From Candidatus Sumerlaeia bacterium (GTDB lineage: Bacteria > Sumerlaeota > Sumerlaeia > SLMS01): DNA of 45,915 bases. Below the pieces are notes generated by a model that saw only the letters and a list, made by a program, of their open reading frames with translations, did no database searches and was not told the DNA's origin. The stretch is taken from contig JBBQYG010000009.1 in the NCBI GenBank assembly GCA_038208905.1, forward strand, positions 1 to 45,915, written 5' to 3'. Positions 1 through 45,915 of this stretch are shown here, piece after piece (position 1 is the first letter of the stretch; each line of letters opens with the position of its first letter). The position numbers and the translations under genes are program-made.

Positions 1-345
1 TTTCCCGAGGGCCGGCCGCTATCCGTCATTGAGGGCATCGACACGGCGGAAATCTTGGCGACCTATGGACAGCTCCCCGCGCATCCACCGCCGCTGGATC
101 CCTTCTCGCCAAAGGGTAGGCTGCCGCTGCTCTACCAGACGAATGGTGATAATTGGATCATCCTTTCCGCCGGACCCGACCGGCGGTATAGCCTTCCCTC
201 CGGCATGGCACTGTCTGGCGAAACTCCGCCGTCGAGCCTCGTCAATCTGGTCTATGATCCGTCCAACGGTGTCTTCAGCCCGGGCGATCTGTTCCGCTTG
301 AGCCGCAACCCCGGTTTCACATCGCGGTGGCAGGAAAACAAATAG
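1..345 (+). CDS. Partial (5'-truncated by window edge) pilin/GspG-like protein with C-terminal SAGPD...YDPSNG motif
   Basis: Frame is open from base 1 (FPEGRPLS...). DPF...LLYQT...W..LSAGPDR.Y and YDPSNGVFSPGDLFR are shared with the next ORF, so the two are paralogs. Confidence 0.65.
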   Translation, partial: FPEGRPLSVIEGIDTAEILATYGQLPAHPPPLDPFSPKGRLPLLYQTNGDNWIILSAGPDRRYSLPSGMALSGETPPSSLVNLVYDPSNGVFSPGDLFRLSRNPGFTSRWQENK

Positions 346-347
346 CG

Positions 348-869
348 ATGGCCAGCCGATACTCCCTCCCGTTTCGCATCTGTCGCGCGTTTCTGCTCAC
401 CGCCGCGATTCTGTCCGTTCCCGTCACGTGCCAGCTCCAGCGCCAGCCGGAAGTCAATGCGCGCTCGCGTTTCTTCGCGACGAGGAATCAAATGAAGGAG
501 TGGGACAAGCGGCTCGCCGAACTGAGGGGCGGTGCGGATTCGTTTCCGGCGGCCCGTCCGGTGGATTCCGCCAAGATGCGCGACGCGGACGGACTGGCCG
601 CTATGGCGACCTATGGTACCTTTCCTACGGACGATCCTCCCGCCGATCCCTTCATGAAACGCGCCCGAATGCCGATCCTCTACCAGACCGACGGCAAGCG
701 GTGGGCCATGCTGTCCGCGGGTCCCGACCGCAAGTATTCCATTCCCGCCGCCATATTGCTGGCGGGTGGGAAGGCTGGCCCGGACCTGCTCAGCCATTGC
801 TACGACCCCACCAACGGCACCTTCAGCCCCGGCGACATTTTCCGCACCGGCCCTGAAGCCGCGCCGTGA
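348..869 (+). CDS. Pilin/GspG-like exported protein with SAGPD...YDPTNG motif
   Basis: ATG at 348 lies just after the upstream stop. Hydrophobic N-terminus (RAFLLTAAILSVP), then DPF, W.MLSAGPDR and YDPTNGTFSPGDIFR, resembling GspG-like C-terminal domains. Confidence 0.65.
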   Translation: MASRYSLPFRICRAFLLTAAILSVPVTCQLQRQPEVNARSRFFATRNQMKEWDKRLAELRGGADSFPAARPVDSAKMRDADGLAAMATYGTFPTDDPPADPFMKRARMPILYQTDGKRWAMLSAGPDRKYSIPAAILLAGGKAGPDLLSHCYDPTNGTFSPGDIFRTGPEAAP

Positions 870-1477
870 AGGGATGGCCCTCCGTTCCGATCCTGCTGAT
901 GGCGGCGCTGTCGGTCGGCATCGCGGGCCAGTCGGTGAAGTATATCACGGGAAACGCGGCACACCTCTCGCCGGAATTCGCGCCCAAGTATCCGGAGCAC
1001 ATCGGCATCCTCCGCGCGCATGGGGTTGCCGCGATCATCGTTCTCGCAATGGGGCCGTTTCAGTTTATCGCGCCCCTGCGCGCGCGATTCCCACGGGCGC
1101 ACCGCATCAGTGGGCGCATCTATCTGCTTGGCGTTCTGGTCGCGTCCATTTTCGGCTTCCGAATGGGCCTCATGGCACATGGCGGGTGGCTGGCCGAGGT
1201 GGCGTTCTGCACCTTCGCCGTGCTGTGGCTGCTGACGGGGGCGGTGGCGCTGGAGCGCATCCTCCGCGGTGACATCCGTGGCCACCGCGCGTGGATGATC
1301 CGCAACTTCGCGCTCACGTTCGGCGCCGTAACGCTGAGGCTCTATCTCAACGCACTGCAGGCGGTCGGCGCGGATTTCGACGCGATCTATGTGGCGTGTG
1401 CGTGGGCGGGATGGGTGCCCAACATGCTCGTGGCGGAGTGGATCGTTGCGCGCCTCCGCCGCGCTGCTATTCCGTGA
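866..1477 (+). CDS. DUF2306-family integral membrane protein
   Basis: Several TM segments with H..G.FQF, HR.SGR.Y and HRAWMIRNFALTFGAVTLR motifs; GTGA overlap with the previous gene. Confidence 0.8.
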   Translation: MKGWPSVPILLMAALSVGIAGQSVKYITGNAAHLSPEFAPKYPEHIGILRAHGVAAIIVLAMGPFQFIAPLRARFPRAHRISGRIYLLGVLVASIFGFRMGLMAHGGWLAEVAFCTFAVLWLLTGAVALERILRGDIRGHRAWMIRNFALTFGAVTLRLYLNALQAVGADFDAIYVACAWAGWVPNMLVAEWIVARLRRAAIP

Positions 1478-2138
1478 GCAGCCTCTTCGTCGTCCCGGCG
1501 TTCTCCGCATCGTCGAAGATCGCGCGCACCGGAATGCGAAATCCAGGAATCACCGCGCTGGTCAGGTGACCATCCGCCTGCTTGGCGCGCAGCGCGTACC
1601 GATCACCCTCAAGGATATACTGCTCCACTACTTGAGCCTCAGGATCGATGATCCAGTACTCGCCAACGCCGTGGGCGGCATAGTCCTCGAACTTCACGCC
1701 GCGGTCGTTCTTCGCGGTGTAGGGTGAGAGGACTTCGGCGATGAAATCGGGGGCGGGGTAGATCATCTCATCGGCGTCGATGTGCTGCGCCTTCTCTTCG
1801 AGAAAGTAGCAGACATCGGGTTCGTAGTCGTTCCGAGTAAGGCCGATCATGGCCTTTTCAACCTGGACCAAACCACGCCCCGGAAAATTGCAATAGTACT
1901 TCAGGAGTGCCGCCAGAGAGAGGGTTGAATCGTTGTGTCGCCGGCGTGCGGGTGAGTGGTACACGGCTTCTCCGTTTATGAACTCGGCCTTGTCGTTCTC
2001 GGTGACCGTGTTGCGGAATTCCTCGCGGCGGCGGGCCTCCTCGGCCAGCACGGCGGCAATCTCGCTGCCGATGCCTGGCAGATCGGGAGACTTGGAGAGT
2101 TCTGCGACGATTGCCCTCATCATGATCGACCTCTGCAC
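1467..2138 (-). CDS. Uma2 (DUF820) family putative endonuclease
   Basis: KAEFINGE...SPARRRH, YEPDV, APDFIAEVLSP.T...DRGVKFEDYAAHGVGEYWIIDP signature. Confidence 0.9.
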   Translation of the reverse strand: MQRSIMMRAIVAELSKSPDLPGIGSEIAAVLAEEARRREEFRNTVTENDKAEFINGEAVYHSPARRRHNDSTLSLAALLKYYCNFPGRGLVQVEKAMIGLTRNDYEPDVCYFLEEKAQHIDADEMIYPAPDFIAEVLSPYTAKNDRGVKFEDYAAHGVGEYWIIDPEAQVVEQYILEGDRYALRAKQADGHLTSAVIPGFRIPVRAIFDDAENAGTTKRLLTE

Positions 2139-2251
2139 TAAGAGTCCCCCAAGCCCCCGATTTCTGTCAAGCCCCCACCCCCGTATTCCCCTTCACCCGC
2201 CGCCGGTGCTCTGCCTGAATCGCCCCGACTCTTTCTCCCGGGGCGCCTTCG

Positions 2252-3166
2252 ATGATCCGAGACCTGTTGATCAAGCTCTGCTCCCGCGTGGCGGAGGCCT
2301 ATGGAAACAACGAGTATCCCCTGGCCGCGGCGATGGGGCGGAAGCCCGGCGGCATCCCCACCATCGACCGGGGGATGCAGGTCCTGCTGAGGGCGCAGTG
2401 GCAGGCGCGAGCGCGTGAGGGGGCGCCGCTCCCGCCGTTTCACGAGGTTGAGTTCCGCGCCTACTCCCAGAATGGCGAGGACGGCATCCTGCTCTTCCTC
2501 TTCGCGCTGCTCGGCACCACCAACAAGCGCGTGGTGGAGATGTGCTGCGGCACCGGCGTGGACTGCAACGCGGCGAACCTGATCATCAACCACGGTTTCA
2601 CGGGGGCGTTGTTTGACGGGCGAGAGGATTTGCTGGCGATGGGGCGGCGGTTTTATTCCAAGTGCCGGGATACCTACCAGTGGCCGCCGCGCCTGACCAA
2701 GGCCTGGATCACGCCGGAGAACGTCAATGATTTGATCAGCGACGCGGGGGTCTCGGGAGAGATCGACCTCTTCTCGCTCGACATGGACGGCGTGGACTAC
2801 TGGGTGTGGAAGAACCTCTCGGTCATCGACCCGCGCGTCGTCGTGCTGGAGTACCAAGACATCCTCGGCCCCGACCGCTGCGTCACCGCGCCCAACGATC
2901 CCCAGTTCGTCGGCGTGCGCGGCAAGCACGGCACCGACTACGGCGGGGCCTCGTTGGCGGCCTTCGTCAAGCTGGGCCGCGCGAAGGGCTACCGTCTCGT
3001 CGGGTGCGAGCACTTCGGCTACAACGCCTTTTTCCTGCGCAACGATGTCGGTGCCGACCTCTTCCCCGAGATCCCCACCGGCGCCTGCTTCAGCCACCCC
3101 AAGAACGATTTCGGCATGAAGGAGCGCTTTCCCGCCGTCAAGGACCGGGAGTGGGTGGAGGTTTGA
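2252..3166 (+). CDS. Conserved protein, FkbM/Methyltransf_21-like SAM-dependent methyltransferase fold
   Basis: YSQNGEDGI, VEMCCGTG, IDLFSLDMDGVDYWVW, PRVVVLEY, GASL...KGY.LV...NAFF motifs. Confidence 0.65.
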   Translation: MIRDLLIKLCSRVAEAYGNNEYPLAAAMGRKPGGIPTIDRGMQVLLRAQWQARAREGAPLPPFHEVEFRAYSQNGEDGILLFLFALLGTTNKRVVEMCCGTGVDCNAANLIINHGFTGALFDGREDLLAMGRRFYSKCRDTYQWPPRLTKAWITPENVNDLISDAGVSGEIDLFSLDMDGVDYWVWKNLSVIDPRVVVLEYQDILGPDRCVTAPNDPQFVGVRGKHGTDYGGASLAAFVKLGRAKGYRLVGCEHFGYNAFFLRNDVGADLFPEIPTGACFSHPKNDFGMKERFPAVKDREWVEV

Positions 3167-3170
3167 AGGC

Positions 3171-3266
3171 GGGGAAAAGCGGGAAAGGCGGAAACGGCGG
3201 GAACAACGGAGCAGGACGTGTGGCATTGCCCAGCGCCTTTCCCGCCTTTCCCGCCTTTTCCCTCCC
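3171..3266. repeat. Inverted pair of ~9-nt tandem repeats (GGGAAAGGC / GCCTTTCCC) forming a long hairpin
   Basis: gggaaaagcgggaaaggcggaaacggcg after the stop codon is complementary to cgcctttcccgcctttcccgccttttccc. Confidence 0.7.
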
Positions 3267-3377
3267 TCCCCCTTCCCCATTGACCCCCGGCGCGGCATGG
3301 CATGGCCTAGCACTTCCTCCGGTTGGGCAAACCGGTGTGAGCCCGATCCGATCCAATCGCCGAGAGAGTTGAGCGCC

Positions 3378-3734
3378 ATGGAAGGAAAGAACATCCTCAA
3401 GATGGTGCAGTCAAAGCTCTCCGAGAAGGAAGAGATCATCCACGTCCAGCAGGGGCAGATACAGGAACTTACGGAGTCCCTGGAGGAGAAGAACGAGGTC
3501 ATCGTGGAGTTGATGCGCCAGATCGACGACCTTACGGAAAAGGTGAACTCTGGCGGCGCCAATGCAACCGGCACACAGGAGAACGAGGAAGTCATCCGCG
3601 AGCAGATGCAGCAGATCTTCGAACTGAGCGAGAAGGTCGAGCGCCTCGAGGCGGATCTGGCCCGCGCGACGGAGCATCAGGCGGAGTTCGAATCGCTTCA
3701 GAAGCAACTCAAGGAGATGCTCGGCGAATCGTGA
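3378..3734 (+). CDS. Acidic coiled-coil protein with three internal repeats
   Basis: ATG at 3378 (MEGKNILK). E/Q-rich heptads with repeats EIIHVQQGQIQELTESL / EVIVELMRQIDDLTEKV / EVIREQMQQIFELSEKV. Confidence 0.75.
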   Translation: MEGKNILKMVQSKLSEKEEIIHVQQGQIQELTESLEEKNEVIVELMRQIDDLTEKVNSGGANATGTQENEEVIREQMQQIFELSEKVERLEADLARATEHQAEFESLQKQLKEMLGES

Positions 3735-4330
3735 CCATCAACCGCAATTTTCTCGCCATCGGTTGCGTCGCCATGCTCGCCATCGGCTGCGCGTCCAAGC
3801 AAGCGGGCCCGCGCCCCGTCGTCCCCGATCCGCTCTTTTCCTACAACGTCGCCAAGGTTCCCAAGAACTTCCCGCTGGAGAACCGCGACTGGTCGGAGGA
3901 CGAGCGCATCGCCTCCCACCAGCAAGCCGTCCATGCCAAGCACGGCTCTCCCGATTTCTTTTGGCTCCAGTGGAACCGCGATGGACGCCTCATGACCAAG
4001 CAGGATTTCCGCACGGAGTCCTGGGTCCGCCGGGGCGAGAAGGACGTGGCCAAGCGCCAGCCCCCAAGCATCGCATGGATCTACCTCGACGACGGGCTCT
4101 CCTACGAGTTCAAGGCGTCCGGCGCGCAGGAGAAGCCCCTGACCGACATGCTGCGCATCGTCTGCGACTATGGCGATCCCGGCGAGTTGAAGGACGTCAA
4201 GGACGCTCTTGGCGAGCCCAGCGTGATCATGCAGTACTACGAGGAAGGGAAGATTTTCTATTTCAAGGAAGGCAAGAAAACCAGCGAAGAGAACGTCCAG
4301 CGCATGCCGGGCTTCTATAGCAGGGATTGA
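3731..4330 (+). CDS. Hypothetical lipoprotein
   Basis: Signal peptide ending in a lipobox-like LAIGC; GTGA coupling to the upstream gene; GC3-rich codons. Confidence 0.75.
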   Translation: MTINRNFLAIGCVAMLAIGCASKQAGPRPVVPDPLFSYNVAKVPKNFPLENRDWSEDERIASHQQAVHAKHGSPDFFWLQWNRDGRLMTKQDFRTESWVRRGEKDVAKRQPPSIAWIYLDDGLSYEFKASGAQEKPLTDMLRIVCDYGDPGELKDVKDALGEPSVIMQYYEEGKIFYFKEGKKTSEENVQRMPGFYSRD

Positions 4331-4342
4331 ACACACCCATCA

Positions 4343-4909
4343 ATGACCGACTTTAACCGCAATCCAAACGACGACATCGAGAAGGTCCTCTACTCTGCGG
4401 CGCAGATACGCGAATGCGTCGTCGAGCTCGGCGCGCGCATCAGCGTGGACTACAAGGGGAAGGATCTGGTGCTGGTGGGCATCCTGCGCGGGGCGCTGGT
4501 TTTCCTCTCCGACCTCTCCCGCGCGATCGAGATTCCCCACTCCTTCGACATGGTCGGCGCCTCCTCCTATGGAAGCGCCACCGCCAGCAGCGGGCGCGTG
4601 CAGATCACCAAGGACGTGGAAGTGAACCTGCGCGGCAAGCACGTCGTCGTGATCGAGGACATCTACGATTCGGGGCGGACGCTCGCCGCGATCCGCGACC
4701 TGCTCTATGTGCACCGCCCCGCCTCGATCGAGCTGTGCGCCCTGCTCTACAAGCGCAAGTCGGAGCGCGCCCGCGAGCTGCCGATCCGATACTCCGGCTT
4801 CGAGATTCCCGACAAGTTCGTTGTCGGCTATGGGCTCGACTATTCCGAAATGTACCGCCACCTCCCCTACATCGGCGTGCTCAAGCGCCAGGTTTACGAG
4901 AAGGATTGA
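4343..4909 (+). CDS. hpt: Hypoxanthine phosphoribosyltransferase
   Basis: LVGILRGALVF, SSYG, PRPP-binding VVVIEDIYDSGRTL, GFEIPDKFVVGYGLDYSEMYRHLPYI. Confidence 0.95.
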   Translation: MTDFNRNPNDDIEKVLYSAAQIRECVVELGARISVDYKGKDLVLVGILRGALVFLSDLSRAIEIPHSFDMVGASSYGSATASSGRVQITKDVEVNLRGKHVVVIEDIYDSGRTLAAIRDLLYVHRPASIELCALLYKRKSERARELPIRYSGFEIPDKFVVGYGLDYSEMYRHLPYIGVLKRQVYEKD

Positions 4910-5232
4910 TGAGCGGCGGCCAACCCCCCGACGCGGGCCAGAACAACGACAAGATGGCCGCCAAGGCCATCCGCGCGGAGATCAAGCGCATCCTCGACTC
5001 GTGGGACCCGCTCAGCCTCAAGGGGCTCCGGGGATTCCACACCGAGTACAACGACCACGTCGGCCCGCTCTATGTGCTGGTGCGCAAGGGCGCCGAGCCG
5101 ATGGAGATCGCCCGCGCCGTCCTCGCCCTCGCGGCGCAGTTCGGCCTTCCCGACAAGCCCGATGACCGCGAGAAGTACATGCGCATCGCGGAGAAGATTC
5201 ACCGCACGGGGCATATCCTGCCGCGCGGCTGA
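4909..5232 (+). CDS. Small hypothetical protein (WDP...EY motif, DUF1871-like)
   Basis: ATG overlaps the hpt stop (TGATG). 107 aa with ILDSWDPL...EYNDHV. This is the real 3' part of track ORF 4414..5232. Confidence 0.6.
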   Translation: MSGGQPPDAGQNNDKMAAKAIRAEIKRILDSWDPLSLKGLRGFHTEYNDHVGPLYVLVRKGAEPMEIARAVLALAAQFGLPDKPDDREKYMRIAEKIHRTGHILPRG

Positions 5233-5402
5233 GCGCCGGGCCGTTATTGGCGACCCATCTGGCCGCCGATTTTTTTCACAACTCACATTTACCGAATTTG
5301 TAGTTGACATTGTTGGCCCCCTCCACCGCATGTCTCCTCCCAATGCTTGTGGCTCACTCCGGGCGGCGCGCTGGCGTCCGCCTTTCGCCCCAAGCAGGCG
5401 CT

Positions 5403-5448
5403 CCCGTTCCCGTTCCCGCTGTTAACTCGACCCGTTCCCGCTAGGAGG
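5403..5448 (+). promoter_or_regulatory. CCCG(T/C)T hexamer repeats abutting the ftsZ Shine-Dalgarno (AGGAGG 5443-5448)
   Basis: cccgtt-cccgtt-cccgct (5403-5420) and cccgtt-cccgct (5431-5442) directly before AGGAGG. Confidence 0.55.
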
Positions 5449-5455
5449 ACACGCC

Positions 5456-6961
5456 ATGCCTGACTTCGTGCTCGACCACGAACCCGCCGGATTTGCCCGT
5501 ATCAAGGTTGTTGGTGTCGGTGGCGGCGGCTGTAACGCCGTCGATTCGATGTTCGACCTCGGTCTCCAGAACGTCGAATTCTATGTCATTAACTCGGACT
5601 TGCAGGCGCTCAAGCGCAGCAAGTGTCCCAACCGCATCCAGATCGGGGCCGAGAAGACCCGCGGTCGCGGATGCGGCGCGTCTCCCGCCCTCGGCGAGGA
5701 GTGCATGTTCGACGCCCGCGAGGAAATGATGGAGACCCTTGCCGGGGCCGACATCGTCTTCGTGACGGCGGGCCTTGGCGGCGGCACCGGAACCGGCGCC
5801 GCCCCCGTGATCGCCCAGATCGCCAAGGAAATGGGCATCCTCACCGTGTGCGTCGTCACCAAGCCCTTCAAGTTCGAGGGGCCGCGTCGCCTCAAGGGGG
5901 CCGAGAACGGCCTCGAGAAGATGCGCGACAACTGCGACACCATGATCGTCATCAACAACGAGCGCCTGCTCGAGCACGTCGGCCCCAAGGTTCCCATGAA
6001 GGAAGCCTTCAAGATCGCCGACAACGTCCTCGCCCAGGCCGTTGTTTCCATCAGCGACCTGGTGGCGACGCCGGGCCTGATCAACGTGGACTTCAACGAT
6101 ATCCGCACGATCATGGGCGGCAAGGGCGGCGCCGTGATGGGCGTCGGCGTCGGCAAGGGCGAGAACCGCGCCGCGGAGGCCGTCAAGAAGGCCACAAGCT
6201 CTCCGCTGCTCGACAAGATCGTGATCGACGGCGCCACCGGCGTCCTGATCTGCATCACCGGCGGACCCGACATGACGCTGCAGGAAGTCAGCGAGGCCAC
6301 CCAGATGGTCCACGCGGCGGGCGACCCCGACGCGGAGATCATCTTCGGCGCCGTCATCGACGACTCCATGACCGACCAGATCCGCGTGACGATCATCGCC
6401 ACGGGATTCGCCGAGGACATCCAGCGCCGCAAGATCAACAATGTGGAAGGGGCCGAGGCGTATCCTTCGGCGCCCGCACCCGCGCCGATCCAGCAGCCGC
6501 TGGCCCGCCCCGCGGCCGGCTTCCGCATGGTGTCGTCCACTCCCGTCGCGGAGGTTCAGTCCGAGGACTCAATCGATCATATCTTCGCCCAGGAGGCTGC
6601 CCCCGCTCCCGTCGCGAAGGCCCCCGAGGTCCCCGTGGCCGCGTCCACGCCGGGCCAGCCGTCGCTGCTGCGCCAGACGCTCGAGAAGATGATGTCCGAG
6701 CAGAACGGCGGCGCCCCCGCCGCCGCTGGCCAGCCCGCCATCCGCGTTGCCAAGAGCACCGCGCCAACGAATGGCGGCAGCTCGCACCCCTCCGTTCGCC
6801 CCGCGGGCCCCAGGCCCGTCGAGGCCCACGCCGCCGCGCCGAAGATGAGCATCAGCGAGGCGCTCCCCCAGGTCACGCTGTTCGACCCGGAGCAGGAGAA
6901 GGAGAAGTCCGACTTCGACACCCCCGCCTTCCTGCGCCGCCGCCGCTCGCTGTTCGAGTAA
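5456..6961 (+). CDS. ftsZ: Cell division protein FtsZ
   Basis: IKVVGVGGGGCNAV, tubulin signature GGGTGTG, NVDFND T7 loop, long Pro/Ala linker, C-terminal FDTPAFLRR peptide; strong SD. Confidence 0.98.
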   Translation: MPDFVLDHEPAGFARIKVVGVGGGGCNAVDSMFDLGLQNVEFYVINSDLQALKRSKCPNRIQIGAEKTRGRGCGASPALGEECMFDAREEMMETLAGADIVFVTAGLGGGTGTGAAPVIAQIAKEMGILTVCVVTKPFKFEGPRRLKGAENGLEKMRDNCDTMIVINNERLLEHVGPKVPMKEAFKIADNVLAQAVVSISDLVATPGLINVDFNDIRTIMGGKGGAVMGVGVGKGENRAAEAVKKATSSPLLDKIVIDGATGVLICITGGPDMTLQEVSEATQMVHAAGDPDAEIIFGAVIDDSMTDQIRVTIIATGFAEDIQRRKINNVEGAEAYPSAPAPAPIQQPLARPAAGFRMVSSTPVAEVQSEDSIDHIFAQEAAPAPVAKAPEVPVAASTPGQPSLLRQTLEKMMSEQNGGAPAAAGQPAIRVAKSTAPTNGGSSHPSVRPAGPRPVEAHAAAPKMSISEALPQVTLFDPEQEKEKSDFDTPAFLRRRRSLFE

Positions 6962-6984
6962 TCGACGCCGCCTCGAATCGCCAG

Positions 6985-7026
6985 ACCGCCGCCGATCCCA
7001 GGGGATCGGCGGCGGTTTCGTTTTTC
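6985..7026 (+). terminator. Rho-independent terminator after ftsZ
   Basis: accgccgccgatccc / gggatcggcggcggt inverted repeat followed by ttcgtttttc. Confidence 0.85.
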
Positions 7027-7129
7027 GGGGCGATGCTGCGCGATCCGATCCGTCGGATCGGGCAGATCGGGCCGACCTGTTTTTCCTCGAGTCGGCGAAT
7101 GGCGTATATAAAGAAATCAATATATCAAT

Positions 7130-8272
7130 CTATACAGCGCCCGCCTCCGCGCATTCCCGCCAGACCTCAACCATGCGGCGCGCATGGGCCTGGATGGTGA
7201 AGTGCCCGCGCGCGCGGGCCAGCGCCGCGCCGCCCATCGCGCCGCGCCGCGCGGGATCGCGGGCCGCATCGCAGAGCGCATCCGCCAGCGCCCCGGGATC
7301 GGCGTCGGGCACCAGCCATCCAGTCCCGCTCTCGACGATCAGCTCCGGGATGCCGCCGATGCGCGTGCCGATGCTGGGGCGCCCCGCTGCGCCGGCCTCG
7401 ATGATCGTGCGGCCAAATCCTTCCTCGGAACTGACCAGCAGGTTCACGTCCATCGCGCGATAGATCGCCGCCACGTCCTTCCTGAACGGCAGCCACAGGA
7501 TGCGGTCCCGCGCGGGCGACGCGGCGATGGCGGCCCTCAGGCGCTCGCCATATTCCACCGACCCCTTGAAGGCGTCTCCCGCCAGCAGCAGGGCCGTCGG
7601 GCAGCCCCTCCGGGTGGCCTCGGCCACCGCCTCCACAGCCAGCATCTGGTTCTTTCGCTCGCTCACCAGCCCCAGCAGCCCCGCCACCAAGGGCCGGGGC
7701 TCCCCCATGTTGGCGATCCATGCCGCCACATCCTGCGGAATGTCGCCCTCTGGGGCGATGGCGCCCACATCCACGCCATTGTAAACGACTTTGACGCGCT
7801 CGTGGAGTGGCGTTCCTTCGAATAGAGATTTCACCGCCTCCGAAACCGCCACGATCCGCTCACACCGGGAGAGGGAGTAGTTGGCAATTTGTCGCGGCGT
7901 GATCGACAGGCGGACGTGCCCGCAGAGGGGGACTCGTTGCGAAATTTGATTATTCAGTGTTGCACGAAAAGCCTGCGGAATGATATGAAACTCGTTTGAA
8001 TGGATTGCATCCGGGTGAAACTGCCCAATAGCCGCTCGTATCCGGGGGATCTGCAGGAATCGCGCTCTCAGGTGGCCCGCGGCCTTCCTCCAGGCGCCCA
8101 TCGGGGCAAGGACCGTCGTAACGCCCAAGTCCTTTAGTTCCAATGCGATACCATCGTCCGCAGGCACCACGACAATGGGCTCCACATCGCCTGGCAAGTG
8201 CCGAATCAGCTCCATCAGGGACCTTCGAGCCCCGAGGGGGCGAACAGACGGGGTCAAGAAAAGGATTCGCAT
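7130..8272 (-). CDS. Glycosyltransferase family 4 (GT-B) protein
   Basis: Start MRILFLTP at 8272; VYNGVD, RKNQ, SSEEGFGRTIIEAGAAGRPSIGTRIGGIPELI (E-x7-E). Confidence 0.9.
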   Translation of the reverse strand: MRILFLTPSVRPLGARRSLMELIRHLPGDVEPIVVVPADDGIALELKDLGVTTVLAPMGAWRKAAGHLRARFLQIPRIRAAIGQFHPDAIHSNEFHIIPQAFRATLNNQISQRVPLCGHVRLSITPRQIANYSLSRCERIVAVSEAVKSLFEGTPLHERVKVVYNGVDVGAIAPEGDIPQDVAAWIANMGEPRPLVAGLLGLVSERKNQMLAVEAVAEATRRGCPTALLLAGDAFKGSVEYGERLRAAIAASPARDRILWLPFRKDVAAIYRAMDVNLLVSSEEGFGRTIIEAGAAGRPSIGTRIGGIPELIVESGTGWLVPDADPGALADALCDAARDPARRGAMGGAALARARGHFTIQAHARRMVEVWRECAEAGAV

Positions 8273-8417
8273 GATCGGCAGGAGAGTCTTCTGACAGGGG
8301 ATTCCGAAATTGCCAAACAATCATAAGCGCAATGAAATCAGTAAGTTAAGAGACTTATCCCCACCATTCAATGCAGCGGCAAGGAAGCATCCTCGATGCT
8401 GTTTCGCTCCCTTTATA

Positions 8418-8464
8418 ACTCAACATATTGTAGCTGATTTGCGGATGGCCACTACAGGTGGCCA
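8418..8464. promoter_or_regulatory. Tandem NrdR-box-like sites
   Basis: actcaacatattgtag (8418-8433) is a good match to acaCwAtATaTwGtg; the weaker ccactacaggtggcca (8449-8464) starts 31 bp later. Confidence 0.5.
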
Positions 8465-8510
8465 TAATGGTCGCCAGAAATTTCGCCGTCCCATCCGGAG
8501 ACTTCGAGGC

Positions 8511-8576
8511 TTGACATCATACCGCAATCCGAGTCCTTGTTGGGGGGCCGGTGGGGAAATCGCGGGATTCATGGGG
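8511..8576 (+). promoter_or_regulatory. dcw promoter region: TTGACA plus MraZ-type (T/C)GGG direct repeats
   Basis: TTGACA at 8511; TGGGG at 8541, 8552 and 8572 and CGGGA at 8563 (~10-nt period), as in known MraZ operators. No clear -10 identified. Confidence 0.6.
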
Positions 8577-8597
8577 AAGTCGCCCAGAGAGCTTCAA

Positions 8598-9092
8598 ATG
8601 GCTGCGCTACTCAAAGGTTCACACCCACAAACCGTCGACGACCGCGGAAGGCTTGCTATCCCGTTTAAGCTCCTCGAATCCCTGCGGGAGTTGGCCGGGG
8701 CAAAAGAAGGTGAGGATGTGGAAGTTTGTGTCGGCATCTCTGACCGTGGCTGTCTAGCGGTGTTCCCCAAGCCGCTGGCGGAAGAGACCCTCGGCAATGT
8801 TGAGGGCTCGGCAAAGGTTCGCCAGGACTTCTTCAACCTCCTCGCGTCCACCTGCAATTACCTCGATGATCAGGTGCTCGACAAGCAGAATAGGTTCCGG
8901 GTGAGTTCGCTCTACAGCGAGGAGATGGGACTGACGGGCGAAGTTGTGGTGATGGGTAGCGGCTGGTATCTGGAAGTTGTGAGCAAAGCCCAGTGGCGCG
9001 AGATTCTGGCGAAGTCGCTCTCGTCCCGGAATGATCAGAGCGCGAAGCTCAAGGAGTACATGTACCCGGAGGCGAGTGCGGCGGGGAAGTGA
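8598..9092 (+). CDS. mraZ: Division/cell wall cluster transcriptional regulator MraZ
   Basis: Start MAALLKGSH; two SpoVT/AbrB repeats (VDDRGRLAIP, LDKQNRFRV), VVVMGSGWYLEV; first gene of the dcw cluster. Confidence 0.9.
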   Translation: MAALLKGSHPQTVDDRGRLAIPFKLLESLRELAGAKEGEDVEVCVGISDRGCLAVFPKPLAEETLGNVEGSAKVRQDFFNLLASTCNYLDDQVLDKQNRFRVSSLYSEEMGLTGEVVVMGSGWYLEVVSKAQWREILAKSLSSRNDQSAKLKEYMYPEASAAGK

Positions 9093-9177
9093 GATTTGCC
9101 GGACGAGCGCCGGGCCACAAGCCCAGGACGCCACGGCCAGAAGTATCGCGCAAGCGGCGCGGCGAGGTGGCAAGACA

Positions 9178-10149
9178 GTGCGGTATCACGAGCCTGTCAT
9201 GCTGGTGGAAGTCCTCGCGGCGCTCTCCCTTCAGTTTGGGGAGACGGCAGCCGACGGAACTCTTGGTTCCGCGGGCCATGCCCTCCACATCGCCGAACGG
9301 ATCGGCGCAACGGGGCGGCTGCTGGGGTTGGATCGTGATCCGGAGATGCTCCGCGTCGGCGGCGGGCGACTCCGGGAGGCGCTGGGCGAGGACGGACCGG
9401 AGGTGCGGCTTTTCGCGCGGCCCTACGAGGAAATCGGCGCCGCGCTGGCCGAGGCGGGTTGGGGTGGGGCGGACGCGGTGATGCTGGACCTGGGGATCAA
9501 TAGTCTCCAGCTCGAAGACCCGGAGCGCGGCTTCTCGTTCTCCAAGGACGGACCTCTCGAAGGGTTGTTCAACGCAGCGGAAGGAATTCAGACTGTGGGC
9601 GAACTGGTCAACAGCGCGAGCGAAGCGGAACTGACGCGGATCTTGCGCGACTACGCCGACGAGCGCCTCGCCCGCCCGATCGCCCGGCGCATTGTGAACC
9701 ATCGCGCCACGGAGCCGCTTCGCCGCACGTCGGAACTCGCCGCGCTGGTTGCCTCTGTCTATCCGCCCGCGGAGCGCCACGGCCGCATCCACCCCGCGAC
9801 GCGCGCGTTTCAGGCGCTGCGTATCGCCGCCAACGACGAGATGGGCGCGGTCGAGCGCGGTGTGCGCGCGTGCATGGAGTGCCTCGCGCCACTTGGCCGC
9901 CTTGCGGTGATCGGCTTTCATTCCACGGAGTTGCGCATCGTGAAGGGCCTGTTCCGCGAGGCCACGGCGCCGCGCCCGGATCCGTCGAATCCCTACTCGG
10001 CCACAACCACCGAGGGCGTGACGTTCGAGGAAGTTTTCCACGGCTCCATCGAGTGCGGCGAGGAAGAGGCCGCGCGGAACCCGCGCGCCCGGAGCGCAAA
10101 GCTCCGCGCCATCCGCAGGAAGGAGGCGGGCGATGTCGGTATCCGGTGA
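9178..10149 (+). CDS. rsmH: 16S rRNA m4C1402 methyltransferase RsmH (MraW)
   Basis: HEPVML, DGTLGSAGH, DLGINSLQLEDPERGFSF, IHPATRAFQALRIAAN, NPRARSAKLR. GTG start at 9178 is estimated. Confidence 0.95.
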   Translation: MRYHEPVMLVEVLAALSLQFGETAADGTLGSAGHALHIAERIGATGRLLGLDRDPEMLRVGGGRLREALGEDGPEVRLFARPYEEIGAALAEAGWGGADAVMLDLGINSLQLEDPERGFSFSKDGPLEGLFNAAEGIQTVGELVNSASEAELTRILRDYADERLARPIARRIVNHRATEPLRRTSELAALVASVYPPAERHGRIHPATRAFQALRIAANDEMGAVERGVRACMECLAPLGRLAVIGFHSTELRIVKGLFREATAPRPDPSNPYSATTTEGVTFEEVFHGSIECGEEEAARNPRARSAKLRAIRRKEAGDVGIR

Positions 10150-10597
10150 GCATCTGATTGGCGGATCGGGATCCGGCGCGCGCCGCCGCAAGATGCGCGC
10201 GGCGGAGGAGCTTCCTCCCCCGATGATCGGGCTGCGCTTCGTCGCCGTGCTGGTGGTCGTCGGCGGCTGCTTCCTGGCGCTGGGGATGTGGCGCGTTGGG
10301 ATGGTCTTTGCCGCGAGGGATTTCGAGATGGAGGCGAGCCGGTTGCAGGTCCTGGCGGAGCAGCGCCGCGACCGGGCAAAGGGCCTGGCGACGCGCATCA
10401 GCGCCCTGCAGCGCGGAGAGGTGCTGCGCGGCGCGGCGGAGGGCACGCTGGGCATGGCGCCCGCGGAGCCCGGCAGCATGGACACCCTGGATATTTCCGC
10501 CGAGTCGGTGGCGCGCTGGCGCGCCGCGGCCGAGGCCGCGAGAGTAGGAACCGCCATCACGCCCAAGGAGGAGAAGCAAACTCTCGAAGGGGGTTGA
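10133..10597 (+). CDS. ftsL: Cell division protein FtsL-like (single TM + coiled coil)
   Basis: Position between rsmH and ftsI; basic N-terminus, one TM helix, coiled coil, A...LGM motif. Confidence 0.7.
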   Translation: MSVSGEHLIGGSGSGARRRKMRAAEELPPPMIGLRFVAVLVVVGGCFLALGMWRVGMVFAARDFEMEASRLQVLAEQRRDRAKGLATRISALQRGEVLRGAAEGTLGMAPAEPGSMDTLDISAESVARWRAAAEAARVGTAITPKEEKQTLEGG

Positions 10598-10608
10598 AGA
10601 ATGACCCC

Positions 10609-10959
10609 TCTCCGGCGCGGTCAGGCCAGGCATCGGTTTGATGACGCTGCATTCCATCGCTTCGACGCGGAGACTCGACCTCTCCGTCCGACGCCCCCGG
10701 AAGCGGCAGAACTTCCCGAGTCCCGATATTGCTCCACGTGTCCCGCTATCGTTCGCTCCAGCTACACGCATCCCGCATCCTGATCCGCTCCCTGTAAACT
10801 TTGCCGCTTCCGAACCCGTTCCCGTTGAGTTGTCGATTCCCGTTCCCACTGGTTCCGAAGCGATGAAGCGGCGTCCCGATCAACCGAGTGCCCACTTAGC
10901 CTTGCCGGCCTGAGGTTGTTTTGTTGATCGGCGGATGCCTGGCCTGACCGGGCCGGAGA
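10609..10959 (+). ncRNA. Candidate structured RNA / inverted-repeat-bounded element between ftsL and ftsI
   Basis: Nested stems: 10609-10634/10934-10959 (25/26 complementary); 10643-10664/10856-10875; 10876-10884/10923-10931; 10667-10673/10681-10687; 10698-10710/10800-10812. G-U pairs favour the + strand. Confidence 0.55.
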
Positions 10960-11084
10960 AAACACAGAGAGAGCCGTCCACCACCACAGGCGATTTCATA
11001 CCCGTTACAGCTCCAGCCGCTCTGCTCCCCTTCCTGTTCCCGCTCCCCGTTTCCTCCGCCACCCGCTCTCCCCGATTTGCTCCG

Positions 11085-13118
11085 ATGTCGCTCAAGAAAA
11101 CCCACAGACTCCGCGTCGTTCTCCTCGCCGGCATTTTCCTCGGCCTTGCGGGGGCGGTGGGCGCCCGCCTCTACCAATTGCAAGTTGCGGACCATGATCA
11201 CTACGTCCGCCGGGCGCAGGGCCAACAGACCAAGCGCATTGTTATCCAGCCAGAACGCGGCAGCATCGTTGACCGCGCCGGGCACGCGCTCGCCCAGAGC
11301 ACCGGCCGCGTTACTCTCTACGTCAATCCCGCCTTCTCGAAGGGCAGCCGTCTGGCTGGCCGCACGTCGGTCATCGCCGGCGCCATCGCCACGGAGACCA
11401 ACCAGGACGCCGACGCGATCCGCGCGAAACTGGAGGGGAGCGCGACCGTCGCCATCGCGCGGCGCCTCCGGCCAGAGAGCGCCCGCCGGCTTACCGACCT
11501 CCTCGCGTCGGAGGACATCGACAGCCGCCACTACTGGCTCGACCGCGAGTCGATCCGCCTCTATCCGCGCCACCTCGCCGCCGCGGCGATCGGCTTCTGC
11601 CGCCGCGACGCCACTGGCGACAATGAAGGGATCGCGGGCCTCGAGCTCTTCTACAACGAGGAACTGAAGGGGACGCTGGTCGAGGCGCGGACGCGCCGCA
11701 CGGGAATCAGCCAGACGATCCAGCCGTGGGAGCCCGATGACCTGCTCAAGGCCCAGGGCAACACGCTGGTTCTCACCATCGACTCCGGCATTCAGGAGGC
11801 TATGGAGGACACGCTCGCGCGAACCATCGAGCAGTTTCAGGCTGCCTCCGCGGGGGCCATCGTCATGGACGTGCACACCGGCGGCATCATCGCGATGGCA
11901 AGTCTGCCCTCCTTCGACAACAACGCGTTCGGCACCGCGCCCCCGGAAAATTTGCGGAACCGCTTGCTGACGGATCCGCTCGAAACGGGCTCCGTGGTTA
12001 AGTTGTTCACCGCGGCGATGCTTCTCGATCAGGGTCTTGTCTCCCCCGAAACACTCATCGATTGCGAGGGTGGCTTTGCGATCGTCGATGGCCGCCGCCT
12101 TCGGGACTCGCCGGGCCACGTGCTGCACGTGGCTACATTCCGCGAGACGATGCGCTGGTCCTCCAACGTCGGAATCGTCAAGGCGGCACAGGCGCTTGAG
12201 AACGGCCCCTGGTACGATTCGCTGCGCGCGATGAACTTCGGGGCGCCCACGGGAATCGATCTTCCGGGTGAGGGCTCCGGAATCCTCTACCCGCTCGAGC
12301 GCTGGACAAAATTCTCCAGAACTTCGCTACCAATGGGTTACGAAATCGCGATGACGCCGGTGCAGATCACGGCGGCGCTCGCGGCGATGGTGAACGGCGG
12401 GCGATACTTCGAGCCCCACCTCGTCGCGGAGGTCCGCGATCCGCGCGGCAACCTCGTCCGCCGCCACAGCTCCGAGCCCGCCCGCCAGGTGATCCGCCCC
12501 ACCACCAGCGCCATCATGCGCGACCTGATGGAGGACGTGGTTGCCATTGGGACCGGCAAGAAGGCGGGCGTTCCCGGCTATCGCGTGGGCGGAAAAACAG
12601 GAACCACCCGGAAATCCGACATCTTCGACAGGCGAGAGTACATCGCGAGCTTTGGCGGCGCCCTGCCCATGCAGGACCCGCGCGTTGCCGTGTATGTCTA
12701 TATAGACGCTCCCCAAGGCGAGTACTACGCCTCGGTGGTGGCCGCGCCCGCGTTTCAGGAGATCGCCCGAGCCACCGTGCTGCATCTCGGCATCGCGCCG
12801 ACCGAGGAAATCGCGGCCACGCCATCCAAGGCCATGCCGCCGATGCCCATCGCCGTCGGCGCGGAGACGGGGTTGCCGATTCCCGTGGCCGCGGGGCGGA
12901 TGCCCGATCTGCGCGGACTCTCGATGGCCGAGGTTCGCGCCGTACTTCCCCGCGAGGCGCAGCGCGTGCGCCTCCTCGGCAGCGGGTCGCTCACCGACCA
13001 GTATCCCGCCGTTGGGGATGTCGTGAATCAGGACACGGAGTTGGTGCTGCATTTCTCGGACCCCTCGCGGGCCGAGCCGATCGAGGCCGCCGCCGCGGCA
13101 GAAGGAAACTCCCGATGA
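11085..13118 (+). CDS. ftsI: Peptidoglycan D,D-transpeptidase FtsI (PBP3) with C-terminal PASTA domain
   Basis: Start MSLKKTHRLR followed by a TM helix; RGSIVDR; SxxK (GSVVK), SxN (SSN) and KTG motifs; MPDLRGLS PASTA domain. Confidence 0.95.
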   Translation: MSLKKTHRLRVVLLAGIFLGLAGAVGARLYQLQVADHDHYVRRAQGQQTKRIVIQPERGSIVDRAGHALAQSTGRVTLYVNPAFSKGSRLAGRTSVIAGAIATETNQDADAIRAKLEGSATVAIARRLRPESARRLTDLLASEDIDSRHYWLDRESIRLYPRHLAAAAIGFCRRDATGDNEGIAGLELFYNEELKGTLVEARTRRTGISQTIQPWEPDDLLKAQGNTLVLTIDSGIQEAMEDTLARTIEQFQAASAGAIVMDVHTGGIIAMASLPSFDNNAFGTAPPENLRNRLLTDPLETGSVVKLFTAAMLLDQGLVSPETLIDCEGGFAIVDGRRLRDSPGHVLHVATFRETMRWSSNVGIVKAAQALENGPWYDSLRAMNFGAPTGIDLPGEGSGILYPLERWTKFSRTSLPMGYEIAMTPVQITAALAAMVNGGRYFEPHLVAEVRDPRGNLVRRHSSEPARQVIRPTTSAIMRDLMEDVVAIGTGKKAGVPGYRVGGKTGTTRKSDIFDRREYIASFGGALPMQDPRVAVYVYIDAPQGEYYASVVAAPAFQEIARATVLHLGIAPTEEIAATPSKAMPPMPIAVGAETGLPIPVAAGRMPDLRGLSMAEVRAVLPREAQRVRLLGSGSLTDQYPAVGDVVNQDTELVLHFSDPSRAEPIEAAAAAEGNSR

Positions 13119-14671
13119 ATCCGCGTCGCGCCATGGCGCTAAAGGAACTGCTGGCCGAGGCCCGCGTCAGCCCGGTGGACCTTGCGGGGAATCCCGAGGT
13201 CGTCGTGACGGGAATTGCCGTCGATTCCCGCGTCATCGGCCGCAACGAGATGTTCGTCGCGCTTCCCGGCACCCGGACCGACAGCCACATGATGGTACGC
13301 GACGCGGTTGCCGCTGGCGCCAGCGCCTTGCTGGTCGAGCGCGAGGTCGAGCAGTTCCCCGGCGTCGCCACCGTGCGCGTAATGAGCACGCGCGCCGCCC
13401 TCGGCCCGCTGGCCCACGCAATCCACCGCCACCCCGCGCGCGCCATGATCGTCTGCGGCATCACGGGTACCAACGGCAAGACGACCACCAGCCACCTCGC
13501 CGCGCATATCCTTGAAACGGCGGGCTATCGCCCCGGAGTCGTTGGAACGCTCGGCGCGAAGTTCGCCGATCAGTTCATCCCGCTCGAAAACACCACGCCG
13601 GGCCCGATCGAGCTGGCCGACATCTTTCGCCGCATGGACGACGCGCGGATCGATTGCGTGGCGATGGAGTGCAGCAGCCACGCCATCGACCAGGCGCGCA
13701 TCGGCGGCATTTCCTTCCGGTGCGGCGTGATGCTGGGGATCACCCAGGACCATCTTGACTACCACGGTACTTTCGAGAAGTACGTGCAGGCGAAGGTTCG
13801 CCTCTTCGAGGAGTACGTCGCCTCCACGCCCGGCTCTGTCTCGTGCTTCAACTACGACGATCCGGTGGGCGAGAAGCTTTGCGGCGAGTGGAGCGGTCAC
13901 CTCGTCGGCTTCTCCCGCGAGGCCGATTCTCCCGTCGCGGTGCGTGCCGAGGAACCGGTCTTCTCGCCGCGCGGCACGGCGTTCACGCTCGTCATCGACG
14001 GGCGCCGCGCCAAGGTGGAGAGCCCGCTTCCCGGCGACTTCAACCTGACCAACATGCTCGCGGCCTCCGCCGCGGCCCACAGCCTCGGCGTCTCCATCGA
14101 GACAATCGCGGGCGCGCTGGCGAAAGCGCCGCCGGTGGCGGGCCGCTTCGAGTTCATCCCCGGCGAGCATCCCCTCAGCGTGATCGTGGACTATGCCCAC
14201 ACATCCGATGCGCTGATGCGCGCGCTGCGCACCGCGCGGAGGCTGTGCGCCAACCGCCTCATCGTGGTTTTCGGCTGTGGCGGCGATCGCGATCGCGGCA
14301 AGCGCCCGTTGATGGGCCGCGTGGCCGGCGACTACGCCGACTATGCGATCATCACCAGCGACAACCCCCGCTCCGAGGAGCCCGCCGCCATCGCCCGCCA
14401 GGTTCTGGAGGGCGTTCTCGGCAGCCACCTCAAGACCGGCCAGCATCAGGTGGTCCATGACCGCCGCGTGGCCATCGACCGCGCCATCCGCATGGCCGGG
14501 CTGGGCGATGTGGTGATGATCGCCGGCAAGGGACACGAGGACTATCAGGAGATTGCCGGTCGCCGCGTTCACTTCGACGACCGCGAGGAGGCTCGCCGCG
14601 TGCTGGCGGAAATCTCCGGAGACTTTGCCGCGCGAGAGCAGAACGACATCCCGATGGAGCACCACGCATGA
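13115..14671 (+). CDS. murE: UDP-MurNAc-L-Ala-D-Glu--2,6-diaminopimelate ligase
   Basis: GITGTNGKTTT, NTTPG, QDHLDYH, VDYAHT, FGCGGDRD, DAP-type DNPR motif, AGKGHE. Confidence 0.97.
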   Translation: MNPRRAMALKELLAEARVSPVDLAGNPEVVVTGIAVDSRVIGRNEMFVALPGTRTDSHMMVRDAVAAGASALLVEREVEQFPGVATVRVMSTRAALGPLAHAIHRHPARAMIVCGITGTNGKTTTSHLAAHILETAGYRPGVVGTLGAKFADQFIPLENTTPGPIELADIFRRMDDARIDCVAMECSSHAIDQARIGGISFRCGVMLGITQDHLDYHGTFEKYVQAKVRLFEEYVASTPGSVSCFNYDDPVGEKLCGEWSGHLVGFSREADSPVAVRAEEPVFSPRGTAFTLVIDGRRAKVESPLPGDFNLTNMLAASAAAHSLGVSIETIAGALAKAPPVAGRFEFIPGEHPLSVIVDYAHTSDALMRALRTARRLCANRLIVVFGCGGDRDRGKRPLMGRVAGDYADYAIITSDNPRSEEPAAIARQVLEGVLGSHLKTGQHQVVHDRRVAIDRAIRMAGLGDVVMIAGKGHEDYQEIAGRRVHFDDREEARRVLAEISGDFAAREQNDIPMEHHA

Positions 14672-16101
14672 ACTTTACCCTGGCGGAACTTGCCGAGGCG
14701 TCGCGGGGGCGCCTTCTTTCTGGAAACCCGCGCCGCATCGTGCGCCGCATCGGAACCGACACGCGCATCCTGCGCGCGAGCGAGTGCTTCCTCGCGCTCG
14801 ACGGAAAGAACTATCGCGGGTCGGAGTTCATCGACCAGGCCATCGCCAAGGGCGCCGCCGGCGTGATCACCACGATGACGGCCCCGCCCGAGGGCTTTCC
14901 ATCGGAGCGCTTCTTCATCAGCGTGGACGACACGACCACGGCCCTTGGCGACATCGCGCGCGAGTGGCGCATGATCGTGGATCCCACGGTCTGCGCGATC
15001 ACGGGCTCTTCGGGGAAGACAACCACGAAGGAAATGCTGAGCTTCATTTGCCGCCGCCGCTTCAAGCACCTCGCCACCGACGGGAACTTCAACAACCTCA
15101 TCGGCCTTCCCCTCACGCTGCTGCGCCTCAAGGAGGAGCATGAGGTCGCCATCGTGGAGACGGGGATGAACATGCCGGGAGAGCTGACGCGCCTTGGCGA
15201 GATCTGCATTCCCGACATCTCCATCATTACCAACATCGGCAACGCCCACATCGGCAACTTCGGCAGCGTGGAGAACCTGATCCGCGCCAAGGCCGAGCTG
15301 TTCGAGGCGACACCGCGCGACGGCACCGCGATCATCAACGCCGACTGCCCCCATGCCTCGATCATGGCGGAGGCCTTCAAGATTCCCGAGATGGTGATCA
15401 GCTATGGCCAGGGCGACCAGGCCGACGTTCAGGCCCGCAACGTCCGCCTGCTGGATCCCTACGGCTATGAATTCGAGCTACGCATCCTGGACTCGCGCCA
15501 TCGCGTGCGGCTGGACGTATTCGGGCGCTACCAGGTTTCCAACGCCCTCGCGGCGGCGGCGGCGGCGGCGGCGCTCGGCGTGGAACCGGCGGAAATCGCC
15601 GAGCGCCTCTGCGAGTTCCACGCGCCCTCCATGCGCGCCCAGACCGAGTGGCTCGACGGCGCTCTCGTCATCAGCGACTGCTACAACGCATCGCCCGACG
15701 CCACCATGGCCAGCCTGCGCTCGCTGGCCGACATTGCCGGCCTCAGCCGCCGCTACGCGGTGCTGGGAGACATGCTGGAACTCGGCGACCAGGTGGAGAA
15801 GTTCCATCGCCGCGTCGGCATCGCCGCCGCCGAGGCCCAGATCGATTTCCTCTGCACAATCGGCGCCAACTCCGAGTTCATCCGCGAGGAAGCCGAGCGC
15901 CTTGGCATCGCCGCGCGGCACTTCGCATCGGCGGACGAAGTGGCCGAGTTCCTGGACCGCAAGCTGCGCGCGGGCGACGGGCTGCTGGTCAAGGGATCCC
16001 GCGGGATGAAGCTGGAGCAGGTGCTCCTCCGCCTGAGGGAAATGCGCTCCGCCGTCCGCAGCGGCGACGTCGTCCCCATCTCCTGCGTGGAGGGAATCTA
16101 G
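14668..16101 (+). CDS. murF: UDP-MurNAc-tripeptide--D-Ala-D-Ala ligase
   Basis: AITGSSGKTTTKE, GNFNNLIGLPLTL, ETGMN..GE, DCYNASP, LGDMLELG, KGSRGMKLE. Confidence 0.97.
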   Translation: MNFTLAELAEASRGRLLSGNPRRIVRRIGTDTRILRASECFLALDGKNYRGSEFIDQAIAKGAAGVITTMTAPPEGFPSERFFISVDDTTTALGDIAREWRMIVDPTVCAITGSSGKTTTKEMLSFICRRRFKHLATDGNFNNLIGLPLTLLRLKEEHEVAIVETGMNMPGELTRLGEICIPDISIITNIGNAHIGNFGSVENLIRAKAELFEATPRDGTAIINADCPHASIMAEAFKIPEMVISYGQGDQADVQARNVRLLDPYGYEFELRILDSRHRVRLDVFGRYQVSNALAAAAAAAALGVEPAEIAERLCEFHAPSMRAQTEWLDGALVISDCYNASPDATMASLRSLADIAGLSRRYAVLGDMLELGDQVEKFHRRVGIAAAEAQIDFLCTIGANSEFIREEAERLGIAARHFASADEVAEFLDRKLRAGDGLLVKGSRGMKLEQVLLRLREMRSAVRSGDVVPISCVEGI

Positions 16102-16105
16102 GCCG

Positions 16106-17260
16106 ATGCTGCACTACCTCGGCTCGAGGATTTCGGCGGATTCGCCGTTCTCGTTCCTTCGGGTACTGGAGTATATCTCCGTGCGCGCCGGGCTGGCCCT
16201 TATTTTCTCGTTCCTGTTCTGCCTCCTGCTGGGGCCCGCGATGATCCGGATGCTCAAGCGGATGCAGGCAATCCAGTATATACGCAAGTCCGAGGGCGAG
16301 GGCGCCATCAGCCTCGACGAGATGCACAAGGGGAAGAAGGGGACGCCCAGCATGGGCGGGCTCCTGATCTTCGGCGCGATCCTGTCGTCGGCGCTCCTCT
16401 TCGTCAGCTTCTCCTCGGCGGTTGCCTGGCTCGCCATCTTCGCGGCCACGGGCTTCTGCGCGCTGGGCTTTGCCGACGACTACCTGAAGGCGGTGAAGAA
16501 GAACAACGCCGGGCTCTCCGCGCGCAAGAAGCTGGTGGGCCAGATCGCCATCGGCATCGCCTTCGCCGCCATCTTTGCCTACGCGATTCCCGGCGTCGTG
16601 AGCTACAACCCCGTTCCCGGCGACGCGGCGGCGGCGATCGAGGGGCCCGCGTTCTTCCTGCTCCCCTTCGCCAAGCACGCGGTGATCGCCCTCGGCGTCC
16701 TGTACATTCCATTCGCCGTGCTCGTTCTCACGGCCACCAGCAACGCGGTCAACCTGACCGACGGGCTGGATGGGCTGGCGGCGGGCGTCACGATCTCCGC
16801 GACGGTCTGCTTCGCGGTAGTGGCCTATCTCGCGGGCCGCACAGTTGATTCCAGCTATCTGTATATCCCGTATGTCCAGGGCGCAGGGGAACTCACCGTG
16901 ATCCTCGCATCGCTCACGGGCGCGTGCTTTGGCTTCCTGTGGTTCAACGCCCACCCGGCGGAGATGTTCATGGGAGACACGGGCTCGATGATGCTGGGCG
17001 GCCTGCTGGGCAGCGTGGCGCTGCTGGTCAAGCAAGAGTTCCTGCTCCTCCTCGTCGGCGGCGTCTTCGTGGCCGAGGCGGCCAGCGTCATCCTCCAGGT
17101 TGGCTCCTACAAGCTGCGCAAGAAGCGCATCTTCCGCATGGCCCCGCTGCATCACCACTTCGAGCGCGGCGGCGTCCCGGAGAGCAAGATCATCGCACGA
17201 TTCTGGATCGTGTCGGCGCTGCTCGCGCTCGCCGGTCTCGTCACACTCAAGATAAGGTAA
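16106..17260 (+). CDS. mraY: Phospho-N-acetylmuramoyl-pentapeptide transferase
   Basis: KGTPSMGG, DDYLK, NAVNLTDGLDGL, FMGDTGS, RMAPLHHHFE. Confidence 0.98.
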   Translation: MLHYLGSRISADSPFSFLRVLEYISVRAGLALIFSFLFCLLLGPAMIRMLKRMQAIQYIRKSEGEGAISLDEMHKGKKGTPSMGGLLIFGAILSSALLFVSFSSAVAWLAIFAATGFCALGFADDYLKAVKKNNAGLSARKKLVGQIAIGIAFAAIFAYAIPGVVSYNPVPGDAAAAIEGPAFFLLPFAKHAVIALGVLYIPFAVLVLTATSNAVNLTDGLDGLAAGVTISATVCFAVVAYLAGRTVDSSYLYIPYVQGAGELTVILASLTGACFGFLWFNAHPAEMFMGDTGSMMLGGLLGSVALLVKQEFLLLLVGGVFVAEAASVILQVGSYKLRKKRIFRMAPLHHHFERGGVPESKIIARFWIVSALLALAGLVTLKIR

Positions 17261-17368
17261 GGAGAAACCGCCCACCCAATCGACATCGAATTTTGCGGAA
17301 GTGGTACCCGCTGAAAGCTCGCTCCCGTTCCCGCTCGTAGTTCCCAGACCACCCGAGAGGTTCCGCCA

Positions 17369-18748
17369 ATGCCGTCCAAGAACTCGTTCCCCTACAGCCG
17401 CGTCCTAGTCTTCGGAGCCGCGCGCTCCGGAGTCGGCGCCATGCATCTGCTCCGCCATCACGGCATCGATGTCGTCCTCGTGGACGAGCGCCCCGCGATG
17501 GAGTTCCGCTCGCTGATCCGCCGCCTGCGGCGCCTCTACGTCACGCCCTACTTCGGGCCCATCAAGGAGGACGTCCTGCGCGGCTGCAAGGCGATGATCA
17601 TCTCCCCCGGCATTCCCCTCACGCACAAGCTCGTGCGCGAGGCGCAGGAGCGCAACATCCCGATCATCTCCGAGGTCGAGCTCGCGTCCTACTTCGCCTG
17701 CGCGCCGATCGTGGCCATCACCGGGACGAACGGCAAGACGACGACGACCACGCTGGCCGGCCAGATGGTCGCCGACGCGGGGATCAACGCCGTGGTCTCC
17801 GGCAACATCGGCCGCGCCTTCTCCGACGGCGTCCTGTCGGCCCAGGACGTATCGCGCAGGACGGTGCTTGTCACCGAGGTCTCCAGCTTCCAGCTCGAGT
17901 CCATCGAGGCCTTCCATCCCCACATCGCGCTCATCCTCAACATCACCCGCGACCACATGGACCGCTACCGCAACATGCGGGAGTACATCGACGCCAAGTT
18001 CCGCATCACCCTCAACCAGAACGAGGACGACTTCCTGATCCTCAACGAGGATGATCCCGTGACGATGAAGGCCGCCGAGGACACCAGCGCCCAGATCCGC
18101 ACGATCTCCCTCACCAAGGAAGTCGAGGAGGGCGCCTACGTCCGCGATGGCCGCATCTATCTCAAGGAAAACGGCGAATCGATTCCCTTCTGCAGCGTGG
18201 CCGACATCCCGATGCCCGGCGCCCACAACGTCCAGAACACGCTGGCGGCGCTCGTGATCAGCCGGTGCCTGGGAATCCCGACCGACAGCCTGCTGAAGAC
18301 CCTCGCCAAGTTCAAGGGCGTGGAGCACCGCACCGAGCGCGTCGAGACGAGCCGCGACGGCGTCCTGTATATCAACGACTCCAAGGCGACCAACGTGGAC
18401 TCGCTTGAGAAGGCGCTGCTGAGCTTCGACAAGCCGGTGGTCCTCATCGCCGGCGGCAAGGACAAGCAGTCGGCCTACGAGCGGCTTAACTCCCTGGTCA
18501 AGGAACGCGTCAAGGCGCTCGTCCTCATCGGTGAGGCGCGTCCCCTCATCAAGAAGGCGTGGGGTGACTTGGTGCCGACCAAGGAGGCCGCAACCCTCGA
18601 GGAGGCCGTGAAGATCGCCTCCGCGCTCGCCAAGTCGGGCGACGTGGTGCTGCTCTCGCCGGCGTGCTCGAGCTTCGACATGTTCCGCAACTTCGAGGAG
18701 CGCGGCTGCCAGTTCAAGCGCGCCGTCCGCGATCACCTGGGGCTGTAG
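17369..18748 (+). CDS. murD: UDP-MurNAc-L-Ala--D-glutamate ligase
   Basis: SPGIP, AITGTNGKTTTT, EVSSFQLE, DHMDRY, NDSKATN, LSPACSSFDMFRNFEERG. Confidence 0.98.
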   Translation: MPSKNSFPYSRVLVFGAARSGVGAMHLLRHHGIDVVLVDERPAMEFRSLIRRLRRLYVTPYFGPIKEDVLRGCKAMIISPGIPLTHKLVREAQERNIPIISEVELASYFACAPIVAITGTNGKTTTTTLAGQMVADAGINAVVSGNIGRAFSDGVLSAQDVSRRTVLVTEVSSFQLESIEAFHPHIALILNITRDHMDRYRNMREYIDAKFRITLNQNEDDFLILNEDDPVTMKAAEDTSAQIRTISLTKEVEEGAYVRDGRIYLKENGESIPFCSVADIPMPGAHNVQNTLAALVISRCLGIPTDSLLKTLAKFKGVEHRTERVETSRDGVLYINDSKATNVDSLEKALLSFDKPVVLIAGGKDKQSAYERLNSLVKERVKALVLIGEARPLIKKAWGDLVPTKEAATLEEAVKIASALAKSGDVVLLSPACSSFDMFRNFEERGCQFKRAVRDHLGL

Positions 18749-18761
18749 GGAAAGGGCCGCG

Positions 18762-19943
18762 ATGAAGCTGTTCCTCCGGAGTTTCGACAACCCCGCCGCT
18801 CTGCTGGCGCTCGTCGTGGCGGTGCTCATGACCTTGGGCATCGTCATGGTGTACAGCGCCAGCGGGGCGCGCGCGGGATTGGAGAACATCCGCGTCGCCG
18901 CGAAGTCCGAGGGGCGCGCGGAGGAGGACTACCGTTTCAACCACGGCACCAACTACGTGACGAAGCAGATCACCTGGGGTGTCCTCGGGCTTGTGATCGC
19001 GCTGGCCGCCATGCGGGTTCCGCTGGAGGCGTTGGAGAAATACTCCGGCGTCGCCCTTGTGGCGTGCCTGATCGTGCTGGTGCTGGTGATCGCCACGCCG
19101 CTTGGGCATTCGGCGGGAGGCTCGCGACGATGGATCCGCATGGGTCCGTTATCGCTCCAGCCCTCCGAATTCGCCAAGATCGCGCTCGTGATCTTCATGG
19201 CGCGGTTCCTCACTGCTAAGCGCCAGCAGATGCGCAGCTTCATGCGCGGCTTCCTCCCTGCCGTTGGCGTGGTGGGGCTCTTCTCTGTGCTCATCATGAA
19301 GGAGGATCTTGGCACCATCGTCCTCATGGGCGGTGTGATCATGGCGATGTGGTGCCTCGCCCACGTGCGTATGATGCACCTCGCTTCGATCGGACTGGCC
19401 GCCGTTCCCGTGCTCATCCTGCTGGTTCTCCAGCACAGCTACCGCCAGAACCGAATCCTTGCGTTCCTCGATCCCGAAAAGTATGCCCTCACCCACGCGT
19501 TCCAGCTCAACCAGTCGCTGATCGCCGTGGGTTCCGGTGGGGTCTTCGGCCTTGGGATGGGCGACGGATTGCAGAAGTATCACTTCCTCGGCGAGTCCCA
19601 CACCGACTTCATCTTTGGCATCGTGTGCGAGGAGCTGGGCATGGTCGGCGGGATCTCCGTGTGCCTGCTCTTCACGGCCTTCGTGATCCTTGGGCTGCGG
19701 ATTTCCTACCGGGCGCCAGACTACTTCTCCGGGCTGCTTGCGGCGGGTCTCACGATGATCGTGGGTCTCGCGGCGTTCATCAACTTCTTTGTCGCGCTCG
19801 GCCTCGCGCCGACCAAGGGCCTGGCGCTGCCGTTTTTCAGCTACGGTGGATCCGCCATGATGGCTAGCCTCGTCTGCGTGGGCCTCCTCGTGAACATCGC
19901 CAACGCCTCGCTCAAGTCGGTCGGCGCGCGGGAGGTGTTCTGA
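18762..19943 (+). CDS. ftsW: Peptidoglycan glycosyltransferase FtsW (SEDS family)
   Basis: MVYSAS, RRWI...LQPSEFAK, HTDFIFGIVCEELG, PTKGLALPFFSYGGS. Confidence 0.96.
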   Translation: MKLFLRSFDNPAALLALVVAVLMTLGIVMVYSASGARAGLENIRVAAKSEGRAEEDYRFNHGTNYVTKQITWGVLGLVIALAAMRVPLEALEKYSGVALVACLIVLVLVIATPLGHSAGGSRRWIRMGPLSLQPSEFAKIALVIFMARFLTAKRQQMRSFMRGFLPAVGVVGLFSVLIMKEDLGTIVLMGGVIMAMWCLAHVRMMHLASIGLAAVPVLILLVLQHSYRQNRILAFLDPEKYALTHAFQLNQSLIAVGSGGVFGLGMGDGLQKYHFLGESHTDFIFGIVCEELGMVGGISVCLLFTAFVILGLRISYRAPDYFSGLLAAGLTMIVGLAAFINFFVALGLAPTKGLALPFFSYGGSAMMASLVCVGLLVNIANASLKSVGAREVF

Positions 19944-21013
19944 TGGAGCGCGCCTTTGTGATCGCGGCCGGCGGCACCGGTGGGCACATCATCCCCGGCA
20001 TCTGCATCGGGCGGGAGATCGAGCGCGCCAACGCCGACCTTCGCGTGGAGTACCTCTGCGGCTCGCGCGCGATCGAGTCGCGTATCTACGCGGCGGAGGG
20101 CATCGAGCCGCGTCGGCTGTCTGTTGGCGCGGAGCTCGAGAAGAAGCTCCCCGGCGCGCGCTTCGCCACGATGGGGGTGGACTTCGCCGCCATTCTCGCC
20201 CGCTGGCTGCTGCATCGCCCGGCGGGCGTTCTCGCGATGGGCGGTGCCGTGTGCTTTCCCGCGCTCTTCGCCGCGCGGCTGCTGGGCGTGCCCGTTTTCC
20301 TCCATGAGTCCAACCGCATTCCCGGCCGTGTGGTGCGGATGTTCCGCTCCGGCGCGCGGCGCTTGTTCCTCGGCATGGGCGGCGCAGAGGGCAACAACGT
20401 CGAGACCACCGGCACCCCTGCAAAAACCCGCGACGTGGCAGTCCCGGCGCGCGATACCATCGCCTGCGTCGGTGGCAGCCAAGGCGCCGCGCGGCTCAAC
20501 GAGCTTTTCCTGGAGGCCGCGCGCCTCCTGCACCCCCAGTTCCCTTGGCTGAAGATCGTCCTCGTCTCCGGTCCCGGCAAGGCCGTCGAGGCTCCCCTGG
20601 GCGTCGAGGTCCGTGCCTACGAGAACGACATGCCGTCGCTGCTCTCCCGCGCGGTGGCGATGGTGTCGCGCTCGGGCTCGGGCTCGATGGCCGACATTGC
20701 CAACTTCCGCGTCCCCGCCGTGCTGGTCCCGTATCCCCACGCGATGGACGATCATCAGCTTGCGAACGCGCGCTACTTTTCCGACCGCGGCGCGGCGCTG
20801 CTGGCGGAGGAAGCGGGGCTCGACGGCGCGCGCCTCGCGGACATGCTTCGCTCGATTATCTCCGACGCCCACCTCTCCGCCGGAATGAAAGACCAACTCG
20901 GCATCCTCTCCACGCCCGACGCCGCCTGCCTGATCGCGCGGCGCATTCGGGAAGAACTCGATTCCCCGGTCCTCGCCCTGCGGGGAGACCCACGAAAGGC
21001 CTCTCGCGCATGA
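19943..21013 (+). CDS. murG: Lipid II GlcNAc transferase MurG
   Basis: AAGGTGGHIIPG, HESNRIPG, GGSQGA, SRSG, VPYPHA.DDHQLANA. Confidence 0.95.
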   Translation: MERAFVIAAGGTGGHIIPGICIGREIERANADLRVEYLCGSRAIESRIYAAEGIEPRRLSVGAELEKKLPGARFATMGVDFAAILARWLLHRPAGVLAMGGAVCFPALFAARLLGVPVFLHESNRIPGRVVRMFRSGARRLFLGMGGAEGNNVETTGTPAKTRDVAVPARDTIACVGGSQGAARLNELFLEAARLLHPQFPWLKIVLVSGPGKAVEAPLGVEVRAYENDMPSLLSRAVAMVSRSGSGSMADIANFRVPAVLVPYPHAMDDHQLANARYFSDRGAALLAEEAGLDGARLADMLRSIISDAHLSAGMKDQLGILSTPDAACLIARRIREELDSPVLALRGDPRKASRA

Positions 21014-22401
21014 GCCTCACCGCCCTGGAACCACACCCCGCGGAACTGCGATTCCAAAGCGCCCACTTCATCGGCATCTGCGGCGCCGGGATGAAGCCCA
21101 TCGCCCACGCGCTGCTGTCATTGGGCATTCGCGTCGCTGGGTCCGACCTGGAAGGCGGAAAGGAAGCCAGCCTCTCCGCCGCCGGCGCCACGATCCACCC
21201 GGGCCACGCGGCGGAGCACCTCGGCGAGGCGGATGTCGTCGTCTATTCCTCCGCCATTCCCGAGTCGAACCCCGAAATGATGGCCGCCCGCCGCCGCGGC
21301 ATCCGCTGCCTTCACCGGAGCGAGATGCTGGCCTGGTTCCTTGCCCAGCGCGAATCCATCCTGGTCGCCGGAACCCACGGCAAGACCACCACCACCGCCA
21401 TGACCGCGATCCTGCTGGAGGCCGCGGGGATGGACCCGTGGGGCTTCGTGGGCGGATCGGTGCCGCGCTTTGGCGGAAACCTGAGGGCCGGGGGAGAGCG
21501 TTTCGCCGTTGCCGAGGCCGACGAGAGCGATGGCAGCTTCCTCCTCCTCCCCCGCGACCACGCGATCATCACCAACATCGAGGCGGAGCACCTCAACTAC
21601 TGGCGCACCGAGGAGCGCCTCTTCGAGGGCTTCGAGACCTTCGCCGCCGCGATCCCCACCGGCGGCATCATCGCGCTCTGCGCCGACGACCCGGGGATTC
21701 AGCGCCTTCTCCCGGCGCTTGGCGGGCACGGACACACCTACTCGGCCCAGGGGGCCGCGGCGGACTACACCGCGCGCGAGATCCACCTCCACGGCGAGGG
21801 CTCGCGTTTCCGCCTCCATCGTGGCGATCAGGCGCTCGGCTGGGTCGAGCTTCACATCCCCGGCATTCACAACGTCTCCAACGCGACCGGCGCGCTGGCG
21901 CTGGCGCTGGAGCTGGGGGCCGATTTCGAGCGGATTCGCCAAGCCCTTCTGGAATTCCGGGGCGTTGATCGCCGCTTCACCAAGCGCGTCGCCGACGCGG
22001 GGTTCATGGTGATCGACGACTATGGCCACCACCCGACGGAGATGGCCGCGACGCTGGCCGCCGCGCGAATGCTCGCCAACGAGCGCGCCGGGCGGCTCCA
22101 CGTGGTCTTTCAGCCCCACCGCTATACGCGGACGGAGAGCTTCCTCTCCGGCTTCGGGCCCGCCCTGCGCGGGGCCGACGCCGTTGTCGTCACCGATGTC
22201 TATGCGGCGGGGGAGGCCCCGATTCCCGGTGTTTCGGGCGAAACGCTGGCGAGGCGGATGCCCGCCGGGTCCGGCTGCCCCGTTGAGTACATCCCGGGCT
22301 TCGAGGACATCAGAAATTTCATCCATCAGTCCGCAAAAAAGAGTGACATTGTTCTGATCCTCGGCGCAGGGTCGGTGACGAAGCTATCGTACCTGCTATG
22401 A
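21010..22401 (+). CDS. murC: UDP-N-acetylmuramate--L-alanine ligase
   Basis: HFIGICGAGM, VAGTHGKTTTT, EADESDGSF, DDYGHHPTE, FQPHRYTRT; ATGA overlap with murG. Confidence 0.97.
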   Translation: MSLTALEPHPAELRFQSAHFIGICGAGMKPIAHALLSLGIRVAGSDLEGGKEASLSAAGATIHPGHAAEHLGEADVVVYSSAIPESNPEMMAARRRGIRCLHRSEMLAWFLAQRESILVAGTHGKTTTTAMTAILLEAAGMDPWGFVGGSVPRFGGNLRAGGERFAVAEADESDGSFLLLPRDHAIITNIEAEHLNYWRTEERLFEGFETFAAAIPTGGIIALCADDPGIQRLLPALGGHGHTYSAQGAAADYTAREIHLHGEGSRFRLHRGDQALGWVELHIPGIHNVSNATGALALALELGADFERIRQALLEFRGVDRRFTKRVADAGFMVIDDYGHHPTEMAATLAAARMLANERAGRLHVVFQPHRYTRTESFLSGFGPALRGADAVVVTDVYAAGEAPIPGVSGETLARRMPAGSGCPVEYIPGFEDIRNFIHQSAKKSDIVLILGAGSVTKLSYLL

Positions 22402-23390
22402 ACCCCATGCCCCCCTTCCATCCATCCGGAGGCCGTCTGGAAATGAGTCGCGACGAATGGCTGGAGCCGTTCCTGAGGATTTCCGATCCCGCGGTGACGA
22501 TCACTCCCAACGCCGACCTCACCAACGAGACCTCGATGAAGATGCGCGCCACGGCCCGCGCGGTGGCCAAGGTCGAGTCCCCCCAGGCGCTCAAGAAGGT
22601 TCTCCTCGAGTCGCGGACGAGTCGCGTGCCCGCGTTCGTCCTCGGCGGCGGAAAGAACACGCTCTTCGCCACCTCCCACTTCGAGGGGCTCGTGATGAAG
22701 CTCGGTCGTGGCTTTGGCGGGCTGGAGATGGTTGGCGCCAACACCATCCGCGCCGGCGGCTCCGTCGCGCTGCCGTCGCTCGTGCGCTACACCCACTCCG
22801 TTGGGATGATGGGGCTGGAATTCCTGACCATGGTCCCCGGCACCGTGGGCGGCTCGCTGGCGGGCAACGCCGGCGCGGGCGGATACGGGCTGTGCGATTA
22901 CGTGGACCGCGTCTATCTGATGACGCGCGACGGCTTCATCGCCTCCGTGGGTCGCAACGAATTCCGCCACTCCTACCGCCACTCGGAACTTCGCGAGGCA
23001 GTGGTCCTCGTGGCCGACTTCCGCCTCGAGCGTTTCAACCCCGCCGAGGCCACCCAGCGCATGGACTCCTACAAGGAGAAGAAGAAGGGGCAGCCGTACT
23101 CGCTTCCCTCCAGCGGCTGCATCTTCAAGAATCCGAAGATCGCCCCCGACAGGACCATCAGCGCGGGCATGCTCATCGACCAGTGCGGGCTCAAGGGATA
23201 CAGGATCAACTCCGCCGTTGTCTCGGAGGAGCACGCCAATTTCATCGTCAACACGGGAAGCTCCAGCGGAGAGGACTTCCTCGCACTGATCGCGCTTGTG
23301 AAGGACCGGGTGAAGGCCAAGACCGGCTTCGACCTGCACGTGGAGGTCCAGATCGTTGGCGGGCCCCTGGGCAACACGATGCTGCAGTAA
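22398..23390 (+). CDS. murB: UDP-N-acetylenolpyruvoylglucosamine reductase
   Basis: LGGGKN, GLEFLTMVPGTVGG..AGNAGA, YRHS, QP...PSSGCIFKNP, HANFIVN. Start could be the later Met at 22443. Confidence 0.95.
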   Translation: MNPMPPFHPSGGRLEMSRDEWLEPFLRISDPAVTITPNADLTNETSMKMRATARAVAKVESPQALKKVLLESRTSRVPAFVLGGGKNTLFATSHFEGLVMKLGRGFGGLEMVGANTIRAGGSVALPSLVRYTHSVGMMGLEFLTMVPGTVGGSLAGNAGAGGYGLCDYVDRVYLMTRDGFIASVGRNEFRHSYRHSELREAVVLVADFRLERFNPAEATQRMDSYKEKKKGQPYSLPSSGCIFKNPKIAPDRTISAGMLIDQCGLKGYRINSAVVSEEHANFIVNTGSSSGEDFLALIALVKDRVKAKTGFDLHVEVQIVGGPLGNTMLQ

Positions 23391-23407
23391 CGTGGAAGGA
23401 CAGCGCC

Positions 23408-24343
23408 ATGGACCAGTCGGGAACACAGCGGACTTCAGGCGAATCGCGCACCTCCGCCGCGGGGTCGGGCTCTTCCAATAGCCGGCACGTCCGCAAGCTC
23501 ACCCATCGCCAGCCGGTGCCGCGCTCGCTTCCGCGGCGGGCGTCGCGCTGGATCACCCGGGGCTCGCGGCTGCCGTTCCTGCTCCTCGCGCTGGGCGCGC
23601 TGGTTCCCGCCGCCTTCCTGTTTCCAGGCTACCTGACGAACTCTGAATACTTCGAGCTCTCAGAAATCCGAATCCAGGGGAACCAACGCCTCGGCGTCGG
23701 CGCGCTCAGGACCGCCCTGCTGGAAAAGGCCGGCGTGGAGGAGGGCGTGACGACGCTGGGCATCGACACTGCCGCGGTGCGCGCCGCGCTGGAGGATATC
23801 CCCGAGATCGCCAGCGCCCACATCGTCAAACACTGGCCCTCCGCCCTGGAGATCGTGGTGCAGGAGCGCAAGGCCCAGGGGATCTACGTCTCCGGAACCG
23901 GCACCTTCGTCTTCGACGCGGGGGGCTACATTTTCGCCGACGCCTCCGCGGCGGACTTGAGGGAGCGCGAGCTTCCGATTCTCTCCGGTCTCTCCGGCGA
24001 CTCCCCGGCCAAGGGCTCCCGCATTCCCAAGGCCGCCCATCAGCGCCTTCGCGACTATGATGCAGTCTTCTCCGCCGCCGCGCCCACGATCTGGGCAGAC
24101 CGGAGCGAGCTGAACTTCGAAACCGACCGCGGCGTGACGCTCGTCATGCGCGACGGCGCGCGGTTCTTCTGCGGCCACCGCGGGCCGGAGGAAGTCGGCC
24201 CCCTCGTGGAGGCGATTCTCCTCGCCCATCCCGACGAGTCGGTGATCGACGAGGCGTCCCTCCCGTCGGACCTCTATGCCACGATTACCCACAAACCTGA
24301 AACCGCCTCGCCCATCGCCGCCAGCCTGGCGAGCGGGCGCTAG
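23408..24343 (+). CDS. ftsQ: Cell division protein FtsQ/DivIB
   Basis: Start MDQSGTQ after GAAGGA; basic N-terminal tail, TM helix, POTRA domain (IRIQGN...PEIASA.IVKHWPSALEIVVQER); precedes ftsA. Confidence 0.85.
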   Translation: MDQSGTQRTSGESRTSAAGSGSSNSRHVRKLTHRQPVPRSLPRRASRWITRGSRLPFLLLALGALVPAAFLFPGYLTNSEYFELSEIRIQGNQRLGVGALRTALLEKAGVEEGVTTLGIDTAAVRAALEDIPEIASAHIVKHWPSALEIVVQERKAQGIYVSGTGTFVFDAGGYIFADASAADLRERELPILSGLSGDSPAKGSRIPKAAHQRLRDYDAVFSAAAPTIWADRSELNFETDRGVTLVMRDGARFFCGHRGPEEVGPLVEAILLAHPDESVIDEASLPSDLYATITHKPETASPIAASLASGR

Positions 24344-24359
24344 GGGAGACCACCCACCC

Positions 24360-25691
24360 ATGGCAATCGCCCAACTGATGGAAAGGCTCCTGCTCAACAG
24401 CAGGGCCGAAGCCAGCCAGACTCCGCCCCGGCCCGACGGCATTGGCCGCCGACTCAAGCTAAGGCTCCCGGATCACAAGGTCATGTTCACCGGCCTCGAC
24501 ATCGGCACCACGAAGATCTGCGCCATCGTGGGAGAGATCGAGCCCAGCGGCAAGGTCACCATCCTTGGCGTGGCTTCCACGCCCAGCCAGGGCCTGCGCC
24601 GCGGCGTGGTCATCAATCTGGACGAGACGGTCGATTCCATCCGCATCGCCATCCGCAAGGCCGAGGACATTGCCCAGGTCACCGTCAAGGATGTCTTTGT
24701 CGGCATCGCCGGCGGCCATATCCAGTGCCACCAGCTTGAGGCGATGGTGGACGTCGCCAATGCCGAGCGCGGGATCACGCGCGCGGACATACGCCGCGTG
24801 GTGGATCGCGCCATCGAGAACCAGGTCCCCGTCGAGCGCGAGGTCCTCCACCTCATCCCCCAACGCTTTCACATCGACGATGGCCCGATCATGGATCCGC
24901 TCGGCTTCTGCTCGCGGACGCTCAAGGCGGAGGTCATGCTTGTCACCGCCGCCGTTACCTCCGCCCAGAACATCATCCGCGCCGTCAGCCAGGCGCGCTA
25001 TCGCGTGTCGGGCATCTATCTGGAGCCCCTCGCCAGCTCCCTCGCCGTCCTCACCGAGGAGCAGAAGGAACTCGGTGTCGTGCTCATCGACATCGGCGGA
25101 GGCACCAGCGACGCGGCCATCTGGGCCGACGGCGCCGTGCGCTTCACCGGCGTTGTCCCCTTTGGCGGCGACGCCATTACCGAGGACATTTCCAAGGTGC
25201 TCAAGATCAACCGCTACGATGCGGAGAACATGAAGAAGAAGGACGGCCACTGCCTTCCCCACATGGTCGATCCGCGAGAGATGCTCCAGCTTCCGCCCGG
25301 CTTCTCCGCCCAGACGGAGGAACACAGCCGCCAGTTCCTCGCGGAGGTCATCGAGTGCCGCCTTGAAGAGATGCTGAACATGGTGAAGGCCAAGATCGAG
25401 CGCGTCCCAGCCTATGACCGCGCCTATGGCGGCATCGTCCTCACCGGCGGCGGCTCGCTCCAGCTCGGCATCTGCGAACTCGCCCAGAAGGTCTTCGGAC
25501 GCCCCTGCCGTCTCGGAGCCCCCGCCGGCCTCTCCGGCCTCTCCAGCGGCGTCGCCAGCCCCATCTACTCCACCGGAGTCGGCCTCGTCCTCTACGGCCT
25601 CGAACACGAACGCGAGCAGGCCATCCTCGACAGCAACGCCTTCGGCAAGATCGTGAAGCGGCTGAAGAGCTTCATTGATTGGTACGGATGA
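24360..25691 (+). CDS. ftsA: Cell division protein FtsA
   Basis: GLDIGTTKICAIV, GLRRGVVINLD, LIDIGGGTSD, GIVLTGGGS, YSTGVGL, C-terminal amphipathic KRLKSFIDW. Start uncertain (24360 or 24483). Confidence 0.96.
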   Translation: MAIAQLMERLLLNSRAEASQTPPRPDGIGRRLKLRLPDHKVMFTGLDIGTTKICAIVGEIEPSGKVTILGVASTPSQGLRRGVVINLDETVDSIRIAIRKAEDIAQVTVKDVFVGIAGGHIQCHQLEAMVDVANAERGITRADIRRVVDRAIENQVPVEREVLHLIPQRFHIDDGPIMDPLGFCSRTLKAEVMLVTAAVTSAQNIIRAVSQARYRVSGIYLEPLASSLAVLTEEQKELGVVLIDIGGGTSDAAIWADGAVRFTGVVPFGGDAITEDISKVLKINRYDAENMKKKDGHCLPHMVDPREMLQLPPGFSAQTEEHSRQFLAEVIECRLEEMLNMVKAKIERVPAYDRAYGGIVLTGGGSLQLGICELAQKVFGRPCRLGAPAGLSGLSSGVASPIYSTGVGLVLYGLEHEREQAILDSNAFGKIVKRLKSFIDWYG

Positions 25692-25720
25692 GAAAAGGCA
25701 GGAAACGGGAGGGAAAGGTA

Positions 25721-25746
25721 GGGAGAAGCAGGGTAAGGCTTCTCCC
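25721..25746. terminator. Hairpin between convergent ftsA and DinB-family genes
   Basis: gggagaagc / gcttctccc perfect 9-bp stem; no U-tract. Confidence 0.5.
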
Positions 25747-25751
25747 CGCGC

Positions 25752-26279
25752 CTACGCCTTCGCTGCCTTGGCCTGCGCCTCCAACTGCCGGCGCGTCGTG
25801 TGGGGGACGATGCCGACCATGCGCTCCGTCAGGTAGAGCTGCGCGCGCACGCTCATCTCCTGCTCCTTGGCACAGTTCACGACCCACAGGCGGATCTTCG
25901 TCGCGTTGTCTGGCGCCACGAATGATTCGTTGAGGAAAGACTCCGGAACCGCCTCCACGCGCGCGATGATTCCAGCCAGCGAGGACTCCAGCGCGGCGAT
26001 GACCTGCGCCTTCGTCGTCACCTCGGCCAAATTGGTCTGGGTGTTCTTTGCAAAGACCTCGGTGCGCGTTTCGGGAGTTACGACCACGGGCTCCTTTGCC
26101 AGGGAGATGGTGGTCATGAACTCCGTTGTGCGGATGATGCCCTGGAACATTTCCAGCACCGTCTGAGCGCCCTCGGCGGGGCGGAAGCTGTACTTCTCCT
26201 CGGGAATATCGCGGGCGATCTCGATGGTGTTGTCGCGCACGGTCTTGAAGCTATCCAGAACGATCTTGGGAGTAATCAT
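25752..26279 (-). CDS. DinB/YfiT-family protein
   Basis: DIPEEKYSFRPAEGAQT...RAQLYLTERMVGIVP pattern; the usual metal-binding His residues appear substituted. Confidence 0.75.
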   Translation of the reverse strand: MITPKIVLDSFKTVRDNTIEIARDIPEEKYSFRPAEGAQTVLEMFQGIIRTTEFMTTISLAKEPVVVTPETRTEVFAKNTQTNLAEVTTKAQVIAALESSLAGIIARVEAVPESFLNESFVAPDNATKIRLWVVNCAKEQEMSVRAQLYLTERMVGIVPHTTRRQLEAQAKAAKA

Positions 26280-26406
26280 GTGGCGAAGTCTCCGGGTCCG
26301 GCGGGAATTTAGCAGCCCCTCACAGGCGCATCGAATGATTCCAAGCCATTACCGCGCCCGCAAGCCCTCCCTGCCGTTCCCTGGTTTCCGCTGCCTCTCC
26401 CTGCCG

Positions 26407-26784
26407 TTACACCTGATCCTGCGGCTTGTCCTTCGGGGGTGCGACGCGCTCCTCGCGAAGTGGGTCGGCGGGGGGAAGCTCGGTCTCGGTCGCCGTGGCG
26501 GCAGGTCTGCCCCCCATGAACGACATCGAGCCAACCAGAAAGACGACGATGGCGACGGCGGCGGCGGAATACTTCATCCCCTGAGCAAAGTCCCGCCGCC
26601 CCCGGCGATAGCCCGCGATCCCCGCAATCGGCGGGATCAGGACGAGGAGGGCGGTCCGCAGCAGGAATTGGCTCAAGCCGATGGAATCGCCGATCAGCAG
26701 CAGCGTCGTCATGAACAGCATCAGCAGCACCAGGAAGACCTGGCTTCCGATTCCTACCACGCGCCAAAGGATTCGCATATTCAT
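26407..26784 (-). CDS. Small hypothetical membrane protein (3 TM)
   Basis: Start MNMRILWRVV at 26784; three hydrophobic segments and a polar C-terminal tail. Confidence 0.6.
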   Translation of the reverse strand: MNMRILWRVVGIGSQVFLVLLMLFMTTLLLIGDSIGLSQFLLRTALLVLIPPIAGIAGYRRGRRDFAQGMKYSAAAVAIVVFLVGSMSFMGGRPAATATETELPPADPLREERVAPPKDKPQDQV

Positions 26785-26911
26785 AGCTGGCCTTGTCGCC
26801 GGAGGGGGATGGCATGTCGAGCGGCGATTGTGGCCGGGACTCTCATTGACCCGCTCCAGCGGCGGGGGAGGATAGATCGTTTTCGCGGGGGCCCCGTCTG
26901 TCTCCCGCAAT

Positions 26912-26929
26912 TTGTGAAAACTTTCACAA
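26912..26929. promoter_or_regulatory. Rex (NADH/NAD+ sensor) operator
   Basis: TTGTGAA-aact-TTCACAA is an exact match to the Rex consensus TTGTGAANNNNTTCACAA, 16 nt before the sdhC ATG. Confidence 0.8.
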
Positions 26930-26945
26930 GTCGGAAGCCAACTGC

Positions 26946-27653
26946 ATGAAAAATATGAACTACTTCCTCCTCCGCCGCCTCCACTCGCTCCTCGGCATCT
27001 TTCCGCTCGGTCTCTTCCTCGTCAATCACCTGATCACCAACTCAACGGGCATCGTGAGCGCGAAGTTCTTCGAGGAGAAGGTCGCCCTCATCCATATGCT
27101 GGGGCCGCTCCTTCCGATCGTTGAGGCAGTGTTTATTTTCATTCCCTTGGCGCTGCACATCGCGCTAGGCGTGTACATCGCCACCACCGGCCGGATCGAG
27201 GTTGGCCGCGCGGTGCCCTATGGGCGCAACTGGGCCTACTCCTTCCAGCGCTGGACCGGCTGGATTGCGCTCGTCTTCATCACCTACCACGTCATTCACC
27301 TGCGCTTCCTGCACGACATGGATGCGACGCCCTTCTCCGTCGAGCTCGGCGAGATTTTCTACGGCGGCCCGCTCGCGATCCTGATCATGCTTGGCTACCT
27401 CGTGGGCGGATTGGCGGTCATCTATCACTTCGCCAACGGCCTTTGCACGTTCTGCATGACGTGGGGAATCACGACGGGCCCGCGCAGCCAGAAAGGCATG
27501 GCGTATGCTGCTGTCGGTGTTGGCGCGGTCTTGACGCTGATGCTCCTCACCAGCATCGGCGCCTTCAACAGGATCGGCCGCGATATGGCCGCGATGAGCG
27601 AGACCGAGCGAGCCGCCTTCGTCGAGGAGCTTCGCGCGGTTCACAAGAAGTGA
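26946..27653 (+). CDS. sdhC: Succinate dehydrogenase/fumarate reductase cytochrome b558 subunit (type B, diheme)
   Basis: RRLHSLLGIFPLGLFLVNHL, QRWTG, YHFANG...WGIT; five TM helices with heme-ligand His residues. Confidence 0.93.
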   Translation: MKNMNYFLLRRLHSLLGIFPLGLFLVNHLITNSTGIVSAKFFEEKVALIHMLGPLLPIVEAVFIFIPLALHIALGVYIATTGRIEVGRAVPYGRNWAYSFQRWTGWIALVFITYHVIHLRFLHDMDATPFSVELGEIFYGGPLAILIMLGYLVGGLAVIYHFANGLCTFCMTWGITTGPRSQKGMAYAAVGVGAVLTLMLLTSIGAFNRIGRDMAAMSETERAAFVEELRAVHKK

Positions 27654-27708
27654 CGCTGGCAGTCGGCAGCACCATTCCCGTTCGGATTTCGCCGGAAGGA
27701 AAGCAGTC

Positions 27709-29673
27709 ATGGCAAAGAGAGTGATCGTCGTTGGAGGCGGGCTGGCGGGACTTTCCGCCGCCATCCGGGCCGCGGAACTCGGCATGTCCGTGGACCTCTT
27801 CAGCGTCGTCCCCGTCAAGCGCTCGCACTCCGTCTGCGCCCAGGGCGGCATCAACGCGGCCAAAAACCTGAAGGGCGAGAACGACAGCCCCACGATCCAC
27901 ACCACCGATACGCTCTTTGGCGGCGAGTTCCTCGCCGACCAGCCGCTGGTCGATGGCATGTGCAAAAAGGCGCCGTCGATCATCGACCTGCTCGACCGCA
28001 TGGGTGTGCCGTTTAATCGCACGCCCGAGGGACATATTGACTTCCGCCGCTTCGGCGGCACGCTTTACCACCGCACGGCATTCTCCTGGGCGACGACCGG
28101 TCAGCAGCTCATGTACGCGCTCGACGAGCAGGTGCGACGCTTCGAGACACAGGGCCTCGTCGAGAAGTACGAGCACTGGGAGTTCCTTTCCCTCGTGCTC
28201 GACGAATCCGGGAACACGCGCGGCATTACCGCCATGAACATTTGGGATCGAAAGGTCGAGGTGTTCAAGGGCAACGCCGTAATCCTCTGCACCGGCGGAC
28301 CGGGCCTCGTCTTCGGAAAGTCCACCAACTCCATCATCAACACCGGCGCCGCCGCCTCGCGCGCCTATCAGCAAGGCGTGCACTACGCCAACGGCGAGTT
28401 CATCCAGGTCCACCCGACGTCGATTCCCGGCGCCGACAAGCTGCGGCTGATCTCCGAATCCGTGCGCGGCGAAGGCGGGCGCGTATGGGTTCCGATGAAC
28501 ACCGGAGACAAGCGCAAGGCCGTGGATATTCCCAACGCCGACCGCGACTACTTTCTGGAGCGCAAGTATCCCAAGTACGGCAACCTCGTCCCGCGCGACG
28601 TCGCCACGCGGGAGATCTTCGACATTTGCGTCGCCGAGGGCCGCGGCGTGGAAGGCCAGAACCAAGTCTATCTCGACATCACCCCAGCCCAGAGCGGCCA
28701 AAAGGCCGAGGCGCTGGAGCGCAAGCTGGGCGGAGTGCTCGAAATCTACCGCAAGTTCGTCGGCGACGATCCGATCCAAACGCCGATGCGCATCTTCCCG
28801 GGCATGCACTACTCGATGGGCGGCCTGTGGGTCGGCTTTCGCGACGAGGGCAAGATGCTGGCCCAGATGACCAACGTGCCGGGCACCTTTGCCGCGGGAG
28901 AGGTCGAGTTCCAGTACCACGGCGCCAACCGCCTGGGCGCGAATTCGCTTCTGAGCTGCATCTATGGCGGCATCGAGGCCGGGCAGCGCGCCGTCGGCTG
29001 GGTCGGCTCCCACAGCGACGAGGCCCCCGCGTCCGTCTATGACGGCGAGCGCAAGCGCCAGGAGGGCATCAACGCCACCGTGATGGGAATGACCAAGGGG
29101 AGCGAGAACGCCTTCGCCCTCCACCGCGAGCTCGGCAACGCGATGACCGCCAAGTGTACCGTCGTCCGCGAGAACAAGGGCCTCGACGAACTGCTCGGCA
29201 AGCTCGACGAGATCGAGGACCGCTATCGGAACATCAACATCAACGACACCTCGCAGGCCATGAACCAGAGCTTCGGATTCACGCGCGCCCTGTGGGACAT
29301 GATCGCGCTGGCCAAGGCCATCGCCAAGAGCGCCCGCCTCCGCGACGAGTGCCGCGGCGCCCACTTCAAGCCCGAGTTCGAGCTCCACAAGCCCGAGGCC
29401 TCCAAGATCGGCGACGCCGCGGATCACGACGGCTATCGCGCCTATTGCGGGGAAATCTCCACCAAGTGGGGCGCCAAGTTCACGCTCCCCGCCAAGAACA
29501 CCACGGAGATGACTCCCGAGTTCACCGACTACATGGACAAGTGGGTGGAAATCCAGCGCAAGTGGAGCAGCGCCACCCTCGCCACCTACAAGCCCGGCGA
29601 GAGCCAGCCCGAAATCGGCTATCGCGAAGTCGCCATGACCGTGCAGCCCCCCAAGCCCCGCATCTACAAGTAG
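27709..29673 (+). CDS. sdhA: Succinate dehydrogenase/fumarate reductase flavoprotein subunit
   Basis: VVGGGLAGL, covalent-FAD RSHSVCAQGG, QVHPT, SESVRGEGG, HYSMGG, HGANRLGANSL. Confidence 0.97.
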   Translation: MAKRVIVVGGGLAGLSAAIRAAELGMSVDLFSVVPVKRSHSVCAQGGINAAKNLKGENDSPTIHTTDTLFGGEFLADQPLVDGMCKKAPSIIDLLDRMGVPFNRTPEGHIDFRRFGGTLYHRTAFSWATTGQQLMYALDEQVRRFETQGLVEKYEHWEFLSLVLDESGNTRGITAMNIWDRKVEVFKGNAVILCTGGPGLVFGKSTNSIINTGAAASRAYQQGVHYANGEFIQVHPTSIPGADKLRLISESVRGEGGRVWVPMNTGDKRKAVDIPNADRDYFLERKYPKYGNLVPRDVATREIFDICVAEGRGVEGQNQVYLDITPAQSGQKAEALERKLGGVLEIYRKFVGDDPIQTPMRIFPGMHYSMGGLWVGFRDEGKMLAQMTNVPGTFAAGEVEFQYHGANRLGANSLLSCIYGGIEAGQRAVGWVGSHSDEAPASVYDGERKRQEGINATVMGMTKGSENAFALHRELGNAMTAKCTVVRENKGLDELLGKLDEIEDRYRNININDTSQAMNQSFGFTRALWDMIALAKAIAKSARLRDECRGAHFKPEFELHKPEASKIGDAADHDGYRAYCGEISTKWGAKFTLPAKNTTEMTPEFTDYMDKWVEIQRKWSSATLATYKPGESQPEIGYREVAMTVQPPKPRIYK

Positions 29674-29689
29674 GAAGGAATCCCCGATC

Positions 29690-30436
29690 ATGCCCGAGAA
29701 CATCACCCTCAAGATCAAGCGCCAGGACGCCCCCGGCACGGAGGCACGCTGGGAAACCTTCCAGATTCCCTATCAGCCCAACATGAACGTGATCTCCGCC
29801 CTGATGGAGATCCGCATCAACCCGACCACTTCGGAAGGGAAGAAGACCACGCCGCCCTCCTGGGACGCGGCCTGCCTGGAGGAGGTCTGCGGCTCGTGCT
29901 CAATGCGTATCAACGGCGTGCCGCGCCAGGCGTGCACCGCGCTGATCGACAAGCTGGAGCAGCCGATCACGCTGGAGCCGTTTTCCAAGTTCCCCGTGAT
30001 CCGCGACCTCGTGGTTGATCGCACGCGCATGTTCGACGCCCTCAAGCGCGTCCGCGCGTGGAACCCGCTCGACGGCACCTACGACCTCGGGAAGGGCCCC
30101 ACCGTCGCCCCCGTCGATCAGGAGGAGATGTACAAGTACGCAAGCTGCATGACCTGCGGCTGCTGCCTTGAGGCATGCCCCCAGGTGAACGAGAACTCCC
30201 CCTTCGTCGGCGCGGCGGCGATCGGCCAGGCCTACCTCTTCAACAAGCAGCCCAACGGGAAGATTTATGCCAACGATCGCCTCGAAGCCCTCCTCGGCCC
30301 CGGCGGCGTCGGCGACTGCGGCAACGCCCAGAACTGCGTCCGCGTCTGCCCCAAGGAAATCCCCCTGACCACCGCCATCGCCGAGATGGGCCGCCAGCTC
30401 ACATGGTACTCGGTGAAGCGGTTCTTCTCGCGGTAG
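29690..30436 (+). CDS. sdhB: Succinate dehydrogenase/fumarate reductase iron-sulfur subunit
   Basis: CLEEVCGSC...C, CMTCGCCLEACP and CGNAQNCVRVCP cluster motifs. Confidence 0.97.
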   Translation: MPENITLKIKRQDAPGTEARWETFQIPYQPNMNVISALMEIRINPTTSEGKKTTPPSWDAACLEEVCGSCSMRINGVPRQACTALIDKLEQPITLEPFSKFPVIRDLVVDRTRMFDALKRVRAWNPLDGTYDLGKGPTVAPVDQEEMYKYASCMTCGCCLEACPQVNENSPFVGAAAIGQAYLFNKQPNGKIYANDRLEALLGPGGVGDCGNAQNCVRVCPKEIPLTTAIAEMGRQLTWYSVKRFFSR

Positions 30437-30541
30437 GGGCGGCATGTTTCGATGGACCAAGCGTTGGAAACGCAATAGGCTACTTCGGAATGGTTTGGTT
30501 TTGCCGTTCCTCGGACTATTTGCATCCACAAGAGGTAGCCC

Positions 30542-30748
30542 ATGAACTGCACGGCCGTCATCAAGCAGGACGCAGGCTGGTGGATCGGATGGATCGAGGA
30601 AGTCCCCGGCGTGAATTCACAGGGCGAGACCCGCGGGGAGCTTCTGGAAAACCCCCGCTCCGCCCTTGGCGAGGCCATTGAACTGAACCGCGCGGACGCG
30701 ATCAAGGCCGCCGGACCGGAATACACTGAAGCAACGGTTGCCGTGTGA
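30542..30748 (+). CDS. hicB: Short HicB-family antitoxin
   Basis: TAVIKQDAGWWIGWIEEVPGVNSQGETRGELLEN; GAGG SD; no DNA-binding domain. Confidence 0.85.
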   Translation: MNCTAVIKQDAGWWIGWIEEVPGVNSQGETRGELLENPRSALGEAIELNRADAIKAAGPEYTEATVAV

Positions 30749-30930
30749 AGCGGCGCGAATTGATCGCCCGTCTGTCGTCGTACGGTTGCCATTTGGTGTG
30801 CAAGGGTGCAAAGCACTCTTGGCGGGAGAATCCCGCCACACGCCGCCGTTCGGCGATCCCACGCCACACCGAGATCAGCGACTTTCTGGCTCGGAAGTTA
30901 TGCCGCGACCTGGGGGTGCCCGACTTATGA
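30745..30930 (+). CDS. hicA: HicA-family mRNA interferase toxin
   Basis: MKRRELI..L...GC...GAKHS...NP......IPRHTEISD.LARKLCRDLG; GTGA overlap with hicB. Confidence 0.85.
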   Translation: MKRRELIARLSSYGCHLVCKGAKHSWRENPATRRRSAIPRHTEISDFLARKLCRDLGVPDL

Positions 30931-30961
30931 GCGGCGCACCCTCTCCCCTGACTCTTCCATC

Positions 30962-32032
30962 ATGACACCCGACCCCGCCGACAAGCCTCCGTTTCCCCGC
31001 TGGCTGATCCGCATGGATCCCGCGCTCGTCGCGTGGGAGACCAATGCGCTCTACGAGGCGTTCCGCCGCCACCGGCTGCGGAGGCCGCCGCGATTCCTCC
31101 ATCGGGCGCTGGTCCTGGTGGGCTCGGCGCTGCTGGCCTGTGCGGCTCTGATCGGTGGCTACATGGCGTTCTTCACCAGCTTCGAAGACAGCGATATGAT
31201 GATGTTGCTGCCACCCTTCCTTGTCGCGCTGTATGCGGGTCTGCTGATGGCTCTGCTGCCACAGGCCTATCCCTTCTTTCGCCGCCACCCAAAGGAGGGG
31301 CGCGAGAAGCTAAGCAACTGGGTCGCGGGAGCGTTCAATATCTCCTCGGTCTCGCGACAGGCCACCCACGACCTTTGGCTGGCGGGCGCCACCGGGAGAG
31401 AGATTGCCGAGGCAATCCAGCTTGAGATGCGCGAGGTGGGCTGGCGCACGCAGACAGTTGCGGCGGTTCTGGGATTCTTGCTCGTGGTATTGTTCGGCTT
31501 CGTCAGGCTCCCGATGCCGGGATTCGGCTCCATCGGGGCCGCGGTGGGGAGCATCCTGCACGTCGCTACGGTGCTGCTAGCCGCGGCGCTGGCGGCCCGC
31601 TGCCTGTTCACTTCCTCGCGGGTAAACTCGCCCAAGGCACTCCAGGCGCGAAAGATCGCATGGCTGCGGCACGTGGCCGTGCGGCGCATGATCCTGCTGA
31701 TTGTTCTGTTCCTGATTGCCTATTTCGCGCTGCTCGTGGTGATCGGACTGGGTGCCATCGGATTCAAGTTTCTGGGCATGGCCTCACTTTTTGCCTTCGC
31801 GTGGGAGACGCTCTCCACGCAAAGCGCGCTTGGGATCGCATGGCGATTGGGATTCATCCTTCTGTGGTGGATGTTCTGGAGAGAACTGGAACGCGTAATG
31901 GGTCGCTACCACGCCAAGCTCGTCCGCGATCTCGACACCATGTTCCCCGTCCTCGTCGCCCGCGTCGTGGAAAAGGATGCCGATGTCCCCGACTGGAAGC
32001 CATTAAAAGCAGGAATGAGGTATGAGGTATGA
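30962..32032 (+). CDS. Hypothetical multi-pass membrane protein
   Basis: About six hydrophobic segments; start estimated at MTPDPADKP. Confidence 0.65.
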   Translation: MTPDPADKPPFPRWLIRMDPALVAWETNALYEAFRRHRLRRPPRFLHRALVLVGSALLACAALIGGYMAFFTSFEDSDMMMLLPPFLVALYAGLLMALLPQAYPFFRRHPKEGREKLSNWVAGAFNISSVSRQATHDLWLAGATGREIAEAIQLEMREVGWRTQTVAAVLGFLLVVLFGFVRLPMPGFGSIGAAVGSILHVATVLLAAALAARCLFTSSRVNSPKALQARKIAWLRHVAVRRMILLIVLFLIAYFALLVVIGLGAIGFKFLGMASLFAFAWETLSTQSALGIAWRLGFILLWWMFWRELERVMGRYHAKLVRDLDTMFPVLVARVVEKDADVPDWKPLKAGMRYEV

Positions 32033-32122
32033 GGGATAAACAGCAGGGATGAAGTATTCGGGATTAAGGATAAAGTGGAGGCAGCAGCAGAGTGTGGCCG
32101 TTGCCGTTCATCCCTCAGACCC
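32012..32122. repeat. Heptamer repeats (GG(A/T/G)ATRA-like) with downstream inverted copies
   Basis: ggaatga-ggtatga-ggtatga-gggataa...gggatga...gggatta-aggataa, and complementary ttcatccctc / catccctgc before the convergent gene. Confidence 0.6.
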
Positions 32123-32133
32123 CATCCCTGCCT

Positions 32134-34098
32134 TTACGGCACGTAGATGTCGTTGACCGCCGAGTTGGAGAACCCAGCATTGGTTCCCCCGCCGGCAACG
32201 TATATACGGTCGATGTGGAAGATGGGAAAAGCGCCATGCCGCGGCGTGGGCATCGGGGCGCCCAGGCGCCATGTGTTGGTGACGGGGTTGTAAACGTCCA
32301 CCCGGTTGAAGACATTCCCGCCGACGGCGCCGCCGCCGTTGGCGGTCTCTCCGCCAAAGACGAAGAACTCGCCATAGGCGTAGGCTGCCTTGCCGGTGCC
32401 GCCGCGCCCATTGGGGAGCGGCTGGATCGCCGACTCCATGGATGTCCGCCACGAATCGGCGAATGGGTCGTATATTTGTACATCTCCAAAGCCGTTGGCC
32501 ACCACGTTGGCGTCGCCACTGCCGGGCCCTCGCCCGCCAAAGACGTAGTAGAACCGCCCGTCGGTTCCCGACGCTGCGTGGTTGCGCCCGCGGGGCATGG
32601 GCGACTTGCGCTCCCAGGAGTTGGTGCGCGGGTTGTATCGCGCGTGCTGGTTGGTGGTGGAGCTGCCGTTCACGATGCCGCCGCTGTAGTACACGAATCC
32701 GTCGATATACGCGGTGGATCCGGAACCCGACGCAAACGGCGCGCTGGCGCCAAGGCTCCACGAGTTGCTCGCGGGATCGAAGATCTGGGTCTTCCCCTCG
32801 GACTGCGCCGCAAGGCCGCCGAAGAGATACCACTTCCCGTCGATCACTTCAGAGGCATGATGGTTCCCTGCGTGGGGCCGCTCCGGCAGCGCGCTCGCCG
32901 GGGACCACAGCCCCGTCGTCAGGTCGAATCGCGTCGTGGCGCTGTTCGTCTCTCCGGCCACATACATGAAGTTGCCGATGATCCCCGCGGCCACTTCGCC
33001 CAGCGCCACCGGCATTCCCGCCGCGCCATACCACCTGTTGGCAAATGCGCCGGACTCCTGACCGCGCAGCCGCACCGTCGGCGAGACGAAGTTCCCCGTC
33101 AGCTCAAGAATCGTCTCATAGGGAATCCCCGCCGTCGGCGCGAAGTACAGCGTGACCGGCACACCCGCGCCGGTCGCGATGCGAATCGGGGCGGGAAGGA
33201 ACACTTCCGTCCCGAAACCCTGGATCAGCTCGTTTCCCACCGTGATGTAGAAGGCGTCATTCACGCCGCGCTGCGCGCTCAGCCGAAAGCCCGTGATCAG
33301 CATCGGCTCTCCGCCCGAGTTGGCGACGCCGAGCGTATAGGCCTCGCCGAAGCTGCCGAACGGAACATTCCCCCAAGAGTGAAACGCGCTGCTCAGCGTG
33401 ACGGTGGTGTTGAATGGGGCAATGCGCTCGACCTCGATGGCCGAAACCTTCGGCGCGCCCACGCGGCCCTCGAAGCGGATTGTCACTTCGCTGTCCAGCG
33501 TGCGCATGTCGAACGACTTGACGATTGCCGTGGCCGCGCCCGCCTCTGTCACAATGTCAAAGTTCCGCAAAACGGGAACGCCCTCCAGCAGCACGTCGAA
33601 AACGCGTTCCCCGGGCTGGGTGAAGAACACCTCGGCGAAGTGCAGGTGCACGCGATAGTCCCCCGCGCCCACCGGCAGTCGATAAGTCATCGGCTCCGCG
33701 CCGCCCGAGTCAAAGCGTTCCGATTGATAGAGCGTGTCCAGCGCCGTTCCCGCGATCGGCTGCGGAGAGTTCCCCGTCCCCGCGACATTCACATAGGGGG
33801 TATCATCGATCCACACGATCCCATCGGAGTCCGTGAAGTTTGGCCCCCCCGCGTTCAACCGGAACACGAAGCTGTCGAATCGCGCATAGCGAACCAGATC
33901 CGCCGCGTCGAACTTGCCGTCCTGGTTGAAGTCGCTCCGCGCCTCCCGCGCCTCCAGCGCAATCGCCTGGCGAGCCAGGAAGGTGAGTTCGGAATCCTTC
34001 CGCTCAACGCCATACAGCGGCGCGCTCGCGCGTGAGGCGCTCGCCGTGAGCGTCGCGACAAGGAGCGCCAGAATCGGATGCGCAAGCGTGTATTTCAT
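32134..34098 (-). CDS. Secreted protein: dockerin/EF-hand-like motif + malectin + Ig-like domain + Kelch beta-propeller
   Basis: Signal MKYTLAHPILALLVA; DFNQDGKFDAADLV; malectin (RLNAGG...LYQSER...HFAE...GERVFDV); several Kelch repeats (YxxGG...Y/FDP...W). Confidence 0.85.
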   Translation of the reverse strand: MKYTLAHPILALLVATLTASASRASAPLYGVERKDSELTFLARQAIALEAREARSDFNQDGKFDAADLVRYARFDSFVFRLNAGGPNFTDSDGIVWIDDTPYVNVAGTGNSPQPIAGTALDTLYQSERFDSGGAEPMTYRLPVGAGDYRVHLHFAEVFFTQPGERVFDVLLEGVPVLRNFDIVTEAGAATAIVKSFDMRTLDSEVTIRFEGRVGAPKVSAIEVERIAPFNTTVTLSSAFHSWGNVPFGSFGEAYTLGVANSGGEPMLITGFRLSAQRGVNDAFYITVGNELIQGFGTEVFLPAPIRIATGAGVPVTLYFAPTAGIPYETILELTGNFVSPTVRLRGQESGAFANRWYGAAGMPVALGEVAAGIIGNFMYVAGETNSATTRFDLTTGLWSPASALPERPHAGNHHASEVIDGKWYLFGGLAAQSEGKTQIFDPASNSWSLGASAPFASGSGSTAYIDGFVYYSGGIVNGSSTTNQHARYNPRTNSWERKSPMPRGRNHAASGTDGRFYYVFGGRGPGSGDANVVANGFGDVQIYDPFADSWRTSMESAIQPLPNGRGGTGKAAYAYGEFFVFGGETANGGGAVGGNVFNRVDVYNPVTNTWRLGAPMPTPRHGAFPIFHIDRIYVAGGGTNAGFSNSAVNDIYVP

Positions 34099-34187
34099 GG
34101 AGCGACTCCCCCGAGGAATTCTGCGCGGACTGTGAGCGAGCGGCGTGGTGACTGGCAACGCGAAAGGGCGCGAATCAGCCGCCGCAC

Positions 34188-36173
34188 TCAAGTCGGCGAC
34201 GCATAGCTGTGCAACCCGCCCGAGAACCACGGCAGGTAGCTCACGCCCAGAAATGTGATCAGCACCACCACGAAGCCGAGCAGGCACGCCACGGCGCTCC
34301 ACTTGCCGCGCCAGCCCATCACCATGCGCGAGTGCAGGTACACTGTATAGACAACCCAGGTGATGAAGGCCCACGTCTCCTTGGGGTCCCAGCCCCAGAA
34401 TCGGCCCCACGCGGTGTCGGCCCACACGCCGCCCAGCGTGACGCCCAGCGTCAGGAGCGGCCAGCCGAGCTGCACCAGGCGATAGGCGAACTCCTCCGTC
34501 TGCACCAGCGACATCAGGCCGTCGCCGCTGCCGCCGCCCCCAATCGAAAAGAGCATCTTGATCACCCAACCAAGCCCCGCCGCCGCCGCGGTCAGCAGGC
34601 CCAGCCCGCCGCCCAGCATCAGCACCAACTCCGCCGCCCGCAGCCCGATATTGATCCATGTGGAGGCGCCGAGGAAGTACGCCTCAGACCGCACGGCGAG
34701 GAAGTAGAGGCCAAAGAGCACGGCGCCGACGCCGCCACTCCACGCCGCGGAGACCGCAAGCTGCCGCGCCGTCAGCGCGCGGACCAGATACACGCAGGCA
34801 AAGAACGCCGCGATGGCGAAGGCCGCATAGCTGAACAGCATCATCGTGACGTGGATGTTGAGCCAGTAGCTGTTCAGCACCGCGCGCAGCGGATGGATTC
34901 GCGTGTCGTGCAGCGGCATCAGCCCCGCCCCCGTCAGCAGCAGGAACGCCGTTACCATGGCGCCGATTCCCACCAGCGCCCGGCGAGAGAATGCCTCCAC
35001 GACCATCGCGATCAGCACCACGGCCCAGGAACAAAACGTGATCGCCTCGAACATGTTGGAGACTGGCACGTGGCCCTTCAGATACAGCCGCAGCCCCATC
35101 GCCGCCGTGTGGGCGATGAAGCCCAGCCCCATGATCCCGATGCCGCCCCAATAGAAGCCGCGATGCTGGAAGAACGCAAACAGGCCAAACGTGATCGCGG
35201 AAAGCAGATATGTCCACGCGGCGATGCGCCACGGGTTGGTGTTCACATAGAAGTTCTGGGCCTTGCGGAACGGCTCGCTGGGATAGGCGCGGCTGCGGCT
35301 CGCGACTTCCAGAAACGCGCTCGCGGCGGGGGCGATTTGCTCGGGCTTGTTGCCCAGGAGCGCGGCGCCCAACTGCGTGTCGAATTCGCCCGCGGCCTTC
35401 CATGTGGTGGAGCCCGCCCCCGCCAGCACCGCCGGCCGTGCCCATGCGCCATCGATGGCGTCGGGATACGGCGCGATCAGGAAAGTTTCGCCGATGCTGG
35501 TCAGCACGTTGCAGCGATTCAGCAGCCGCTCGCCCGCGCGCTGAAACGGCGCGTTGGCCTTCACCTCCGCCTCCAGCTCCTTGCGGCGGCGATGCGTCTC
35601 CACCAGCTTTTCCGGGTTGTCCAGCAGCTCGCCCACCTGCGCCGGTGAAACGCCCTCCAGTTCATACTGCGCCAACACGCGCTCGCTCGCGCCTAGGCGC
35701 TTGGCCTGCTCCACCGTATTGACCAGCGTCCGAATCTGCTTCAGCTCCGTCTCCCGCGCGGCGCCCGCTTGCAGGCGCTCGATCATCGATTTCAGCTTGG
35801 GGCTCTCCGTCACTTGCCGCCATGACACCCACTTGCCGTCCAGGTCCAGCGCCGGAAGCAAGTCGGGGTGCTCCACCGGCAGGACCCGCGCCGTCAGCCA
35901 GCGCGGCGTTTCATAGATCAGGCTTAGGATCGTGTAGGACGGATCCTGCCCCGGTACCTTCTGGCGCCCGGTCAGTTCGTGGACCTTCAGCCGCGCATAG
36001 GTCGGCAACGTCTCCGCCCAGCCCTCGTGCTGCACCGCGATCAGGTCCAGGCTCGACGCCTTGACCGCGGCTTCCATCGCCGCGTCATGGGGGATCGAAT
36101 CCTTCCGGACATCGGCGGGCGCCGTGGTCGCCGCCAGGGTCAGCAGAAACAGAAACAGCAGTCGAATGGGCAT
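34188..36173 (-). CDS. ccsA: System II cytochrome c synthase CcsA/ResC with large N-terminal exported domain
   Basis: GHVPVSNMFE, LNSYWLNIHV, WWD motif GGVWADTAWGRFWGWDPKETW, YLH, GLHSY. Confidence 0.92.
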   Translation of the reverse strand: MPIRLLFLFLLTLAATTAPADVRKDSIPHDAAMEAAVKASSLDLIAVQHEGWAETLPTYARLKVHELTGRQKVPGQDPSYTILSLIYETPRWLTARVLPVEHPDLLPALDLDGKWVSWRQVTESPKLKSMIERLQAGAARETELKQIRTLVNTVEQAKRLGASERVLAQYELEGVSPAQVGELLDNPEKLVETHRRRKELEAEVKANAPFQRAGERLLNRCNVLTSIGETFLIAPYPDAIDGAWARPAVLAGAGSTTWKAAGEFDTQLGAALLGNKPEQIAPAASAFLEVASRSRAYPSEPFRKAQNFYVNTNPWRIAAWTYLLSAITFGLFAFFQHRGFYWGGIGIMGLGFIAHTAAMGLRLYLKGHVPVSNMFEAITFCSWAVVLIAMVVEAFSRRALVGIGAMVTAFLLLTGAGLMPLHDTRIHPLRAVLNSYWLNIHVTMMLFSYAAFAIAAFFACVYLVRALTARQLAVSAAWSGGVGAVLFGLYFLAVRSEAYFLGASTWINIGLRAAELVLMLGGGLGLLTAAAAGLGWVIKMLFSIGGGGSGDGLMSLVQTEEFAYRLVQLGWPLLTLGVTLGGVWADTAWGRFWGWDPKETWAFITWVVYTVYLHSRMVMGWRGKWSAVACLLGFVVVLITFLGVSYLPWFSGGLHSYASPT

Positions 36174-36221
36174 TGCGTCGTATCCTTGATCTTTGCTCGC
36201 GGGCGCCGTGCCCGCGTCCTC

Positions 36222-38168
36222 CTAGGACTGCGGCAGCGCCGCGTTCACTGTCTGGTGCTCCGGCCTGACTTCGTCGCTTTCCACTTCCGGCTCCGGCGCC
36301 TTGCGGAGCAGTCCCTTGCCACCCGAAAGCACGCGCGCCAACTCGTCGAATTCCGCCTGCACGGGTGACTGCCCCCACCGCGGAACCAGCGCCATCCGCA
36401 TCGTGCCCGCGGCCTCGTCCCACAGGCCATAGAACGCCCGATAGCGCACCAGGAACGTCATCAGCGCGCCAATCAGAACGATCAGCACCCCCAGCTTCAC
36501 GAAGCCCACCGTCGGCTCGTTCACCACCGAGAGCACTGTCAAATAGCGCTGCGTCGGGCCCACGATGCGGACTTCGTAATTGCCTTCCTTGCCCAGCGGC
36601 GTGTCGCCATGATCGACCGTGGCCTCGTAGGAGAAGGGGCGGCTCTCCTCGCGCATTGCCAGCGGCTCCATCACTTCAATATCCGTGGTCTTGTCCGTCA
36701 GCCCGATATCGTAAACGGCGGAGGCGGGATTGCTCCAGTCGCGCTTCAGCGAGCCGTCGCCGCGGGGCACACGGATATCGCGCAGCGCCAGCCTGTAGCG
36801 TGGATGCGCCTCCTTCATCATCGAAGCAAGTTGCGCGTCATAGAACAGCCACGTCTGGTCCACTTCCTTCCCGTCCAGCAGCATCGTCACGCGCAAGGCG
36901 GGGTTGTTCAGGTCTTCGCTGTTGTTGACCGGCTGGCCCGTTGATTCGGAGATGCGGAAGTCGGGAAAAAACTCCTCTGGCCTGAACGTGAACTTCAGCT
37001 GGCGCCCACCCGTCAGCAGGCCCTCCGCCGCGGCCACGCCAGGCTTGTCCAGCTCGTACAGACGCCAGCGATCCGCCGGCTGCACGCCGTCCACTTCAAG
37101 GAAGAGGTCCGCCTCGCCCACGCGGACGCGTGTTCCCGCGCTGGCGTCGGTCACGGCGATGCGCTCCCCCGTGCCGCGGTCGCGCACGTCGAAGTTCACG
37201 CGCTGCGTCTCGCCATCGGGCACGGCCTGATAGCCAGCCTGGTGGAACTGGAGCCTGCCGAAACGGGACGTCTCCACCGACATGCTGTGATTCATATCCA
37301 ACTGCGCCACCGTGATCTCCTGCGTCCGCGGATCGCGGACCTCCACCAAGCTGGAGAAGTACGCGGGCACGTTGCTATTGGGGTGCATCACCTCGTCGAA
37401 ATCCAGCACGCGGACCCACACGTCGATCAGCGTCTCCAAGCGGTTGCGGTCGGTGATCTGCTGCTCAAGGGCCAACGGCTGGCTGATCACGGCGAGCTGC
37501 TCGCCCTCCGCCGCGATGAAGCGCCCCTCCGTCACGATCTTGCCATTCCACAGCAGGATCGCCTTGGCCACCATCGCCCCGATCACCGTCAGCATCCCGA
37601 TATGCACGATCGTCGGCCCCATGCGGCTGACAAGGCCGCTATGGGCAAAGAACGCCTCGCCATCGCGCTGCACCCGCGTGAACCGCTTGCGCAGGGTGCG
37701 TTCCGCCTCGCCCACGCCGCCGGGCACCGCCACCATCCCGCGGGGTGAGGAGCCGTGCTCATAGTAGGTGGTGCCGCGCCGAAACTCGCGCTTCCACCAG
37801 ATGCCGAGGCTCATTTTTGTCACATGCCACGTGCTCACGATCAGGTTGCTCGCAAACAGCAGTAGCAACGCGATGAACGCCGGATGCTCGAACACCATCG
37901 TCCGCGCCATCGGGATCGCATTGTCGCCCAGCGCCGCGTTGGAGGCGAAGCTCATCGTCCCCCAGATCGCCACCAGCCCAATGATCGCAAGGAGCGAGAT
38001 GCCGAACTTGAGCGACTTGAAAACCCGCCACCCACGCAGGATCGCCGAATCTACGGCGTCCAGCACCCGGACGGTCCAGCCCTTCGAGTCTGTACTTTTT
38101 TTCACAAAGTCCGACCGCATTTTAACTCCGGCACCGGGATTGACCTCCCCGGGCGCCGCAACACTCAT
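36222..38168 (-). CDS. resB: System II cytochrome c biogenesis protein ResB/CcsB
   Basis: [12 protein letters not shown]...LLF..NL, conserved IVHIG, large periplasmic domain (NHSM...FHQAGY), C-terminal TM; directly upstream of ccsA. Confidence 0.8.
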
Positions 38169-38347
38169 TCCAATATCCCCCCCCGTCAAGAGAGACAGGC
38201 GGTACGATCAGGGAGTGGGGAATCGGGAAGGGGGAAAGTTCTTCTATTGGTTCTACAGGTCGCATCGGTCCCATTTGTTCTAGGGGGCCGATCAGGATGC
38301 CCCACGCGCCTGTTGCTCCCCGGCCCCATCTCCCCACCATGGCTTCC

Positions 38348-39385
38348 ATGAAAGCTGCCTACTATTCAGAGTTTTGCGGGCCGGTCTCCATCGAGACGGT
38401 CCCCGATCCCACGCCTCCGCCCGGTGGCGTGGTCCTTTCCGTGGGGGCCACGGGGCTGTGCCGGAGCGACTGGCACGGATGGATGGGTCACGACGCGGAT
38501 ATCCGCCTGCCGCACGTTCCCGGGCATGAACTGGCCGGCCGGATTGTCGCCGTTGGCAGGGACATCCGGCGCTGGAAGGTCGGCGACCGCGTCACGGTTC
38601 CCTTTGTCTCCGGGTGCGGGACGTGTCCCCAGTGCGCGGCGGGACACCAGCAGGTTTGCGACCATCAGTTCCAGCCCGGCTTCACCCATTGGGGTTCGTT
38701 CGCGGAGTTCGTCGCCCTCGACTATGCCGACGCCAACCTCGTGGCATTGCCGGAGGAAATCGACGACGTCACCGCCGCCAGCCTCGGCTGCCGATTCGTC
38801 ACGTCGTTTCGCGCCATCGTGGATCAGGCTCGCGTTCGCGGCGGGGAGTGGGTGGCGGTGCATGGCTGTGGCGGAGTGGGTCTTTCCGCCATCATGATCG
38901 CGGCGGCGCTTGGCGCGCAGCCCATCGCCATCGACATCGCCGACGACAAGCTGGCCTTCGCCAAGTCTCTCGGCGCGGTGGCCACGGTGAACGCCTCGAA
39001 CACCGATCCCGTGGAGGCGATCCGCGCGATCACCGGCGGGGGAGCGCACGCCTCCATCGACGCGCTTGGCAATCCCGCCGCCTGCATGAACTCGATCCTC
39101 GGCCTGCGCAAGCGCGGCCGCCACGTGCAGGTGGGCCTCCTCATTGCCGACCAGAGCCGCCCGCCGCTCCCCATGGACCGCGTCGTCTCCTGGGAACTCG
39201 AAATCTACGGCAGCCACGGCATGCAGTCCCACCGTTATCCCGCCCTGCTCGACATGATCCGCGCGGGAAAGCTCGCCCCCGACCGCCTCATCGGGCGGCG
39301 CATCTCCCTCGCCGACGTTCCCGCCGAACTGGTCGCGATGGATCAGTTCAAGGGAACGGGGATTACGGTGATTGAGGTGAGGTAG
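38348..39385 (+). CDS. Zinc-dependent alcohol dehydrogenase (MDR family)
   Basis: [18 protein letters not shown]...C, GCGGVG. Confidence 0.92.
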
Positions 39386-39403
39386 GCTCAGGCACGGGAG
39401 GTT

Positions 39404-39445
39404 GGCATCGGGTGGGATTCAGCCACCCTATGCCCCGCTTTTCCC
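39404..39445. terminator. Hairpin/REP-like element between convergent genes
   Basis: ggcat-c-gggtgg / ccaccc-t-atgcc stem followed by ccgcttttccc. Confidence 0.55.
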
Positions 39446-39451
39446 TGCCTC

Positions 39452-40792
39452 TCACTTGTTGGCTTCCATCGCGTCGAACAGCGACTGCGGATTGATGTCG
39501 AAAGCAAACACCGCGCGGTGCTCGCCGGCCCTGTCGAGGATGGCGACGTAGGGAACGCGTTGGGCCCCGAAGGCAGCGGCGAGCTGGGGACTCTTGGCGG
39601 CATCTTCGAAGACGCAGACATACCCCGCTGCGCGGCGCTTGAAGTCGTCGGTGAGGAGTACGCCCGTCTCGAACTCGCGACAGCGGGGCACACTGTCGTG
39701 GCGGAAATAGACGATCATCGGTTTCCCCGCGCGGCGCGCCTGCTCCAGAACCTCGGTATAGGAGGTATTCCACCTCACATCCGCAGCGTTTCCCACTCCG
39801 GTTGTGGGCGCCTTTGTCCCCGGCGCCGCCGCGGAGGCAACCGCCACCGCGCCAGTCGGATAGGGGCGCGTCATCACGTGAATGCGGCGGTACTTCACGT
39901 CGGATATATACAGCCGCGTCCCATCGAAGGACATCACCGTATCGGCCAGATGCGTGTCTGGCCGGGCAGAATTAATCGCGGTGCGGCGGATGTTTCCGGT
40001 GCCCTCGACTTCCAGCAATGTGCTCCCGGGAATCGGTGTGATCAGGAGGCACCGAAGGATCGGATCGATGCTGATCCCCTCACCCGATCGCAGCTCACCA
40101 TAGCTCTGGGAAATCTGGCGAAAGCGATATGCGCCCGGGTCCCACGGCGTCCCGCCGCCCCATGTCACGGCGCTCCCCTTGGCGACCCCAAAGATTCGCA
40201 GCGACTTTGGGTCCATCGCGATATCGCGGACATAGTGGAGTTCCGGCGGCTTGGCGACCAGGCCCAATTGGCGACCCGTGGCGGCGTCCAGAACGAGGAT
40301 CTCTCCCCAATCGACAGCCATTAGCAGGTGCCGACCCAATACCTCCAGCCCCAGACAGCGCCGCCCGGGCTTCATCTCGCCCGCAATTCCGAACGAGGTG
40401 TCGGGCGCGCCATTCTCGCGGAACTTGCGCAGGAAGCAACTGGCTGGCTCGCCCGTGTCGCCACTGACGTAGAAGTTACCCTCCGCGTCGCAGGCGATCC
40501 CGCCATAGCCTCGCTGGGGTGCGAAGGACGTGCGGCAGAGTTCCAGCACCTCCGGCGTCGGCGAGGCTGGGTTGCGGATCAGTAGCGCCGGCAGATCCTT
40601 CGCGGGCTGATCCGTGGGCCCATTGTTGAAGGTCGCCGCAAGCAGATCCCCCCGCGGCGTGGAGGCAAGGAAGCTGTAGTTGTTTTCCGGAATCGCCAGC
40701 GGCGCCCCCGTCGTCCACTGGGCATGGGCGACCGAGCCCAGCGCAATGGCAGCGACCAAAGTGACGACCGATAAGGCAGTGAGACGCATCAT
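39452..40792 (-). CDS. Secreted beta-propeller protein with C-terminal thioredoxin-like domain
   Basis: Signal ending AHA-Q; NHL/YVTN-like blades (GIACDAEGNFYVS, DIAMDP, GISIDP, SFDGTRLYISD); Trx-like W..SY.E.LEQARRAGKPMIVYF...C...VPY. Confidence 0.75.
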   Translation of the reverse strand: MMRLTALSVVTLVAAIALGSVAHAQWTTGAPLAIPENNYSFLASTPRGDLLAATFNNGPTDQPAKDLPALLIRNPASPTPEVLELCRTSFAPQRGYGGIACDAEGNFYVSGDTGEPASCFLRKFRENGAPDTSFGIAGEMKPGRRCLGLEVLGRHLLMAVDWGEILVLDAATGRQLGLVAKPPELHYVRDIAMDPKSLRIFGVAKGSAVTWGGGTPWDPGAYRFRQISQSYGELRSGEGISIDPILRCLLITPIPGSTLLEVEGTGNIRRTAINSARPDTHLADTVMSFDGTRLYISDVKYRRIHVMTRPYPTGAVAVASAAAPGTKAPTTGVGNAADVRWNTSYTEVLEQARRAGKPMIVYFRHDSVPRCREFETGVLLTDDFKRRAAGYVCVFEDAAKSPQLAAAFGAQRVPYVAILDRAGEHRAVFAFDINPQSLFDAMEANK

Positions 40793-40916
40793 GGAAACGA
40801 CCCCCTGTGGCTTCGCCATGTTCTCGCCACGGCACTGTCACACAAAGGACGCTAACTGTGCCCCAGGCCGCTGGTCAAGTAGCATGGGGAGCGGTTGGCA
40901 CCACACCCGTCACCGC

Positions 40917-41372
40917 CTATCGCGAGAGGAAGCCGTGAACCTTGCCCTTGGGCATCGCCTTGGTCCGGCTGAAAAACTCGGTTTCGGTAATCTGCATGGG
41001 CCAGTCGATGTTGATGTGCAGCCCTACGTCCGTGTCCAAGTCGGCGGGCGTATAGCCGATCGCTTCGAGCGCGAGAAGTTCTCCCAGGTCGCGCACCAAC
41101 GCCTTGTGCGGATTCTTGACCTTGGAGTAGGCGGGCAATAACCGCGGCCTAAGTTCCGAAAAGAGGATTGTCTCCTCGTCGAGGAGCAGGTTCAGCAGCA
41201 TCACCTTGCGGCCGGAAACCACGCGCTTGCGGGGTGACTGTAAGCGGCCAAACAGGTCCACCATCGTATTGCGAAAGAGCGCTTTCGCCACCTGCGTCCT
41301 GATCGCCTCGAAGAGTCGAAGGCACTGCGACTCCACGCCGCGAAGCCCGAATTCGATGAACGGAGTCAAGTC
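40917..41372 (-). pseudogene. Probable C-terminal remnant of a Fic-family protein
   Basis: Begins DLTPFIEFGLRG, like the helix that follows Fic cores, and ends with a wHTH-like LVRDLGELL. No HPFxDGNGR motif, and the upstream frame is closed by a stop at ~41466. Confidence 0.45.
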
Positions 41373-41595
41373 GGGACAAGGGCGTCCTGAACCCGCCCCA
41401 CATCGTATCGAATCCAGTTTTCCGGCGCTCTGTAGGGGACTGTCATTTCCCGGCTCGCTTCCAACTCATTTCCGATTTCATTTCCAATCCTGCTCGGTCA
41501 TAAAACCAATGCAATCAGGGAGTTGGGTATCGATCGGAGATCGAATTTCAAAAGTCAATTTCCACGTTCATTTCCATCCCGTTTCCCATCCCGTT

Positions 41596-42342
41596 TCAGT
41601 CGCCATTGCCCACAAACCGCCAGTGCCAAGGTTCCGAGATGTAACCCGTCAGGGCGACGTTCTCGTCGCGATAGGAGCGACGGAAGCCGAAGTGGCGGGC
41701 CGTGGCTTCTAGCCACATCCCCTGAGGGGTGCGGGCGAATTCAGCGGTGAAGGCGAACTTCTCCGCCGGGTCCGTCAGGTCCACCGTCGTGCCAAGCTGG
41801 TGCTCGCTATGGCCGGGGCGCGCGCTATAGCGCTGGCCGTTGCCGTCTCGCGCACAGGCCCGCTGGTACAGGTTCATCTGGTAGCTGCCGGACCGATACG
41901 CCGAGTTCAGCCGGATCGCCACGCCATCGGCCTGCGCGGCGGAGAGCATCGCCTCCAGCGCGGCGAGGGGTTCCTCGCGCAGCAGGTAGATGTGGCCACC
42001 CTGCTCGATGGCGCGGTGGATGGGGATCGGGGTCAGGTCGCCGGGCTCGTAGGTGATCGGCAGCCCCCACCAGCGATCCACGATCTCGGACCCGATGGGA
42101 AGATTCCCCTCGATCGCCACGTTGGCAGGATGGACGCGATGGAGCCCCGTCACCGAGACGAATCCCGCCTCGATCCCCAGCCATTCCTCGCCCGTGACCG
42201 GATGGATCGTCACGGGACCGGTTTCCACCAGATCGCCGGACGCGAGTTCCCCGATCTCTCCGGCGGAGGCATCCGGGCGGTCGCGCACTGCAAGGCTCTC
42301 TGCAAAGATGCGCCATGGCGCAGACGGCGGGGCGGCGATCAT
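41596..42342 (-). CDS. M15B (VanY-type) D-Ala-D-Ala carboxypeptidase with N-terminal SH3-like segment
   Basis: SAYRS..YQ, ARPGHSEHQLGTTVD (SxHxxGxxxD), EPWHWRFVG. Confidence 0.9.
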   Translation of the reverse strand: MIAAPPSAPWRIFAESLAVRDRPDASAGEIGELASGDLVETGPVTIHPVTGEEWLGIEAGFVSVTGLHRVHPANVAIEGNLPIGSEIVDRWWGLPITYEPGDLTPIPIHRAIEQGGHIYLLREEPLAALEAMLSAAQADGVAIRLNSAYRSGSYQMNLYQRACARDGNGQRYSARPGHSEHQLGTTVDLTDPAEKFAFTAEFARTPQGMWLEATARHFGFRRSYRDENVALTGYISEPWHWRFVGNGD

Positions 42343-42490
42343 GGGGGGACTCCTCTAGCGGGTTGGCAACGTGCCACAGGGAAGCACCGGCATGAGGACT
42401 GTCAATTCCCGCGCCACGCCACGCGCCTTTTCGATGGACACCCCTTGCGTGGGATCGTTCCGATACCCCTTCGACAAGGGGAATGCAACC

Positions 42491-42793
42491 ATGCCCGATG
42501 TGCCCGAGAAGCCGCCCGCGGCGAACGATTCGAGTTCGGACAACGCCCATGCCTATTGGCGCGCCAACGTCCGCCTGATTCTGGTACTGCTGACGATTTG
42601 GGCCGCGGTGTCGATCTTCGCGGGGATCATCTTCGTGGAGCAGCTAAACCGCGTCAGCATCGGGAATGTCCCCTTCGGCTTCTGGATGGGCCAGCAGGGT
42701 TCCATCGTCGTCTTCGTGCTTCTGATCTTCGCCTACATCAAGGGTGTTGATCGCATCGACCGGATCTATGGCATCGACGAGGACGAGAAATGA
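42491..42793 (+). CDS. DUF4212 small membrane subunit of solute symporter
   Basis: AYWRANVRLI..LL.IW..VS, PFGFWMGQQGSI..FV.LIF.Y; ATGA overlap with the symporter. Confidence 0.9.
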   Translation: MPDVPEKPPAANDSSSDNAHAYWRANVRLILVLLTIWAAVSIFAGIIFVEQLNRVSIGNVPFGFWMGQQGSIVVFVLLIFAYIKGVDRIDRIYGIDEDEK

Positions 42794-44475
42794 CCGTCGA
42801 AGTTTGGACCTACCTCTTCGTTACAATTACCTTCATGCTGTACTTGGGGATCGGTTGGTGGGCCCGCGTATCAGAGAGCTCGGGCTTCTTCGTCGCCGGG
42901 CGCGGAGTCCCCGCCGTCGCCAACGGCATGGCCACCGCCGCCGACTGGATGTCGGCGGCTTCGTTCATCGGAATGGCGGGAATGATTTCCTTCCTCGGGT
43001 CCGACGGGTCCATGTACCTGATGGGCTGGACCGGCGGCTATGTGCTGCTGGCCCTGCTGCTGGCGCCCTACCTGCGCAAGTTCGGCAAGTACACGGTGCC
43101 CGATTTCATCGGTGACCGCTACTACTCCACCACCGCGCGCATCGTCGCCGTGATCGCGGCGATCTTTGTCTCCATGACGTATGTGGCCGGCCAGATGCGC
43201 GGTGTGGGCATCGTGTTTAGCCGGTTCCTTGGAGTTACCGTGGAGATCGGCGTGATCGTCGGCATGGTGATCGTCGCCTTCTTCTCAGTCCTGGGCGGGA
43301 TGAAGGGCATCACCTGGACCCAGGTGGCCCAGTACATCATCCTGATCATCGCCTACCTGATTCCCTCCGTCGCCATTGCCTTTATGATCACGGGAATTCC
43401 CGTGCCCCAGTTTGCGATGGTCTTTGGCGATGTCGCGCCAAAGCTGAACGCCATCCACACCGACCTTGGGCTGGCGGCCTACACTGATCCCTTTACCACC
43501 AAGTCCCGGCTGGATGTGCTCTTTGTGACGCTGGCCCTGATGGCCGGCACCGCGGGGCTCCCCCACGTGATCGTGCGATTCTACACCGTCAAGAACGTCC
43601 GCGCCGCGCGCCAGTCTGGCTTCTGGGCGCTCCTGTTCATCGCCATCCTCTACACCACCGCCCCCGCGCTCGCGATGTGTACCCGCTACAACCTGATCCA
43701 GTCGCTCCACGGCAAGACGGTGGAGGAGGCCCAGAGCCTGGAGTGGGTCGCCAAGTGGGAGAAGACCAAGCTCCTCAAGCTGACCGACAAGGACGGCAAC
43801 GGCACGCTGGACCTTCGCGCCAACAAGGCCGAGAGCGACATCGAGATCGACAACGACATCATCGTGCTCGCCACGCCCGAGATCGCCAAACTGGCCCCGT
43901 GGGTCATCGCCCTCGTGGCGGCGGGCGCGCTCGCCGCCGCCCTCTCCACCGCGTCGGGATTGCTGCTGGTGCTCTCCAGCACCGTCGCCCACGACATCTA
44001 CTTCCGCCTGATCAATCCCCATGCAAGCGAGACACGCCGCGTCGGCGTGGGGCGCGTGATGGTGGTGGTCTCCGTGCTGGCCGCCGGCTACTTCGGCATC
44101 AACCCGCCCGGCTTCGTGGCCCAGGTGGTCGCCATGGCCTTCGGACTCGCCGCCGCCAGCTTTTTCCCCGCCATCCTGCTCGGAATCTTTGACAAGCGCA
44201 TGAACCGCGAGGGCGCCATCGCCGGCATCATCGTGGGGCTTGTGTTCACACTCATCTACATCATCGGCGTCAAATGGCTCGGTTGGACGACCTGGTTCTA
44301 CGGCGTCTCCGCGGAGGGCATCGGCACCGTGGGAATGTTCCTGAACTTCGCCGTCTCGCTCGTGGTTTCGCGCCTGACGCCGCCGCCGCCGCAGGAGATT
44401 CAGGACATGGTCGATTCCCTCCGCGACCCCCGCCACCCCGGCCCCGGCGTTATCCTGGACGAGGCGACGGAGTAG
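42790..44475 (+). CDS. Sodium:solute symporter (ActP/cation-acetate symporter-like)
   Basis: NGMATAADWMSAASF, YTVPDFIGDRY, GGMKGITWTQVAQY, GTAGLPHVIVRFYTV, AAALSTASGLLL. Confidence 0.93.
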   Translation: MTVEVWTYLFVTITFMLYLGIGWWARVSESSGFFVAGRGVPAVANGMATAADWMSAASFIGMAGMISFLGSDGSMYLMGWTGGYVLLALLLAPYLRKFGKYTVPDFIGDRYYSTTARIVAVIAAIFVSMTYVAGQMRGVGIVFSRFLGVTVEIGVIVGMVIVAFFSVLGGMKGITWTQVAQYIILIIAYLIPSVAIAFMITGIPVPQFAMVFGDVAPKLNAIHTDLGLAAYTDPFTTKSRLDVLFVTLALMAGTAGLPHVIVRFYTVKNVRAARQSGFWALLFIAILYTTAPALAMCTRYNLIQSLHGKTVEEAQSLEWVAKWEKTKLLKLTDKDGNGTLDLRANKAESDIEIDNDIIVLATPEIAKLAPWVIALVAAGALAAALSTASGLLLVLSSTVAHDIYFRLINPHASETRRVGVGRVMVVVSVLAAGYFGINPPGFVAQVVAMAFGLAAASFFPAILLGIFDKRMNREGAIAGIIVGLVFTLIYIIGVKWLGWTTWFYGVSAEGIGTVGMFLNFAVSLVVSRLTPPPPQEIQDMVDSLRDPRHPGPGVILDEATE

Positions 44476-44589
44476 GGCAGAAAAGCCCACCAGTAAAAAT
44501 TATCCATTGGTCGCTTGACTTTTTGTTGGGGGGGGGGACTCTCCGCCCAGACGAATACGTCGTAGGCCTCATCTAGGGAGTCAGTGAAC

Positions 44590-44889
44590 ATGAAGATAAT
44601 CGCAACGTGGACCCTCACCCTACTACTCACCGCAGGCGCATACTCGCAGCCCGTCGAACCCTCGGGCGACTCTCCCCAGAGAGAGGCCCGGTTCCGCGTC
44701 ATCTGGTCCGCCGCCGACGCGGTGCACCGTCAGGACCGGTATGCCGATTCCGGGCAGTTGTATAAGGACATTCTGGCGGAGTTTCCAACCTCCCAACGCG
44801 CTGCACTGCGCATCGCCGTTGCCCAGTCCAAGACCGACCAGCGCGCCGAAGCCCTAATGAAGGAGTGGTCAGATGTTTTTGCTTGCTAG
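44590..44889 (+). CDS. Short secreted protein with one TPR-like repeat (possibly truncated)
   Basis: Signal MKIIATWTLTLLLTAGAYS; A....RQDRYADSGQLYKDILAEFP.S..AALRIA resembles a TPR; GGAG upstream. Confidence 0.5.
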   Translation: MKIIATWTLTLLLTAGAYSQPVEPSGDSPQREARFRVIWSAADAVHRQDRYADSGQLYKDILAEFPTSQRAALRIAVAQSKTDQRAEALMKEWSDVFAC

Positions 44890-45829
44890 GATGGTATTCT
44901 CACTCTGTTTCATTTTGGTTCTCAATGTGCCAGTTTGGGCTGATGGAATTGGGCAGCTCCGTTTCCTTGCGGCGGGATACAACTCCGATTCGCGTGAGGA
45001 CCTTCTCAAAACATACCTCGCTCTCTATGGGGCTAGCCCTGAGACGAGTCGTCATGCGCTTTTGCCGGACACAGATGACGCGCTTGCGTTTGCCGACGAT
45101 ATTGCGACTACTGGAACTATAGTCGGCGATTTGGGGGTGGCTCTTTATATAATGAGGAGAAAGCATCCAGAGGCTCAACTCGCTCTCCGGACACCGACGG
45201 TCAGGCATGAGATCGCCCTCATTCAGTCTGTCGCGAGCAATTGCGAGTGGATCAACGGATTGGAACAGTTTCCGGCATGGTCGGCATCCGAGGATCTCGT
45301 CGCCCTCCTCTTGGCTGCGGCGGAGGGTCAGGTCGCGAGGCAAGATGTAATCGTCGAAATAGAGTCGTGGCTCGCAGTAAACCAACTTACACATCGCGAC
45401 CAGGCAATCGTATTGAATCTACTTGCATTCGGCAATGCCCCTGCAGAGAGCTACCACTCTATTGCGTCCATCGAGGGCAGGTTGCCAATGAGCCACTTCA
45501 TAAGCCTTTCCGGGCATTACATGGACAGTTCTGGACTGTACTTCTATCTGGACGATAGACTAGAAACTCTCCGGCAGTTAGGATATACAATGGAAGACAC
45601 ACAACGCCAGGACATTGCTTCGGCGGCCACAGTCATCTATCGGTCCCGCAATAATTACACGATACAGCGCTTTTGCGAGCGCCTCGTTGTGGAGGGCTTC
45701 GGTTCCTTTCATAACTATGAGGACGTTGTGGTTCAGGTCCTCCGTGAAGGGGACGCGTCAGCAAGGAAGGCGTTAGAGACGAGAGTGAAAAGAATTAGAG
45801 CCGCCTATGAGCCAGAGCTTAGAAAGTAG
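44873..45829 (+). CDS. Hypothetical exported protein, lower GC than the host genes
   Basis: 318-aa ORF, AAGGAG SD at 44860-44865, signal peptide ending VWA-D, many A/T-ending codons. Confidence 0.6.
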   Translation: MFLLARMVFSLCFILVLNVPVWADGIGQLRFLAAGYNSDSREDLLKTYLALYGASPETSRHALLPDTDDALAFADDIATTGTIVGDLGVALYIMRRKHPEAQLALRTPTVRHEIALIQSVASNCEWINGLEQFPAWSASEDLVALLLAAAEGQVARQDVIVEIESWLAVNQLTHRDQAIVLNLLAFGNAPAESYHSIASIEGRLPMSHFISLSGHYMDSSGLYFYLDDRLETLRQLGYTMEDTQRQDIASAATVIYRSRNNYTIQRFCERLVVEGFGSFHNYEDVVVQVLREGDASARKALETRVKRIRAAYEPELRK

Positions 45830-45915
45830 ATATAGCACTGATAGGAACCTCCGACCTCTCCCCCAATTCTTGCTGTATATACACCTAGCAAGACCTAGCG
45901 GAGCAATACGGCCAC

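Follow-up and report, generated by a model that had tools for sequence, protein, structure and literature searches.

The window analysed here, 45,915 nt of a Candidatus Sumerlaeota (BRC1) MAG (G000; 301 contigs, 93.9% complete), raises the question of what occupies the sole large gap within its tightly packed mraZ-to-ftsA cluster. The order of genes runs from rsmH (PF01795) through a 154-amino-acid FtsL-like open reading frame, for which we found no Pfam match, to ftsI (PF00905, ATG at 11085). The last two are separated by 487 nt, close to the roughly 490 nt given in an earlier, sequence-only reading of this DNA. That reading had proposed that the gap holds an unannotated, nested structured element and that this element might be a novel RNA. 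Our literature search found no structured RNA in an ftsL-ftsI gap, and none of the matches listed for Sumerlaeota, to our knowledge a phylum without cultured members, concerned RNA as judged by their titles and the beginnings of their abstracts. Upstream of mraZ, the window also contains four G-rich boxes with 10-nt spacing (8544-8577), a layout that we take to be that of the usual MraZ operator.

We found that the gap folds far better than its shuffled counterparts. The MFE of 10600-10970 on the + strand is -163.6 kcal/mol, compared with -122.6 +/- 6.0 kcal/mol for 100 dinucleotide shuffles (z -6.82), and no shuffle was as good. The five helices named in the sequence-only reading are all present in this fold (Table 1), and its closing helix indeed pairs at 25 of 26 positions, the lone exception being a G-G mismatch. 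The accompanying claim that the wobble pairs are G-U on the + strand is not borne out as worded for this helix, which contains zero G-U pairs in the window. When 10000-11600 was searched against Rfam 15 in E-value mode, we obtained a single match, at chance level (18 bits, gathering score 80; E 4.2), and 20 loci from other orders gave 0 matches at gathering. No known family was thus matched, in agreement with the earlier statement that signatures of RNase P, tmRNA and group II introns are absent; 6S, Y RNA and riboswitches are ruled out by the same null result. Within the genome, the element matched itself and the self-complement of its arms, and all remaining matches had E >= 0.73, a count to be read with the caveat that collapsed repeats could escape detection in a 301-contig MAG of 93.9% completeness. 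As had been noted before, no target-site duplication flanks the arms. Protein coding is also ruled out: we found no conserved open reading frame, as translated similarity was confined to pairs from the same genus and occurred in all three frames with frame switches. Several loci have no open stretch of 45 codons or more.

Table 1. Positions in the window of the element's parts, of nearby features and of motif copies in gene leaders.
Feature	Position	Strand	Basis and remarks
Closing helix, 5' arm	10609-10634	+	pairs with 10934-10959; MFE fold, covariation
Closing helix, 3' arm	10934-10959	+	pairs with 10609-10634; MFE fold, covariation
Second helix	10643-10664 with 10856-10875	+	MFE and centroid folds of window
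Short hairpin gcggaga/tctccgt	10667-10687	+	within paired regions of window MFE fold
13-bp stem	10698-10710 with 10800-10812	+	MFE fold; encloses G-poor loop with GYUCCYG-type motifs
TCCYG in loop of 13-bp stem	10714, 10721, 10741, 10771, 10778	+	motif scan of spacer
Second motif-bearing stretch	10813-10855	+	TCCYG at 10820, 10838
Extra TCCYG copy	10874	+	motif scan of spacer
3' hairpin	10876-10931	+	outer stem 10876-10884 with 10923-10931; MFE fold
3' hairpin tip GCC-TTGCC-GGC	10899-10909	+	window fold
SD-like AAGGAGG	10565-10571	+	8 codons upstream of ftsL stop (TGA 10595-10597)
Small hairpin GGGGT/ACCCC	10589-10609	+	abuts closing helix on 5' side; read by eye
ftsZ-leader motif	5400-5443	+	three tandem hexamers 5400-5418; one copy 2 nt 5' of SD AGGAGG; ATG 5456
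ftsI-leader motif copies	11024-11048	+	ftsI ATG 11085; motif scan
mraY-murD gap motif	17321-17350	+	murD ATG 17369; seen in this genome

The spacer and its fold recur in relatives. All 22 measurable order-level loci contain a long spacer (394-729 nt), and a local stem search read a helix of the closing type in 47 of 63 loci, with row homology judged by eye. We found no variable insertion sites: every carrier locus has the element at the identical ftsL-ftsI site, and the element remains syntenic across the class although FtsI proteins share only 33-40% identity. Across the family its length ranges from 200 to 460 nt. The ftsL-ftsI element family spans most of the class Sumerlaeia. The homologues also fold well, with z < -2 in 38 of 41 cases and a median z of -4.25, values that are biased toward low energies because the element boundaries were set by the best helix. 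A DNA similarity search against 40 relatives gave three weak matches and nothing useful; one of the three is the ftsZ leader of another genome (G014).

We assessed covariation in two alignments, one of 24 sequences from the window's own order (A2) and one of 21 further sequences from other orders (A4). In A2, 83.1% of the cells of the closing helix are paired, compared with 64.8 +/- 1.1% in shuffles (0 of 500 as good) and 35-47% in slid controls, and 24 of the 26 pairs show changes on both sides. Similarly, the closing helix of A4 is 88.1% paired, with both-side changes in 16 of 17 pairs, and the whole structure is 82.2% paired versus 71.7% in shuffles (again 0 of 500 as good). None of the 500 shuffles reached the observed pairing or covariation score. 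The closing helix therefore covaries strongly in relatives, and together the fold energy, the Rfam null, the single copy and this covariation all favour the earlier suggestion of a novel structured RNA. We conclude that the ftsL-ftsI spacer holds a structured RNA domain, some 350 nt long, that is conserved and does not code for protein.

The wobble pairs of the closing helix bear on which strand is functional. Within the window's own order, G-U and A-C combinations are about equally common (29 versus 29; core 15 versus 12), such that this comparison does not tell the strands apart, whereas in the other orders a bias toward the + strand appears (18 versus 3; core 12 versus 0). A strand-symmetric helix search over 47 loci gave 51 G-U versus 29 A-C. 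We read the element as a sense-strand RNA. A soil metatranscriptome contained one 225-nt contig, derived from a relative, that matches 10658-10880 at 97% identity, the flanking genes being uncovered; its depth is low, DNA carry-over is possible, and such contigs are silent on strand, ends and level. Three DNA runs (X1, X2, X4) cover the whole stretch, and parts uncovered in the RNA run are not evidence of absence. The 3' end differs between lineages: a U-rich tail (at least 5 T in the 8 nt after the closing helix) is present in 15 of 20 other-order loci versus 2 of 23 own-order loci, and is absent in the window, where a simple terminator scan found none at the element's end. Because this tail follows the closing helix in the other orders, it is probable that the element there also terminates or attenuates the ftsL transcript. 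In the window, which lacks the tail, the element is most likely read through into ftsI.

The closing helix surrounds a G-poor interior that bears repeats of a hexamer unit, GYUCCY, which we read as GYUCCYG. Each element carries 1-13 sense-strand copies (median 6), often in tandem, and the commonest motif spacing is 6 nt (46 cases), followed by 12-14 nt. GTTCCCG was observed 74 times versus 1.5 expected, and occurs in 34 of 42 loci; in 10 family spacers, TCCYG is found 76 times in the sense orientation versus 6 times in antisense (as CRGGA). The next letter after TTCCC is G in 80% of cases. Both variable positions of GYUCCYG are pyrimidines, so that every variant is able to pair with G (C-G or U-G). 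By our reading, the common complement of the motif is SD-like. The motif lies exposed within G-poor stretches and also tips the 3' hairpin. What the sequence-only reading overlooked are the most informative features: the hexamer repeats within its C-rich loop, their recurrence at the hairpin tip and the copies in ftsZ leaders described below. Intergenic 9-nt TTCCCG arrays form a separate family in this genome. Across the genome, tandem hexamer pairs are not enriched (19 matches versus 55 in the reversed-genome control), and a loosened motif scan picked up overwhelmingly CTCCTC runs in coding sequence and the 9-nt arrays. Since the tandem pairs are unenriched, any "regulon" is argued from proximity to start codons and not from counts. 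The motif also resembles the target of RsmH methylation in 16S rRNA and half-sites of boxes of the ParB/Noc type, presumably as coincidences of 4-6 letters, to which we give no weight.

The tip of the 3' hairpin displays the interior motif or a near variant of it. Predicted hairpins with the motif in the apex loop (GCTTGCCGGC in family f1, GCTTCCCGGC in f3) occur in 18 of 23 order-level loci, a count that covers apices enclosed by at least 8 nested pairs, with stems of differing sequence, and that has no shuffle control. RNAalifold found 0 pairs in the 3' domains aligned with MAFFT, since that alignment left stems of differing sequence out of register; the support for this hairpin therefore comes from per-sequence folds and by-eye reading.

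We found the same motif near the start codons of division genes. It is present in the ftsZ leader of 24 of the 25 genomes of the window's order, where it often adjoins the SD and commonly lies 0-4 nt away, and the 170 nt upstream of ftsZ hold 81 sense versus 8 antisense copies at the order level. The ftsZ gene lies apart from the cluster in the window's genome and in G012; in at least 8 genomes from other orders it is found within the cluster, some 14-15 kb 3' of ftsI. Because the motif adjoins the ftsZ SD across the order, where ftsZ is unlinked, the element is best read as a post-transcriptional hub for division genes. Five ftsZ leaders from other orders contain 0-1 copies; since the element is present in those orders nonetheless, the ftsZ link is not its sole role. 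Of 23 order-level loci, 9 also have a sense copy within the final 90 nt before ftsI, as do 3 of 20 loci from other orders, so this feature is not general. Together, the motif common to the element and the ftsZ SD region points to an undescribed circuit of division control with a putative factor and output.

Our main reading, to which we assign a probability of about 0.5, is that the element represents a new regulatory RNA family, acting from the sense strand as a multi-site hub for a motif-specific factor common to the leaders of division genes. The GYUCCY repeats would be putative binding sites for one motif-specific partner, which could be a protein, possibly of the KhpA/KhpB type, or SD-like purine tracts that pair with the anti-SD-like motif. 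The partner would sit on the SD-adjacent sites of ftsZ and, in this genome, also on those of murD, ftsI and a MerR-family gene, and the many-site RNA, co-made with mraZ-rsmH-ftsL, would bind or titrate it.

Which proteins could fill this role? We did not find CsrA (PF02599; control genomes gave matches), Hfq or TRAP (TrpBP family) in this genome, which is 93.9% complete. It does encode KhpA-like and KH+R3H (KhpB-like) proteins, and proteins of this KH/R3H type are the only known global RNA binders found in it. KhpA and KhpB (EloR/Jag) are reported to act as global RNA binders in bacteria without Hfq, CsrA and ProQ. In one report, a crystal structure has Thermus thermophilus KhpB binding a C-rich 10-mer (10.64898/2026.10.12.757534), and another links KhpA/KhpB to the control of elongation and division in pneumococcus (10.1101/435529). 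The parts of the literature that we examined contained no dedicated multi-site RNA for KhpA/KhpB. These proteins are thus candidate partners, but their distribution does not track that of the element: a KhpB-like R3H protein is encoded in 70 of 75 genomes of the phylum, and because these include lineages without the element, the phylogenetic profile is uninformative on partnership. A fuller version of our reading, which we regard as speculative and rather unlikely in this specific form, is a Csr-like system dedicated to division. In it, the dcw-embedded RNA would act as a sponge or hub for a protein that binds UUCCCG (of the KhpA/KhpB type or other) and also occupies the SD-adjacent ftsZ sites; translation of ftsZ would thereby be tied to the amount of mraZ-rsmH-ftsL transcript, compensating for the exit of ftsZ from the operon.

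Known systems offer a comparison. CsrB, RsmY and RsmZ carry many copies of a short motif in single strands and hairpin tips, and the mRNAs that CsrA regulates have this motif at their SD or next to it. The Sumerlaeia element is alike in that one RNA bears many copies of a short motif and the same motif recurs beside the SD of ftsZ, a putative target. It differs in that the motif is the pyrimidine-rich GYUCCYG and not GGA, with GGA runs on the - strand only, in its dcw-embedded position and 17-26-bp closing helix, and in that CsrA was not found. In the Bacillus trp leader, regular short repeats lie by a helix and a U-tract, and the multi-subunit TRAP decides whether a terminator forms. The element likewise has a repeat period of 5-6 nt beside a helix and U-tract (the latter in the 15 of 20 other-order loci), an arrangement in which a multi-subunit binder could make the same choice, but its hexamer has a UCC core, any "terminator" in it would consist of a long-range helix that encloses 170-420 nt, TrpBP was not found in this genome and the own order is mostly tail-less (2 of 23).

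The strongest of the competing explanations, although in our judgement an improbable one, needs no protein: the anti-SD-like repeats would pair directly with purine-rich SDs, in cis, where they would mask the ribosome sites of ftsZ, murD and ftsI, and in trans as a multi-site antisense or sponge RNA. It would account for pyrimidine positions that are always G-pairable, for a common complement that is SD-like and for the placement of the motif in single-stranded stretches and a hairpin tip. Thermodynamic folds of 24 ftsZ leaders, run without a shuffle control, predict that the SD is paired with a mean probability of 0.81 and that 55% of this pairing is to YUCCY motifs; any C-rich leader pairs with a purine tract, and the motif share ranges from 0.00 to 1.00 among the leaders. 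Each contact would comprise merely 4-5 bp, the copy that adjoins the SD is too near to fold back onto it, and the flanking G that follows 80% of TTCCC is unneeded for SD pairing. There is precedent in the Firmicutes: LhrC is reported to bind a G-rich tract before the start codon through three UCCC sites, in loops and a single-stranded stretch (PMC4132741). LhrC, RNAIII and RsaE resemble our element in their redundant, C-rich UCCC-type sites, which lie in loops and single strands and are complementary to G-rich SDs (PMC4132741). These sRNAs are short and independently transcribed with 1-3 sites, unlike the 200-460-nt operon domain with a median of 6 copies found here in another phylum, and here the motif also lies within the putative target leaders themselves.

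We consider it less probable still that the element is a Rho-dependent attenuator, in which the C-rich untranslated interior would be a rut site limiting transcription from ftsL into ftsI and the repeats would merely supply YC. The genome encodes rho, the operon contains a 487-nt untranslated stretch, and the best 80-nt windows of 43 elements have a median of 32 C and 17 G; the C-G excess of 22 in the window's element falls in the top 1.4% of windows in its genome. What is conserved, however, is a G-containing heptamer and not C-richness, and two low-GC loci (L097 and L103) keep the motif at 13-23% C. In addition, a rut site has no need of a closing helix that covaries or of a hairpin tipped by the motif, and leaves the motif beside the ftsZ SD unexplained.

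It is very unlikely that the repeats act as DNA, whether as a protein-binding array (e.g. for MraZ or another division regulator) or as a template-strand quadruplex, with the inverted repeat also acting at the DNA level. The complement of the motif does have a GGGA core in common with the boxes upstream of mraZ, tandem copies yield, on the - strand, G3 tracts separated by 3-nt loops, and the own-order helix is neutral between G-U and A-C (29 versus 29). Against this, the spacing of 6 nt and then 12-14 nt is not one helical turn, U breaks the G3 tract in 76 of 258 motif copies, and the copies are all on the sense strand, in gaps within operons or in leaders that are transcribed. RNA is also indicated by the covarying helix of 17-26 bp, which has 18 G-U versus 3 A-C in other orders.

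There is a similarly slim chance that the element modifies RNA polymerase for read-through of the roughly 15-kb dcw cluster, in the manner of EAR (eps-associated RNA). Like EAR (PMC7858274), it is a structured and conserved RNA that sits between genes near the beginning of a long operon for the cell envelope. No Rfam family was matched here, however, the U-rich tail of most other-order loci (15 of 20) resembles an end and not a read-through device, and such a role leaves the repeats and the ftsZ-leader copies unexplained; neither repeats nor U-tail are known from EAR.

An antisense sRNA would be the mirror image of our reading, with the functional - strand forming a GGA-rich sponge of the CsrB/RsmZ type, and we hold it to be highly improbable. 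The - strand does fold well (z -5.35) and would bear CRGGA repeats, but CsrA was not found in this genome (93.9% complete), we found no promoter-like site on the - strand between the element and ftsI, the G-U bias of the other orders favours the + strand, and the ftsZ-leader copies are sense-strand and beside the SD. A MITE, which had been offered as the alternative in the sequence-only reading, or another selfish repeat or functionless spacer, can be dismissed: the terminal inverted repeats are long and the genome has its 9-nt TTCCCG arrays, but the element is single-copy, keeps one syntenic position throughout a class in which FtsI identity is 33-40%, and has its helix preserved by compensatory changes.

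Current thinking explains how bacteria keep FtsZ in proportion to their other division and wall-synthesis components largely by promoters and proteolysis. If the reading as a sense-strand hub is correct, a multi-site dcw RNA with a motif common to the ribosome site of ftsZ would add an RNA layer to division control, and would supply a defined RNA ligand with which to probe what KH/R3H proteins, or some new RNA binder, recognise. The element also serves as a clean marker of synteny and could directly seed a new RNA family.

Two smaller features lie at the 5' border of the element. Family members have a hairpin at the position equivalent to that of the window's small hairpin, with a different sequence (e.g. 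GGGAGCC/GGCTCCC or GGGAATC/GATTCCC; by eye, uncounted). Similarly, AAGGAGG or a one-off variant occurs just before or over the ftsL stop in family and order-level spacers (by eye, uncounted), and in one other-order locus (L075), also read by eye, an SD-like heptamer lies 3' of the ftsL stop.

The ftsL-ftsI spacer of the window contains a conserved, non-coding, structured element carrying a repeated motif that it has in common with ftsZ leaders. All of the nested helices listed in the sequence-only reading are present in the + strand fold of 10600-10970, which comes to -163.6 kcal/mol where 100 dinucleotide shuffles average -122.6 +/- 6.0 (z -6.82); the opposite (-) strand gave z -5.35. The reading had proposed a novel RNA, and no Rfam family resembles the element. 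A simple scan for promoters and terminators found neither at the element borders. Folds of homologues gave a median z of -4.25, with z < -2 in 38/41, based on 20 shuffles each and on boundaries set from the best helix, a choice favouring low energies. Our literature search found no published structured RNA for this intergenic gap, and the titles and abstract openings of the Sumerlaeota papers listed yielded no RNA work. We consider it very likely that the element belongs to a real family of structured RNAs that had not been described before.

The dcw cluster occupies the + strand from mraZ through ftsA, and its junctions other than the ftsL-ftsI gap overlap or measure ~110 nt or less. The mraZ start is probably the ATG listed below rather than the TTG at 8310 given by the ORF tool; 20-55 nt upstream of it lie four G-rich boxes (GGGG/GGGA) with an exact 10-nt period, the layout of MraZ operators. 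In most loci, judged by eye, an SD-like (Shine-Dalgarno-like) AAGGAGG is found at, or shortly past, the ftsL end. This sequence is conserved as nucleotides at the extreme end of ftsL, low-GC relatives included, and lies past the stop codon in one locus, which suggests a role as RNA rather than as codons.

Features of the window and of its genome, G000 (contigs, C-numbers)
Feature	Position	Strand	Remarks
Motif, ftsZ leader	5400-5418, and 2 nt before SD	+	three tandem copies, plus one
ftsZ	5456-6961		upstream of dcw cluster; - strand glycosyltransferase gene in between
G-rich boxes	8544-8577		
mraZ	ATG 8599	+	
rsmH	9031-10149	+	
FtsL-like membrane ORF	10133-10597	+	154 aa; no Pfam match
AAGGAGG	10565-10571		
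ftsL-ftsI gap	487 nt		between FtsL-like ORF and ftsI
Closing helix of element	10609-10634 with 10934-10959		
Motif, ftsI leader	40-60 nt before start		several copies
ftsI	ATG 11085	+	
murE, murF, mraY, murD, ftsW, murG, murC, murB, ftsQ, ftsA	after ftsI, in this order	+	
Motif, mraY-murD gap	20-45 nt before murD		
MerR-family regulator	C5:14200-15200 (locus L138), ORF 255-725	-	156 aa
9-nt arrays	C37:23955-24058, C149:7214-7314, C15:11732-11905, C19:37164-37305, C260:190-277, C20:26877-26958		and about ten more

A DNA similarity search of 40 relatives returned no homologue, and loci were recovered through synteny instead. The distance from ftsL stop to ftsI start is 343-550 nt in ten family-level loci, that from the end of FtsL similarity to ftsI start is 394-729 nt in 22/22 measurable order-level loci, and most class-level loci have comparable room. 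In a local stem search, 47 of 63 loci showed a long-range helix that is recognisably of a single type, the homology of rows being decided by eye. In the order of the window's genome (own order) the helix core is AAGGCCAGG paired with CCTGGCCTT, and in loci from further orders of class Sumerlaeia (other orders) it is TTGACCAGAYCGGC paired with GCCGRTCTGGTCAA; by eye, the helix of family f15 differs in sequence (CTCCACGG with CCGTGGAG). The element is absent from family f14 (3 genomes), where the gap is just ~80-95 nt, and from genus g28 (2 genomes), which has no spacer. In one relative, G001, the rsmH-ftsL-element-ftsI region is present twice in diverged form (L028/L036 on C8, and L034 on C45, cut by the contig end), probably an assembly matter, strain mixture or bin artefact.

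Covariation supports the closing helix. With 24 own-order elements aligned by MAFFT, and the visibly misaligned rows G007, G011 and G017 still counted, 83.1% of cells in the 26-pair helix are paired, compared with 64.8 +/- 1.1 in shuffles (0/500 as high). Both sides have changed in 24 of these pairs, the covariation score is 0.527 vs 0.226, and sliding the partner by 1-3 columns lowers pairing to 35-47%. In 21 other-order elements (aligned without L065, near-identical to L064, and without two f6 loci, the ends of L067 being set by hand), pairing reaches 88.1% in a 17-pair helix, 16 of whose pairs have changes on both sides, and 70.6% in a second hairpin, an internal one of 9 pairs. G-U cells outnumber A-C cells in the other-order helix (18 vs 3; core 12 vs 0), and a strand-symmetric search of 47 loci counted 51 G-U vs 29 A-C, with G-U leading in 22 loci and A-C in 8. 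The own-order alignment is neutral on strand (29 vs 29 over all rows, core 15 vs 12). From the G-U bias and its agreement with operon direction, we read the element as acting as a sense-strand RNA, the own order alone being no proof. A protein-coding spacer is ruled out: translated similarity is restricted to same-genus pairs and runs across three frames with frame switches. In several loci every open stretch is at most 45 codons, and the A-poor interior yields open stretches by chance.

The sequence-only reading had also described a C-rich loop. Its C-richness held, but the loop is not merely C-rich: a specific hexamer unit, GYUCCY, read as GYUCCYG, is repeated there. GTTCCCG was observed 74 times against 1.5 expected and occurs in 34/42 elements; the flanking G belongs to the unit, being next in 100 of 125 TTCCC, and the two variable positions are both pyrimidine. 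Elements carry 1 to 13 copies (median 6), spaced most commonly by 6 nt (46 cases) and then by 12-14, and this spacing, which is not bound to multiples of three, argues further against coding. TCCYG in ten family spacers is sense in 76 cases vs 6 antisense, and low-GC members lose the C-richness and retain the motif as GTTCCTG. The tip of the 3' hairpin reads GCTTGCCGGC in family f1, GCTTCCCGGC in f3 and, by eye, GGTTCCCGCC or CGTTCCCGCG in f11; it lies within at least 8 predicted nested pairs in 18/23 order-level loci, with stems that vary in sequence, a count made without a shuffle control. A separate repeat family, distinct from the hexamer, forms intergenic tandem arrays in G000 (a 9-nt unit with TTCCCG inside, in up to 16 copies). 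Such an array often follows an inverted, G-rich one built from the complementary unit, and the pair would give a very long hairpin; two arrays at contig ends have an identical 200-nt insert in common.

Own-order ftsZ leaders carry the motif as well: 24/25 genomes have 1-5 sense copies in the 170 nt upstream (81 sense vs 8 antisense in total), usually with two tandem copies 35-55 nt upstream and a further one at 0-4 nt from the SD. Leaders in other orders (n=5) have 0-1 copies. At least 8 genomes of those orders have ftsZ on the same strand as ftsI, ~14-15 kb downstream; it is unlinked in G000 and G012, and unlinked from the dcw cluster in the own order (loci L108-L132). A conserved promoter-like TTGACAGTGTTC precedes the own-order ftsZ start codon by ~110-140 nt. 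Two more genes of G000 have tandem copies against the SD, encoding a MerR-family regulator (PF13411) and a lipoprotein-like ORF. The leader of the former has four hexamers running up to the SD, and this gene may belong to the same control set as well. The idea of a regulon is weakened, since the genome as a whole shows no excess of tandem hexamer pairs (19 matches vs 55 in a reversed-genome control) and copies in ftsI leaders are not conserved (9/23 own-order, 3/20 other-order loci).

We propose that the repeats would serve as sites for one partner common to division-gene leaders, with the element as a multi-site hub, and give this hub reading as a whole a probability of 0.5. In the Csr/Rsm logic, an RNA has many sites and the same site lies beside the SD of target messages; similarly, the element is multi-site and its motif stands beside the ftsZ SD. 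In contrast, the motif is of the wrong kind for CsrA, Hfq and TRAP, and none of these was found in G000 (93.9% complete). The partner may be a protein binding pyrimidine-rich single strands, such as the KhpA-like or KH+R3H KhpB-like proteins that G000 encodes. KhpA/KhpB are described as global RNA binders where Hfq, CsrA and ProQ are absent, and in pneumococcus a link to division control is reported (10.1101/435529); for T. thermophilus KhpB, a crystal structure with a bound C-rich 10-mer is reported (10.64898/2026.10.12.757534). The presence of KhpB-like proteins in 70/75 genomes neither helps nor harms this candidate. Alternatively, SD-like purine tracts, which also fit, could pair with the motif, both of whose variable positions can pair with G. 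LhrC likewise has redundant UCCC sites able to pair with G (PMC4132741), and for many ftsZ leaders the predicted fold, made without a control, has the SD paired with the motif. Less well supported than a common partner are Rho loading, with the element as a rut site, EAR-type antitermination, binding at the DNA level and action as an antisense sponge. A MITE, raised in the sequence-only reading, is likewise less well supported, the element being single-copy in its own genome (4.24 Mb, 301 contigs).

In the window, transcription most likely passes through the element into ftsI. One size-fractionated soil metatranscriptome contained a single 225-nt contig matching 10658-10880 at 97% identity and none on ftsL or ftsI; three DNA runs covered the whole stretch. 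The match is a weak hint that the element interior accumulates as RNA, as neither strand nor ends can be read from contigs and DNA carry-over is possible. A U-rich tail directly 3' of the closing helix occurs in 15/20 other-order loci vs 2/23 own-order loci and is absent in the window. A GTCAA motif precedes ftsI by 19-236 nt in many loci. In family f7 (L071, L077, L083, L087, L089, L099) a conserved TA(G/T)AGTCAA lies 48-97 nt before ftsI, downstream of the U-tailed element; in our reading, TAnAGT ahead of GTCAA resembles a -10 box, with the start site after it. Given the U-rich tail and this -10-like motif, the element in such lineages may form the 3' terminus of the ftsL transcript, and ftsI may be started anew from its own promoter. 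The own-order counterpart of the f7 promoter-like motif is GACCGTCAA.
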